From: a virus | Lineage: Duplodnaviria > Caudoviricetes | Length of the DNA: 37,547 bases | Reading direction: 5' to 3' (one strand) | IMG/VR virus record: IMGVR_UViG_3300018080_000343 | Location: 1 to 37,547 of that record | In this document: positions 1 to 37,547 of the stretch, one piece after another | Layout of the letters: the number at the start of each line of letters is the position of its first letter | Position numbering within the stretch: position 1 is the stretch's first letter | The notes under the pieces: model-generated | Seen by the model: the letters and a program-made list of their open reading frames with translations, nothing else | The model's database searches: none | What the model was told of the DNA's origin: nothing | Position numbers and translations under genes: made by a program

Positions 1-235
1 CCGCAAGCGGAGTTTCCGAAACGGTGACCGTGATTGACGAGGTCTCTTCGACCGTAATCGACGTAGTGCTTGTCGAGAGCGAAATGGTTGTCGTGCTTGT
101 CGAGAGAGAAATCGTATTGGCCGACTCGTTGACGGTAATCGTCGGTGCGGATTCGTTGACCGTGATAGCTGGTGCCGACTCGATGACAGCAACATTGATT
201 GGCGTCTCTTCGACAGTCACAGCAATCGTGCTCAT
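1..235 (-). CDS. Ser/Thr/Val-rich low-complexity protein, probably virion-associated (partial; runs off the left edge)
   Basis: Not in the ORF track; read by hand from ATG at 235-233, directly after the stop of the 236-598 gene (TAAATG). Translation MSTIAVTVEETPINVAVIESAPAITVNESAPTITVNESANTISLSTSTTTISLSTS... with short tandem peptide repeats. Confidence 0.6.
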   Translation of the reverse strand, partial: MSTIAVTVEETPINVAVIESAPAITVNESAPTITVNESANTISLSTSTTTISLSTSTTSITVEETSSITVTVSETPLA

Positions 236-598
236 TTAGCTCGCCTCTTTCGGCATCTTTGGTAGAATCCGAAACCGGCCCTTCAGCAATGGATAGACAG
301 CCCCCGCCGCTGTTTCGTATTCAAGGCCGTAGACGTAATTTCCGGGATCAAGACTCGATGTGTCTGATGGCTCGAATTCAATATCAATCGAGCCATTATT
401 CATTGTTAAGCCCGATCCATTCGTCAAGTCAATCACGCCGCTCGCCGCGTCTTCGGATGTGCGAACTTGAAGCCTACCAGTGGTAGCCCTCAGGTCAAGC
501 GGACTACCATCCTGTGTAATGGTAAGAGTGCGAGCAAAGGTTGTCCCCTGTTCCATCACAATGTTGAGTACGCCAGCTTCGCTTTTGGTTTCAGCCAT
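236..598 (-). CDS. Ig-like/BppU-N-like phage structural protein
   Basis: NIVMEQGTTFARTLTITQDGSPLDL...DTSSLDPGNYVYGLE...LLKGRFRI pattern, typical of the small beta-sandwich proteins found before phage tail fibre genes. Confidence 0.6.
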   Translation of the reverse strand: MAETKSEAGVLNIVMEQGTTFARTLTITQDGSPLDLRATTGRLQVRTSEDAASGVIDLTNGSGLTMNNGSIDIEFEPSDTSSLDPGNYVYGLEYETAAGAVYPLLKGRFRILPKMPKEAS

Positions 599-609
599 TG
601 CTTTCGCCT

Positions 610-789
610 TTAGTCTGTCGTGTCTTCCAAATCGTCACTAACGTACTTATTCAAAATACCCGCAATCATCCGCGATTCTTCTTCGGTAAGCGGTCGCATC
701 GGCATTGTTCGTTCGTCTGGCTGTACGATTGCCCAGCACTGCTCAATCGGCTCTCCGTTCGCTATTTGAATGGGCTGATAACCGTGCAT
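610..789 (-). CDS. hypothetical protein (59 aa, MHGYQPIQIANGEP...)
   Basis: Read by hand; GGAGG RBS upstream of ATG 789; fills the gap between co-oriented genes. Confidence 0.55.
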   Translation of the reverse strand: MHGYQPIQIANGEPIEQCWAIVQPDERTMPMRPLTEEESRMIAGILNKYVSDDLEDTTD

Positions 790-808
790 CGGGAAACCTC
801 CCGATAAT

Positions 809-1123
809 CTATTCCTGCAACTGCTGATTGCGTCTGCGTGATAGTGCCATCACGACGCCCGCCACAGTAAGCAGCGCGCCGAAAGCCCACATCGCCTCAG
901 CGCGGGTAACGTAAGTTCCACGTTCCGATTCGATCTGGTCGCGTAGCTCGTTCATTTGAAAAAGCCTGTGATCGGTTGCCTTCTCACTTGCTGCCTGAGT
1001 TTTCTCGAAAGCGTCGAATCTCATATCGACGTAATCGCGAAGCGTCACTAAGTCGCCCCGCGTTGCCGGCGTAGTTGGTTGGTCTGCTGCGAAAACTGCC
1101 AGAAACAAAAAAAGTCTCGTCAT
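809..1123 (-). CDS. membrane protein with N-terminal hydrophobic segment, coiled coil and C-terminal TM helix
   Basis: MTRLFLFLAVFAA N-terminus; AMWAFGALLTVAGVVMAL followed by RRRN; ATGA overlap with the upstream gene. Confidence 0.6.
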   Translation of the reverse strand: MTRLFLFLAVFAADQPTTPATRGDLVTLRDYVDMRFDAFEKTQAASEKATDHRLFQMNELRDQIESERGTYVTRAEAMWAFGALLTVAGVVMALSRRRNQQLQE

Positions 1124-1395
1124 GTGTGATCCCCCGAATCCGACTCATCTTCTTTCCGTGATGATACCTTGTCGGGATGCAGTGGGCACGTAGCACATTC
1201 TAGCTCGATCTTTCGCAGTCGCCGGTCATGCTCATTGTGTAGAGCGTCTGATTTTGCATCTCTTTCCTGCCTGCCATCTAGCCTCACCTCGATGCGAGCC
1301 AATTTCGCCGTCGCCATCATCGCCCAGGGGACGCCACCAAGGAGAACGATCGCCATAAGACCTTGGAAGACTGCCAGTGCGGTTGTTGAGTCCAT
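1120..1395 (-). CDS. single-TM coiled-coil protein (holin-like, unconfirmed)
   Basis: Hydrophobic ALAVFQGLMAIVLLGGVPWAMM, then a charged coiled coil; AGGAGG RBS upstream. Confidence 0.55.
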   Translation of the reverse strand: MDSTTALAVFQGLMAIVLLGGVPWAMMATAKLARIEVRLDGRQERDAKSDALHNEHDRRLRKIELECATCPLHPDKVSSRKEDESDSGDHT

Positions 1396-1398
1396 CGG

Positions 1399-1548
1399 TC
1401 ACTTCCTCCTGCGTCGCCATTTCCGTCGTGGTGGCTGGGGCGTGATTCGCTTGTGCCGCTCCCAGTCTTGGGATTGTTCGCGGCGTATCTCTCCGGCAAC
1501 CCGCTTATTCAGTGCCGACTTGTACCCGCCCTTCGATCGACTGCCCAT
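1399..1548 (-). CDS. small basic protein (49 aa, MGSRSKGGYKSALNKR...RRKWRRRRK)
   Basis: Read by hand; exactly fills the gap between the peptidase and the 1120-1395 gene. Confidence 0.45.
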   Translation of the reverse strand: MGSRSKGGYKSALNKRVAGEIRREQSQDWERHKRITPQPPRRKWRRRRK

Positions 1549-1552
1549 GCCA

Positions 1553-2386
1553 TCATGCCCCCGGTGATTGCCGCATTCTCAGGAAGATGCACGACCAGGA
1601 AGGATACTTGCGTCTCCCGCCAATCAGCCCAAATCCCTTGTCGCCATAGCCATCGTTGCCCCAGCTATTGCGGATGCCCATCTGAACTTCGCCGCCGTTG
1701 ACGCGCCCCCAGCAGCCATAGACGTAGTGACTCCACCAGGAATAAGACAGCCCCACAGGATGACCCTGGCAAATCGCCGACATGCAACGCCAAAATCCGC
1801 TTTCACCGCTGCCGGCTTCCACGACCTCCTCCAGCCACTGATGTTTGCGATCGGCTTGCGTCTTGTCTGTGTCGTAGTTGCGCGAATAGCCGTTGGCCGG
1901 CCATAGTCTTGCGTCCGTCGCACCGTGCTCCTGGAACTTCTCGACGCCCAGCGAAGGATAGCCGCCGCGGACGCCAAAATTCGAGTAGCAATGATACGCC
2001 ACGGACGCCGGCGAGGGGACGCGATACGGCAAGCCCGCACAAGTCAGCATCAGAGAAGCGGCCCCGCAAGTGCCGAAAATCCAGCAGGTGCCGGCCTCTT
2101 GCTTTAGCGCGTCCATCTCATAGCCGAGGTGCATAAGCGACGCTTCGTGAGCCCACATATTCTCAAGCCGCTCTTTGACCTCCTGCTCATCGTACTCGAC
2201 AATGCCAGACGCTTCAAAAGGCAACGTTGCCATTCGGGCGGGATACCATTCTTCAACCGGCAGGCAGCCAGTGAAATGCAAGTTGCCCTTGTTGTCCTTG
2301 ACGACGTAATCAGCATCGGGCACGTAGTCCCGATAATTGCTGTCGTCGATGACGTGCGGTGGTTTTCCGTTCAGGGAGGTTATCAC
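1553..2386 (-). CDS. papain-like (C1 family) cysteine peptidase
   Basis: Q-x4-CW motif (KQEAGTCWIFG), catalytic His (SHYVY) and IRNSWG...YGDKGFG motif. Confidence 0.85.
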   Translation of the reverse strand: MITSLNGKPPHVIDDSNYRDYVPDADYVVKDNKGNLHFTGCLPVEEWYPARMATLPFEASGIVEYDEQEVKERLENMWAHEASLMHLGYEMDALKQEAGTCWIFGTCGAASLMLTCAGLPYRVPSPASVAYHCYSNFGVRGGYPSLGVEKFQEHGATDARLWPANGYSRNYDTDKTQADRKHQWLEEVVEAGSGESGFWRCMSAICQGHPVGLSYSWWSHYVYGCWGRVNGGEVQMGIRNSWGNDGYGDKGFGLIGGRRKYPSWSCIFLRMRQSPGA

Positions 2387-3285
2387 TTGAATTCCTCCAG
2401 CTTCTCAATCGCCGCCTCGACCGATTCCGGCAAGGGCTCAATCACTTCCCGCTCGCCGTCGCTCACAATCCACGCCGGCAATTTCGTGCCCGATTCCATC
2501 AGCAAATCCCAGCCCTCGACGTACACGGGCAACTCCAGCTTTCTACCTTCGGAGCCATCGACCAAAGATTCCGGGTGGCTGAATCGGTATGCGGGTCGGC
2601 CGTCTGATTCCTTCGCAGCGTGGGCATCCATCCAATCCCGGAGCGGTTTGCTTGTGAAAATATTGATTTGACTCTGCGGCAACTTTCCCCGCTGGTTCTC
2701 GTCGTCGATTACCAAGACGTGCAGCCCCGATACTTTCCATTGTATCGGGGCTGGCGGAGGGTCCGGGCCAGGTGGTGGATTCGGTGCCTCGCCGGTCTTG
2801 ATCGTCCACGCGAGCCGATGGATAATGGGTTGCTCACCTTCCAGTCTCGCCACCGTCACAACCACATCGTATTGCCTCAGCGGGTTGTCTTTGGCAATCT
2901 CGACCCAGACGAGAATAGTCCCGCGGAGATCCTGGAGCACGCGAACGTGGCTCGATTCGAGATAGCCCGACGGGTACACAGACACGTTGCCGCCGCGAAG
3001 TTCCGGCACCGTCACACCGTCCACTTCGAGCCACACCGACTTGCCGATTGGCACGATGTCTTCAGGGCCAGTCATCGAGGGGTCAGCAGCAGCAGCATTC
3101 GCTGCAACAAACAGAAAAAGCCAAGCGGTGGATTCGAACCACCTTGCCTTGCAGTTCTGCGGGCTACCCTCCAGGGAAGAGCTATGCCAGCGTGCCCGAC
3201 TCAGAGCCAGCTTGGCCGGGAGAGTTTTATTCGCTTCGGCTGGATTACCTCTATTCGTACTCGCATAGATCTTGGCGCTTGGCAT
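2383..3285 (-). CDS. putative exported protein with Pro-rich linker (true start uncertain)
   Basis: Signal-like WLFLFVAANAAAA; PNPPPGPDPPPAP linker; globular C-terminal domain; ATGA overlap with the peptidase. Confidence 0.6.
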   Translation of the reverse strand: MPSAKIYASTNRGNPAEANKTLPAKLALSRARWHSSSLEGSPQNCKARWFESTAWLFLFVAANAAAADPSMTGPEDIVPIGKSVWLEVDGVTVPELRGGNVSVYPSGYLESSHVRVLQDLRGTILVWVEIAKDNPLRQYDVVVTVARLEGEQPIIHRLAWTIKTGEAPNPPPGPDPPPAPIQWKVSGLHVLVIDDENQRGKLPQSQINIFTSKPLRDWMDAHAAKESDGRPAYRFSHPESLVDGSEGRKLELPVYVEGWDLLMESGTKLPAWIVSDGEREVIEPLPESVEAAIEKLEEFK

Positions 3286-3297
3286 CGCAATCGCCCC

Positions 3298-3447
3298 TTA
3301 CGTGTTGACGGTCGGGCCGGTGTCATCGTCCTTTCGGTCCTTGAGCAACTCGATTATCAGCTTGATAATCTCAAGGATAATCGACCAGTCAAACGCCACT
3401 TCCACGCCGTCATCAGATCGTCGCACTTTCATTTTCACTTCGGCCAT
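3298..3447 (-). CDS. small amphipathic-helix peptide (MAEVKMK...FDWSIILEIIKLIIELLK)
   Basis: Start moved to ATG 3447 behind a GAGAGGAG RBS; strongly amphipathic helix. Confidence 0.55.
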   Translation of the reverse strand: MAEVKMKVRRSDDGVEVAFDWSIILEIIKLIIELLKDRKDDDTGPTVNT

Positions 3448-3522
3448 GATTTTTCTCCTCTCATTAGGGTAAGACACGTATTTCTCGTCTGTCAAGACGA
3501 ATACCGCCACAATACACAGGTT

Positions 3523-3912
3523 TCACGTATCAAAAAAGTCCCCGCTATTCCCCGGAATCACGTCACAAACCACGGTTTCCACTCGCATTTCTCGCTTGGT
3601 TGACTCACCGAAAAAGTCACTTTCGTCCACAGTTTCAACCTCGTAAACCAGGCTACCGCAGGTGGCTTCTGAATATCGCAACGGCCATTTTACCACCTCG
3701 CCCGTATCGCGTCGCACAACTTGACAGCCGTTGGCGAGAGAGTATTCAGCCGACATCGGGAGGGCGTTGCTCGAATCATTTTGACCGACTCGGTACCAGA
3801 TCAAGCCTTTCTCCCAGTCGAAGAATCGCGGACCTTCCGGGTATCGCCGCTCGCGATCGCCTTCCTTTTTGGGCTCCGATTCGGCAACATCGAAAATCTC
3901 AGGTTGGTACAT
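3523..3912 (-). CDS. hypothetical protein
   Basis: 129-aa ORF co-oriented and tightly packed with its neighbours; GAGG upstream. Confidence 0.55.
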   Translation of the reverse strand: MYQPEIFDVAESEPKKEGDRERRYPEGPRFFDWEKGLIWYRVGQNDSSNALPMSAEYSLANGCQVVRRDTGEVVKWPLRYSEATCGSLVYEVETVDESDFFGESTKREMRVETVVCDVIPGNSGDFFDT

Positions 3913-3913
3913 T

Positions 3914-4366
3914 TTATTCGACCTCTTCGAATTGAATTTTTACCTTCTGGCCGCGGAAAGTAATAATCGCCCCTCGCATGTCGCAGTTGCATAATATCGC
4001 CCTGGACAAATCCGCTTCGGATAAATTCGCTTCGTACAAATTCGCCCTGGATAAATTCGCTTCGTACAAATTCGCTTCGTACAAATTCGCCCTGGATAAA
4101 TTCGCTTCGGATAAATTCGCCCTGGATAAATCCGCTTCGGATAAATCCACTTCGCACGAATTCGCCCTGGACAAATTCGCTTCGTACAAATTCGCTTCGT
4201 ACAAATTCGCCCTGGATAAATTCGCTTCGGATAAATTCGCCCTGGATAAATCCGCCCTGTACAAATTCGCCCCGGATAAATTCGCCCGTTCGCCGCCCTC
4301 TTTCGATTCCAGCCATAACATGTGCTTTCTCAGCACCTCTGCCAATTCTTCTGCCGTCATCTTCAT
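3914..4366 (-). CDS. pentapeptide repeat protein
   Basis: ELAEVLRKHMLWLESKEGGERANL N-terminus, then tandem A(N/D)L(S/Y)(E/R) pentapeptides (15-nt DNA repeats, about 3999-4290); start moved to ATG 4366 (MKMTAEEL). Confidence 0.92.
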   Translation of the reverse strand: MKMTAEELAEVLRKHMLWLESKEGGERANLSGANLYRADLSRANLSEANLSRANLYEANLYEANLSRANSCEVDLSEADLSRANLSEANLSRANLYEANLYEANLSRANLYEANLSEADLSRAILCNCDMRGAIITFRGQKVKIQFEEVE

Positions 4367-4439
4367 TTTCCCGCCCTCGTTGGTTAGTGGTTGCCGCTCT
4401 TTCCCTGCCAGGAAGGTAAAAGGGTGTTCGGTGTCATTT

Positions 4440-4730
4440 CTCGCTGTCACCCGGTTTTTGATGTTTTCCCTGGAGCACGAATTAAAACGCTGGTGACGTT
4501 GCTTTTCCACAGAACACGCTTCACGCGTGCGCGTGTGCGCGGGTACGCGCGTGCGCCCGCACACGTGAGTATGTTTCGTGAAAAATGGTGTCACCAACGT
4601 CACCCTCTCTCTCTCTCTCTCTCTAAGTTTAGTAGTAGTAGTAGTTTAGTATTTATTAGTAGAAGAAAAAAACGGTGACGTTCGTGGTGACGGTGACGTT
4701 CATCTCTGTGACACCCCACCCAAAAAAATG
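4440..4730. other. putative replication origin region
   Basis: Non-coding region downstream of the primase-helicase with several GGTGAC(G)/GTCACC copies in both orientations flanking (CT)10 at 4605-4624, (AGT)5 at 4631-4645 and an AT-rich tract. Confidence 0.5.
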
Positions 4731-4733
4731 AGA

Positions 4734-6539
4734 TTAAAATAATTCCTCATTTTCCTCATCCTCATCCAAAAATAAATCAATCGGTGTCCACCAAAATCGC
4801 CGATGTTTCGTTCGCTGAGCTTCGGCACCCGGAACTCGTTGCATGATTTCCGCGATCGACGATCTATTCCAGCGAGTTTTCGCCAACAGGTGCCGCTTTA
4901 CCCTGGTTGTGTTTACCCTCACGCCGTCACCGACGACAACGAGCCCACATTTATCTAGTGCTTTTTCTGCGTCCGTACGCTGGCTGGAATAGCCGTCACG
5001 CACAATTTCGATTAGTTGCTCCACCGACAGCCGGCCCAACTCTCGGCCTGCGTCAACGTGCGAGGAGCGGAGGGTTTCGAATAAATCCTCTGCGTCGGCC
5101 ACTACTTCGCGAGTCATCACTTCCGAATTTTTGACGAAATCCCGCAACACTGACTCGCCGCTCACGCCGATCGCAAGAGCGAACATTGCCGCAGGGACGC
5201 TGTACGTTTCTGTAACGCGATTCGAGAAACCATCCAGCTCCAGGCCCCCTATCTCGCCCGCAAGCGTCACAGCGTCGCGTACGAGCCTCACGGAGGTTGC
5301 CAATAATTTCAGCCCGACGGCCTCGCACTCCGTCTGCGTCGGCTGAATTATCGTTGGTGATCCGGGGGCTTTCGGTAATAATTCAATTCTCACAAATCGG
5401 TCAGCGTCAGTTTTTGTGGTCAGCCCCGATTCAATTCCAGCCAGCCAGAATATTTGTGAGAGTGCTTTTTCTGATCGGCCCCGCCCCTCACCGGTCCACC
5501 GCTCGTCTTCTCCCCGGCCGGCTGGTCGCACCACAGTCTCGATGATATCCTCTCGGTGCGGATTTTTATCGAGTTCGTCCATCACGGCAATTTTCGCCGA
5601 CGATCGGCAGTGCTTCATTATTCCGATTGCCGTTGTTTTCCTGCTGGCAGATTCCGCCAATCCGCAAAACATTCGCTTCAGCATCCGGAAAAAAATAGTC
5701 TTGCCGCTGACGGTTTCGCCGGTGATCGCGACTTGTGGCCGCCAATCCCAGAATTTTTGCACCCATGTTGCGAGGATCAATCCTAACGCGAGTTCGGCCC
5801 CTTTGTGAAATTGATACCGCCATCGCCTGAGAAGCCCCAGAGCATCGAGCACGGCCTGCTCATCTGATTTCTGGTTGCCATTTTCGATCAGCCGGCGAAA
5901 TTGGCAGTTGTCGCAGTCCCGCGAAGTGCAAAACCAATTTGGGTTCCCGGCCAGGTCGTAAAGACGCCCGTCGCATCGCGGCATGGCGTCGCAAATTAAA
6001 TGCTCACCGTTCCAGATCGATTTCCAGCCATCGCCGACGAGAACCACATTCCGGCCGCTTTCCCAGCAGCCGGCTTCCCGCTTCGAATCGTCAACTAATT
6101 TCGGCCGGCGCCCGGCTGCGTCGGCGATCAGCATTCGCACTTCCTCCAGTTGCATCATGCCGGCTCTGGATTCTGAGCCGCGGTGAACCTTCGCCTTGAC
6201 GACCGCCTTTGTGCAAATTTGAGCGAGTCGAGCCATCTTGATCCGCTCGATGTCGCGAATCCGCGTAAACTTCCGGGTTGTGGTACAAAATACCTCCACC
6301 GATCCGTCCTCATATTCGCCGATTACATCGAGCCCCAGTTCGGCCAGCATCGCATCGTCGGCTGTCTGCTCCTCTTCTTTTGCCCTGGCCGGTGTGTAGA
6401 CTTCTGACCGATCTCGCATCGCGATCAGTTCGCGGGCGATGTCGTCGCGAGTTTTGCCGGCTTCTCTCTGGCCAATAATCCACTCGCGAATATCGCCAGA
6501 CGGCGGAATGATCTTGCGGACTTCCATGCCACAACTCAT
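4734..6539 (-). CDS. primase-helicase C-terminal part (end of Toprim plus P-loop helicase)
   Basis: Begins VRKIIPPSGDIREWI, resembling the last Toprim strand/helix; Walker A ITGETVSGKT; Walker B IAVMDE. Confidence 0.75.
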   Translation of the reverse strand: MSCGMEVRKIIPPSGDIREWIIGQREAGKTRDDIARELIAMRDRSEVYTPARAKEEEQTADDAMLAELGLDVIGEYEDGSVEVFCTTTRKFTRIRDIERIKMARLAQICTKAVVKAKVHRGSESRAGMMQLEEVRMLIADAAGRRPKLVDDSKREAGCWESGRNVVLVGDGWKSIWNGEHLICDAMPRCDGRLYDLAGNPNWFCTSRDCDNCQFRRLIENGNQKSDEQAVLDALGLLRRWRYQFHKGAELALGLILATWVQKFWDWRPQVAITGETVSGKTIFFRMLKRMFCGLAESASRKTTAIGIMKHCRSSAKIAVMDELDKNPHREDIIETVVRPAGRGEDERWTGEGRGRSEKALSQIFWLAGIESGLTTKTDADRFVRIELLPKAPGSPTIIQPTQTECEAVGLKLLATSVRLVRDAVTLAGEIGGLELDGFSNRVTETYSVPAAMFALAIGVSGESVLRDFVKNSEVMTREVVADAEDLFETLRSSHVDAGRELGRLSVEQLIEIVRDGYSSQRTDAEKALDKCGLVVVGDGVRVNTTRVKRHLLAKTRWNRSSIAEIMQRVPGAEAQRTKHRRFWWTPIDLFLDEDEENEELF

Positions 6540-6748
6540 CTTAAATGCGGAAAATCATATCTGTCGCCGCTGTAATCACGCACAACCGTTATCCCGCCAT
6601 TGCGAGTATTCACCACGTCGAAATTTCTATGTGCTGCCTCTTGCCACGGTTCCCAGCCCGCTTGGATCTCCGCACACATCGCACGAATCTCATCTTCGTC
6701 CGGCACAAGGTCACAACCACGCCCGCTAGGATTCGGATCAGCAATCAT
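6536..6748 (-). CDS. small hypothetical protein between the primase halves
   Basis: 70 aa, PDEDEIRAMCAEIQAGW motif; overlaps both flanking ORFs. Confidence 0.6.
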   Translation of the reverse strand: MIADPNPSGRGCDLVPDEDEIRAMCAEIQAGWEPWQEAAHRNFDVVNTRNGGITVVRDYSGDRYDFPHLR

Positions 6749-7655
6749 CGCATAACACCCCTATAGCTTTGTCGGCACCGCGATTGCCAACCTCGTCAGA
6801 ATCGCCAACCACGACAACCGATTTCCCTTCGAATGCCTTCCGCCATTCAGCCGGAAACGATCCGGCCCCGCAGACGTTGGCTACGGCAATGTCTGCGGCT
6901 GGAATAACACCCGCCAGTGCGAGAGCATCGGTTGTGCCCTCACATTTCCAGACCGACTTCGCCACTTGGAATTCATCCGGCGTGCCGATCACGACTAACC
7001 CATCGCCCTTGCAGCCGAGCATATGAGCCTTTCGCTCTGGCAGGCTTCCATACGATGAAAACGGCTGCCCGTCAGCCCGATAAATAATATGCCCCTTCTC
7101 TCGCCACGTCAGTGGATCGAATACGACAAACGCCAGCACTCGTTGCCGATCTTCGCGGTATGCCGCCTTGGGCCACCATGCAGCCGCCCATCGCACGCGA
7201 AAGAGTTGTGATGCCTCAATGCCCTGCTTCGCTCGAAGCCACGTTGTAGCCCACTGTCGCTTGTCCACGTCGCGGAAACTGAGCGAGTCATCAGCCGTGT
7301 TTTTCCTGGCAGACTTCAGCCCCAGGTAATCTGCGATTCGCTGGCAAGCCTCTTTGAAATCCACATCAAGCATCCACTGCACAGCCGCAATTCCGTCGCC
7401 CGATTTTGGCGACGTGTCTCCGTTGTGGCAGTGCGAGCAAAAAACAGCACCAACCAATTCATCGAGCATCCGAAACCGAGTTGACCCGCCGCATTTTGGG
7501 CAGGGGTGTTCTCGTTTTGAGCCGTCCAGGATGTCGGATGGGATACCGCCCAGAGAGGAAAGGATTTCCCGCCAACGTCCGGCTGCGGCTTGCTTGATGT
7601 CGGAGGCTTTCATCTGCAGTTTCCGGTCTCCCGATATTTTCAAGTAAAAGACCAT
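6738..7655 (-). CDS. DNA primase N-terminal part (Zn ribbon plus Toprim)
   Basis: AAGRWREIL, HPCPKCGGSTRFR...CSHC zinc ribbon (P4-alpha/TraC-like), Toprim CEGTTDALAL and VVVGDSD. Confidence 0.85.
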   Translation of the reverse strand: MVFYLKISGDRKLQMKASDIKQAAAGRWREILSSLGGIPSDILDGSKREHPCPKCGGSTRFRMLDELVGAVFCSHCHNGDTSPKSGDGIAAVQWMLDVDFKEACQRIADYLGLKSARKNTADDSLSFRDVDKRQWATTWLRAKQGIEASQLFRVRWAAAWWPKAAYREDRQRVLAFVVFDPLTWREKGHIIYRADGQPFSSYGSLPERKAHMLGCKGDGLVVIGTPDEFQVAKSVWKCEGTTDALALAGVIPAADIAVANVCGAGSFPAEWRKAFEGKSVVVVGDSDEVGNRGADKAIGVLCDDC

Positions 7656-7661
7656 TCTCCG

Positions 7662-7988
7662 TCAGACACGCTTGCCGCCGTGGCGGTAGCCACGCTGACG
7701 ATTCTTCTCCAGCTTCGCACGGACCACGGAATCGAAATCGTCCGTGAACGCGGCCACACAATCCAGGACACGGATCACGATGTCGGCCATTTCTTCGATG
7801 AAATTCTCGCCGTCGTCATGCCGGAAGGCTTCAAGAGCTTCGGACACTTCACTATGTATCAATGCCAGAATTGCAGGCACCTTGTATGCGCCGCCCCATT
7901 GTTCTGGCTGCGTCACGTTCCACCCGTTCCCCTCGTTTATCTGCCGGATCTCTTCTGCCAATTGCTGCAGCACTCTGTTCTCCGTCAT
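7662..7988 (-). CDS. MazG-like nucleotide pyrophosphohydrolase
   Basis: LALIHSEVSEALEAFR...EEMADIVIRVLD...KLEKNRQRGYRHGGK signature. Confidence 0.88.
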   Translation of the reverse strand: MTENRVLQQLAEEIRQINEGNGWNVTQPEQWGGAYKVPAILALIHSEVSEALEAFRHDDGENFIEEMADIVIRVLDCVAAFTDDFDSVVRAKLEKNRQRGYRHGGKRV

Positions 7989-8236
7989 CAGATAACCTCT
8001 TCTTCTTCCTCTGGCGACGGCATCCCCATGTCATCCATTCGCACAACGCGGATTGCCGGCAGGTTGTATCCTTCTGATTCGTAATCGTTTTTTGATGGAT
8101 GCTTTCCGCCCCATCTGCTTTTTCTTTTTCTCGCGAGATTCTCACGCCGAATTTTGCGGCATTCCCTCGCGATTTCAGCCGGAGTCGGGCAGTAACGGCA
8201 ATTGATTATCACCCCGTCTGGATCTACCGTTTGCAT
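7988..8236 (-). CDS. small hypothetical protein (related to 6536-6748)
   Basis: PTPAEIARECRKIR motif; start provisionally moved to ATG 8236. Confidence 0.5.
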   Translation of the reverse strand: MQTVDPDGVIINCRYCPTPAEIARECRKIRRENLARKRKSRWGGKHPSKNDYESEGYNLPAIRVVRMDDMGMPSPEEEEEVI

Positions 8237-8729
8237 GATTGTGCTTCCATACTTTTTCGAGCAGGCGAAACGCGAATAACTCGGCACGTCGCCGGCTACC
8301 GGGGAAATGAAAACTTACTCGCGGATACCGTACCATCCAGGAGGTTACAGTTGCCGCGGCTGCGTGAGGGTGAAATTCCGAACGCCAGTCGTTGTGATAT
8401 TTTTCCGGGCTGCAAAACTCTGGCCAACTCGCCTCGACAATCACCCACGTTTTTCGAAGCGAGAAATTCATGTGCTCGATTTGCTCGCGGAAAGCGTCGC
8501 GTCCGCACTTTGGCGACAGCGAGAGGTACGCATCATTCAGGCTTTTTCGCTCGATCGAAAACTCCGGGATACCTTCCACCTGGTAGTCACCCTCGTCAAT
8601 CGGCAGCCGGATTTCTCGCGTCTGAACTTCGACTGGCTGCATACGCGACTTGATCAGCATTTGGCAATCTTGAAAGAGCCACGGAGCACCTTCGTTTGTG
8701 TCAACTAAAATCGTGAATGGAGTTTTCAT
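8175..8729 (-). CDS. ERCC4/XPF-domain nuclease
   Basis: ILVDTNE, GDY, IERKS motifs (GD-x-ERKxxxD). Confidence 0.85.
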   Translation of the reverse strand: MKTPFTILVDTNEGAPWLFQDCQMLIKSRMQPVEVQTREIRLPIDEGDYQVEGIPEFSIERKSLNDAYLSLSPKCGRDAFREQIEHMNFSLRKTWVIVEASWPEFCSPEKYHNDWRSEFHPHAAAATVTSWMVRYPRVSFHFPGSRRRAELFAFRLLEKVWKHNHANGRSRRGDNQLPLLPDSG

Positions 8730-8914
8730 TTTTTGATTCGATCACGCATGTATCGCAACAAGCCGATCAAATTCTGACGAAACCGCTGTCTTCCTTCACG
8801 CTTTGAATCTGCTTCGGGGAAATGTGCAATGTCGTTGTTCAAACAATCCCACGCATTTTGATTTTCGACGAGAAAATCAAAGTCAATATCAATCAGGTGT
8901 TTATCGTACAGCAT
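8726..8914 (-). CDS. hypothetical protein
   Basis: 62-aa ORF overlapping both neighbours in the operon. Confidence 0.5.
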   Translation of the reverse strand: MLYDKHLIDIDFDFLVENQNAWDCLNNDIAHFPEADSKREGRQRFRQNLIGLLRYMRDRIKK

Positions 8915-10223
8915 CTTCCAGCTCCCTCATTTTTTCGACGGCCATTGTCTTGCGTTTCCACAGGTGCGACTTGCGGCACCAGTCGCTTAGCGTCTGAGGT
9001 TTCGCGATGCAAACACAGAGTTGTTTGGCCCGACTGATTCCCGTGAGAACCCAGTGCCGATCGCATAGCCACTTAGCCCCGCTGCTTTCATCGCCGACGA
9101 CGAAAACAACCGGAAATTCTGCCCCTTGCGATTTATGGCAACTTATCGCATACGCCAATTCCCACTTGCCGGTGTCATCATCACCGCTGCTTCGCGGCTT
9201 ACTCACTCGCACAAGTCGATCTGGCGTATCAAGCTGGCAGATCGTGTTGCCGCCGTCAACTTCAATCACACGGGCCTGCTCGCCGTTGGCGACGTACACC
9301 CGCCGCTGATCATTCATCTCTTCACTGGGACAGCCAGGGGCAGCGAGATACCAGCCGTTTTTGCCGCACACGATTTTGTCGCCTTCGCGGTACGGGTTAC
9401 CCTTCGCCTGCTTGCCGGTTGGATTGAGATAGCCTTGCAGCATCGGGTTGAGTTTCTTCCGGCTGACTTCTGATTTTTCGTTGAGGGGCACAATCACCTG
9501 AGCATGCCAGATGGGGTCAACAACATCCTGCGACCAGTCCCATGCCGCTGACGTTGGATCGAGCCAATCGCGTAGCGCCTGCGTCTGTTCTGCCGGATTC
9601 TTCCACTCGCGATCAACGTGCAGATTCTCGCCTGCCGCCAGGTCGATTTCTGGCGAGTGTTGCCACTTACCTTCTTCCGCTATCAGCTTGCAGGTCTTCA
9701 CAATCCGGCCGGCGTTGCGGTGGATTTCCGTGAGGTGTCCACGCGGAACTCCCAACGCAATCATATCGCGGAATGGGGCACCGTGACCGACTGGCGGTAG
9801 CTGGTTCGGGTCGCCGATAAACAGGACATGGCCACCTTTCCGCCGTGCTGCCAGGAGGGAAGCCATCAGCGACGAGTCAATCATGCTCGCCTCGTCCACG
9901 AAGACAAACTGATGAGGTAGCGGGTTGCTCCGGTTATAACCGAAGTATCCGGCACCCTCCAGGTACGTGTAGGCGAGCAGCCGGTGTATCGTGGTGCAGT
10001 CTAGCCTGATGCCTTGCTCGCCGAGTGCTTCGGTCATTCTCCTGGCAGCCTTACCAGTCGGTGCCGCCCCCGCCATTCCGCTGCTGCCGTTGCGTTGGCG
10101 TAGCTGGCGGATCAGGTGCCCAAGGCAAGTAGTCTTGCCGCTGCCGGGTCCGCCGGTGAGTAGCCCCACCGTGCCGATGGTTGCGGAGTTGAGGGCGTCG
10201 AGTTGGTGGGCGGTTAGTTGCAT
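8901..10223 (-). CDS. recD2: RecD2-like SF1B helicase, C-terminal (motor) half
   Basis: Q motif LTAHQ, GGPGSGKTT, AAPTGKAARRM, TIHRLL, VDEASM, GDPNQLPPVG, LTEIHR, AYAISCHKSQGAEF, TGISRAK. Confidence 0.9.
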   Translation of the reverse strand: MQLTAHQLDALNSATIGTVGLLTGGPGSGKTTCLGHLIRQLRQRNGSSGMAGAAPTGKAARRMTEALGEQGIRLDCTTIHRLLAYTYLEGAGYFGYNRSNPLPHQFVFVDEASMIDSSLMASLLAARRKGGHVLFIGDPNQLPPVGHGAPFRDMIALGVPRGHLTEIHRNAGRIVKTCKLIAEEGKWQHSPEIDLAAGENLHVDREWKNPAEQTQALRDWLDPTSAAWDWSQDVVDPIWHAQVIVPLNEKSEVSRKKLNPMLQGYLNPTGKQAKGNPYREGDKIVCGKNGWYLAAPGCPSEEMNDQRRVYVANGEQARVIEVDGGNTICQLDTPDRLVRVSKPRSSGDDDTGKWELAYAISCHKSQGAEFPVVFVVGDESSGAKWLCDRHWVLTGISRAKQLCVCIAKPQTLSDWCRKSHLWKRKTMAVEKMRELEDAVR

Positions 10224-11206
10224 CCAAATATGTCCCCAATATCATTCGTTCGCTGCAACCCGGCGACACGTTCGGCGACAGCGTAGCACTCAACACCTCA
10301 CAATCCCAAACCAATCATTCGTTCGCTGCAACCGGCAGGTCCTCTGGTACGCGACCTGCCAGGGCGATCTCACAATCCCAAACCAATCATTCGTTCGCTG
10401 CAACACCGATGAGCCAATGGCCGATGAAGAAACGCTCCTCCTCACAATCCCAAACCAATCATTCGTTCGCTGCAACTAAATCGGCGGCTGTTCCACTGAC
10501 TGTCGACCATCAGACTCACAATCCCAAACCAATCATTCGTTCGCTGCAACGCAGACGCGAAGCCGAACGCGAGCCGGAGTTCCACGCTCACAATCCCAAA
10601 CCAATCATTCGTTCGCTGCAACTTCCCCGATGGCAACCATCAATACTACCGCCAATCCAACTCACAATCCCAAACCAATCATTCGTTCGCTGCAACTACG
10701 CGACGCGTGGGGGCGTCTGGCGGACATACCCCCTCACAATCCCAAACCAATCATTCGTTCGCTGCAACCGAGTCATCGTTCGGGGTTCGATCACCCAAGC
10801 GAGCCTCACAATCCCAAACCAATCATTCGTTCGCTGCAACTTGCGGCCTGCGATAAGGGCTCCATCCTTTAGCCGGCACCTCACAATCCCAAACCAATCA
10901 TTCGTTCGCTGCAACCATCACAAAGGTTACTACATCAGCGTACTGCGGAACTCACAATCCCAAACCAATCATTCGTTCGCTGCAACGCGAAGGAAAGCGG
11001 CTTGCAGCGATACATGCCCGCCTCACAATCCCAAACCAATCATTCGTTCGCTGCAACAAGCCACGTCCGCGCGGCGGCGGCGTCCGCCAGTCCCCCTCAC
11101 AATCCCAAACCAATCATTCGTTCGCTGCAACCTCCCTAAACGTAGCCGGAACCTCTCCGGAACCTGGCCGCTCACAATCCCAAACCAATCATTCGTTCGC
11201 TGCAAC
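10224..11206 (-). CRISPR. CRISPR array: 13 identical 36-nt repeats plus one degenerate trailer repeat, 13 spacers of 35-39 nt
   Basis: Plus-strand repeat CTCACAATCCCAAACCAATCATTCGTTCGCTGCAAC starts at 10297, 10369, 10441, 10515, 10587, 10661, 10733, 10805, 10880, 10951, 11022, 11096 and 11171; partial copy at 10241-10259. Transcribed sense inferred as GTTGCAGCGAACGAATGATTGGTTTGGGATTGTGAG because the degenerate copy is distal to the effector gene. Confidence 0.98.
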
Positions 11207-11488
11207 TCCGTCGCCATAAGTCCTTTCGCCACAACGGGCCAAAGACATACTTGCGAGAGCCCCCTGCCGATTGGCACCTCTTCCAACCTTCCTTGCAAGT
11301 CCCAGCTTCGGAAACTCTTGCTCAGAAGGAAGTTCTGACACGCGAGCGGTTCCCGGCCTCACAAATCTACGGCACTGCTCGCAAATCGGTAACTGATCAG
11401 ATTTCACCATTTGCAAAAATCTTTTGCGCGACAGTCGCACCGACTTGCCACACACTTCGCATGGCAACTCACGACGAATCTTCGCCAT
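11189..11488 (-). CDS. small Zn-ribbon protein (CEVC...CEQC) overlapping the CRISPR leader
   Basis: ATG 11488 (MAKIRRELPCEVCGK) with GGGAG upstream, overlapping the effector stop; the frame stays open through the leader and stops inside the first repeat. Confidence 0.5.
   Translation of the reverse strand: MAKIRRELPCEVCGKSVRLSRKRFLQMVKSDQLPICEQCRRFVRPGTARVSELPSEQEFPKLGLARKVGRGANRQGALASMSLARCGERTYGDGVAANE
11207..11330 (-). promoter_or_regulatory. putative CRISPR leader
   Basis: Lies between the effector gene and the first perfect repeat, at the opposite end from the degenerate repeat; boundaries approximate. Confidence 0.5.
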
Positions 11489-12614
11489 TGTCAATATCTC
11501 CCAGTCGCAATTTGCGAACCTTGACTTCGATTCCACGACGCGCTGCCGCATTTTTCAAATCGTCCAGCCATCGCGTCCAGTTCCAAGTCAAGCCGTTTGC
11601 CTCGAACCAGCATTTTTCTTTGGTTGGATTGGTGGGTTCCAGGTACTCCAATACGCCACAGCGATGCCGCTCGCATTGCTTAACCACATCTACGATTGCC
11701 CGCCGTCGCACCTCGGTCACAATGTCGGCAAGTTGAAGATTGCGCTTCGATACCGCGATATCTATTTTCTTTCGTCCGTGCCCCGCCCCCATTCGCTGCC
11801 GATATCTCCAGCCAATCTGTTTTCGCACGCCGACTAAGCGAAGTGTCTGCGAAATCAGGTACCGTCCTGCACCAATTCCCCAGGCACGACTACGCCCCGG
11901 AATCTCTAGCGAAAACGGTCGCTCGATTTCTCCTTTGCCGATCACCGGTGACAATGTAGCTATTCGATCAGTATCAAGTTGTTCCGTTTCAAACGCGACA
12001 GGAATATACCAGTACCATTTCCCGCGACGCTCAAGCAATTTCGAGTCGGCTAGTTTGCGTTCACCTCTTGCCAAGTCATGGATAATCCGCTTAATGCCAG
12101 TCGGCACGCCCTTGAGTGAGATTGTAAAGTCCAGCGAAATCTGCAAACTATTTCGCATGATGTTGCGAACATGGACTTGCACATCGTCCTCAAAGACAAT
12201 CGTGGTATGTTTATTTGCGATAGGCACTGACAAATCCGTGTAAAATGCCGGCCGTTCCTCACGCCGCAGAATCGCATCTTTTCGTTTCGGTCTTTTGCCG
12301 TTATCCGCTACACCCTTTCGCCAATCTACCTTAGCAGCCAGGAAAGAATTGACCTGTTGGGCAATGTTGCTTGCAACATCGGTGCCAAGTCGCGGTACAG
12401 ACGTTGTAATTGCATGGTAAAGTTTTGTTGATTCCGACAAGGGCTTGCCTTGTCGGTTTAATTTCGCTTGTTTGGCTGATTCCTTCCGGCCGCGAGCCCG
12501 CAATAGCCAGTCTTCGCTGGCTACATTGCGGGCCTCGCGACACAGACGAGCAACTTCTGTCAGCTCTGCCGGCGGATCAGTCAACTTCAATTTCAAAACT
12601 GTTATTGACTTCAT
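11469..12614 (-). CDS. Cas12f/TnpB-like type V effector, predicted nuclease-dead and C-terminally truncated
   Basis: KWYWYIPVAFE (WED strand), LDTDRIATLSPVIG where RuvC-I (LDPDxxxGVDLG) is expected, GHGRKK, IVDVVKQCERHRCGVLEYLE (RuvC-II region), W...LKNAAARRGIEVKV; ends without the Zn finger or the RuvC-III D; adjacent to the array. Confidence 0.85.
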   Translation of the reverse strand: MKSITVLKLKLTDPPAELTEVARLCREARNVASEDWLLRARGRKESAKQAKLNRQGKPLSESTKLYHAITTSVPRLGTDVASNIAQQVNSFLAAKVDWRKGVADNGKRPKRKDAILRREERPAFYTDLSVPIANKHTTIVFEDDVQVHVRNIMRNSLQISLDFTISLKGVPTGIKRIIHDLARGERKLADSKLLERRGKWYWYIPVAFETEQLDTDRIATLSPVIGKGEIERPFSLEIPGRSRAWGIGAGRYLISQTLRLVGVRKQIGWRYRQRMGAGHGRKKIDIAVSKRNLQLADIVTEVRRRAIVDVVKQCERHRCGVLEYLEPTNPTKEKCWFEANGLTWNWTRWLDDLKNAAARRGIEVKVRKLRLGDIDNGEDSS

Positions 12615-13117
12615 ACCGGCATCAATTTCCCTCTCCGTTCAAGCTCGACGATTCGTCCCTCCAAAATTCCCCGCTGTCGCTCGCTCTCGTCAAGACGTTC
12701 GCGAAACATCGCAGCTTGCTCGCGATACTCTTTCACGTTCGCTTCAGCTTGATCCAGTTTCAACTGGAGTTCTTTGGCCAGAGCCTTCCAATTTGTCTTC
12801 TGGATTTCACCCGCTTCTTTCGTTGGCGTTGCCAGATCGATCATGGCCCATACGTTGTATTGATATTCAGCCCATGTCGATTTTTTCGGATTGGCTCGAT
12901 AGGCTCGAACCAGTTCTGATACCGATGGCGAACCGCCAAAATGCGCGAATTCCTCTTCCTGCAAATGATCCATCAATTGTCCTTCTCCTCCGAACTGGTC
13001 GACATACTCTTTGTCGGCCAGCAGTTCGTCAACCAGTTGCAGCATGCGAAAGATATTCTCTCGCGATTGTTTGGCGAGCTTCTTTAATTCTGCTCGCTTC
13101 TGTCCACTCGTACTCAT
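12611..13117 (-). CDS. unknown helical/coiled-coil protein, translationally coupled to the Cas12f-like gene
   Basis: 168 aa; ATGA overlap at 12611-12614; heptad-rich C-terminal third (WKALAKELQLKLDQAEANV...LEGRIVELE); AAGGA RBS. Confidence 0.8.
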   Translation of the reverse strand: MSTSGQKRAELKKLAKQSRENIFRMLQLVDELLADKEYVDQFGGEGQLMDHLQEEEFAHFGGSPSVSELVRAYRANPKKSTWAEYQYNVWAMIDLATPTKEAGEIQKTNWKALAKELQLKLDQAEANVKEYREQAAMFRERLDESERQRGILEGRIVELERRGKLMPV

Positions 13118-13157
13118 TTCATTTTCCTTTCAAAAACGAAGACTTAAAACAGGAACC

Positions 13158-13321
13158 ATCAATCAGACACAGCCGCTCGGTTTGGGATTTCCGCGTCCTG
13201 ACGTAATCCACATCGCGGATTTACGGAATTTGGCGAGAGGTCCGGCTGTCACATTAAGACCTCCGGCTGCTCGCCATTCGGGCTGTGAGCACCCGTTTGA
13301 CTACGGCTGTGCCTGATTGAT
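13158..13321 (-). ncRNA. putative tracrRNA/scaffold RNA
   Basis: 18-bp closing inverted repeat (13158-13175 and 13304-13321; the only mismatch is G-U on the minus strand), internal hairpins, 13-nt anti-repeat at 13177-13189 and a loop CUCACA (13284-13289) complementary to the repeat 3' end UGUGAG. Confidence 0.75.
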
Positions 13322-14283
13322 TGCTCCCACTTCGCCTCTCCCGCCAAACCAAAATCATCATCCAGTTCGTGCCAAGCGACATGAAGATCGGACACCCACG
13401 AAGATTCAGCGTCAGCTTTCGCTGACTCGGCGTACCATCGTCGCCCATCGCCATCCACCCGCTCGCGGATCATGTCCCGCTCGATTGCATCGGCTATCGC
13501 TTCTCGCACCTGGACAGTAGCTCCCGCGATCTTCGCGTCTAGCTCTTTGCGAATCACGCTTTCGAGAAGCCACGTGCTACCAGAAGAATCGGATTCAAGA
13601 GCGTACAGGGCACAATGCGTCTGCCGGATCAACGCGCCCATCGGCAAGCCAAGTGACTCGTATAGCCGATCACAGAGCAAAAACCCACAGCCGGCAAACC
13701 CGCGAAGCACATACGGATTGTCGCGGATCACCTGCACTGCACTTTCGCCCCACGCCTCGATGCATTTCTGCGAGGTTGACTTTGGAAAACCGCGATTTGC
13801 CAGAAGCCCCTCAACCTCAATCGTGATTGCTTCCAGTGCTTTTCTGGCAGAGAAAAACGACGATGCAGCCTCAACCGTCGTGACATTGAGGCTGCATCGC
13901 TTGGCCACGCTGGCCGGCTCAAGTCGCAATTTCTCTAGTGCCAGCTCTCCAAATTCTGCGACGATCTTGATTGCTGCTTGCGGACCGATGCCGTTTGCCT
14001 TTTGTAAATATCGCTGGATGGCTTGCAGGTCGGTCGGCTCAACCGGAGTAAACGAAGAAAATTGAAACTGCCGACCGAACCTATCGTGTGTTTGCACCCG
14101 CCCCAGAAACCGATACTTCTCACCCATGCACAGCGAGCCGGCCTTGGCATTTCCTACTACCGTTTGCCCGTCTCGCATTTTGCCAACCACCCAGCGATCA
14201 GCCGAATCGTCTTCGCCGATCGCCCGGTGTTCGTGGGAGAAGATCCCGATTAGTTCTTCGGTTTTTGGGGTTACGACTGGCAC
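13249..14283 (-). CDS. recD2: RecD2-like helicase, N-terminal half (OB-like plus HhH domains)
   Basis: HDRFGRQFQFSSF...IQRYL...GIGPQAAIKIVAEFG, VIRDNPYVL..FAGCGFLLCDRL, SGSTWL motifs of the RecD2/YrrC N-terminus; no P-loop; the last about 25 codons read into the RNA element. Confidence 0.85.
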   Translation of the reverse strand: MPVVTPKTEELIGIFSHEHRAIGEDDSADRWVVGKMRDGQTVVGNAKAGSLCMGEKYRFLGRVQTHDRFGRQFQFSSFTPVEPTDLQAIQRYLQKANGIGPQAAIKIVAEFGELALEKLRLEPASVAKRCSLNVTTVEAASSFFSARKALEAITIEVEGLLANRGFPKSTSQKCIEAWGESAVQVIRDNPYVLRGFAGCGFLLCDRLYESLGLPMGALIRQTHCALYALESDSSGSTWLLESVIRKELDAKIAGATVQVREAIADAIERDMIRERVDGDGRRWYAESAKADAESSWVSDLHVAWHELDDDFGLAGEAKWEQSIRHSRSQTGAHSPNGEQPEVLM

Positions 14284-14301
14284 TGTTTGCCCCTCGAAAA
14301 T

Positions 14302-14348
14302 AGTCTCGCCGCCGCAAAAGGAACTCAGGTAAAAACGACGGCGAGACT
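14302..14348 (-). terminator. intergenic stem-loop (terminator- or processing-site-like)
   Basis: Minus strand AGTCTCGCCGTCG-N21-CGGCGGCGAGACT followed by ATTTT. Confidence 0.4.
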
Positions 14349-14365
14349 CCAGCTACACCGCTGGC

Positions 14366-14920
14366 TCAAAAAAATCCGCCGTCATCATTCGTGTCCGGTG
14401 TCGCGTATGGATCATCCACCGCGTCGAGGTCTTTGACTTTCGATCGGTCAACCGGAATTTTCAGGCGGGCAACTTCTTTGTTTTCCGGGTGCCAAAAATT
14501 CGAGTAGGGTACTTTGGCAACCTGCTTGCCCTTGTACTTGCCCTGCTCCTGCTCCTCATTAACAACCTCGAAGCAACACACCTTGCCGTACAGGTCGTCA
14601 ACCTCGTAGTTCAGCCCCCGGTTTTCCTTTCTGGCAGCCGCAATCAAATCGGCCGTCCAAACACCGGTAGCAACCAGCAGAGCAGCACGCCGCGAGCGAT
14701 TGCCTTTCTTCGCGTTTTTGTGAATATACTCGCGGTGCGTCTGCCCGACTTGATCCGGCTTCGTTCCGCTGAGGATTTCCAGCTCGACGAAGAACGATTC
14801 ATCTCCGTCATGCACTTCCGTCACCTGGCCGAAGTAATAGCCGGGTGCAACCAAAGTGAAAGAGCCACCGCTACCTACGGTATCTTCGTTCACTTCGTCG
14901 TCAAAGTATTCTTCTGGCAT
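14366..14920 (-). CDS. putative single-stranded DNA-binding protein (DUF669-like)
   Basis: LVAPGYYFGQVTEV beta-rich core and acidic-aromatic tail DTNDDGGFF; start moved to ATG 14920. Confidence 0.65.
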   Translation of the reverse strand: MPEEYFDDEVNEDTVGSGGSFTLVAPGYYFGQVTEVHDGDESFFVELEILSGTKPDQVGQTHREYIHKNAKKGNRSRRAALLVATGVWTADLIAAARKENRGLNYEVDDLYGKVCCFEVVNEEQEQGKYKGKQVAKVPYSNFWHPENKEVARLKIPVDRSKVKDLDAVDDPYATPDTNDDGGFF

Positions 14921-14924
14921 TTTT

Positions 14925-15320
14925 CTACCTTTCAAAATCGTATGGTGATTCCACCGGTGTTTTGTCCTCGATCCCACAACGCAGGAGCAATTCGCAAATC
15001 TCCTCCGGCGATACGTTTCGGCCATCAAAGCCCGTCAATTCCGCCAATACATCGCGAAATTCCCATAAAGCATCCCACGCGTCGTTGTAGACGCACAATA
15101 ACGGCACGTTTTTGTGAGACATTCTAATCCAACGGATCGTAAATTCGCCCGTCGTTCCACCTCCAGGATAGTACATGCCGATTGTAATTTCGTCTACATA
15201 ATCGTGGTCACGGTGAAGGCGAGTAGCACCATACCATGCCCGCGATAGATGGATGAATTGACGACGACATTCAGCGTGCTTCCCTGATAGGGAAAATCCG
15301 ATAGTGTTCATAGATGGCAT
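14925..15320 (-). CDS. hypothetical protein
   Basis: 131-aa ORF in operon position with AAGG upstream. Confidence 0.55.
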   Translation of the reverse strand: MPSMNTIGFSLSGKHAECRRQFIHLSRAWYGATRLHRDHDYVDEITIGMYYPGGGTTGEFTIRWIRMSHKNVPLLCVYNDAWDALWEFRDVLAELTGFDGRNVSPEEICELLLRCGIEDKTPVESPYDFER

Positions 15321-15459
15321 AACACACCTTGCGATTCTCGCTGCTCTTTAAGCCGAGTTGAATCGGCAAGCCTAATTCGCGTTCCGCCCAACACCACGCG
15401 ACGGCGGCTACCTCGTCAATCGCCTCCCCCGTAGCCGCCGCCGCGTAAGCTACCGCCAA
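15271..15459 (-). CDS. hypothetical protein
   Basis: Short co-oriented ORF filling a gap; start uncertain. Confidence 0.3.
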   Translation of the reverse strand: MAVAYAAAATGEAIDEVAAVAWCWAERELGLPIQLGLKSSENRKVCYAIYEHYRIFPIREAR

Positions 15460-15503
15460 TTTGATGCTCCGCGGCCAGTCTTCCCAACCCAGCCAGGGAG
15501 AGG

Positions 15504-16622
15504 CTAGGATTTTCCCAGTTTGGCCCGGAGCTGATCGAGCATTTGTCTTGCTGTCGCGAGTGGCAACTCCGACAGTTTCGATACGCCGGCCTTGTCCAAT
15601 GCCGCTTGGAGCTTGTCGGACATTTCCAAAACGTGGAGGTGCATCGCGACGAGCAACTGGTGAGCTTGCTCCTCGCTCATGTCATTCATGGTGACACCCT
15701 CGCCGAAAATTTCGCCGGCTTGCTGACGGACCCATTCGTTGAGCTTGAACTTCGCCGCGATCTGCTTAATTTCGTTTTTCGATTCCATCGAAGCAGCCGC
15801 AAGTGCGTCGCCCTTCGCCGTCGCCGCTGCCGCTTCGGCGTTCGCTTCGGCCACCGCAGGATCAACCGCTCTGGCAGTGTCACCGCCTTGTGACTCCGAC
15901 GCAGCATCCGTGCCAGACTCCGTGGCTGTCGCCTCCGTGTCTTGCTCCGTTGGTGCGTCACTGCCAGAGGAAGGTTGATCGTCCTGCGTTGTGGATTGTC
16001 GTGATCCTTTCGTGCTGCCTTTTGGCCGGCCGCGTTTTTTCTTTTGCGGTTCCGACTCGACTTGGAACGATGCGTCGATTATTTCACCGCCGATGTACTC
16101 CGCGTCTTCCTGCATCCCGGCCCCGATGGACGGCTCGAACATCGTAGCTGCCCTTCCCCAAAGTTTCGACCGAAGCATCTGGGCAGGGTCTTTGTCCCAA
16201 GCAGACCCAGCCTTGAATTTCTTTCCGTCGCTCTTGCCAAGTCCTTTGCGGTGTGCCATCTCGATCGTGAATTCAATATCGTGCGATTGGCTGCCGTTTT
16301 CCAACCGCACAGCCGCACGCTTGCCGTCCTCCCCCGTGTTCAGCCAAGTCACTTTCCATCCACGGCGAAGCATCTCTGCATGAATCCACTCAGCCCGCAG
16401 GCCGAATCCTCCCTCATCGTAGACGTGGTACTTCTGCTCAAATGCGACTGGGGGCAGCCCCTCGCTGAGCATCTGTATCGCGACCACCGTAGCAAGCGAT
16501 TTGCTCTTGACGCCTTTCATCCCCATTACGATACGTTCACCCATGTTTTGGATGAACGCGAGCGATCGCTCCGGGTCAGAGGCTATCACGCTAAGTGCCA
16601 TTGTTTCCGCCATCGTTTTCAT
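15504..16622 (-). CDS. RecT/Red-beta-like ssDNA annealing protein
   Basis: EFTIEMAHRKGL...SAWDKDPAQMLRSK motif resembling phage recombinases; disordered linker and helical C-terminal domain; lies near the exonuclease and SSB-like genes. Confidence 0.65.
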   Translation of the reverse strand: MKTMAETMALSVIASDPERSLAFIQNMGERIVMGMKGVKSKSLATVVAIQMLSEGLPPVAFEQKYHVYDEGGFGLRAEWIHAEMLRRGWKVTWLNTGEDGKRAAVRLENGSQSHDIEFTIEMAHRKGLGKSDGKKFKAGSAWDKDPAQMLRSKLWGRAATMFEPSIGAGMQEDAEYIGGEIIDASFQVESEPQKKKRGRPKGSTKGSRQSTTQDDQPSSGSDAPTEQDTEATATESGTDAASESQGGDTARAVDPAVAEANAEAAAATAKGDALAAASMESKNEIKQIAAKFKLNEWVRQQAGEIFGEGVTMNDMSEEQAHQLLVAMHLHVLEMSDKLQAALDKAGVSKLSELPLATARQMLDQLRAKLGKS

Positions 16623-16776
16623 TCTCCCTTTGCTGTTTTCGTTCCCAAATAACCTCCGAAATAAGACACGCTATTGCGACTGCCAGGGGGATGCACGCGA
16701 TGGCAGTCGAGATCGTTGCTAGTTTCCAGACTTCCATTGTCTATTACTTCCAAAAAAGCCGAGCGTGACTGTCGCA

Positions 16777-17370
16777 TCATGGCCGCGATAAAATCGCTGT
16801 CGCCGTCCAGCCGTCACCTTTTGAGTTTTTCTCGGCCAATCTTGCTGCCGAGACCAACCACTCGGCAAATTCTCGCGTCGTGGCTGATCGTTGATTCCTA
16901 CTCAATCGCTTGTACGGTCGTCGTTGTCCACTGCCTTCCCTGTTGTGAAGCCGTAGAGGAACCTCAATCTGCGATGGATCAATCCCGCAAAATGCAAGCC
17001 ACGTCGTCTTCTTCATCGGATAGCCCCACCACGCCTGCCAAACTTCAATCGTCCAGAGGTCGCCGTCTAGCGGCCTTCCCGGTTGCGGTAGTCCGCCCGC
17101 CTCGAATAACTCGGAAAATGTCGGCTGTTCCAAAACGCCGCCGCATTCCTTTAGCTTCTCGCAGCAGAATAACCCCAGCTCTTTTTCTCCCGGTTCTGGC
17201 TTGGCTTGATGTTTCGTTTTTACGCTCCAACTTCGGCATGGCGGGTGAGCTACAATCGGCATTCCGCCACCGAAAGTCCTAGCATCTCGACGTGCGTCAT
17301 AGACTTCGACATCCGGCAATGACTTGTAGATACTGCGCGAGGCAGCGCATAAGATAGCCACGGTCCGCAT
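16777..17370 (-). CDS. compact C5-cytosine methyltransferase-like protein
   Basis: IVAHPPCR (catalytic PC motif IV-like), GVLEQP (ENV/ENP-like), QAWWG..KKTTWL; start moved to ATG 17370. Confidence 0.6.
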   Translation of the reverse strand: MRTVAILCAASRSIYKSLPDVEVYDARRDARTFGGGMPIVAHPPCRSWSVKTKHQAKPEPGEKELGLFCCEKLKECGGVLEQPTFSELFEAGGLPQPGRPLDGDLWTIEVWQAWWGYPMKKTTWLAFCGIDPSQIEVPLRLHNREGSGQRRPYKRLSRNQRSATTREFAEWLVSAARLAEKNSKGDGWTATAILSRP

Positions 17371-18272
17371 CACACAACTCCGAATTTGCGGGCGATCGCC
17401 CACTCCTCTTTACAGTCCCACTCCAGGTACGTCTTCGCCTGCTGTTTATCGAGCATGTCGCCCGAATTCCAGAGTCGGTGAAAATCCGAGCCATCAAGGT
17501 CTTGCTCTTCCTCTGGTCGTGCGACTCCGAGATATCGGGCTACGTCTTTTGCCTTCGCGCCTTTCTTCGACTTCGCGCCTTTCTTCGACTTACCGACTGG
17601 GTCAAAGTGCATTCCGCCGAGATCCCAGACATCCATCAAATCAACGAAGACTGGCGAAAGCCATTTGAAATTACGGTCGAGGATGTTGGGCGGCTGCAAG
17701 TCCAGCCTGCAAGCCCAGACCCACAAAAACCACACATCGAAGTTTTTGATGTTCCAGCCGACAAGATGCTTTCCCTGGCTGGCAACTGCCGAGAATCGCC
17801 GGAAGAAATCCGACACGATGTGCTCCGGCTCGTCGCTGACAATCTCGACATGTTCGCCATCGGCCGTGTAGCCGACTGCCAGAGGAACGCCAGTCACGGG
17901 CGAGAGCGGAGCCTTGTCGAGTGCTTCCGCCCAGTAGTCCACCTCGCCGGTTTCCAGTCTTTTTTCGTAGTCGGCGAGGGCCTTGTGGTGTTTCTGCCGC
18001 TCAGCCTCGATTTTCTGTGCGATCTTGTCGGCATCTTTCAGCCGGCCAAGTCGCACTTTCGTGTCATCAAATTCTGCCGGAGGAGCTGGTCCGACCGAAT
18101 CTGCATCCCACCCCGGCAGAATCGACTTGAGTTGCTCCAGCGGCAATGGTCCGGTCTCGATATCAAAAACGACGGACCGATCCGTTGCTACCTTCACGGG
18201 CTCGCCTGTTGCTTCCGTTTCTTCTTCGTCAAAAAATCCCATAATCCTCCTCCTCGTTTTTCTTCTGCTCAA
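17370..18272 (-). CDS. DnaQ/PolB-like 3'-5' exonuclease
   Basis: Exo I VVFDIETG, Exo II VGWNIKNFD, Exo III YLEWD; real start may be ATG 18242 (MGFFDEE). Confidence 0.8.
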   Translation of the reverse strand: MSRRKTRRRIMGFFDEEETEATGEPVKVATDRSVVFDIETGPLPLEQLKSILPGWDADSVGPAPPAEFDDTKVRLGRLKDADKIAQKIEAERQKHHKALADYEKRLETGEVDYWAEALDKAPLSPVTGVPLAVGYTADGEHVEIVSDEPEHIVSDFFRRFSAVASQGKHLVGWNIKNFDVWFLWVWACRLDLQPPNILDRNFKWLSPVFVDLMDVWDLGGMHFDPVGKSKKGAKSKKGAKAKDVARYLGVARPEEEQDLDGSDFHRLWNSGDMLDKQQAKTYLEWDCKEEWAIARKFGVV

Positions 18273-18339
18273 TATACTCCGCTTCGTCTGGCGCCCGCCC
18301 GCGACGACGAGCAGCGGACGAGGTGGGGGAAAGGTGGAT

Positions 18340-18558
18340 TCAGTCCCAATCTCCCTCCCAGCCGTCCTCCGTCGATCCGTCCGGGAACACGGTAGTCCGT
18401 TTCTTCCCGTCTTCCAGCATTACCTCCTCGTCGCGGTCCCGTGCGATTCCGCGAGCCGCCTGGATCGCCTCGTCGCACACCGACGAGGACTGCAGCCCGA
18501 CCGTGATCTCTTCTCCATTTCTGTTGTAGATTTCCGCCATCGTTTTTCCACCTTTCAA
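18340..18558 (-). CDS. small acidic hypothetical protein
   Basis: MAEIYNRNGEEITVGL...; AAGGTGG upstream of the internal ATG. Confidence 0.5.
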   Translation of the reverse strand: MKGGKTMAEIYNRNGEEITVGLQSSSVCDEAIQAARGIARDRDEEVMLEDGKKRTTVFPDGSTEDGWEGDWD

Positions 18559-18578
18559 AAAATAGTTCAGAAAATAGT

Positions 18579-18992
18579 TCAGACATTCCCTCGCGGGTCT
18601 TCGGTCTTGCCCGCGATGATTGCTTTGGCCAGTACTCGATATTTGCGAATCGCTCGTCGCGTCAACCGGTGGATGTCGGCACGCGTCTCGGGGCCGGCGA
18701 ACTTCGCCAATGGCTTATCCTGCCGGCTGCAATTGCACGCCCGGCAAGCCGTGATAAGGTTGCTGGCGTCGTTGCTCCCGCCGTCCGACTCGCAGCAGAC
18801 GTGATCGAGGGTGATATCTGTGGGATGTGCTCCGTGGAGATCCTTGCAGCAGTAGACGCAACGGAAGGAATCCCGCAGGTAGATGGCCAGTCGCAGGTCT
18901 TTGCGGATGCAGACGCCTTTGTAGGCCCGCCGTGAATCCTTCGCCCGTTTCCCGCTTCGTCCGTTTTTCGCTTTGGCTGTTTTCGTTTTCAT
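18579..18992 (-). CDS. HNH endonuclease
   Basis: RDSFRCVYC, TLDHV, GGSNDASNLITACRACN; AAGGGAG RBS. Confidence 0.9.
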   Translation of the reverse strand: MKTKTAKAKNGRSGKRAKDSRRAYKGVCIRKDLRLAIYLRDSFRCVYCCKDLHGAHPTDITLDHVCCESDGGSNDASNLITACRACNCSRQDKPLAKFAGPETRADIHRLTRRAIRKYRVLAKAIIAGKTEDPRGNV

Positions 18993-19015
18993 CGTTGCTC
19001 CCTTTCACTGCCCTA

Positions 19016-19043
19016 ATTCTACCATAGTATTCGTCCGTGTCAA
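19016..19043 (-). promoter_or_regulatory. sigma70-type promoter for the early operon
   Basis: TTGACA (19043-19038), 16-nt spacer ending in TGG (extended -10), TAGAAT (19021-19016), just upstream of the HNH gene. Confidence 0.7.
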
Positions 19044-19115
19044 CGCATTCTCTTGATAATTCCCCGAAGTTTTCCGTCTTTTTTTCGTTGACGTAAACGT
19101 ATACCAGATAGGGAG

Positions 19116-19340
19116 TTACGTCGCCTGCTTGGGAGGTTGCCCCGGTCCAGGGCGTTTTTTCGAGAGGATTTCCGCCAGTTCCGCCCGCCGCAGTAACCGA
19201 ATCCGGCCACAAACGCGTCCCAGCCCCAGCCTGCGAGCGATCGTAGAAATAGTCGAGGGTGCAACGCCGGTGAGTTCCGCCGCCTCACTCAGCGAAATCG
19301 GGTAAGTGGTGTCAGGTGCTTGCTTCTTCATGGCATCCAT
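19116..19340 (-). CDS. small HTH DNA-binding protein (excisionase/MerR-like)
   Basis: ISLSEAAELTGVAPSTISTIARRLGLGR...RPGPGQP; start may be ATG 19331. Confidence 0.75.
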   Translation of the reverse strand: MDAMKKQAPDTTYPISLSEAAELTGVAPSTISTIARRLGLGRVCGRIRLLRRAELAEILSKKRPGPGQPPKQAT

Positions 19341-19368
19341 CCTACTATAGATTATTCGGCCGTGTCAA
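19339..19368 (-). promoter_or_regulatory. second sigma70-type promoter upstream of the HTH gene
   Basis: TTGACA (19368-19363), 18-nt spacer, TAGGAT (19344-19339); shares 16/17 nt with the 19028-19044 site. Confidence 0.55.
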
Positions 19369-19394
19369 CTAGTATCTTGAGGAGGAAATCAAAA

Positions 19395-19586
19395 ATGTCA
19401 AAAGAAGCCTACCGAACCTGGCTGCGATTGTGCTTCGTCACCGGGGCGATGTTCGCGGCTGCAGTGATCTACTCAATCGCTGGCTGTTCTTCGCCAAGCC
19501 AGAAACCGGCAGACGAGCCGGCTCCGCCAGTGTACCCGACGCCGCTGCCAGCTCCAATTCTGCCAGCTCCAATTCCGCCAGGATAA
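19395..19586 (+). CDS. small Pro-rich lipoprotein-like protein
   Basis: GAGGAGG RBS, ATG 19395, hydrophobic stretch ending IAGC (lipobox-like), Pro-rich tail. Confidence 0.65.
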   Translation: MSKEAYRTWLRLCFVTGAMFAAAVIYSIAGCSSPSQKPADEPAPPVYPTPLPAPILPAPIPPG

Positions 19587-19625
19587 AAAGAAACCCGGCC
19601 ATCGGCGGCGGAACCGATGACCGGG
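19585..19625 (-). terminator. intrinsic terminator of the structural operon
   Basis: Minus strand CCCGGTCATCGG-TTCCGCCG-CCGATGGCCGGG followed by TTTCTTTTT. Confidence 0.75.
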
Positions 19626-19650
19626 CGAGGGCAGGAACGACGATGTTTTG

Positions 19651-21090
19651 TCATGGTTCGGCTGGCCAAATTTGTGCTGCTCGAAATTCGGCTCCACCTG
19701 TACCAGATAAAAAATCTACTGTCGGCAAGGGTGATCCGCTACCACCAGATACAGATAGTTCACCTTTCCATCGAATCTTATCACCGGCGGAAAGCTCCCA
19801 CTGAGAAAGATAACCACATAATGACAAGATGTAATTCCCGGCGTTTCCCGCTCCCGGTTGCGACCACCTTACGTACGGTGCTTGATCTACATAAGCTGCA
19901 GCAGCATAACTAATTTGTGGCGTCCAAGTAAAATTGAAACTTTCGTTTGCTTCTACACCTGAAACCTGAAAAACTCCCCAATACTTTATGTCCCAAACGC
20001 CATATTCTTCACAAGTAAATTCACCGCTTGCATAGTCCCAGCCGAGAATATAATCCACGAGTGCGAACTGCACTGATACAGCTTCCCAGTCCCAATATGG
20101 CCAGGGAGTAGATGCACCAGCATTTGCTGTCAATGGTGACGTGCTTGAATCAAGATAGCCCAGCGAAAAACCAACATACGGATGGTAGTTACCCAAGGCA
20201 ACAAGACAGGTTTGCTGGCCGGTAGATGTTGGTGCATTTAGAATGCGATGTGGACCACGAACACATGATACAAGTCGATATTCACCGGGATAAGACCCGC
20301 AATAAAGATGTTCTACGTCATGGATATAAACAGTCGCCGGCGTAACACCAGTAACTTGCACTCGCCCATATTCTCCGGCGGCAACAATGTGTTGAAGTAC
20401 TCCATGTCGATTCCATCTCTCGTCATCTTCCCGCCAAGTCCAAGTCGGCTCCGCCATGTCGCCGCCCGGTTCCGACTGCGGATAAAATCCCCAAGTCGGA
20501 TTGGCAATACCGACAAGATCCCACTGTGAGCGAGTATTTTGCGAAACGTTTTTGCACTTGATCTTATTAGTATCAGTTTCGAATTGATCTATCTCGACAA
20601 CGCAAAGCTCTACACCGCTACCAGTGGGAGCATTGAGAATTTTAACTGGACCAACATGGCAGGAAACAAGGTAAGGTAATCCATTTTCTTTACGAGCGTA
20701 TTGGTGAGAACTATTGAGCCAATAGACTCTCGCCTCGCACACGCCCGACACCTGACAATCAGCAATCACATTTTGCGGCGTCGGTTGTCGCAGCACCCCG
20801 AACGATGCCGTTTGCCAGTGCGTTGGCAATCCGCCATCAAGCCAGATATGATCGGCGTCAGTTGTCGCAAGCAGACCGCCCTGAAATTCGACGATGTCAC
20901 CTCGCACTCGATTGCCGCCTGTTGAATTCTTTGCTTTGACGATGCTCGTGCGAACCGACTCGCGTTGGAAGTTATGGCCGCGGCTCAATTCGCGTCGATG
21001 CTGATAGTCGGCCGCGGCATCGTCCCACGCATTCTGTTGCGTGGCCTCTGGCGGTTTCCAGGGAGATCCTTGCTGTGCTTTCTGTGGCAT
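19651..21090 (-). CDS. tail-tip/receptor-binding protein with a duplicated domain
   Basis: Last gene of the tail operon; two related segments of about 130 aa; C-terminal beta-sandwich resembling C1q/BclA (FTCEEYGVWDI...LSAGDKIRW). Confidence 0.65.
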   Translation of the reverse strand: MPQKAQQGSPWKPPEATQQNAWDDAAADYQHRRELSRGHNFQRESVRTSIVKAKNSTGGNRVRGDIVEFQGGLLATTDADHIWLDGGLPTHWQTASFGVLRQPTPQNVIADCQVSGVCEARVYWLNSSHQYARKENGLPYLVSCHVGPVKILNAPTGSGVELCVVEIDQFETDTNKIKCKNVSQNTRSQWDLVGIANPTWGFYPQSEPGGDMAEPTWTWREDDERWNRHGVLQHIVAAGEYGRVQVTGVTPATVYIHDVEHLYCGSYPGEYRLVSCVRGPHRILNAPTSTGQQTCLVALGNYHPYVGFSLGYLDSSTSPLTANAGASTPWPYWDWEAVSVQFALVDYILGWDYASGEFTCEEYGVWDIKYWGVFQVSGVEANESFNFTWTPQISYAAAAYVDQAPYVRWSQPGAGNAGNYILSLCGYLSQWELSAGDKIRWKGELSVSGGSGSPLPTVDFLSGTGGAEFRAAQIWPAEP

Positions 21091-21093
21091 CTT

Positions 21094-21936
21094 TTATCCA
21101 CCCCACCCGAACGCAGAGACGTATGCTTTCCATTGCCTGGCAGCCGGCCGAATAGTGAGGAAATAATCAACAGGTTTGACGGGCTTATCGTCCAATATAT
21201 GATCTTTGAATCGAGGTTCGAGGATATCCCATCCGTATTTTTTGCTGATTGTGATTTTGCCTACATCGAAGTTCGTTCGATTATAAGAAATGGCAAAGGA
21301 ATAACTCGCACTCGCTTCAGCATCAGTTTCAGTAAAAGGACCACCGAGGTACATAACCTCGCCTTTTGCGTATCCCAAAAACGTATCACTATTTGGAAAA
21401 CCAACTAGTTCGCCGATGGCCTTAATGTAATCCCGATTCAGAATGCCTTCTGGATGCCGAAACGAGACGTTAATTTTCGGTTGGCTCACGGGTATGTCGA
21501 TTCCCGCGATCTGGTCACCATCTTTGCCGATGGGTTCCGTTTCTCCGACAATTCCCTGCGGAGCGTTTGCCCCATGTGCCCCGATCACTTCGCCGTGTGT
21601 GACGTGAACAGTTCCGCCAGAGGTATCGACTTGAATCTGATACGCTCCAGCTTGTCGGTCAACAGGGCCATATTCAACTGAGATGTTGTAGTTCAGTGCA
21701 TAATGATTTTCGTGGACCTGCACCGCGTTCGCGAACAAAGTGCCGACTGGAGAAGCGTACGTCCTTGCGTATTGGCTCACCCAAGACAAAGCGTAGGCTG
21801 CCATGTTGTCGAAGTAATCGCCGCTGAAAGTCGCAGGCAAGGTGTCGATGGAGCGATACTGGCGAACGATACGCGATGTGTGACGGTCAAACATCGCGTC
21901 ACTTCCCGGCACTGCTTCAAATCGAAAATTGGACAT
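21094..21936 (-). CDS. putative distal tail/hub protein
   Basis: Directly follows the tape measure gene; NSDTFLGYAKGEVMYLG and KKYGWD beta-rich motifs. Confidence 0.6.
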   Translation of the reverse strand: MSNFRFEAVPGSDAMFDRHTSRIVRQYRSIDTLPATFSGDYFDNMAAYALSWVSQYARTYASPVGTLFANAVQVHENHYALNYNISVEYGPVDRQAGAYQIQVDTSGGTVHVTHGEVIGAHGANAPQGIVGETEPIGKDGDQIAGIDIPVSQPKINVSFRHPEGILNRDYIKAIGELVGFPNSDTFLGYAKGEVMYLGGPFTETDAEASASYSFAISYNRTNFDVGKITISKKYGWDILEPRFKDHILDDKPVKPVDYFLTIRPAARQWKAYVSAFGWGG

Positions 21937-21939
21937 GGC

Positions 21940-24081
21940 TTAACCGTATGCGAGGTTCCCGCGAATCTGCTCTGCGATACGCCGAAAATGCTCCATTGAT
22001 TCGAGTTGCTTTTTTGTGAGGTTTTTGGTTTCGGCTATATCGTTGGCCATCTTTTTTTGCGGAGTGAACTGCTGACCGTAGCCCATCGCAACTGCCGCTG
22101 CCGCAGAAAATGTAGCTGTGATGCCAGCGACACCGCCTCCACTTGGCTTTGCTTCCTCTTCCTCGATGACTTTGCGTTCAGCAGCATATCGTTTGCGAAT
22201 CAAGTCCTTTTGTTTCGCCGTTTTTGCTTCACGAAGGGCAATTCTTTTTTCGTGCTCCAACAATGCAAGCCGCTCATCCAATCCGTCTTTCGCTGCTCGA
22301 ATCTGTGCGGCTGCCACATCATCGGCCAATTGTTGTTCTGTCTGTTTTTCTATTTCGAGCAGTCGCTTTTTTTCTTCTTCTTCCTGCTCTCGATATCGAG
22401 AACGTATGGAAGCTATTTCTCGCTGCCTGAGTTGTTCCGCTAATTGCAGGTCTTCGGCTGATGCATCCTGGTCGGATAACATCTTTTGATATTGCCGATT
22501 CAGATTTTCAACCTCTTGTTGCTCTCGCGAAAGGTTGCTAATGCGATTGCGGAATGCTCGTTCTTCGAGTTGCTGGAGAAATTCCCGTGTCTTTATTTCT
22601 TTTTCGTCCGCCTTAGCTTTTTCAGCAGCCATACTACCTGGTTTTTGCTCTGCTCCTTCTATGTCTTCCGACTCCGTCCCCTCTGGTGAACTGAGTTCTT
22701 TCAGTAATATATCGCGTCGTATTTCGAGCGGCTGTTCACCTATTCCCCACGTTGTTTCCTTGGGTTCTTCTTCTTCTAATCCAAGTGTTTTTATGACCCC
22801 GCTAGAAGCCAAGCCAAGGGGGCTCCATTCAAACGCTTTTTTCGCCGCTTTTTTTGCGAATGTAGCACTCCAAGAAACAAAATCATCTGACATGGAATTC
22901 AGCATCATATTCCACTGCATTCTCAACTCTATTGTTAGCAGTTCCCACGCTTTATCGAGTTGACCGCTTTGTATTGCATTCTTAATTCCTTCAAGTGCCT
23001 CACCAAAATGGCCAGCCATCGCCTTGAGATCAGAAGACAAATCGGAAAATGCACCCTCCTGCCACATTTCATAAAGAGCGGTTCCTGCAATCAAAGCAAA
23101 ACCAGCCACCAATGCCGCTATGGCTGCCGCTATGGCAATAGTTACCGCTCCGATTGGAGATAGAAGAAATCCAATGGCAGTACCAATACCAGAGATTGCA
23201 ATGCCCGCTCCGGCAATCGTCGTGCCGAGCAAAATAATTGCCGTACCGGCTCCGGCCAGGGCGGCACCAACGGCACCGATGACAGGAATGAGTTTTTGAT
23301 TCTGTTTAATCCACTGGCTGGTTGCTACGGCAATAGTCTTTATCCATTCAAGAGCCGGCAAAATGGAATCAGCTAAACTCGCTCCGATGTCAAAGAACGT
23401 CTTTTTGATTACACGACGTACTCGATTGATTGCGTCAGTAACCTTCTCTGCATTTCTTACTTCCTGCTCGCTTGGAATAATCCCTAGGTCGCGAGCCTCT
23501 TTGCGCAACGCTTTGAGATTGCCAAGCATCGGAATAAGCATAGTACCAGAACGGCCGAAAATCTCCTGGGCAATAGCAGCTTTGCGTGTAGCGTCGTCTA
23601 CTGCTCCAAGTCGTTCGGTTATCAGCTCGAACTGATCTTCGGGCGAAAGTCCCTGCAAGTCCTGCAGACTGATGCCGAGAGATTCGAAAGCATCAACGGA
23701 AGTAGATAACCCGCGCTCGTAGTCGCGGATCATCTTTTGCTGTCGCTTAATTGCTTTTTCAAGAGTCGACAACTCAGTGCCAGATTGCTCGGCTGCAAAC
23801 TGAAGTTCGGCCAAAGCTGATGCCGCGATTCCCGTGCGAGTTGACATCTTGCCGAGTTCATCGCCTACCGCTGCAAAATGGACAACGGTAGCCGTAAGAG
23901 TCCCGATGATACTTGCCCCCGCCGCAGTTATGCCAGCACCTATTACCGCAATTGAGCGTCCAATAGACTGCATCTTAGAGCCGACGTTTTTAACGGCGCT
24001 GACGAGTTTTTTTGTCATCTCGTCCTTGAGAAAAAGACGAACGAATGCACCGCCAGCTTGAACGTCGGATTTACCTGGCAT
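21940..24081 (-). CDS. tail tape measure protein
   Basis: 713 aa; AGGAFVRL start, LGKMSTRTGIAASALAELQFAAEQSG, AQEIFGRSGTMLIPML, Ala/Gly/Ile-rich hydrophobic region and long coiled coil. Confidence 0.92.
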   Translation of the reverse strand: MPGKSDVQAGGAFVRLFLKDEMTKKLVSAVKNVGSKMQSIGRSIAVIGAGITAAGASIIGTLTATVVHFAAVGDELGKMSTRTGIAASALAELQFAAEQSGTELSTLEKAIKRQQKMIRDYERGLSTSVDAFESLGISLQDLQGLSPEDQFELITERLGAVDDATRKAAIAQEIFGRSGTMLIPMLGNLKALRKEARDLGIIPSEQEVRNAEKVTDAINRVRRVIKKTFFDIGASLADSILPALEWIKTIAVATSQWIKQNQKLIPVIGAVGAALAGAGTAIILLGTTIAGAGIAISGIGTAIGFLLSPIGAVTIAIAAAIAALVAGFALIAGTALYEMWQEGAFSDLSSDLKAMAGHFGEALEGIKNAIQSGQLDKAWELLTIELRMQWNMMLNSMSDDFVSWSATFAKKAAKKAFEWSPLGLASSGVIKTLGLEEEEPKETTWGIGEQPLEIRRDILLKELSSPEGTESEDIEGAEQKPGSMAAEKAKADEKEIKTREFLQQLEERAFRNRISNLSREQQEVENLNRQYQKMLSDQDASAEDLQLAEQLRQREIASIRSRYREQEEEEKKRLLEIEKQTEQQLADDVAAAQIRAAKDGLDERLALLEHEKRIALREAKTAKQKDLIRKRYAAERKVIEEEEAKPSGGGVAGITATFSAAAAVAMGYGQQFTPQKKMANDIAETKNLTKKQLESMEHFRRIAEQIRGNLAYG

Positions 24082-24400
24082 GTCCGTTTCCTTGTGCTCG
24101 TGCCCGTCTTATCGCCTCTTCTCGCTGCTTGCGGTATGCCTCGCGAATTGCCGGTGTGTCAGGAAGAGGGTAATCGTTCCGCCATTCTCGCAGGTGACCA
24201 GTCCTCACGAAATCTTGCGGCTCGATTCGTTTGGCACCGAGAAGACTGATTACATCCAGGGCGAGTAAACGTCGGCTTTCACGGTGGCCGCAAACCATAA
24301 ACCACAGTTGCCGCAGGGTCAGCTTGCGGGGACTGGTTCCGCATTCTCCGCTGAGTCGGTAGCAGGCTTCGGTAGGGTGGCATCCGGGCCACCAGCAGAC
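24071..24400 (-). CDS. tail assembly chaperone, frameshifted C-terminal (T-like) segment; upstream limit uncertain
   Basis: -1 frame relative to 24319-24912; CYRLSGECGTSPRKLTLRQLWFM motif; directly precedes the tape measure gene. Confidence 0.6.
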   Translation of the reverse strand, partial: VCWWPGCHPTEACYRLSGECGTSPRKLTLRQLWFMVCGHRESRRLLALDVISLLGAKRIEPQDFVRTGHLREWRNDYPLPDTPAIREAYRKQREEAIRRARAQGNGHAR

Positions 24401-24912
24401 GCGAACGCCAGCAACGATTCCAAATCGCCAGAGTCCCCGCCCGCTGCTTCGATTTGTTTCTTCACCTCGTCCAGAGCCCCGCGTTTGAAGTCCCCCTCCG
24501 GCATGTCTTGGATCGCCCGAAACATCGGCAGTATCGGCTCGATCACTTCCCACATGTCGCGGATCATCGTCGCGTCGCTGTGGATCGTCTGCCCCTTCTT
24601 CCGTCTCTCCAAATTCGACCGCATCGCGGACATCGTGCTCTTCGGGAAAAAATCCGCAAGTGCAGCCTCCACCGCTGCACGTCCTTTTGCGATCGCGTCA
24701 CCTCGCATCATCTTTGCGAATTGCCGGAAGTCTTGCTCACACACAATGGCGAGAACCTTGACGAGAAGCACATCATCAACCATCACGCGATAGTAGCCAT
24801 CGGCCCCCAGGTCCGCGAGGTCCACGTCACAATCCAATCTGAGTTGATCAAGGATAAACGCATCGAACGTCAATGCGTGCTCTGTCCCGCCGCTGTCTTT
24901 GAATGTCGCCAT
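24319..24912 (-). CDS. tail assembly chaperone (G-like)
   Basis: MATFKDSGGTEH start, ALADFFP motif, position upstream of the tape measure gene. Confidence 0.7.
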   Translation of the reverse strand: MATFKDSGGTEHALTFDAFILDQLRLDCDVDLADLGADGYYRVMVDDVLLVKVLAIVCEQDFRQFAKMMRGDAIAKGRAAVEAALADFFPKSTMSAMRSNLERRKKGQTIHSDATMIRDMWEVIEPILPMFRAIQDMPEGDFKRGALDEVKKQIEAAGGDSGDLESLLAFASAGGPDATLPKPATDSAENAEPVPAS

Positions 24913-24923
24913 TGCCGCCGCCT

Positions 24924-25568
24924 TTAAGGTGTCGCGTCGAGTCCAACCAGGATATAGATAGTTGCCGCCTCTTCGCTATCGTGACTCGCGAAGGCTTTTG
25001 TGATTGCATTTCCGCTGTATGTGTTCGAATCGCCAGCGTCCACGTTCACGACTTGGTTGAGACCGCCCGCCGCTTTTTCGTGAACAAGATCAACCTCGTT
25101 GATACTGTTGCTCCCGCTGTCCTGAAAATCAACATGGGCCTTCGCCCCGGTGTCATCGGTGTTGCGGTAAAACACACCGATGATATCGATATTGTCGCCA
25201 TCGAAAGAGCAATTGATCCGCGTCCGCGTCGTCACAGTGATTGCGGTATCCTGCACTGGCAGGTTATCGCCGGCCCCGCCGTCAATCGTCACTTCGTTTC
25301 CGCTGACGCTGGCTGTCATGCCATACCGAACGCCGCCGCTCCAATACACATCAACGGTGTTGCCATCGCCAATTGTGTGACCAGATGTAAGCGAAGCCAC
25401 GCCAGTATCATTGTCGGTGCGAGTTGATAGCGTGCCGGTGTTGTTGGAGTTGATTGCAGCCAACGTAACTTCATAAGCGTCAGCACGGTCAAACGAAACA
25501 TTCGCAGCATTATCCGAGAAGCTATGGTCCGGGAACGAAAACGTCTTGCGATAATTGCCAGTAGGCAT
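24924..25568 (-). CDS. putative virion structural protein
   Basis: Thr/Ser/Gly/Asp-rich beta protein inside the tail operon; GAGGTG RBS. Confidence 0.6.
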   Translation of the reverse strand: MPTGNYRKTFSFPDHSFSDNAANVSFDRADAYEVTLAAINSNNTGTLSTRTDNDTGVASLTSGHTIGDGNTVDVYWSGGVRYGMTASVSGNEVTIDGGAGDNLPVQDTAITVTTRTRINCSFDGDNIDIIGVFYRNTDDTGAKAHVDFQDSGSNSINEVDLVHEKAAGGLNQVVNVDAGDSNTYSGNAITKAFASHDSEEAATIYILVGLDATP

Positions 25569-25579
25569 TATTCACCTCA

Positions 25580-25969
25580 CTAGGCCGCAGTGCCATCATA
25601 CAATGCGACGCAGTAAATCGTTGCTGTGCTGCCGGAGGCGTTCGTGATAAACACGCTCGTCACGTCAGTGCCCAACAAAAATGAATCATAGGAATTTGTG
25701 TGCCAGACATACGGCTCGTTGGCTCGCAGCGAAATAGTATCGTCTGGGCTTGATCCGTCGTTGGTTTCAAATGTCACGTCCTGCGTGCTGACAAGGAAAA
25801 ATGATTTGCACTTTGATACGTCCAGTGCGAATTCGACTTCCTGATCCGTCTGGCTGTCGGCTACGGTTTCGCCGTCGATCAGCACAACGCCGGTATCCGT
25901 CGAGCTAATGTCGTAGCTCTTCGAAATGCCAGAGCCCTCGACAGCCAGGGTGAGTTTATGCGTCGACAT
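25580..25969 (-). CDS. putative virion structural protein (related to 24924-25568)
   Basis: Beta-rich 129 aa; C-terminus similar to the neighbouring gene. Confidence 0.6.
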   Translation of the reverse strand: MSTHKLTLAVEGSGISKSYDISSTDTGVVLIDGETVADSQTDQEVEFALDVSKCKSFFLVSTQDVTFETNDGSSPDDTISLRANEPYVWHTNSYDSFLLGTDVTSVFITNASGSTATIYCVALYDGTAA

Positions 25970-26192
25970 CTTCTGTCTCCTCGCTTTCTGGTTCGCCGCC
26001 TAAGATCATCTGAATCGAGACGGTTTCGAATGGTGGTTCTTCGCCGACATCGGAAAACCAAAGTTCGCCGTGGTACAGTCGGTCGGACATTTCCATGCGG
26101 CCAATAAAGCCGTCGAAAATTCGACCGGTATCGGTGTCTAATTTTCCCTTCGCCGCGAACAGTTGCCGCAACGTGTCTTTTGTGACCTTCAT
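25956..26192 (-). CDS. hypothetical protein
   Basis: 78-aa co-oriented ORF, tightly packed. Confidence 0.5.
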   Translation of the reverse strand: MKVTKDTLRQLFAAKGKLDTDTGRIFDGFIGRMEMSDRLYHGELWFSDVGEEPPFETVSIQMILGGEPESEETEDVDA

Positions 26193-26196
26193 GTTT

Positions 26197-26385
26197 TCAC
26201 CATGTCAAAATTGCAACAAACAGAACGATTGCAATTAAAAACCATCCTACCATATACCAGCATGACTTATGACTTTCTTTTTCGATGCGCTGAAATATCG
26301 TAATTTCGCGACGTATCAAATTGCGATACCGTTCCTCTGACATCCAACTTGGGCGATGCGGTATTTTCGGCGGAACCCATCCCAT
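26197..26385 (-). CDS. small C-terminal TM protein
   Basis: 62 aa ending WYMVGWFLIAIVLFVAILTW; locally AT-rich. Confidence 0.5.
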   Translation of the reverse strand: MGWVPPKIPHRPSWMSEERYRNLIRREITIFQRIEKESHKSCWYMVGWFLIAIVLFVAILTW

Positions 26386-26386
26386 G

Positions 26387-26824
26387 TTACGTACCTACCG
26401 TCCAGTCCCGTCCTTCGTCGTCTGTCGGGTGCCCAGTGAATTCAACAACCATACCGTCCTTCAGTCCACCAGGCGAAGAATCTTCAAGGTAACAGTCGCC
26501 GTCGAATTCCGTTTCGCCGCCGCTGTAGCGAACAATCTTAATCGCGATTGCAGCCCCGGTTCTCGATGCCACAAGGAAGGCAGCCATGTTGGCATCGCTA
26601 TCTTTGTAGATCATCGAAAATGTTAGGTTGTTGATGGCAAGCGCAACCGGCTGCTCGGTTTTTTTTGGCAAGTTTGTGCCCGCACCGCGATCAGTATGCT
26701 CATTGAACTCAGGGCCAGTGTCGATGTTGATATCAACCACGTTGTCGTCAACAGAAGTTGACGCAGTGGAGCCGGCGGTCCCACGATACAACATCCGTTC
26801 CCAGCCCGCTCGTTTTTTGGCCAT
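26387..26824 (-). CDS. tail tube (major tail) protein
   Basis: MAKKRAGWERMLYRGTAGS...LTFSMIYK...FDGDC...MVVEFT; tube-like size and position; AGGAG RBS before ATG 26824. Confidence 0.7.
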   Translation of the reverse strand: MAKKRAGWERMLYRGTAGSTASTSVDDNVVDINIDTGPEFNEHTDRGAGTNLPKKTEQPVALAINNLTFSMIYKDSDANMAAFLVASRTGAAIAIKIVRYSGGETEFDGDCYLEDSSPGGLKDGMVVEFTGHPTDDEGRDWTVGT

Positions 26825-26835
26825 AGCAAAATCTC

Positions 26836-27267
26836 CTACGTAAGAGCCGCCCGCCAATCGCGGTGGAAACGGCCAAGGTTTCGTTCTAGTGCCGGAGCAA
26901 CGATAGGCCGCTCCGGATACTTGGTTCTGATTATCATGCCCGATGGCAGGTCAACATCTTCCATCAAACCGTGCTCGTGCGTGGCTGCGACGTGCCCGAC
27001 TTTCGATTTGCGAAAGCCTACCAGAATAGAAGTCGGCAGATCGTCATAGACAACCCAAACCGCACGCTTGAAAAATCCGGGCTGATGCTGGAAAGGCGTT
27101 TCACCTGGCTCGGCTGTTTTTGATGGGTCGCTTCGGTGACGAATTGACTTTTTGATTTCCTTCGCAAGTGATCGGCCGGCGTGCTTAAAGGTTTCGTACT
27201 CGCCTTTTTCGACGCGACGTAGCACGGCGGGAGTGTTGTTTTTGAATTCAACTTTCGAGCCCATCAT
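26836..27267 (-). CDS. neck/tail-completion protein (HK97 gp10-like)
   Basis: Basic protein with THEHG and YPERPIVAPAL motifs. Confidence 0.65.
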   Translation of the reverse strand: MMGSKVEFKNNTPAVLRRVEKGEYETFKHAGRSLAKEIKKSIRHRSDPSKTAEPGETPFQHQPGFFKRAVWVVYDDLPTSILVGFRKSKVGHVAATHEHGLMEDVDLPSGMIIRTKYPERPIVAPALERNLGRFHRDWRAALT

Positions 27268-27638
27268 TGCGTCACCTCTTGCGAGTGACAAAGCCACTGA
27301 TAGCCGGCGTGTTCTTCAACGGCCGGTTGCTTCTGGGATGCCGTCGGTGGGCAGATTTCCCAAGTCGCACCGTCCGCTGTGATAATCATTCCGGCTGTCG
27401 GCTCAACCGTATTGCTGCCGATCACGCAATCTGACTTCAACAGATACCAGTCACGTATCCGCCGCTTAATGTTCATGCCGGTTTCAAACTCGATGCTCTC
27501 ATACTCGACGTCGCAATACGCCGCGTCGAAAGCATCGCTAGTGTTTACTCCACTCGTCAACGTAACGCTCACACCGTGCTGCTCCTGATGCTGCGGCACG
27601 GCGTAAGACGTTCGCGTTAGTTCGTGAAGATTCGGCAT
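27264..27638 (-). CDS. head closure/head-tail joining protein
   Basis: 124-aa beta protein after the major capsid gene; EPTAGMIITADGATWEI motif. Confidence 0.6.
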   Translation of the reverse strand: MPNLHELTRTSYAVPQHQEQHGVSVTLTSGVNTSDAFDAAYCDVEYESIEFETGMNIKRRIRDWYLLKSDCVIGSNTVEPTAGMIITADGATWEICPPTASQKQPAVEEHAGYQWLCHSQEVTQ

Positions 27639-27640
27639 GG

Positions 27641-28681
27641 TTACGCAGTTACGGCGGTTACGAGGTGCCCTGCTTCTTTGTGGATCATTTTGATTCCACG
27701 CTTATTGCGAGGACGAAGGAACTTGCCACGTGTTTTCTCGTCTTCGTATTCGTCGAAGATAAGAGAATCCTCACCGGCCATGTCCGAACCCGGCAACGGG
27801 TAGTTGTTCTTTGTGCAGAACAACGTTCTTCCGATGTGGGGCCGCGGCATTTCCAAGTCGCCCGTCCATCCGTCATCTTCGATTCGGCAGACGAGGCAAA
27901 GCGTCGTGTCCCAGAAGTCGGTAAACGATGGGGATGTATTGCCCTTCGGCTTGGAATTATAGGCCGCATCGCCAACGAGAATTTCTTGGAGTTGCAGCAA
28001 CTCAAGCAGCCCCGAAGTAACTTGTCGAACAGCACCGATATCCTGAGCCCCTTGGAGAGCGTTGAGGAGAATCTGGACGCCGTCGTATTTGAGAACGCCA
28101 GTCACCGCATCGGTGCGAAGCATCGCACGGTAAGCGGTGTAAGACATGACGGCATGCGTCGCCCGATAGCCGCATTGACTCTTGACCGAATCACTCGCCG
28201 AGTCGATATCGGCAATCGGCGTACCGCTTGCCGCAGTTGACCAAGCACCGCCGGTTGCAGTCGACTTGCCCGACCATACCGCCGCGCGAAAACAAGCGTG
28301 GGCAATGTCGTATTCGAGCCGGCGAAGCATGCGCCAGATTGCCCGTTCGCGGGCGATGGCTTCGACGCGGATCAAGTCGCCCCAGCGTTCAACTTTGCCG
28401 TAGTCAACTCGTTCTTCGACACCATGTTCAACAGTGTTGTAGTCGTCTTCGGTGAAACGACCTTCGTCGCGTCGATAAGTGCCGTCGAGGTTTCGGCGAG
28501 TGTCTTCGATGTTATGCTCGATGTGCTCTACATCAAGCCGTTGAAACTTCGCATTTTCTTGCGTCACACCAAGCGGCGGCAAGACGCGAAGTCCGATGTA
28601 TCCGCTCGCCATGACGCGGCTGGAAAACTCGGCATAGGTCAGCGACAGATCCCGCCGAGTGATGTTCGTGGTAGTATCCAT
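27641..28681 (-). CDS. major capsid protein (lambda gpE-like)
   Basis: 346 aa downstream of the protease and decoration genes; YIGLRVLP, EHGVEERV, PIADI, ILVGDAAYN motifs. Confidence 0.8.
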   Translation of the reverse strand: MDTTTNITRRDLSLTYAEFSSRVMASGYIGLRVLPPLGVTQENAKFQRLDVEHIEHNIEDTRRNLDGTYRRDEGRFTEDDYNTVEHGVEERVDYGKVERWGDLIRVEAIARERAIWRMLRRLEYDIAHACFRAAVWSGKSTATGGAWSTAASGTPIADIDSASDSVKSQCGYRATHAVMSYTAYRAMLRTDAVTGVLKYDGVQILLNALQGAQDIGAVRQVTSGLLELLQLQEILVGDAAYNSKPKGNTSPSFTDFWDTTLCLVCRIEDDGWTGDLEMPRPHIGRTLFCTKNNYPLPGSDMAGEDSLIFDEYEDEKTRGKFLRPRNKRGIKMIHKEAGHLVTAVTA

Positions 28682-28733
28682 TCGGTTTCTCCCTTTCTAA
28701 AGGCCGTAGCGTTACCACTCGGCGTTTTAATGG

Positions 28734-29126
28734 TTACGATGCGACTCGTTTCGGCAGGTATTGAGCCAATACTTCGTCACCGGCTGCCACTGCGGCTTCC
28801 AGGGCAATGCCCCATTGAACGCCGCTTACGGTATCGTCAACTCGCCCGTTCGTCGCCGGGTAAAGCGTCGCGTAAGCCGAAAACGCACCGGCTGCAACCA
28901 CACGATAAACCTTGCCGGCAACCAGCGGTTCGCAGCTTACAACCTCGTCCACCGAGCCGTAGAATTGTGCCGTTGATAAGCCGGCCTGCGTTTGCAGATC
29001 CGTGGTACCATTCGTCGCCAACTTCACGTCGCCGTCAGCATCGCGTGTCAGGCGAAGGTTAGGACCAATATCCCGTCCCTTGTTGTTCGGGATCGGGAAT
29101 GCACCTTCGTAAGCAAGTGCGGGCAT
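28734..29126 (-). CDS. capsid decoration/cement protein (DUF2190-like)
   Basis: VVAAGAFSAYATLY...GRV...GIALEAAVAAGDEV; start moved to ATG 29126 behind AAGGGAG. Confidence 0.75.
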   Translation of the reverse strand: MPALAYEGAFPIPNNKGRDIGPNLRLTRDADGDVKLATNGTTDLQTQAGLSTAQFYGSVDEVVSCEPLVAGKVYRVVAAGAFSAYATLYPATNGRVDDTVSGVQWGIALEAAVAAGDEVLAQYLPKRVAS

Positions 29127-29176
29127 TTTATTTCTCCCTTTGGTTAAGTTCAGGTGACTTGGTTCATGCTCGCGTG

Positions 29177-30667
29177 TTAGCTTACAGCGGTAACGCCGAG
29201 CGCGTCGAAACGTTCGTTGAGCGATCGCTTCGCGTATTGGGTGTTGTTTGTGGCCAGCAAGTACGCTTGAGCCAGTTTGGGATTCCGGCGCCGCACTGCG
29301 TCGACCGCCTGCAGCCGTTCGCAACGATAACGCTCCATGTGAGCGATGACAGCCGAATCGAAATCTTCGATCGGATCACCGGTTTCGCCAGCATCACTGG
29401 AAGACTCGACGGTAAGAGGTTGCCAACCGGTTCCGGCCGACGGTGCCGACGACTTCGCGGCTTGAGCTTCTTCCAACTCTTTCTTATGCCGCTCTTCGGC
29501 TTCGGCTGCTTTGCTCTCGACGTGCTGGGCATACGCCTTCGAGGCGTCGAGCATTGTTGCCCCGGCTTCCAGTTGCGACAGAATCCAATCGCTGCCGGCG
29601 TTCGGGAAAGCCGCTTTCAATTCAGCAAGTGTAGCAGGTTCCATCTTTTTGGTCTCCTTTGCTACGGGGGTTAAGACTTGTGCCGGTTGCGGCTTCCGCG
29701 TACCGACTAGATCACGTACAGCGTTAAGCGCTTGGCCGTAGGTGCCAATCTGATCAATCAGCCCCGCAGCTTTCGCGTCATCTGCAAAAATCACCCGGCC
29801 GTCGGCGAGTGGCCGCACGCTTTCGACCGGGCGGTTCCGACCAGCAGCAATGAGGAGGAGGTAGTTTTCATTCAGCCGGTCAACGATTCTTTGTATCTCA
29901 TTGATTTGTTCTTCGGTAATTTGTGTTCCCGGCTCGCCCATGCCTTTAAATTCGCCGGCCTTGACCACAATCACCTTAACGCCAAGTTGATCCGCTCGCC
30001 CGCTCATGTCTTCCAGGACGGCGTAGGTGCCCATTGCCCCATACATCGCAGCACTATTGTTGGCCCATATCTGCGTTGTCTGGCTGATCACGCTGACGCC
30101 GGCTGATGCGGTCATGTCCTCGACAAATCCGACAATCGGTTTTTCCTGGGCGAACCGTCGCACCTCGTCAGCAAGATCGCTATTCCCTCTGGCTGTTCCG
30201 CCAGGGGTGTCCATGTAAAGCAAAGCCCCGCCGATATCCGCCGACCGCCTCGCCGCCCTGAGTTGCTGGCGAAGACGAACGGTTGATGTGCCCTCTGCCA
30301 GGGAAGATACCTGTTTCATCATCGGGCCATTGACGCGAAGGATTGCAATGCCGTCGTCGGTGGATTCGTACGTGACCGCTGATTGCTGCTTGACCACATC
30401 GGCTGCTTGCTGGCTCTGAATATGGGCATGAAGATTGATGCCTTGCACTCGCTGGACAGCGTTGCGAAACGACTCTGGCTCAATCATCCAAATGCCGAAA
30501 TGATCAAACAGGTTTGGCACTTGGACGCTGAAGTTCGGCATCAAAATAAAATCATCTTCTGCGTGAGGATCTCCAGCGTGTGCCCGTTCGCAGGCTTCTT
30601 TTGTATCGTACTGACAGGGGCCGTTTCCCCATTGCCACTTGCCGTTGTCGCACTGCTTGCAAGGCAT
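29177..30667 (-). CDS. S49 (SppA/gpC-like) prohead protease with C-terminal scaffold region
   Basis: IAILRVNGPMMK, LYMDTPGG, MTASAG, KAGEFKG, ADGRV..A..A...GLID; C-terminal PATLAELKAAFP region. Confidence 0.88.
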   Translation of the reverse strand: MPCKQCDNGKWQWGNGPCQYDTKEACERAHAGDPHAEDDFILMPNFSVQVPNLFDHFGIWMIEPESFRNAVQRVQGINLHAHIQSQQAADVVKQQSAVTYESTDDGIAILRVNGPMMKQVSSLAEGTSTVRLRQQLRAARRSADIGGALLYMDTPGGTARGNSDLADEVRRFAQEKPIVGFVEDMTASAGVSVISQTTQIWANNSAAMYGAMGTYAVLEDMSGRADQLGVKVIVVKAGEFKGMGEPGTQITEEQINEIQRIVDRLNENYLLLIAAGRNRPVESVRPLADGRVIFADDAKAAGLIDQIGTYGQALNAVRDLVGTRKPQPAQVLTPVAKETKKMEPATLAELKAAFPNAGSDWILSQLEAGATMLDASKAYAQHVESKAAEAEERHKKELEEAQAAKSSAPSAGTGWQPLTVESSSDAGETGDPIEDFDSAVIAHMERYRCERLQAVDAVRRRNPKLAQAYLLATNNTQYAKRSLNERFDALGVTAVS

Positions 30668-30669
30668 AT

Positions 30670-32490
30670 CTATTTCTCCTCGTCTTCACCTTCTGGTTGC
30701 ATCGGCTGTCCTTGTTGATCAACCGACTTTGCCTCAGACTCGCCGCCGATGCTGCCAGTGAGAGCAACCTGTACGCCTCCGGTTTGATTGCCGTAGGCCA
30801 ACTCGCGAGCAAGTGCGGGGATCTCCGACTCGTCGATGCGATCGGAGAATCGCTTTTGTAGGAGAACCGCTTGTTCAAATCCTTCGCCGAGCCACGAAGC
30901 ACGGTCGCCGATTACCTCTCGCCGGTGATCGTCGTAATCAACGCCGCGGTTCGCCAAGATGCGACGCAACGATTTAAGATTTCGTTTCTCCGCGAGGTCT
31001 TCAGCCGCAGCATCTTCAAGCGGCTTTACGTAGGGCCAGCCGGTCGGGCGGAAGACATAGCGAAACGGATTGGCACCTCGTTCAACGGCTGTCGCTAACG
31101 CCCGGTCGAATAGCGGATGTCCAGGCGTCAATCGTTGCCGAGTGCGGATCTCGTAGGTCGGTCCCCAAAGCCCCTTGCGTTGCATGTCCTGGAGTTGGGT
31201 GAAGCGGAGCCGGATTTGATCGGTGATCATTCGGCCGCCGTGGAAGTTGACCTTCGAGCCGTCGAGAAGAAGGAACATCAGCGGGATATCGAGATTCACG
31301 CTTAGCATCGTAAGCATAAGCGAAGCATGTTCGAACCATTGCGGAGTCGGGATGTTCGCGTCAACGCCTTTCATCGTTTTGCCGATCGGCAAATCAAAAA
31401 CTTGAGCCGGTTGTCCGGCTTGCTCAACGATAATTGATCGCAAGCCGAGCCCGTGATCTGTCGCGTATCGGTCGCCAGCTTGCGGAATACCGCTGTCCTC
31501 TCTGTCTTTTTCAGCCGTGAATGGGTTTTGGCCGGTCTGCTCTTTTTCTTCGAGCCAGTAGGACAACAGGGCCCGTTTCAGCATCGACTTGATGTGAGCA
31601 AAGTTGCTGTCTTCGAATCCATTCATCGCATCTCGCGGCGGCGAAAATCTGGAAATGCCGCGGCGTTGCTGGAATCGGTGCATAAACCCGATGTGAAAAA
31701 CGATCTTATTTCCATCTTGGTCGGTCGCCTCGAAGAATCGTGACTTGTGCCGCTGAGTGATCGAGCCGTATGGGCTGACGTAATTTGGGGTCAGCCAGTA
31801 GCCGGCTACCCTGCCGCCGCGAATCTCGACGCCGTGAATAATGCCGTTGTCAGCCTCGCCCGTCGCACGATGGCCGTAGGGATTGCGAAGGTGGTGCGAC
31901 TCGAAGGTTTGTAGCCGGCCGTCGAACAGCGGCAGATGGATGATATCCCCGTCAACCACCTGGCTGAAAAATGATTGGCAAGCCAACGCCGCAAAATCTC
32001 GCTCGCCCTCATAGTCGCACAGATTGCGGCCAGCCTGCGTCTCGCCGGTGAAAAGCAACCAGTCAGCTTTCTGGTCGGCGTCTAATGTTGGGTCGCCTGA
32101 ATTCACGTCGAGCGTGAATTCACCAAGCCGCAGATTTGCACCGAGCCGATTCACACCAGACTCGACAAGTGGATGGTTTCGGACAGCCGCCCGGCCGCGT
32201 TCTACCATGAGGAAGTAGTTGCGTTCGGTCGCGAAATGCGTATCGGCGTCGGTGCCGAGAGGATTGACCCCTCGTGGCACGGGGTTCATGCGGTCCGACT
32301 CGCCGGCGTAATAGGACGAGCGGGCCTCCAGGTGATCGCGTTCGAGCCGAAATAGCCGCTCGAATAGCTCTGTCGATTCTCGCGGTGACACTGCCCACTG
32401 ACGCGATGTGTCCGGTTTCGTCGTGGGGGCTGACCGGTAATAGCTTGTCGTCAGCGTCAGTTTCCCGTTGTCATTGTTGCCACTCATCAC
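30670..32490 (-). CDS. portal protein (lambda gpB family)
   Basis: AVRNHPLV, VVDGD, IIHGVE, QQRRGISRFSP, VNFHGGR, WPYVKPLED motifs; position between terminase and protease. Confidence 0.85.
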   Translation of the reverse strand: MMSGNNDNGKLTLTTSYYRSAPTTKPDTSRQWAVSPRESTELFERLFRLERDHLEARSSYYAGESDRMNPVPRGVNPLGTDADTHFATERNYFLMVERGRAAVRNHPLVESGVNRLGANLRLGEFTLDVNSGDPTLDADQKADWLLFTGETQAGRNLCDYEGERDFAALACQSFFSQVVDGDIIHLPLFDGRLQTFESHHLRNPYGHRATGEADNGIIHGVEIRGGRVAGYWLTPNYVSPYGSITQRHKSRFFEATDQDGNKIVFHIGFMHRFQQRRGISRFSPPRDAMNGFEDSNFAHIKSMLKRALLSYWLEEKEQTGQNPFTAEKDREDSGIPQAGDRYATDHGLGLRSIIVEQAGQPAQVFDLPIGKTMKGVDANIPTPQWFEHASLMLTMLSVNLDIPLMFLLLDGSKVNFHGGRMITDQIRLRFTQLQDMQRKGLWGPTYEIRTRQRLTPGHPLFDRALATAVERGANPFRYVFRPTGWPYVKPLEDAAAEDLAEKRNLKSLRRILANRGVDYDDHRREVIGDRASWLGEGFEQAVLLQKRFSDRIDESEIPALARELAYGNQTGGVQVALTGSIGGESEAKSVDQQGQPMQPEGEDEEK

Positions 32491-32822
32491 GCCCTCTTCC
32501 GATAAGTGGACACGGTGTCGTCGTACTTCCCGAAGTCGCTGAAATCAGCGTGCAGGACTGCAGGACGGGCCTTGCGCTGAGCCTCCGTCTGTGAGCGATT
32601 GGCTGCAATCCACTGCAAACAGCGGTCTAGCTGCTCGCCAAGCGTTTGCATATTCCAAGCGTATTGATTACTGCCCTCGGAGGAACTCTGCACTTGGCCA
32701 AGCATAGCCCGGAGTGCTTTCGCGTGCCGCTTAGCGTCGGCGAGAGACTGGTCTACGTCGTAGCCCAGAGTGTCTTCGTAGACCGTTTTAACGCCCGATG
32801 GGGTAGAAAAATCGTCTGCCAT
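32487..32822 (-). CDS. putative head completion protein (gpW-like position)
   Basis: 111 aa directly upstream of the portal gene with GTGA overlap. Confidence 0.5.
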   Translation of the reverse strand: MADDFSTPSGVKTVYEDTLGYDVDQSLADAKRHAKALRAMLGQVQSSSEGSNQYAWNMQTLGEQLDRCLQWIAANRSQTEAQRKARPAVLHADFSDFGKYDDTVSTYRKRA

Positions 32823-32982
32823 ACCTTTCGAAAATAGGCTAAGCAGACGATTAAGGGCAATAGAAAGAGAAGATTACAGACTTGGTATTCTTGGTAAAGC
32901 GTTAAATAGTGGCCATCCAAGCCGCACCAGCCCCCATGAGAGTCGCAAAGATCATAAGTAACGATAGTTTCCATAGCATCAT

Positions 32983-33318
32983 TTAATCCTCAAAAAAAGA
33001 ATCCCGCTCGCCGCCATTGCAAACGTCGTGCAGTTGCTCAAATAGCCACTGGGCTGCGTGTCGCCGATCAGTGACTCTACGGCCAGAAGAAAGGACCGTC
33101 TGGGCCCTGTCGAGTGCGATCGCCAGCCCGCCGAGTGCCGCCGCCTCCCGCTTACCGAGATGCACGTTGACATGGTAAGTGCTCACGTTATCCGGTAGCT
33201 GATCCACCTCCGGCAGCCGGACAACTAACCCCGGCTCGTTTTTTACTTGTGCCCGCATCTGTTCAACCTCCTCGGTTAGCGTTGCAACCTGTTGCTCTAA
33301 TTCCGCTTTTGTTGGCAT
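32983..33318 (-). CDS. hypothetical protein
   Basis: GAGGAGG RBS; N-terminal coiled coil. Confidence 0.6.
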   Translation of the reverse strand: MPTKAELEQQVATLTEEVEQMRAQVKNEPGLVVRLPEVDQLPDNVSTYHVNVHLGKREAAALGGLAIALDRAQTVLSSGRRVTDRRHAAQWLFEQLHDVCNGGERDSFFED

Positions 33319-33333
33319 GGTTTTACCTCCTCG

Positions 33334-35496
33334 TTACCATCGGCCTCTTGTGAATTGTCCGGTTGTCGGCACCGCTGCAACTGGGGCAGGCGTCGATCTT
33401 CGCGCCTTGGCGGTCGGTGCCACCTTTTCTATCGTGCGGGTGATCGGCTCCAGACGCTCAATACCTCGCATAATGCGGCCAAGGATCGTCAACGCCGTGC
33501 TGTCCAAATAGTGATTCTGTTTTCGCACCTTCCACCAGCCGAGCCGGTTTTTCTTCCAGCCTTTTTCGAAGCGTTCCTCCCAGATTTCCGCCGTCACCTG
33601 AAACGCAAAGGTCTTGTGCGGCAATCGCGTGTCCGTCTCGAACACCCGAAGCGAGCCAGTGTAGCCCGTTTCTGTGAGAAACCCTGAATGCACTTGCAGC
33701 TTAAATGTGTCAGGGTCAAAAAGAATTACGCCTTCCTTACTGGCGTGCCATCCAGGTCCACCAATGTCCGCCCATTGCGGCCGGCGGTATGGGCTCCAAC
33801 CTTTCGTTGGAATAAATCGGAGCGTACCGACTTCCCGGCAGAACTTCCGCACGGGCTGCTCTTTCCAAGGCTCCTCTTTCCACCCCTCGTCGATCGCGAT
33901 CAAATCGACGTGATAGGGCAGTTTGTCGATCACCTCTGTTTTCCAATCGTGCAAAGCGTTGTAGATGCACAGATCCATTGTTTCGATAGGCAAGCCGGCA
34001 GAATGGAAATCGAAAAAATCGTAGTCCACGATCGAGCCGGCAGCCTCCGAGTTCCACGCGGTAGTGGTGTACTCCAGACCGGCCTTGCGAATGTCGACGC
34101 CGCAGACGATTCCCGTCGCGTCGTCTGGGATCTCCTGGCGTTTCAGCCCGGACCCACACTGATACATGATATGATCTGGCGTCAAAATCAACGGCTGCTC
34201 GGCATCTGCCGGCGGGTCGTTTTGGTGTTCCGTAAGAAACGAATCCATGCCGTTGTCGGCGATGTAGTCGTAGCATTTCTGCAGCGCCGATAAGTGCTCT
34301 GGCTGCTTGTCGTCGAGTAAATCGGTGTTGTAGTCGTGCCCCGAAGACATCTCGCAGCCAGCGTGCATTTTGTCGAATCGTTCCCGCAGAAAATCACGGG
34401 CTTCGCGGGCGTGCTTGTCATGCGGCTGTCGGTTGCGGCGTAGCTCAATATATGTCTCCCACAAATCGAGCCGATCGGGCCATTTGATGATTCGCGGGAC
34501 TCGCTGACCGTCCCAGGATGGCTTCTCGTCCCGGTCGGTGTACTGATAGGCCGCTGAACGCCGGCTAGTGATCGTACAGATAAACACCTTGCCAAGCCGC
34601 TTGTTCGGTCCGCCCAGCCCCGCGACAGTCTTGTCAATGCAATCCTCGATCTTTCCGGCTATTAGCCCTTGTTCGGCTGCGAGGCTGTCTCGGCTGTCCA
34701 GGTCGTCGAGCATAACGAAGTCCGGCCGGCGGTCGTAGATATTGAGCCCCTGAAGCGAATCAGACGAGAACCCCAAGCACATCAACACCGGCCCCAACTC
34801 GGTTTCGTTTTTGGGCAATCCGTACTTGACGGTCGCGTACTTCCCCCGCCCGTCCGGCAGACTGGGCAGCACGACGTGTTGCGGTCCCCACTCGACCCGG
34901 ACGGGCAACCCGCCCCATGTCACGCTGCGAGCCCTCGACGGTGCCGGCGCGATGTAGCGGCAGATCGATGTCTCAAACGGAAAATCCTCGTGCAGCTTTT
35001 TGTTGGTGATAGTCCGCAGCTTTGCCTTAATGTCACGCAAGATCTGTTCGCCCTTGGTTGTCGTGGCTGCGAGAATCAGCGGAAACTTCAGTTGCCGATA
35101 GAGAGCGTACTTGAGTTGGAGGTACTTGAGGATGGTAGACTTCCCGCTGCCTCGCGGCATCGCCATTGCCTTCGATGTGCCGTATCGAATCGCCCGGCCG
35201 CAGTCCTCGATGAATTGCTTTTGAGCGCTGGTGAATGGAGCATAGAACACATCGGGGAAATACGTGCGCAGGAACTTTTGGTCGTCCTTCTCGCAAGCTC
35301 GACGGCGTCGCGGATTCTGAACGATGCGGGCGGGAATGTCGCGACCCGACGACCGCATCTCCCGCTTGCGAATCGCGTCGGCTGCCCGCACTTTGTCGGC
35401 CTGCTCCGCTGGCATCCCCTTGAGCGCAGCCTTCAGTTTTCGCCGTTGCTCCTGCAACTTGCGGTCTGCGGCTCGTAGTTCTTCGATGGTTGGCAT
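33334..35496 (-). CDS. terL: terminase large subunit (GpA-type)
   Basis: Walker A AMPRGSGKST, Walker B VMLDD, FLTEHQNDP, nuclease CGVD, IAIDEG, NHYLDS; start moved to ATG 35496 (TAATG coupling). Confidence 0.9.
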   Translation of the reverse strand: MPTIEELRAADRKLQEQRRKLKAALKGMPAEQADKVRAADAIRKREMRSSGRDIPARIVQNPRRRRACEKDDQKFLRTYFPDVFYAPFTSAQKQFIEDCGRAIRYGTSKAMAMPRGSGKSTILKYLQLKYALYRQLKFPLILAATTTKGEQILRDIKAKLRTITNKKLHEDFPFETSICRYIAPAPSRARSVTWGGLPVRVEWGPQHVVLPSLPDGRGKYATVKYGLPKNETELGPVLMCLGFSSDSLQGLNIYDRRPDFVMLDDLDSRDSLAAEQGLIAGKIEDCIDKTVAGLGGPNKRLGKVFICTITSRRSAAYQYTDRDEKPSWDGQRVPRIIKWPDRLDLWETYIELRRNRQPHDKHAREARDFLRERFDKMHAGCEMSSGHDYNTDLLDDKQPEHLSALQKCYDYIADNGMDSFLTEHQNDPPADAEQPLILTPDHIMYQCGSGLKRQEIPDDATGIVCGVDIRKAGLEYTTTAWNSEAAGSIVDYDFFDFHSAGLPIETMDLCIYNALHDWKTEVIDKLPYHVDLIAIDEGWKEEPWKEQPVRKFCREVGTLRFIPTKGWSPYRRPQWADIGGPGWHASKEGVILFDPDTFKLQVHSGFLTETGYTGSLRVFETDTRLPHKTFAFQVTAEIWEERFEKGWKKNRLGWWKVRKQNHYLDSTALTILGRIMRGIERLEPITRTIEKVAPTAKARRSTPAPVAAVPTTGQFTRGRW

Positions 35497-36305
35497 TAGT
35501 GATGTTGCTGCACTCGCAACGGGTTGTGATACCCCGCAGGCAGATACCGCTGCAAGTCCTTTTTGATGTAGTGTCGGACGCCAAGCTGTTGACACAGCTC
35601 GACGATTTCATGCGTGTAGCTTTCCCAATCAGTGGATTGTGTCATCGGCAAGTAGTTCGCCCGTCCGATTTTGTAAAGATCGACGAACCGAAATGTCCGC
35701 TGGATGATTTCGAGACTGCTATCTGTGTCTAGTGTTGGCTCAAGTGACACCCAGGTGAAAATGCCCGCCTGGTGAAATGCCCGTAGCGTACTGATGCGAT
35801 CACTTGGCAATGCGGCGTTGGGTTCCCATCGGTTACTGAATTCGACATCAAGGCTAGTCAGCGTCGAGGCGAACGCGTCACGACCAGGACGGAATAGGTC
35901 GATATCCCGCAGCGCCCGCGAGCCGCCCTTGGTCAGCGTGCAGACCGCAAGCCCGTGCCCCTGCAAAATGCGGATTGTTTCCGATGTCAATGCGGTGTCG
36001 CCCGGATGATAGGGGTCGGTCGTGAAGCTGAGCATTACTTGCTCGGTGATCCCAGCCACCCGATACTTCGCCGCATCCTTCTTTAGCTTCGCCAGAAATC
36101 CCGGCCGCTCTATGGCTCCAGCGTCGAATTCCGACCGCGACATGCGGAGCACTTTCGGAACATAGCAGTACTTGCAGCCGTGTCCGCAGCCCCGATATGG
36201 ATTCGTCGCCAGCGGTGCATACTCGCCAGCTTGACCACGTGGGGCGTAGATCATCGAACAGTTCTTGACGGATACGCCGTCCGGGTTCAGAATGACGTTA
36301 GACAT
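35496..36305 (-). CDS. radical SAM protein (SplB/Rv2578c-like)
   Basis: NPYRGCGHGCKYCY (CxxxCxxC), LSFTTDPY, LTKG, WEPNA, TWVSLEP. Confidence 0.9.
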   Translation of the reverse strand: MSNVILNPDGVSVKNCSMIYAPRGQAGEYAPLATNPYRGCGHGCKYCYVPKVLRMSRSEFDAGAIERPGFLAKLKKDAAKYRVAGITEQVMLSFTTDPYHPGDTALTSETIRILQGHGLAVCTLTKGGSRALRDIDLFRPGRDAFASTLTSLDVEFSNRWEPNAALPSDRISTLRAFHQAGIFTWVSLEPTLDTDSSLEIIQRTFRFVDLYKIGRANYLPMTQSTDWESYTHEIVELCQQLGVRHYIKKDLQRYLPAGYHNPLRVQQHH

Positions 36306-36945
36306 GCTCGGTTACTCCTGATAACTGAGGGTGTTCAGACTCGGCCGGGGTACCATCCCGGCCGCTGTCGTTTAGGGGCTCCAGCCGGATGCCGAAATAT
36401 CTGGCGTTCCCGTCTGAAACCACCTCGACAGCTTCCTTTATTGTAGCATATTCAGACGCCACCCACAATAACCAATCCGTAGCTTGCCGCGTGATTCCTG
36501 CCAAAACAGTCTTGGGGGCAAGCCTGAGGATTGAATCGTGGATACCGACAGCCCGCATTGCTACCCTGTCGAATTGCTGGAATCCCGCCGATATGACCCA
36601 TGACGACGTAAGAAATACCGTTGTGGGCCGTGATAAATTGGGGATCATTGCCTCCCAGTGCTTCCAAGGACTGCCGTAGGTATCCACGTCCACCACGTTC
36701 TGCGGCCAGCCGGGCTGCTGAAGAATCCGCACCGAATCCAACTTGAGCCGGCCTTTCTTCGGTTTCAGGTCCACCCCCCAATACGAGTTGACCGCGAATT
36801 CTTCCCGCAGTCGCTTCCAGATCAACCCACCGCCCTGGCAACAATCCAGCACGTCAGGCGGCTGCTCGGCGTGATACTTCCGCAGGAAATACCGCCGCAA
36901 GTCTAGCTTCGCCTTCAAGTCGTGGTTGTCGGTTTTCTTAGCCAT
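36298..36945 (-). CDS. SAM-dependent methyltransferase-like protein
   Basis: VLDCCQGGG (motif I), YWGVD, VVDVDTYGSPW (DPYG-like); start moved to ATG 36945. Confidence 0.65.
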   Translation of the reverse strand: MAKKTDNHDLKAKLDLRRYFLRKYHAEQPPDVLDCCQGGGLIWKRLREEFAVNSYWGVDLKPKKGRLKLDSVRILQQPGWPQNVVDVDTYGSPWKHWEAMIPNLSRPTTVFLTSSWVISAGFQQFDRVAMRAVGIHDSILRLAPKTVLAGITRQATDWLLWVASEYATIKEAVEVVSDGNARYFGIRLEPLNDSGRDGTPAESEHPQLSGVTEHV

Positions 36946-37495
36946 CGTTGCTTGTCGTTTCCACGATGCTTTCCTCAATCCCAGCGATCATTTCGACCAC
37001 TTCAGCCACTTCGCCCCATCGAACAGTGGGAAGCCCGATAAGCGCCCATGTCATTGCCGGTGGTGGTTTGGTAGACAATTGCCGAAGTTCGGTTTCCTTC
37101 TCCTCTTCAGCACCGCCTAGCAGCGTTTCTAGCCAGTCGTCGCTGTCGATTTCCGCAAGCAACTCCGACAGCTTCGCGTCATCTGTTTCCGCCATCTCCG
37201 CCAGCGGATCGAGCGCCGCTAAAAGTTTGTTGGCCTCGTCCTCGGTCACGTCGAGTACCAGACACGGCCATTTCGTCGAGCCATCCAGGTCCGCCCGCAG
37301 ATGCCCGTCTATGATCTCCAGCGTGCCGTCTGGTAGCTCACGGGTGAGAATCGCATCGGCAATGCCAACCTCCGCCAGGACGCCCCGCAGGGCATTCTGT
37401 TGTGCCTCTGGGTGGACCCGCCAGTTGCGCGGATTTGGCCGCAACTCGCTGGCCTTTACCCGTCGCAGACTTTTGATTCGGTCTCGTAGTTTCAT
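36938..37495 (-). CDS. ParB/sulfiredoxin N-terminal domain protein
   Basis: ELRPNPRNWRVHP...IIDGHLR signature. Confidence 0.88.
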   Translation of the reverse strand: MKLRDRIKSLRRVKASELRPNPRNWRVHPEAQQNALRGVLAEVGIADAILTRELPDGTLEIIDGHLRADLDGSTKWPCLVLDVTEDEANKLLAALDPLAEMAETDDAKLSELLAEIDSDDWLETLLGGAEEEKETELRQLSTKPPPAMTWALIGLPTVRWGEVAEVVEMIAGIEESIVETTSNDG

Positions 37496-37547
37496 GACTA
37501 CCCCAGACGGACGGACTTTGTTGCAAAAAAACGCACTACGCGGACAG

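What the first reader, a model, noticed from the sequence alone, without database searches (positions are those of the whole stretch)
8901..14283. recD2 is split in two by the CRISPR cassette
Seen: the RecD2 N-terminal domains (13249-14283) and the helicase motor (8901-10223) flank the cassette exactly. The RNA stem starts a few nt after ...GEAKW, and the degenerate repeat abuts the motor start. A TGGG at 13329-13326 and at 10238-10235 lies in the same codon phase, so removing the 3091 bp between them gives in-frame ...GEAKW-GHIWMQLTAHQ.... The motor half has GGGGA upstream of its ATG and intact motifs. Known: RecD2 is normally one polypeptide, and type IV CRISPR systems pair non-cutting effectors with DinG or RecD helicases. 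Inference: either a tolerated insertion giving a two-chain RecD2, an excisable element, or co-option of the freed helicase motor by the dead Cas12f. The 4-nt microhomology alone is weak evidence.
Basis: partly seen in the sequence, partly recalled or inferred. Interest (0 to 1): 0.8.

Follow-up and report, generated by a model that had tools for sequence, protein, structure and literature searches.

The report
Two-gene phage helicase hosting CRISPR cassette
This bacterial virus encodes its RecD2 DNA-unwinding enzyme as two separate genes, as related viruses without any insert also do, and a predicted non-cutting CRISPR module likely landed in the gap between them later, rather than splitting the gene or borrowing its motor.

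Summary
The anatomy is real. The RecD2 N-half (13249-14283) and motor (8901-10223) flank a 3.1-kb cassette: tracrRNA, orf168, RuvC-dead Cas12f, Zn-finger gene and a 13-spacer array.

The cassette probably did not cause the split. The closest fetched relative (L117, motor 51.5% identical, same SSB-recD2-ERCC4 order) has the halves overlapping with no cassette. Of 15 close loci, 4 are split at this domain border, none with a cassette. Of 114 classifiable motor homologues, 66 are stand-alone proteins, and the window's motor sits in a 10-member stand-alone clade.

None of 11 other cassette loci (only 4 long) abuts recD2, and one cassette-bearing phage has a fused recD2 about 8 kb away. The TGGG microhomology is at chance level (P 0.30-0.95). 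No transposase or intron was found.

Best reading: a recurrent two-gene RecD2 whose gap picked up a dCas12f module. That module likely binds sibling-phage DNA: spacer 5 matches a related terminase. Excision and helicase co-option are not supported.

The parts
13249..14283 (-). recD2 N-terminal gene (OB + HhH domains), 344 aa. Homology ends at Leu313 (nt 13345); the last 31 codons have no alignable counterpart and run into the tracrRNA, where the stop lies
13152..13327 (-). Predicted tracrRNA: 24-bp closing stem, anti-repeat 1 at 13289-13284 (pairs the repeat's 3' end), anti-repeat 2 at 13189-13179 (11 nt, pairs repeat positions 21-31), followed by a U-rich tract
12611..13117 (-). orf168: conserved cassette gene, helical N-domain plus C-terminal coiled coil, no known family
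11469..12614 (-). Cas12f-fold effector, 381 aa, predicted nuclease-dead: RuvC-I Asp position is Pro223, RuvC-II Glu326 kept, RuvC-III and Zn finger absent
11189..11488 (-). Conserved 99-aa CxxC-x22-CxxC Zn-finger gene; its stop codon lies in the first repeat
10241..11206 (-). CRISPR array: 13 identical 36-nt repeats, 13 spacers of 35-39 nt, terminal remnant keeping only the 5' 19 nt
10841..10879 (-). Spacer 5: 30/39 match to the phage's own terminase gene at 33775-33813, in frame, 11 of 13 residues kept; likely taken from a sibling phage
10233..10237 (-). Shine-Dalgarno-like GGGGA, 9 nt before the motor ATG
   Evidence: the motor start of cassette-free L117 also has a GGGGA shortly upstream
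8901..10223 (-). recD2 motor gene (SF1B helicase), 440 aa, motifs intact
14366..15028 (-). SSB-like gene upstream (synteny marker shared with L117, L106, L108, L114)
8175..8729 (-). ERCC4-type nuclease gene downstream (synteny marker)

Best explanation
The phage carries recD2 as two genes cut at the border between the N-terminal DNA-binding part and the helicase motor, an arrangement it shares with cassette-free relatives, and a predicted non-cutting Cas12f CRISPR cassette likely inserted later into the gap as a passenger. Shown: the two ORFs, the cassette, split cassette-free relatives, and cassettes at other sites. Inferred: each half is translated from its own start on the replication-operon transcript; the motor likely works as a compact SF1B 5'-3' helicase; the N-half, kept next to it, likely acts in trans on the same fork. 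Also inferred: the insertion likely removed or overran the N-half's old stop, giving a read-through tail into the tracrRNA, while the motor kept its ribosome-binding site. The cassette would work on its own. The tracrRNA pairs with the repeats through two duplexes, and dCas12f would bind rather than cut DNA matching the spacers, most likely genes of sibling phages, and block their expression or replication.
For: (1) L117, the closest fetched relative (motor 51.5%, N-half 45%, SSB-recD2-ERCC4 order), has the halves overlapping by 17 nt. No cassette gene or tracrRNA was found in its 34.7-kb record, with positive controls G001 and G004. Its N-half stops at the residue where the window's homology ends. 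(2) Of 15 distinct fetched loci with motor identity of 35% or more and an N-half hit, 4 are split (L117, L099, L100, L018) and 11 fused; none has the cassette. L099's halves abut, L100 has a small ORF in the gap and L018 a 285-aa ORF. (3) Of 120 listed motor homologues, 6 lacked a Walker A match and were dropped; of 114, 66 are stand-alone, 38 fused and 10 ambiguous. The window's motor lies in a 10-member stand-alone clade (support 0.99), and the tree needs at least 13 label changes. Of the best 150 N-half hits, 35 are proteins of 360 aa or less without a Walker A; the window's N-half groups with two of them (support 1.0). (4) None of 11 other cassette loci has a recD hit in the DNA held. G001 has the cassette and a fused recD2 about 8 kb away. 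(5) Cassette genes have GC3 of 0.50-0.52 against 0.59-0.68 in six resident genes. (6) The anti-repeat follows each locus's own repeat: 11-12 nt perfect in 4 of 5 loci, against 4-9 nt for cross pairs. It is also present in L005, which was outside the model. (7) Spacer 5 matches the own terminase at 30/39 against a shuffle maximum of 24, with mostly synonymous changes; the single L004 spacer likewise matches a head-region gene of its own phage. (8) In three public runs, contigs pass through both junctions as in the window; one may be the source sample.
Against: Only one member of the window's own stand-alone clade (L117) could be read as DNA; the context of the 79%-identical P0054 was not obtained. 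A cassette-first history with later loss in L117 is therefore not excluded. Stand-alone proteins from short contigs can be gene-calling truncations, so 66 of 114 is an upper estimate. Seven of the 11 other cassette loci are under 3 kb, and records G002 and G003 are incomplete. Twelve of the 13 spacers have no target found. No expression or activity of either half was tested.
Confidence: 0.76

Rival explanations
1. Cassette-first (Aeh1 nrdA-like): the cassette broke an intact recD2 in the ancestor of the window's clade, the two chains were tolerated, and lineages such as L117 later lost the cassette but stayed split.
For: The W of the N-half tail lines up with the conserved linker W of fused relatives, and the proposed join gives P0068's spacing of 10. 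Contexts of 8 other clade members are unseen.
Against: The earliest-branching clade member, L117, has no trace of the cassette. Splits at this border recur without the cassette (at least 13 changes). The contig lengths listed for P0054, P0056 and P0058 (48.5, 20.1, 35.4 kb) are not among those listed for 53 effector or 19 orf168 homologues (indirect). Lower GC3 suggests the cassette is not long resident.
Confidence: 0.12
2. Co-option: the freed motor serves dCas12f as a type IV-D-like helicase partner.
For: The motor is directly downstream of the array on the same strand. It matches PADLOC's typeIV_RecD profile at E 3e-44, as any RecD2 would. Type IV-D carries RecD (PMC7038947, passages).
Against: None of 11 other cassette loci lies beside recD. 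G001 has the cassette and a distant fused recD2. None of 10 recD2 records searched whole has the effector (control). The motor sits in the usual SSB-recD2-ERCC4 replication context.
Confidence: 0.05
3. Excisable or spliced element: removal at the TGGG pair restores one-chain recD2 at DNA or RNA level.
For: An in-frame join exists. A strong RNA stem starts at the left junction.
Against: The 4-mer is at chance level. The longest direct and inverted repeats between the ends are 5 nt, and junction-to-junction RNA pairing is no better than shuffles (64% as good). The stem is the tracrRNA and closes at 13152. Rfam gives no intron hit, and no transposase or recombinase hit was found in the cassette. 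The half-repeat at the right end is also seen in L004 and L005. The motor has its own start, as its clade does.
Confidence: 0.03
4. One half (most likely the N-half, with its read-through tail) is a decaying remnant and only the motor matters.
For: The N-half has 31 extra non-homologous residues overlapping the tracrRNA.
Against: The N-half is open over 344 codons, 45% identical to both the closest split and the closest fused relative over 305 residues, and present beside the motor in all 4 close split loci.
Confidence: 0.04

Closest known systems
RecD2 (TIGR01448; SF1B helicase; B. subtilis and D. radiodurans RecD2, PMC12143592)
   Same: OB + HhH N-terminal domain, complete SF1B motor, SSB neighbour
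   Different: Two genes cut at the N-domain/motor border. Searches listed no paper that describes this by title or abstract.
Type V-F1 Cas12f1 (AsCas12f 8J12, OsCas12f 9NZQ)
   Same: Fold (Foldseek E 2e-19, TM 0.66), GHGR motif, tracrRNA with two repeat-pairing segments, 36-nt repeats
   Different: RuvC-I Asp replaced by Pro in 52 of 53, RuvC-III and Zn finger missing, two extra conserved genes, no cas1/cas2 hit in the window, phage-borne
Array-linked, rpoE-less dCas12f cluster and sigmaE-dCas12f (Hoffmann et al., PMC13472631; PDB 9N9C)
   Same: C-terminal truncation removing part of RuvC; array-linked subgroup with an upstream covarying RNA, suggested to repress
   Different: No rpoE or HTH gene. 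The passages read describe bacterial loci, one aimed at an efflux promoter; this one is in a phage with orf168 and the Zn-finger gene and has a spacer against a sibling terminase. Their sequence lists were not compared.
Aeromonas phage Aeh1 nrdA split by mobE (PMC3045599)
   Same: Phage replication gene in two pieces with foreign DNA between and a novel tail on a piece
   Different: There the insertion made the split and the tails are essential. Here the split occurs without any insert, at a domain border, and only the N-half has a tail.
Type IV-D CRISPR-Cas with RecD (PMC7038947)
   Same: Non-cutting effector next to a RecD-family helicase
   Different: Class 1 multi-subunit system with conserved linkage; here a class 2 effector and no conserved linkage

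Membership tests
RecD2 (TIGR01448) | N-terminal OB and HhH domains | tested here: met
   PF23139 E 1.7e-7 and PF14490 E 5.9e-13 in the N-half
RecD2 (TIGR01448) | Intact SF1B motor motifs | tested here: met
   8 of 8 motif patterns found; profile positions 315-709
RecD2 (TIGR01448) | Both parts in one polypeptide | tested here: not met
   Two ORFs; scores 113 and 243 bits against the cut-off of 500
RecD2 (TIGR01448) | 5'-3' translocase/helicase activity | not testable with these tools
   Inferred from motifs only
Type V-F1 Cas12f nuclease | Cas12f fold | tested here: met
   Model pLDDT 94; top Foldseek hits AsCas12f; PADLOC Cas12u3/Cas12f E about 1e-10
Type V-F1 Cas12f nuclease | tracrRNA pairing with the repeat | tested here: met
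   Anti-repeat covaries with the repeat in 4 of 5 loci plus L005; predicted, no RNA data
Type V-F1 Cas12f nuclease | RuvC catalytic triad D-E-D and Zn finger in chain | tested here: not met
   Pro at RuvC-I in 52 of 53, Glu kept in 45 of 53, protein ends before the Zn finger and RuvC-III
sigmaE-associated dCas12f | Adjacent rpoE and HTH genes; single gRNA without array | tested here: not met
   No sigma or HTH hit among 49 ORFs; full array present
Array-linked dCas12f cluster (PMC13472631 Ext. Data Fig. 1a) | Phylogenetic placement within that cluster | not tested
   Only text passages and the legend were read; sequences not compared
Type IV-D CRISPR-Cas | Csf1/2/3 class 1 subunits with conserved RecD linkage | tested here: not met
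   No such Pfam or PHROG hits in 49 ORFs; linkage absent in 11 other cassette loci
IStron / group I or II intron / IS200-605 element | Ribozyme core or transposase with defined ends | tested here: not met
   Rfam: 3 hits, none near its gathering score and none an intron; no transposase hit in the cassette; end repeats of 5 nt only
Genes-in-pieces by insertion (Aeh1 nrdA type) | Empty-site relatives have the intact gene; the insertion created the break | tested here: inconclusive
   The closest empty-site relative is already split; fused relatives exist one node deeper (P0068, P0065); closer contexts not obtained

The most novel reading that the evidence does not exclude
Phages of this group have repeatedly turned RecD2's little-studied N-terminal domain into a separate, detachable subunit that tunes a free motor (strand switching versus processive unwinding). 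The gap between the genes is a landing pad for cargo. The cargo here is an undescribed three-protein dCas12f system (effector, orf168, Zn-finger gene that may be Cas12f's own lost finger) used for CRISPR interference against sibling phages.
Probability: 0.3. Interest if true: 0.65.

Novelty: new variant of a known kind. Interest (0 to 1): 0.36.

Why it matters
Two modest points remain. (1) RecD2's N-terminal domain is described as uncharacterised and is proposed to drive strand switching (PMC12143592, passages). Natural, repeated fission at this border offers ready pairs for testing the motor with and without that domain in trans. (2) The cassette is a compact phage-borne dCas12f system with a readable tracrRNA, two conserved unknown partners and spacers against sibling phages. 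Papers mention array-linked dCas12f only briefly, and earlier notes of this scan already describe similar cassettes.

Tried and rejected
Excision in reads: contigs of 7 runs show no joint at the junctions. The only joint is 10296-11171, which starts and ends at repeats and is most likely an assembly collapse. Contigs drop rare variants, so this is not proof of absence. No RNA holder was listed.

Complex prediction of dCas12f with the Zn-finger protein gave no answer (score 0.01, partner fold uncertain).

The idea that the Zn-finger gene is Cas12f's fissioned finger stays open: 12 members gave no PF07282 hit at E 10, and the PDB search gave two weak C2H2 hits.

orf168: no family; Foldseek nothing at E 0.001; VIA-align only generic coiled coils, with the N-domain barely tested.

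Spacer targets: none in 50,697 phage records or in 1.7-2.0 Mb of fetched loci, apart from spacer 5 and the L004 spacer. The terminase-motif scan found only this phage's own copies. Spacer 3's 18/20 self-match is within the shuffle range.

No effector relatives in GTDB genomes; the motor pattern there gave 3 matches with no tblastn hit, so the host is not identified.

P0054's locus was not in viral contigs; cluster membership look-up for these proteins was unavailable.

Promoter scan: no site near the cassette in the window. Same-strand sites lie upstream of the RNA in L003 and L012; L004's listed sites are on the other strand. This is weak.

Rfam: nothing. Earlier findings by place and by sequence: none.
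Full report
Setting. The window is a phage record (terminase, portal, capsid, tape measure, primase), with nearly all long ORFs on the minus strand. It is held in sediment and seawater metagenomes. The host was not identified.

Observation. The N-half (13249-14283) matches RecD2 profile TIGR01448 positions 27-308 and the motor (8901-10223) positions 315-709, so the two ORFs tile one RecD2. All 8 helicase motif patterns searched are in the motor. The TGGG pair is in frame as stated. An in-frame shared 4-mer appears in 30% of shuffles of the narrowest windows and in 85-95% of wider ones, and three other such 4-mers exist, so it carries no weight.

Is the split due to the cassette? Probably not. 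Of 120 listed motor homologues, 6 had no Walker A match and were dropped. Of the other 114, 66 start 20-46 residues before Walker A, 38 are fused and 10 are ambiguous. The window's motor lies in a clade of 10 stand-alone motors (support 0.99), and the tree needs at least 13 split/fused changes, though many nodes are weak. Protein lists can include gene-calling truncations, so DNA loci matter more.

Among 15 distinct fetched loci with motor identity of 35% or more and an N-half hit, 4 are split and 11 fused, and none has a cassette gene (L089 and L096 had no N-half hit and were left out). L117 is the earliest branch of the window's own clade (its proteins are P0067 and P0193). It keeps the SSB-recD2-ERCC4 order, has the halves overlapping by 17 nt, and has no effector, orf168, Zn-finger gene or tracrRNA in its 34.7-kb record; G001 and G004 served as positive controls. 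Its N-half ends at the residue where the window's N-half stops aligning, Leu313. In L099 the halves abut, L100 has a small ORF in the gap, and L018 has a 285-aa ORF of unknown function. Three more distant loci (L048, L049, L053) are also split. The N-half search agrees: 35 of the best 150 hits are 360 aa or shorter without Walker A, and the window's N-half groups with two of them.

Is the cassette tied to the helicase? No sign of it. The effector has 53 listed homologues (including itself) at 37-74% identity. Eleven other distinct loci were fetched. All carry the Zn-finger gene, the six that reach far enough upstream carry orf168, and none has a recD hit, though only 4 are long. One sits between terminase-side and portal-side genes, and one beside integrase-like and HTH-like ORFs (read from translations). 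Whole-record searches show that G001 has the cassette and a fused recD2 about 8 kb away; G002 and G003, both incomplete, have none; L012's record was not held. None of 10 recD2 records searched whole has the effector. Cassette genes have lower GC3 (0.50-0.52) than six resident genes (0.59-0.68), as expected of later arrival.

Excision or splicing. The stem at the left junction is the tracrRNA, not an intron: Rfam has no fitting hit, and the stem closes at 13152. No transposase or recombinase was found in the cassette. The two ends share only 5-nt direct or inverted repeats, and they pair as RNA no better than shuffles. A terminal repeat that keeps only its 5' part is also seen in L004 and L005, so it is not a junction scar. 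Contigs from three runs pass through both junctions unchanged.

What the cassette is. The AlphaFold model (pLDDT 94) matches AsCas12f best (E 2e-19, TM 0.66). The profile alignment to OsCas12f and AsCas12f puts Pro223 at or beside the RuvC-I Asp, with no conserved acidic residue in that strand (Pro in 52 of 53). It keeps Glu326 (45 of 53) and ends before the Zn finger and RuvC-III. Cutting is therefore predicted to be lost. The upstream RNA is conserved in six loci. Its anti-repeat follows each locus's own repeat: 11-12 nt perfect in 4 of 5 loci against 4-9 nt for cross pairs, with L003 imperfect. A second segment complements the repeat's last 6 nt in 4 of 5, and L005, outside the model, shows both. 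Spacer 5 matches the phage's own terminase at 30 of 39 nt (shuffle maximum 24), in frame, keeping 11 of 13 residues. L004's one spacer matches a head-region gene of its own phage with 7 of 8 residues and the stop kept. The pattern points to spacers taken from sibling phages. Twelve window spacers have no target found.

Mechanism. Shown: two genes, the cassette, split empty-site relatives, and unlinked cassettes. Inferred: one operon transcript; separate translation of both halves; a motor that works as a compact SF1B helicase; an N-half acting in trans; and a passenger cassette whose dCas12f binds sibling-phage DNA as a roadblock. The terminal remnant lacks the half that pairs with the tracrRNA, so it would not be processed next to the motor's ribosome-binding site (inference).

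Comparison with print. PMC12143592 (passages) calls RecD2's N-terminal region uncharacterised, proposes it drives strand switching, and notes that a form lacking 150 residues is active. PMC3045599 (abstract and outline) describes Aeh1 nrdA split by mobE. PMC7038947 (passages) defines type IV-D with RecD. PMC13472631 (passages and a legend) notes an array-linked dCas12f cluster. PMC10691335 (passages) notes inactivated Cas12f branches. Searches listed no paper on two-gene RecD2, and searches none on this phage cassette, judged from titles and abstract starts. The supplements of the two Cas12f papers were not read and may list the clade. That Pif1 and Dda are compact SF1B helicases is recalled; motif names (Walker A, RuvC-I/II/III) are recalled and placed by the alignments cited. 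Earlier notes of this scan describe similar phage cassettes; they are leads, not support.

Verdict. A real arrangement, but most likely a coincidence of two separately interesting things: a recurrent two-gene phage RecD2 and a passenger dCas12f cassette. New variant of a known kind; interest 0.36.

Noticed in passing
window 11189-11488 (-): Conserved Zn-finger gene starting just where the dead Cas12f stops short of its own Zn finger; in L005 it lies upstream of the effector instead. In several loci its stop codon is inside the first repeat.
   Followed up: partly
window 33775-33813 (-) vs spacer 5 (10841-10879): Terminase site with 9 mismatches to spacer 5, mostly synonymous; a TTT lies directly 5' of it, as a T-rich PAM would.
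   Followed up: partly
L018:7106-7963 and L100:9339-9752: Unrelated cargo ORFs (phrog_5931; no family) in the gap between recD2 halves, suggesting the gap collects insertions.
   Followed up: partly
proteins P0198, P0208, P0275, P0286, P0319: Fused RecD2 relatives of 1100-1210 aa with an intein-like insertion right after the Walker A lysine, about 25 residues downstream of the fission point (intein call from recalled motifs).
   Followed up: no
proteins P0244, P0266, P0290, P0308, P0337: RecD2 N-halves without a motor that instead end in a Zn-finger-like CxxCGRxL...GxGPxC domain.
   Followed up: no
L007:150-600: A second, degenerate array lies between orf168 and the effector in the 74%-identical relative.
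   Followed up: no
L012:7200-7510: Array with much shortened repeats (about 15-20 nt) and short spacers, yet the tracrRNA anti-repeat still matches over 11 nt.
   Followed up: partly
window 4734-7655 (-): The primase also appears as separate ORFs (305 aa zinc/primase part and 601 aa part), while L018 and L100 have one ORF of 805-847 aa there: a possible second fission in the same operon.
   Followed up: no
window 3914-4603 (-): Pentapeptide-repeat protein (PF00805, E 1.5e-43).
   Followed up: no
L003:13255-13495; L099 and L100 upstream of recD2: Low-complexity Gly-Tyr/Gly-Ser repeat ORFs in related phages.
   Followed up: no

Follow-up and report, generated by a model that had tools for sequence, protein, structure and literature searches.

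The window analysed here, a stretch of 37,547 nt, comes from a tailed-phage record that is 53% complete. It contains a CRISPR module in which a predicted tracrRNA is followed by a gene for a helical partner protein, a Cas12f-fold effector, a small basic ORF with four cysteines, a leader and a CRISPR array, see Table 1. The module is flanked by the two halves of a recD2 helicase gene. The effector frame is uninterrupted and its start is coupled to the gene before it, whose stop codon it overlaps, both as claimed in the original prediction. The motifs quoted there are also present, LDTDRIATLSPVIG at residues 213-226, GHGRKK at 278-283, GVLEYLEP at 320-327 and GIEVKV at 361-366, and the protein does end 15 residues after GIEVKV, with neither CxxC nor ADxNAA in that stretch. 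Logan contigs from three runs in three studies (one possibly the source) cover the effector and both flanks with zero differing letters. Thus, the early stop is not an assembly error. The array is collapsed in the contigs of these three runs, which a 36-nt repeat is expected to cause in assemblies of this kind.

Table 1. Features of the module and its surroundings; coordinates are positions in the window.
Feature	Position	Strand	Description
RecD2 helicase, N-terminal half	13249..14283	(-)	Model positions 27-308; upstream flank of the cassette
Predicted tracrRNA	13143..13335 (ends approximate)	(-)	Closing stem arms 13152-13175 / 13304-13327; covarying core
Anti-repeat 1 (predicted)	13284..13289	(-)	Within a hairpin loop; complement of the repeat's last 6 nt
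Anti-repeat 2 (predicted)	13179..13189	(-)	Complementary to repeat positions 21-31
Partner gene, 168 aa	12611..13117	(-)	All-helical N-terminal domain (~1-98) and coiled coil; stop overlaps effector start
Cas12f-fold effector	11469..12614	(-)	381 aa; other residues at the RuvC-I Asp and RuvC-II Glu positions; no zinc finger or RuvC-III
Basic ORF, 99 aa	11189..11488	(-)	CxxC-x22-CxxC; starts in the last 20 nt of the effector; 3' half overlaps leader; stop inside repeat 1
Array leader	11207..11395	(-)	Fixed length; short conserved motifs at 11375-11385, 11339-11349 and 11250-11260
CRISPR array	10297..11206	(-)	13 identical 36-nt repeats; 13 spacers of 35-39 nt; last spacer 10260-10296
Spacer 5	10841..10879	(-)	Matches the phage's own terminase gene: 30/39 nt, residues of 11/13 codons identical
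Terminal repeat	10224..10259	(-)	19 nt intact, then runs into the start of the RecD2 C-terminal half
RecD2 helicase, C-terminal half	8901..10223	(-)	Model positions 315-709; downstream flank of the cassette
Site homologous to spacer 5	33775..33813	(-)	In the terminase large subunit gene, 33334-35595

The effector remains unnamed by Pfam, NCBIfam and PHROGs, with no match in any of them. Its AlphaFold2 model (pLDDT 94.3) has the compact fold of type V-F, with REC, WED and RuvC core. The best fold match of this model is AsCas12f (Foldseek E 4e-19; VIA Z 23.7, rmsd 4.4, 336 aligned positions), followed by the natural dCas12f 9n9c (Z 21.8; profile E 2e-6), while TnpB (Z 14.8) and Cas12m (Z 11.6) score lower. 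A word-index search with the effector found 52 further proteins, at 37-74% identity, of which 51 have a length of 374-453 aa, and a profile search of cluster representatives gave 440 matches at E<=0.001, the best 150 of which were listed. The homologue set contains 173 proteins of at least 350 aa (63 close and 110 distant; shorter matches were excluded). In INPHARED the sole match is gp53 of Bacillus phage Mgbh1, at 28.5% identity over half its length; this protein (L183 682-1983) is an intact Cas12f-like protein annotated as a transposase. At the DNA level 26 related loci were fetched, two of which are the window sequence and four duplicates, leaving 20 distinct others. All five loci from IMG/VR are virus records.

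The loss of the RuvC-I Asp is confirmed by alignment to OsCas12f, AsCas12f and an intact Cas12f-like phage protein (P0307), in which the GVDLG/GIDLG strand corresponds to TLSPVIG of the effector. Position 223 is Pro in 62 of the 63 close homologues, and the strand carries no conserved acid. A possible RuvC-II Glu was noted in GVLEYLEP; however, this reading is out of register. In the comparison with OsCas12f and P0307, CGVLEYLEP pairs with CGTIQMEDL, the catalytic Glu falls on L325 and E326 matches the following Asp. At position 325, 53 of the 63 close homologues have R or H. With the RuvC-II Glu aligned to L325, all three catalytic positions are lost. The C-terminal end shows the same family-wide pattern, as neither CxxC nor [AR]DxN is found after position 366 in any of the 173 full-length homologues, and PF07282 matches the intact control P0307 but not the effector (P0001). 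Compared with type V-F, the effector chain thus lacks both the RuvC D-E-D triad and the C4 zinc finger (TNB). The claim that the zinc finger has gone therefore stands for the effector ORF, but not in full for the locus, where a separate ORF with a CxxC-x22-CxxC pattern starts 20 nt before the effector stop.

Judged from codon comparisons, the effector gene is under purifying selection. In the dN/dS check against the closest locus, synonymous sites are saturated and dN is 0.21 (pS 0.86 and pN 0.185 between the window and L007). As the C-terminal truncation is common to the 173 homologues, and pS is saturated against a pN of 0.185, the truncation must be old and maintained. Close homologues that are full-length and active would have made this a recent pseudogene, but none of the 173 has a C-terminal zinc finger. 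The effector lies in two frames in two of the 20 distinct other loci (L020 and L023), either by decay or by sequencing error.

The predicted tracrRNA lies upstream of the partner gene, 0.6 kb upstream of the effector. The region has a folding z of -6.1 and is conserved in the window and 10 other loci. Two-sided changes are seen in 11 of the 22 consensus pairs of its core, while none of 500 shuffles scored as high and the slid controls were all lower; the consensus structure was derived from the same sequences that were tested. The shorter of the two putative anti-repeats sits in a hairpin loop, as does AR:R 1 of Un1Cas12f (PMC8053092). Ten loci contain both the RNA and a repeat. In all 10, the longer anti-repeat 2 scores best with the repeat of its own locus (mean 11.9 vs 6.2), and for anti-repeat 1 that repeat comes first or shares first place, including three loci with a differing repeat end. 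For L002, L014, L017 and L026 the repeat was chosen manually, from one copy or from irregular ones, and in L014 its boundary was set after the tracrRNA had been seen. An array together with a tracrRNA that forms two anti-repeat duplexes, as in type V-F, is thereby predicted computationally. The conserved region between effector and array was also considered as the tracrRNA and was ruled out: only 9 consensus pairs are found there, none with two-sided changes, at a z of -0.4, and the region has a fixed length and motifs that ignore changes in the repeat, unlike the upstream RNA. Rfam has no match in 10150-13450, and no sigma-70-like promoter is found in 10150-13500.

The family-wide loss, the selection, the Cas12f fold and the co-variation of tracrRNA and repeat all fit the original proposal that the effector is maintained for guide-dependent binding and not for cutting. 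The proposal covers a part of the module, in which the effector is one of three conserved genes and would depend on the predicted tracrRNA. As a compact CRISPRi-type scaffold, also put forward there, the protein would not stand alone, since the structure of a natural dCas12f of 365 aa (9n9c) has been solved.

The small four-cysteine ORF is found in all 15 distinct other loci that cover the 3' end of the effector, and database searches give 36 matches, itself included. In the alignments it has a clear coding signature. Differences in a DNA-only alignment are 0.42/0.38/0.63 by codon position, 15 of 15 gaps are multiples of 3, and the other two same-strand frames carry stops in 15 of 15 loci. The four cysteines are invariant in the 15 aligned loci, with TGC and TGT used freely. 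For the 5' half this signature rules out that the ORF is a by-product of leader conservation, while the 3' half is under both coding and leader constraints. Both Cys codons are retained in L002, L005, L014 and L016 despite a broken DNA motif.

It can tentatively be suggested that the 99-aa protein is the detached zinc-finger end of an ancestral Cas12f, a close call on which we lean slightly to the negative side. In favour of this origin is the position at the 3' end of the effector, where the zinc finger and RuvC-III would be. The spacing from the first to the third Cys is also similar, 26-27 in 15 of 16 loci vs 25 in Un1Cas12f, whose zinc cysteines are C475/C478/C500/C503 (PMC8053092). Further, in seven of the 57 homologues with tails of at least 30 aa, the C-terminal tail is fused in frame and resembles the product of the small ORF's 3' half (E 4e-6 to 3e-3). 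Against it, the small ORF in L003 accompanies the leader and not the effector. Profile searches with the small ORF give weak generic zinc-ribbon matches only, and there is no significant similarity to the zinc-finger region of P0307 (hhalign probability 2.4%). A complex prediction of effector residues 165-381 with residues 3-70 of the small ORF and zinc gave a score of 0.00, which speaks neither way. The matching tails (P0115, P0132, P0140, P0144, P0152, P0172 and P0184) have no cysteines and represent same-frame read-through into the leader; weaker tail matches to the small ORF occur in the distant effector homologues P0097 and P0179.

The partner gene lies upstream of the effector in 13 of the 14 distinct other loci with upstream cover; L025 has no partner within 1.1 kb, and six loci had too little upstream DNA to be counted. 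A search with the partner gave 83 matches, all at E<1e-32, and for 18 of 51 effector matches the longest contig is equal in size to that of a partner match. In the predicted model of the protein, six helices make up the N-terminal domain and the remainder is a long coiled coil. In seven of the 83 homologues (P0256, P0258-P0261, P0264 and P0265; see also L024 200-960) the coiled coil is swapped for a different domain of ~155 aa, which has no Pfam match in the four that were scanned. Searches with the partner give coiled-coil matches only, none of them at E<=0.001 in BFVD or PDB, and in the Atlas it falls into unnamed viral clusters. No nuclease and no helix-turn-helix family or fold was matched by the whole protein, the coiled coil dominating the fold search, and the N-terminal domain may still have a known fold. 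The partner may resemble YhcG-type helix-turn-helix domains, and it can be speculated that it is an adaptor or an autoregulator.

Arrays were detected automatically in 13 loci and at least one repeat was found by eye in four more, while the fetched DNA of L020, L023 and L025 contains none. The arrays of L016, L007 and L014 are irregular, with shortened repeats and spacers, and the 3' part of the repeat that pairs with the tracrRNA is retained. The region before the array in the window is probably an adaptation leader, as its motifs are similar to those that guide Cas1-2 from spaced positions 100-200 bp upstream of arrays (bioRxiv 2023.05.26.542337). A scan with the leader motifs returned 120 loci, none with a match to the effector, the partner or the small ORF. 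No cas1 is found in six virus records; five of these are fragments (53-70% complete), so the absence is firm only for the complete G009.

A credible target was found for one of the 13 spacers in the window, and for one of the 58 distinct spacers from all loci. This is spacer 5, which resembles a site in the terminase gene of the phage itself. The two differ by 9 mismatches, of which 5 are synonymous and 5 lie within the first 9 nt of the spacer. It is the best match of the 58 distinct spacers on 309 kb from five phage records, and its score exceeds those of all 82 shuffled spacers (max 0.71). The simplest reading of this single case, from sequence comparison, is that spacer 5 may have been captured from a related phage, the terminase site being homologous to the true protospacer and not the protospacer itself. 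Exact scans of IMG/VR with spacers 1, 4 and 5 returned this phage only, and no targets were found in INPHARED or in a degenerate terminase scan. The array gave 10 short matches to 301 genomes, with E from 5e-4 to 9e-3. A search for the host gave 0 of 401 genomes from Planctomycetota, the phylum of G001, and genome contigs contained no confirmed locus. The window also has 18 of 20 nt in common with spacer 3 at 8746-8765, just upstream of an ERCC4-like gene, probably by chance (E 0.02 in a small search).

The 3.1-kb cassette, from the tracrRNA to the broken last repeat, splits recD2 at the boundary between the N-terminal and helicase domains, between model positions 308 and 315. TGGG is found at both junctions (13326-13329 and 10235-10238), in phase with each half, and both halves are open. 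In G008 recD2 is one ORF, and the neighbours of the cassette differ among the long loci. Because the cassette interrupts a gene that is whole in G008 and has different neighbours elsewhere, the module is mobile between phages. No close relative with an uninterrupted recD2 was found, nor an empty site in four runs, and neither the cassette nor the 42 window ORFs scanned contain a transposase or integrase family.

The gene order is shuffled in L003, L005, L021, L007, L017 and L024, and in several loci repeats flank the effector on both sides. In L003 (8561-11462) the array, preceded by the small ORF and leader, lies on the upstream side of the effector. In L005 (8734-11465) an array with 30-nt spacers is located between partner and effector, and the small ORF has no array after it. 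Elsewhere in the window, a lambda-like head module is encoded at 27641-35595 (-), with terminase, portal, S49 protease and major head protein, and a pentapeptide-repeat protein at 3914-4603 (-) gives rise to a 15-nt tandem repeat at 3946-4320. Other genes encode a radical SAM protein (35496-36305), an HNH protein (18579-18992), MazG (7662-7988) and RecT-like and SSB-like proteins.

We suggest that the module is probably a tracr-dependent, nuclease-dead Cas12f, which would act as a guided DNA clamp and block transcription or replication of competing, related phages without cutting. The array would be transcribed from the leader side, and the crRNAs would pair with the tracrRNA through the two anti-repeats, as in Cas12f. 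The effector, probably as a dimer, could then form an R-loop beside a PAM and stay bound, and binding within essential genes would create a roadblock, by analogy with Cas12m. New spacers may be supplied by Cas1-Cas2 of the host acting on the fixed-length leader, and the phage would evade its own spacer 5 through the mismatches at the 5' end of that spacer. Two parts of this scheme have precedents, as Cas12m protects by DNA binding (PMC11013384) and viral arrays target related viruses (PMC11656645).

An extended version of the clamp would be a three-protein type V system. Here, the split-off, leader-encoded zinc finger would act in trans, either on the effector or on the leader during acquisition, and the partner, with its new helical domain and exchangeable C-terminus, would dock on the dead effector for active silencing of rival phages. 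We regard this whole combination as possible but unlikely.

Alternatively, the effector could be an RNA-guided regulator of promoters of the host or of the phage itself, with repression by the clamp or activation by way of the 168-aa partner, like TldR and dCas12f-sigma-E. The C-terminal truncation is as in the sigma-E-linked dCas12f, the second-best fold match, and guides of array-linked dCas12f sometimes target efflux promoters (PMC13472631). Also, no target was found for 12 of the 13 window spacers. However, no sigma factor is found among the 42 window ORFs scanned, the arrays are long and regular, with unique spacers as would result from ongoing acquisition, and the sole credible spacer match lies in a phage terminase coding region, which together make a regulatory role quite improbable.

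It is very unlikely that the protein is still a nuclease, whether by rearrangement of its active site or because the four-cysteine protein or the 168-aa partner completes that site in trans. Three acids, D309, E326 and D/E373, are kept in 89-95% of the close and 70-86% of the distant homologues, rearranged TnpB sites can be active (PMC10691335), and the small ORF is located where the zinc finger and RuvC-III would be. However, the RuvC-I strand has no acid, the small ORF has no conserved acid at the ADxN-like position after the second CxxC, and the partner matches no nuclease family or fold.

Dead Cas9 and repeat mimics carried by phages act as decoys (PMC10910872, PMC11656645). A similar role here, as a decoy or anti-CRISPR in which a host type V system loses guides, tracrRNA or Cas1-Cas2 to the dead effector and its RNAs, would agree with the fixed-spacing motifs retained in the leader. 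However, the repeat is particular to each locus and the tracrRNA fits it, a sign that the system is self-contained, and a decoy needs no 13-spacer array with a putatively phage-derived spacer. We consider this role highly improbable. Nor do we give more than slight credence to a selfish mobile cassette that would use guide-directed binding to spread into new phage sites. The break in recD2 falls on a domain boundary, TGGG flanks it on either side, the halves are in phase and the gene is intact in G008, which would suit such an element, as would the different neighbours in every long locus and the likewise lost RuvC-III of CasMu-V (PMC10910872). Still, it would have to work without a transposase or integrase family in the cassette or the 42 ORFs scanned, no spacer matches the junction, and four runs show no empty site. 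Finally, a decaying pseudogene of an active Cas12f is largely refuted, since, in spite of frame breaks in two loci, the truncation is common to 173 full-length homologues, purifying selection is strong and the tracrRNA covaries.

The module bears on the role of phage-borne, nuclease-dead type V systems. The parts for testing it are located: the effector, the tracrRNA with its anti-repeats, the repeat, the leader, the two partners and a candidate target class, the terminase of kin phages. If the clamp reading is true, binding-only defence in the style of Cas12m extends to the Cas12f lineage and to conflict between phages, and the family would provide natural dead binders of 374-450 aa, together with a large number of orthogonal tracr/repeat pairs. 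Should the small ORF prove to be the detached zinc finger, the case would be one of a natural split Cas12, with a protein encoded inside the CRISPR leader.

Among known systems, Cas12f1 (AsCas12f 8dzj/8j12, OsCas12f 9nzq and Un1Cas12f1 7c7l) is the best fold match. The 36-nt repeats are shared, as is a tracrRNA with a short anti-repeat in a loop and a longer second one. In contrast to Cas12f1, the effector has neither the three catalytic positions nor the zinc finger, and the module contains two extra genes, with three ORFs separating the tracrRNA from the array. The dCas12f-sigma-E of Flagellimonas (PDB 9n9c, 365 aa, structure solved) shares size, truncation point and fold, and like it the effector is a nuclease-dead, C-terminally truncated Cas12f. 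However, dCas12f-sigma-E has an adjacent rpoE, while no sigma family is found in the 42 window ORFs and the flanks here are the partners and the recD2 halves. It also has a fused single guide and has mostly lost its array, whereas the module is virus-borne, with 13 repeats and a separate tracrRNA.

Truncated dCas12f beside arrays is already in print, as an array-associated, nuclease-dead and C-terminally truncated Cas12f was noted by Hoffmann, Wiegand et al. (PMC13472631). Going by the description in the available parts of that paper, its cluster shares with the module the Cas12f fold, a truncation that removes part of RuvC, a nearby array and predicted repression. It differs by targeting efflux promoters, and those parts mention no phages, helical partner or four-cysteine ORF. 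The motif and labels of the effector family have no match in the supplements of PMC13472631 that were searched, which may not contain the sequences. A published catalogue contains inactivated branches of Cas12f and V-U, among them V-U24 and its HTH partner (PMC10691335). As described in the accessible text, V-U24 (Altae-Tran et al. 2023) has a non-canonical RuvC-I, as does our effector, and one conserved partner, called HTH; the four-cysteine ORF is not mentioned there, and PMC10691335 may list this family. For this ORF, or for any split or leader-encoded zinc finger in such systems, we found no account in the literature searched, most subscription journals being outside its scope.

Other phage-borne or dead type V systems have been described (PMC10910872, bioRxiv 10.64898/2026.04.20.719267), and the family motif has no match in the supplements of PMC10910872 that were searched. 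CasMu-V has an adjacent Mu transposase, while here none is found among the 42 window ORFs, a test of adjacency in a record that is 53% complete. TldR is derived from TnpB, a lower fold match (Z 14.8), and has a single omega-type guide and no array, in contrast to the array and tracrRNA of the module. Cas12m retains its C-terminal region and is tracr-independent. Cas12m (type V-M), with ~600 aa and a weaker fold match (Z 11.6 vs 23.7), also differs from the 381-aa effector with its predicted tracrRNA. The likeness to Cas12m, on the reading of the module as a DNA clamp, would instead be one of function, namely defence between mobile elements by binding without cutting (PMC11013384).

What the first reader, a model, noticed from the sequence alone, without database searches (positions are those of the whole stretch)
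12611..13117. Unknown 168-aa coiled-coil protein between the tracrRNA and the effector: candidate new Cas accessory
Seen: lies inside the cassette boundaries, ATGA-coupled to the effector gene, with a helical N-terminal domain (FAHFGG, TWAEYQYNVWAM) and a coiled coil of about 55 residues; I recognise no family. Inference: coupling suggests a stoichiometric partner, for example an oligomerisation adaptor or a recruiter of RNA polymerase or the helicase.
Basis: partly seen in the sequence, partly recalled or inferred. Interest (0 to 1): 0.7.

Follow-up and report, generated by a model that had tools for sequence, protein, structure and literature searches.

The report
Dedicated partner of phage dead Cas12f
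This small phage gene travels with a predicted non-cutting miniature Cas12f-type protein, a zinc-finger gene and CRISPR guide RNAs across distantly related phages, so it is likely a dedicated part of an RNA-guided system that would block rival phage DNA without cutting it; its exact job is untested.

Summary
The 168-aa gene (12611-13117, minus strand) is real and is a CRISPR-linked accessory. The cassette splits a RecD2-like gene. All 13 loci found through the effector, across two clades about 20% identical, carry this gene and the zinc-finger gene. All 12 other loci found through close homologues show effector, array or tracrRNA. Its divergence tracks the effector's (Mantel r 0.89). The ATGA overlap is not conserved (3 of 11 loci) and the helicase is only the insertion site. 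One spacer matches a terminase gene of a related phage. Best reading (0.45): a dimeric co-effector whose helical head and zipper-like tail reinforce cleavage-free, RNA-guided blocking of competitor phage DNA. Physical partnership is inferred, not shown. No paper found describes this three-protein module, but V-U24 (Cas12 plus HTH) could not be excluded. Earlier scan notes report similar modules on other DNA.

The parts
12611..13117 (-). Accessory gene (the finding): 168 aa, helical head (about 1-98) plus coiled-coil tail (110-164)
   Evidence: linkage
13152..13327 (-). tracrRNA-like RNA: long closing stem, two internal hairpins, split anti-repeat (CTCACA pairs with the repeat 3' end; AATCCCAAACC pairs with the repeat body)
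   Evidence: inverted repeat I6
11469..12614 (-). Cas12f-fold effector, 381 aa, predicted nuclease-dead (RuvC-I D and RuvC-II E replaced; zinc finger and RuvC-III absent)
11189..11488 (-). Conserved small C4 zinc-finger gene, 99 aa; overlaps the effector end and stops inside the first repeat
10241..11206 (-). CRISPR array: 13 full 36-nt repeats plus a truncated distal repeat, 13 spacers of 35-39 nt
10841..10879 (-). Spacer 5: matches the sense strand of this phage's own terminase gene at 30 of 39 nt with the encoded peptide largely kept, so probably taken from a related phage
33775..33813 (-). Terminase large-subunit stretch homologous to the target of spacer 5, preceded by TTT
13249..14283 (-). 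N-terminal half of the RecD2-like helicase gene, broken at the 5' end of the tracrRNA stem (flank)
8901..10223 (-). C-terminal half of the RecD2-like helicase gene with its own ATG (flank)

Best explanation
The 168-aa gene is a conserved member of a phage CRISPR cassette built on a Cas12f-fold protein that lacks its catalytic residues, and its product is likely a dimeric co-effector that would join the guide-loaded effector and the zinc-finger protein on target DNA and turn binding into a stable block of a rival phage's genes. Shown: cassette anatomy, co-occurrence, co-divergence, tracrRNA-repeat covariation, loss of RuvC residues, one spacer matching a phage terminase gene. Inferred: dimerisation through the C-terminal coiled coil; contact of the helical head (weak resemblance to DUF3102/plasmid-partition helical domains) with the effector or flanking DNA; silencing of transcription or replication as the outcome.
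For: Effector-first: 13 of 13 loci carry this gene and the zinc-finger gene (4 clade-1 viral; 5 clade-2 viral; 4 in host-genome assemblies). Accessory-first: 18 rows collapse to 12 distinct loci besides this phage; 9 show the effector, and the other 3 end within about 400 nt and still show the tracrRNA. The link holds although the effector clades are only 19% identical and gene order is shuffled. Pairwise identities track the effector: Mantel Spearman 0.89 over 11 loci, 0.63 within 7 clade-1 loci. By contrast the non-complex HTH of dCas12f-sigma loci tracks poorly (R2 0.19; PMC13472631 passages). The effector cannot cut by the canonical site: 0 of 100 homologues have a RuvC-III-like motif and 1 of 100 a tail CxxC (alignment). 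Spacer 5 matches a terminase gene at 30 of 39 nt against shuffled bests of 24-26; one clade-2 spacer matches a ParB-like ORF of another cassette-bearing phage at 24 of 29 against 20-21 (borderline). Atlas leads: DUF3102 and Plasmid_parti_N clusters at 0.85-0.88, TM 0.44.
Against: Co-inheritance of a mobile cassette gives the same co-occurrence and Mantel signal without any contact, and the all-loci value is inflated by the two-clade split. Only 2 of about 70 spacers examined found a candidate target. The DUF3102 lead is under the tool's bar and no Pfam match supports it. The putative HTH region is acidic (residues 29-60, mean net charge -7.7), unlike most DNA-reading heads. Dead Cas12m and Cas12c silence without partners (PMC12669027 passages), so a partner is not required for a roadblock. 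One genome holds a repeat-guide, zinc-finger and accessory copy without effector, plus a fragment, and one assembly has the gene with repeats but no effector found. Genomic context is unknown for most of the 321 representatives.
Confidence: 0.45

Rival explanations
1. It is a stand-alone autoregulator of the cassette (a dimeric transcription factor binding its own promoter), like the HTH proteins beside dCas12f-sigmaE.
For: Helical head plus zipper-like tail; Atlas leads to DUF3102/partition-type helical domains; first gene after the tracrRNA in most clade-1 loci; precedent in PMC13472631 (passages).
Against: It co-diverges tightly with the effector, whereas the published HTH genes do not; it is the last gene in clade 2; in two host loci the single guide itself matches the cassette's upstream region, so RNA-guided self-control may already exist.
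Confidence: 0.17
2. It bridges the bound effector to RNA polymerase or a sigma factor and so switches target genes on.
For: The second-best structural match of the effector is dCas12f of the sigmaE system (Z 21.9, rmsd 4.8, 313 aligned). An ECF-sigma-like gene (label by eye, from recall) lies directly upstream in 2 of 4 host-genome clade-2 loci. Conserved acidic surface at residues 29-60.
Against: No Sigma70_r2 match in 10 of 10 phage records; the two candidate spacer targets lie inside coding sequence; multi-spacer arrays with variable spacers look immune-like.
Confidence: 0.13
3. It is a triggered downstream effector: target recognition activates it (with the zinc-finger protein) to arrest the cell or the invading phage by a route other than DNA blocking.
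For: A dead effector with a full array needs some output; strict retention of two extra genes over deep divergence.
Against: No enzyme, toxin or membrane family match; conserved residues are mostly core hydrophobics, with no evident catalytic set across the wider family.
Confidence: 0.11
4. It serves guide supply or mobility: recruiting host Cas1-Cas2, assisting crRNA/tracrRNA maturation, or helping the cassette insert at new sites.
For: The cassette has no adaptation gene or transposase yet has diverse spacers and sits at different places in different phages; here it splits recD2 exactly at the start of the tracrRNA stem.
Against: No nuclease or recombinase signature; it is retained in two host loci that have only one repeat-guide and no array.
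Confidence: 0.1
5. It recruits the neighbouring RecD2 helicase, or is an ordinary phage gene that happens to lie in the cassette.
For: Location inside a split recD2 gene in this phage.
Against: No RecD2 hit in the fetched flanks of the other clade-1 cassettes; intact recD2 elsewhere in a related cassette-bearing phage; no match in 50,697 GenBank phage records for this protein or for one distant homologue; linkage in 13 of 13 effector loci.
Confidence: 0.04

Closest known systems
Type V-F CRISPR-Cas12f (AsCas12f1, OsCas12f; PDB 8DZJ, 8J12, 9NZQ)
   Same: Effector fold (VIA Z 23.7, rmsd 4.6, 336 aligned; Foldseek E 2e-19), size, tracrRNA with split anti-repeat, array.
   Different: RuvC inactivated and truncated; two dedicated small partner genes; phage-borne without adaptation genes.
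dCas12f-sigmaE RNA-guided activators and array-linked dCas12f of Bacteroidota (PMC13472631, passages seen)
   Same: C-terminally truncated dead Cas12f; a helical partner gene nearby; some dead Cas12f keep arrays and are proposed repressors.
   Different: No sigma gene in the phage loci; arrays retained; the partner co-diverges with the effector, unlike their HTH; Planctomycete-associated; extra zinc-finger gene.
V-U24 (PMC10691335, passages and supplement text)
   Same: Described as a Cas12 branch with altered catalytic site, associated with an HTH protein of unknown function.
   Different: Identity could not be tested: accessions are in a figure and Zenodo tables not readable here. No zinc-finger partner or tracrRNA is mentioned in the text seen.
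Cas12m (V-M) and Cas12c cleavage-free silencers (PMC12669027, passages)
   Same: Interference by guide-directed binding instead of cutting.
   Different: Larger single effectors with no comparable accessory pair; Cas12m uses no tracrRNA (recalled).
Cas12k CAST and CasMu-V (PMC10910872, passages)
   Same: Dead Cas12 that works with partner proteins.
   Different: No transposase in or beside the cassette.
DUF3102 (PF11300) and Plasmid_parti_N (PF01672) helical domains
   Same: Nearest Atlas clusters by features and by structure.
   Different: Scores under the bar; no HMM match; acidic head; fixed zipper-like tail and CRISPR linkage.

Membership tests
Cas accessory gene (CRISPR-linked) | Stable linkage to an effector and CRISPR RNA across diverse loci | tested here: met
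   13 of 13 effector-first loci; 12 of 12 accessory-first close loci show effector, array or tracrRNA
Cas accessory gene (CRISPR-linked) | Functional requirement for, or physical part in, the CRISPR activity | not testable with these tools
   needs deletion and co-purification
Type V-F (Cas12f) | Compact effector with Cas12f fold | tested here: met
   381 aa
Type V-F (Cas12f) | tracrRNA pairing with the repeat, and a CRISPR array | tested here: met
   (computational; no RNA data)
Type V-F (Cas12f) | Intact RuvC triad and C4 zinc finger in the effector | tested here: not met
   RuvC-I D aligns to V224 and RuvC-II E to L325; RuvC-III-like motif in 0 of 100, tail CxxC in 1 of 100
dCas12f-sigmaE | Truncated nuclease-dead Cas12f | tested here: met
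dCas12f-sigmaE | Adjacent co-evolving sigmaE gene | tested here: not met
   0 of 10 phage records match Sigma70_r2 (2 of the 10 are at least 90% complete); a sigma-like gene only in 2 host loci of clade 2
V-U24 | Membership of the published branch (listed accessions) | not testable with these tools
   Fig. S2 accessions and Zenodo tables not readable
V-U24 | Partner is an HTH-domain protein | tested here: inconclusive
   helix-turn-helix-like geometry at 45-75 in the model; only weak Atlas leads
DUF3102 (PF11300) | Match to the Pfam model over its cut-off | tested here: not met
   not among the 25 families shown for 76 wider members
DUF3102 (PF11300) | Shared fold | tested here: inconclusive
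   TM 0.44 over residues 1-109 between predicted models
CAST V-K / CasMu-V | Transposase genes with the dead effector | tested here: not met
   the cassette holds three ORFs only; none of the 27-30 window proteins scanned is a transposase

The most novel reading that the evidence does not exclude
A three-protein class 2 CRISPR effector: dead Cas12f finds the site, a free-standing zinc-finger protein replaces the lost C-terminal finger, and this zipper protein is loaded at the R-loop and polymerises or bridges along DNA, giving programmable long-range silencing of competitor phages. The same core was re-used next to an ECF sigma factor in Thermoguttaceae chromosomes.
Probability: 0.27. Interest if true: 0.88.

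Novelty: new variant of a known kind. Interest (0 to 1): 0.72.

Why it matters
Class 2 CRISPR systems are defined by one effector protein, and dead Cas12 variants with obligatory partners have each revealed new biochemistry (transposition by Cas12k, transcription by dCas12f-sigmaE). Here a dead Cas12f keeps two small unknown proteins across deep divergence with neither transposase nor, in phages, sigma factor, so the output is probably a further mechanism. The whole system is under 3.1 kb with a defined tracrRNA, repeat and a candidate T-rich PAM, so it can be tested directly in a laboratory strain and could give a very compact programmable DNA-binding or silencing tool.

Tried and rejected
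Complex prediction of effector + zinc-finger + accessory protein gave no answer (score 0.00, controls not folded): no evidence either way. A profile search of PDB sequences gave only generic coiled coils. No RNA holder was listed for the locus. Contigs of four DNA runs showed no empty-site joint; the one joint is a collapse of the array between repeats. Array searches against GenBank phages and plasmids gave only chance-level hits. Seed-level self-targeting in phage records is not enriched: 26 of 96 seeds against 98 of 480 shuffles. The G184 C2 match to the single guide lies in coding sequence and is taken as chance. A tracrRNA pattern scan of viral contigs gave 47 rows, of which 2 were known loci and 45 were dropped as unrelated. 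Clade-1 effector was not found in genome contigs. A phylum-wide sample gave 0 of 401; the Gemmata order gave 1 of 267, coiled-coil-only hits that were dropped; in the Pirellulales sample 31 of 34 hit genomes were coiled-coil-only and dropped. No Rfam family fits the RNA. No sigma-70-type promoter in the cassette region. Usable DUF3102 sequences for a profile comparison were not obtained. A search for close relatives of the RecD2 C-half found only this phage. Source names and cluster members of the distant homologues could not be looked up.

Full report
Setting. The window is a 53%-complete phage record with head, tail and replication genes on the minus strand. A cassette of about 3.1 kb interrupts a RecD2-like helicase gene: the N-half is 13249-14283 and the C-half 8901-10223. 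A related phage has the same gene intact, with no stop between the two halves. In reading order the cassette holds a structured RNA (13327-13152), the 168-aa gene, a 381-aa gene, a 99-aa zinc-finger gene and an array of 13 full repeats plus a partial one.

The observation. The ORF, its motifs and the ATGA overlap are as described. The model has a six-helix head and a 55-residue helix. No curated family claims it. The word-based search gave 19 proteins including itself; the profile search gave 321 representatives at E <= 0.001, of which 32 are at 1e-30 or better and 150 were listed. The wider family keeps the head, a short R-x-x-W-K motif and an L-x-G-R motif at the end of the coil. Atlas leads point to DUF3102 and plasmid-partition helical domains but stay under the tool's bar. 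Residues 29-60 are strongly acidic across 43 close members.

The effector and RNA. The 381-aa protein has a Cas12f fold (Foldseek E 2e-19 to AsCas12f; VIA Z 23.7 to AsCas12f and 21.9 to dCas12f) and weak PADLOC matches to Cas12u3 and Cas12f. Against OsCas12f the RuvC-I aspartate falls on V224 and the RuvC-II glutamate on L325. Among 100 homologues none has a RuvC-III-like motif and one has a CxxC in the tail, so the family is predicted nuclease-dead. The upstream RNA is conserved in 12 loci, with 33 of 45 pairs changed on both sides and 91% of cells paired against 35-44% for slid controls (structure derived from the same alignment, so partly circular). In 9 of 9 loci the repeat pairs best with its own locus's RNA. 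It is a tracrRNA by computation.

Linkage. Accessory-first scans returned 4 viral and 14 metagenome rows, which collapse to this phage plus 12 distinct loci. Nine show the effector; L007/L008, L011 and L018 end within about 400 nt of the gene and still show the tracrRNA. Effector-first, all 4 clade-1 viral loci carry the accessory and zinc-finger genes. A search with the distant-family profile found full-length hits in 4 of 261 genomes of the family of a Thermoguttaceae genome (3 genomes in a 401-genome order sample), which points to Planctomycete hosts for the family; this phage's own host is not shown. Those loci revealed a second effector clade (47 proteins; 19% identical to the first, probability 99.9). 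All 4 clade-2 effectors in genomes and all 5 clade-2 viral loci have both small genes. Exceptions: a second copy without effector and a fragment in G184, and G348, where repeats, zinc finger, accessory gene and an RNA run to the contig end and no effector was found in the assembly. Accessory identity follows effector identity (Mantel 0.89, p 0.0002, 11 loci; 0.63, p 0.024, 7 clade-1 loci). Gene order varies and direct overlap with the effector occurs in 3 of 11 clade-1 loci. Context remains unknown for most distant representatives.

What it targets. Of 39 clade-1 spacers tested against fetched records, one stands out: spacer 5 of this array matches the phage's own terminase gene at 30 of 39 nt, sense strand, after TTT, with the peptide largely kept, which indicates a related phage as the source. 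Of 31 clade-2 spacers, one matches a ParB-like ORF (label by eye) of another cassette-bearing phage at 24 of 29, a borderline result. In two host loci a single guide matches the cassette's own upstream region. These fit RNA-guided binding used for inter-phage conflict and self-control, but the target set is small.

Mechanism. I commit to a co-effector role (0.45): a coiled-coil dimer joins the guide-bound dead Cas12f, probably with the zinc-finger protein, and strengthens a block on target DNA. That the gene is a dedicated part of the system I put at about 0.93; the step from linkage to physical contact and to silencing is inference. Rivals are autoregulator (0.17), polymerase or sigma bridge (0.13), triggered arrest (0.11), guide supply or mobility (0.10) and helicase partner or passenger (0.04).

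Comparison with print. I read passages of PMC10910872, PMC12669027, PMC10691335 (supplement search and part 1 of 5) and PMC13472631. None of the passages describes a dead Cas12f with this gene pair. Eight searches (listings and abstract starts only) found no such paper. Unseen material could change this: V-U24 (altered catalytic site plus HTH partner; accessions only in a figure and Zenodo tables), the 188-module list and supplement PDF of PMC10910872, and the 2025 paper on twelve type V variants, which is not held. Earlier notes of this scan describe phage dead-Cas12f modules with two helper genes and a zipper-tailed partner on other DNA; they agree but are unchecked, and sequence look-ups with this protein and its effector found nothing.

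Verdict. Real, CRISPR-dedicated, mechanism open: a new variant of type V-F-derived dead-Cas12 systems with two accessory proteins. Interest 0.72.

Noticed in passing
window 11189-11488 (-): Conserved C4 zinc-finger gene, the third protein of the cassette; its ends often overlap a terminal repeat (stop inside the first repeat here, start inside the last repeat in L264). May be the finger lost from the effector's tail.
   Followed up: partly
L247 (G115) 9910-13400 and L248 (G184) 5930-9150: Chromosomal clade-2 loci: ECF-sigma-like gene, tracrRNA, effector, a single repeat-guide, zinc finger, accessory gene. The guide matches the cassette's own upstream region (16 of 17 nt in G115; 12 of the first 15 at the like place in G184), suggesting RNA-guided self-control.
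   Followed up: partly
window 13327 and 10223-10259: The cassette splits recD2 exactly where the tracrRNA stem begins; the C-half has its own ATG just past the truncated last repeat, so the helicase may be made in two pieces. A related phage has the intact gene.
   Followed up: partly
window 13338-13352 (-): The first 15 nt of spacer 8 match 13 of 15 just upstream of the tracrRNA, in a stretch that also resembles the repeat. Such seed matches are at chance level overall, but the position is striking.
   Followed up: partly
L019 7215-7480: Array of 14-nt mini-repeats (only the part that pairs with the tracrRNA) with short, partly duplicated spacers.
   Followed up: no
L266 and L267: Two large phages (122 kb fragment, 364 kb) carry two effector paralogues with duplicated tracrRNA but one accessory and one zinc-finger gene.
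   Followed up: partly
P0018, P0019, P0076, P0084; L017 164-961: About 255-aa variants keep the head but replace the plain coiled coil with a longer tail; L017 shows one beside the effector.
   Followed up: no
L003 10700-10890: Second mini-array with a different repeat after the effector; no tracrRNA seen upstream of the accessory gene in this locus.
   Followed up: no
window 3946-4320: 15-nt tandem repeat, 18 copies in register.
   Followed up: no

Follow-up and report, generated by a model that had tools for sequence, protein, structure and literature searches.

A very likely tracrRNA bracketed by a long-range closing stem in a phage cassette encoding a predicted nuclease-dead Cas12f

A 164-nt RNA encoded on the minus strand of a tailed-phage genome very likely serves as tracrRNA for a Cas12f that is predicted to be nuclease-dead, because two of its segments pair, and covary across loci, with the 3' half of the repeat in the CRISPR array of the same cassette. 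According to the fuller reading, which is judged reasonably probable, the long stem that closes this RNA marks it for excision from the mRNA of the operon.

The DNA considered here (the window) is a stretch of 37,547 nucleotides corresponding to IMG/VR virus record IMGVR_UViG_3300018080_000343, in which terminase, portal, capsid and tape measure genes identify a tailed phage. The cassette runs along one strand in the order RNA, ORF168, effector, Cys4 ORF and array (Table 1), an order that is conserved across phages, and its location differs between phages. In the window, RecD2 is split in two genes, with the entire cassette lying between the halves; in the phage carrying locus L004, RecD2 is fused in a 777-codon frame (L058). 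That the cassette broke an intact recD2 was considered and is unsupported, the nearest four full-coverage homologues (56-79%) also being of the C-terminal half only, and a search for a relative with an empty cassette site found none. Neither the effector nor the RNA motif of the sister clade described below was found in GTDB genomes. Among five phage records, one of them complete, Cas1 was not detected; the same five records yielded no Sigma70_r2 domain (the control was detected in 10 of 14) and no TniQ, for which the control was likewise undetected everywhere. A Pfam scan of 36 window proteins gave no transposase hit. Elsewhere in the window, upstream of the terminase gene (35496-37495, minus strand), a radical SAM gene lies beside a possible methyltransferase-like ORF and a ParB-like ORF, the last two labels being an impression only, with no Pfam hit.

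Table 1. Positions of the RNA, the cassette genes and related features in the window
Feature	Position	Strand	Remarks
tracrRNA (scaffold RNA), including closing stem	13158..13321	-	164 nt
Closing (head-to-toe) stem, 5' arm	13303..13321	-	19 nt; imperfect extension to 13327
Hairpin 1	13279..13295	-	loop 13285-13289 is the short anti-repeat; forms a pseudoknot with the final 5 nt of the repeat
Stem 2	13231..13276	-	13276-13270 / 13237-13231; inner helices 13266-13263 / 13245-13242 and 13260-13258 / 13250-13248
Stem 3	13190..13219	-	base 13219-13214 / 13195-13190; apex variable
Long anti-repeat	13177..13189	-	13 bp with repeat positions 19-31, one G-U
Closing stem, 3' arm	13158..13176	-	immediately follows the anti-repeat
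RecD2, N-terminal half	13249..14283	-	frame extends 72 nt into the RNA, through the 5' arm
Accessory ORF168	12611..13117	-	168 aa; helical domain and C-terminal coiled coil; stop overlaps effector start
Cas12f-fold effector	11469..12614	-	381 aa; predicted nuclease-dead, C-terminally truncated
Cys4 ORF	11189..11488	-	99 aa; two CxxC motifs; overlaps effector stop; ends inside first repeat
CRISPR array	10224..11206	-	13 identical 36-nt repeats, 13 spacers of 35-39 nt; last repeat is the 5' 19 nt only
Spacer 5	10841..10879	-	30/39 nt match to the window terminase gene, 33775-33813
RecD2, C-terminal helicase half	8901..10223	-	start codon abuts last repeat

An earlier reading made from the sequence only had proposed a structured RNA on the minus strand at 13158-13321. 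Indeed, this strand folds at -80.2 kcal/mol (z -9.14), an energy equalled by none of 200 shuffles, as compared to the weaker z of -5.24 for the plus strand. The loop CUCACA (13289-13284) and the 13-nt anti-repeat (13189-13177) were found where they had been placed and are mostly unpaired in the ensemble, with the anti-repeat being the sole minus-strand site of the window that offers at least 12 contiguous pairs with the repeat and at most one G-U. The duplex between the loop and the repeat end had been given as 6 nt; the pairing holds and covaries, yet the duplex is best taken as 5 bp, because repeat position 31 sits in the long duplex. As for the remaining stems, UGGCGAG/CUCGCCA had been drawn correctly. 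GAGGUC/GACCUC had not, being absent from the minimum free energy structure and not conserved, with CCGG/CCGG together with GUC/GAC representing the supported register. UUCCG/CGGAA does appear in the single-sequence minimum free energy structure, whereas homologues back UCCGCG/CGCGGA at 13219-13214 / 13195-13190 instead. The RNA is without an Rfam match up to an E value of 5.

The scans returned 26 loci, of which 21 are distinct. Thirteen distinct loci with at least 900 nt upstream of the effector were examined for the RNA, and a single copy was present in each of 11; of the other two, L024 ends in repeats and L025 is without the RNA. Across these 11 loci, 92.9% of 269 cells in the inner helices are paired, as compared to 26-45% in slid registers and with 0 of 500 shuffles reaching this level, and 16 of 25 pairs show two-sided changes, scored on an RNAalifold structure derived from the same alignment. 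Pairing with the repeat was considered using the 18 nt counted from the start of the 3' closing arm in the nine RNA-containing loci that hold repeats. In all nine, the locus's own repeat gives the top-ranked duplex (mean of -24.4 kcal/mol, as opposed to -12.5 kcal/mol for non-cognate combinations); only 1 of 362,880 label permutations reaches the cognate score, a figure that overstates significance given that the loci are related. Upon adding three loci of the sister clade, each of the 12 long anti-repeats has its most favorable partner in the repeat of its own locus, and the hairpin loop, which occurs in four sequence forms, pairs at all five positions with the last five bases of the repeat in the same number of loci. 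Covariation with the repeats of homologous loci, a check set beforehand, was thus observed in every cognate pair, lending strong support to the proposal of a scaffold RNA with one short and one long repeat-pairing segment. The core covariance model scores the sister RNAs weakly (E 0.001-0.24); the case for their homology is therefore built on their position, on hairpin 1 and stem 2, and on pairing with the repeat. Plain cofolding of the RNA with the repeat gave no intermolecular pairs, as the method forbids crossing pairs and both duplexes cross the closing stem.

The half of the repeat that lies outside these duplexes changes more freely. Within arrays, repeat positions 1-18 drift at 0.19 per site (92 copies), as compared to 0.02-0.08 at positions 22-24, with positions 25-36, used for selection, left out of this count. 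In L014, the repeats keep only some 15 nt of the 3' end, the unpaired part having been lost. The spacers of that array (L014:7210-7470) are short and irregular, and the repeat end and RNA loop have changed together.

The 381-aa effector gave no significant match in Pfam, NCBIfam or PHROGs. Still, a profile of 52 effector homologues matches solved Cas12f chains (best E 7e-9), the modeled structure (pLDDT 94) aligns with AsCas12f (8j12; Foldseek E 4.2e-19, TM 0.68) and PADLOC assigns the protein as Cas12f (E 8e-10). A complete RuvC D-E-D triad was not found. The RuvC-I strand reads IATLSP where OsCas12f has GVDMG, such that the RuvC-I Asp is missing, nor is this Asp conserved among 173 homologues (63 core and 110 sister proteins, the latter set leaving out proteins of fewer than 360 aa). 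The chain stops ahead of RuvC-III, which is absent, and a CxxC motif occurs in no effector tail, whether core (0/63) or sister (0/110), meaning that there is no in-chain zinc finger. The conserved Glu E326 (145/173), near RuvC-II, is ambiguous and might be the RuvC-II residue. Because the RuvC-I Asp, RuvC-III and the zinc finger are missing, the effector is predicted to be nuclease-dead, a point missing from the sequence-only reading.

Two accessory ORFs accompany the effector. Homologues of ORF168 were found in 14 of 21 distinct loci, with six of the seven misses having at most 331 nt upstream; only L025 is truly without ORF168 across 1.1 kb of upstream sequence. In this locus (L025:1020-1110), the effector is preceded by a promoter-like region of its own and by an inverted repeat, with neither ORF168 nor the RNA within 1.1 kb. 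In L003 (3893-4480), an unrelated 195-aa gene sits between the RNA and ORF168. An independent scan of IMG/VR with ORF168 returned the same five contigs as did the effector scan. The ORF168 fold had no Foldseek match at E 0.001, comparison in VIA matched only the coiled coil (Z of 6.4 at most) and the ESM Atlas offered only weak leads (DUF3102, TM 0.44). The Cys4 ORF is present in 16 of 21 distinct loci, with all five misses ending inside the effector, and was open in each of 19 loci inspected; it mostly sits just ahead of the first repeat, in the leader position. Searches assigned the Cys4 ORF to no named family; its product could be a detached zinc finger or an array factor.

The RNA is less new than was claimed, because its two-duplex design is standard for Cas12f1 and because SpCas12f1 offers a precedent for the head-to-toe stem. 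Such a layout has been described for Cas12b, f1, g and l, with Cas12f1 combining a long repeat:anti-repeat duplex with a 5-7 bp pseudoknot duplex, whereas Cas12k employs a triple helix (PMC11246509). As such, the likeness to Cas12f drawn in the sequence-only reading stands for the two duplexes, while that to Cas12k does not. The Cas12f1 tracrRNAs are 153-169 nt long (PMC8548392), and those of AsCas12f1, SpCas12f1 and OsCas12f share the two-duplex design, together with the protein fold of their effectors. By contrast, the phage effector is without the RuvC-I Asp, RuvC-III and zinc finger, the phage RNA lies upstream of the operon rather than between cas12f1 and the array, the long duplex is only 11-16 bp, and the cassette includes two fixed accessory ORFs and is phage-borne. 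Judged by sequence, the RNA displays the features of a Cas12f1-type tracrRNA, namely a long anti-repeat and a pseudoknot duplex, and the effector falls outside V-F1 on the basis of the triad and zinc finger.

Among other systems, dCas12f-sigmaE presents the same RuvC-dead, C-terminally truncated Cas12f fold (PMC13472631), and the effector can be related to dCas12f 9n9c (profile E 2e-6, TM 0.59). The published example, from a Chitinophagaceae genome, targets an efflux promoter (PMC13472631). Unlike that system, the phage cassette has no adjacent ECF sigma gene, its neighbors being ORF168 and the Cys4 ORF, and it relies on a separate tracrRNA and array rather than on a fused guide. Cas12m (V-M), which blocks phages and plasmids by binding without cutting (PMC11013384), is alike in the mode proposed here; still, PMC11246509 does not count V-M as a subtype that depends on a tracrRNA, whereas the phage cassette has a tracrRNA, and the effector resembles Cas12m structures (TM 0.35-0.46) less well than it does Cas12f. 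Cas12k of V-K CAST also combines a dead RuvC with a tracrRNA but is larger and replaces the short duplex by the triple helix (PMC11246509). The effector family may overlap V-U24 (found with an HTH protein), V-U43 or V-U44, listed as having altered catalytic sites (PMC10691335), or the cluster of CRISPR-associated dCas12f proteins beside arrays mentioned in PMC13472631. The cassette is not described in the passages of PMC12669027 consulted. Nor, in the literature considered, partly in excerpt and with the 2022 Cell survey of CRISPR systems encoded by viruses outside its scope, was a description found of this cassette or of a Cas12 tracrRNA closed by a processing-type stem. A phage dead-Cas12f cassette with two fixed accessory genes was likewise not found in that literature.

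The closing stem of the window RNA comprises 19 contiguous pairs (17 Watson-Crick and two G-U; 13303-13321 / 13158-13176), extendable to 13327/13152, with pair probabilities of 0.75-1.0 in 400- and 700-nt mRNA context. This confirms the fully paired 18-bp stem originally described and adds one inner U-G pair. The plus strand of the window contains a chance run of 21 pairs when G-U is allowed; because a 19-pair run of this type is not extreme alone, the weight given to the stem comes from its conservation. The stem is found in 11 of 11 RNAs (-47.5 to -61.4 kcal/mol), with a sequence that is unrelated between loci. The longest perfect runs between cognate arms are 12-30 bp (mean 21.5), as compared to a mean of 8.7 and a maximum of 15 for 110 non-cognate arm pairs. 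Nine of the 11 loci present 16-30 contiguous pairs, i.e., about two turns of double-stranded RNA, as expected of an RNase III stem; the stems of L005 and L012 are bulged, with longest runs of 14 and 12, respectively, and energies similar to the others. In a fixed 24-bp register, the nine unbroken stems contain 193 Watson-Crick, 16 G-U and one A-C pair, together with six other combinations.

It was also considered that the arms are inverted repeats acting at the level of DNA, as element ends or a protein operator, or that the repeat match reflects chance. The arms do form an inverted repeat, and the cassette occupies differing phage locations. However, the excess of G-U (16) over A-C (1) on the sense strand, together with the unrelated arm sequences, indicates selection on the sense RNA and not on DNA. 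Moreover, the arms bracket only the RNA rather than the cassette, and cognate pairing in 12 of 12 loci argues against a chance match. This alternative is, therefore, largely refuted already and deemed highly improbable.

In every locus, the anti-repeat and the 3' arm that follows are separated by only 0-2 nt. In the sister clade (three distinct loci on five contigs), the cassette and both duplexes are kept, and the closing stem is missing; directly after the anti-repeat, all three loci instead carry a local hairpin of 13-15 bp that is followed by a T run. The position after the anti-repeat, therefore, always carries a helix able to define a 3' end. As the local terminator hairpin replaces the stem at the same position, the closing stem likely sets the ends of the RNA.

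How the ends are made was approached by comparing three processes that can coexist, with excision ranked first, termination second and a retained clamp third. Release by an RNase III-type enzyme, as put forward in the sequence-only reading, is thus plausible and is the reading preferred here. RNase III processing stems typically comprise about two turns of regular double-stranded RNA bracketing the product. Endonucleolytic excision is marginally favored because the duplex is long and regular, because four of the 11 loci have a same-strand gene ending -24 to +72 nt from the 5' arm, and because, as claimed from sequence, nothing promoter-like was found ahead of the RNA in the window. Several observations count against excision. 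Here, a cut in the 5' arm, which translating ribosomes would moreover melt, would strip the stop codon from the N-terminal RecD gene. Promoter-like sites, found at most 250 nt upstream of the RNA in five of the 11 homologues, make release of the 5' end less necessary there. Finally, the SpCas12f1 head-to-toe stem is kept in the pulled-down RNA region and is dispensable (PMC12255294, PMC8548392).

Termination was considered in that the stem and a following U run could comprise a long-range intrinsic terminator or attenuator, with the tracrRNA scaffold as its loop, such that partial termination would yield excess tracrRNA and read-through would yield proteins and pre-crRNA. In the 8 nt after the stem, 6-8 T are found in 4 of 11 loci, which fits termination and counts against excision, and 5 T in four more (background for at least six T, 0.7-7%). 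The classical hairpin and T run of all three sister loci are likewise consistent with termination; in one of these, L039, an extended -10 site lies where the RNA starts. Yet, the T run is absent in L003, L012 and L017 and weak in the window, 16-30 perfect pairs exceed what termination generally needs, and the 5' end would stay unfreed where a gene abuts. Termination as the sole explanation is, therefore, considered unlikely.

In the third process, the stem would be retained as a structural clamp, stacked on the repeat:anti-repeat helix and blocking exonucleases, with ends generated by trimming and without an RNase III cut. Such a clamp is suggested by the spacing of the 3' arm relative to the anti-repeat in all loci, the sister loci also placing a helix there, and has a precedent in the SpCas12f1 head-to-toe stem, in which the 5' terminus likewise pairs at the stem-5 (anti-repeat) end (PMC12255294). 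That stem is predicted, unresolved in cryo-EM and dispensable (PMC12255294; also PMC11641405). In addition, TldR guides are thought to mature via protection from host nucleases (bioRxiv 2023.11.30.569447). Still, a perfect duplex of 20-30 bp is a typical RNase III substrate that would be hard to keep uncut, and near-perfect pairing extends well past what stacking requires. A clamp alone is thus regarded as quite unlikely. The precedent involves one RNA, the stem length of which is outside the comparison, whereas the phage stem reaches 16-30 contiguous pairs in nine of the 11 loci, is free in sequence and is exchanged for a local terminator hairpin in the sister clade.

If the favored excision reading is followed, a single read-through transcript would carry the RNA, all of the ORFs and the array. 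Host RNase III, or another nuclease with similar specificity for double strands, would cut the closing stem, and the leftover stub would stack on the repeat:anti-repeat helix, as does the SpCas12f1 head-to-toe stem. In silico, a 12-13 bp duplex forms at repeat positions ~20-31 and a 5-bp loop duplex at positions 32-36; host nucleases would trim the unpaired 5' half of each repeat. The effector, probably as a dimer, would then bind the DNA of related phages without cutting, blocking transcription or replication as does Cas12m. By analogy, such an anti-phage roadblock is, if only narrowly, the role best expected of the system.

To address possible targets, 137 distinct spacers from 19 loci were searched against 0.71 Mb of DNA, a search in which shuffles give 0-1 matches per run at E 0.002. 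Four spacer matches reach this value, one corresponding to array overlap and one to an A-rich leader stretch. As for the others, the match of spacer 5 to the terminase gene retains the same residue in 11 of 13 codons, including 10 consecutive identical residues, and a spacer of L002 matches the end of the gene preceding its portal gene at 22 of 23 nt, with the 5' 11 nt of the spacer differing. Two of 137 spacers thus resemble, with differences, packaging-module genes of the carrying phage. Both appear to derive from related phages rather than to reflect self-targeting, two cases being thin support. The other 135 had no credible match, and neither an exact target nor a PAM was found among the sequences searched. 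No spacer target was found in the phage collection. The core of spacer 5 was found only in its own array, and a translated-spacer search returned only noise.

The arrays themselves vary. Spacers are of a fixed 30 nt in L005 (5294-5923) and L038 (2268-2631), as opposed to 35-39 nt in the window, a difference that suggests different host Cas1-Cas2 machines acting in trans. Arrays of L007, L016 and L039 contain drifting repeats, deleted 5' halves and irregular spacers, with more than 40 repeats being spread before, between and after genes in L039. In both L004 (5440-5456) and L039 (4312-4340), a partial repeat lies directly after the 3' helix of the RNA and before ORF168, an arrangement that resembles a step towards a fused guide. 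L003 has two arrays with diverged repeats, only one of which pairs well with the RNA, and the sister-clade cassette is identical in three contigs (L035-L037), where the array has one duplicated spacer.

A broader proposal, put forward tentatively and considered doubtful as a whole, is that the cassette represents a novel type V subtype, built on three proteins and dispersed among phages, in which the dead Cas12f, the coiled-coil ORF168 and the free Cys4 protein would make RNA-guided binding an active attack on competing phages. The tracrRNA would lie inside its own end-defining helix, a single structure that frees the RNA while also metering how far the genes that follow are expressed, with the terminator of the sister clade being ancestral and the clamp having arisen by one arm moving to the 5' end.

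These findings offer a complete and testable parts list for a large clade of predicted nuclease-dead Cas12f proteins (63 core and 110 sister proteins aligned) that was missed by Pfam, NCBIfam and PHROGs, and the minimal guide of a programmable DNA binder of 381 aa can be read from the pairing map. To our knowledge, tracrRNA excision from operon mRNA is poorly mapped for Cas12f; the swap between local terminator and long-range closing stem provides a natural experiment on this step. Finally, the two accessory genes may reveal a further use of dead Cas12 proteins, beyond transposition, sigma factor recruitment and roadblocking.
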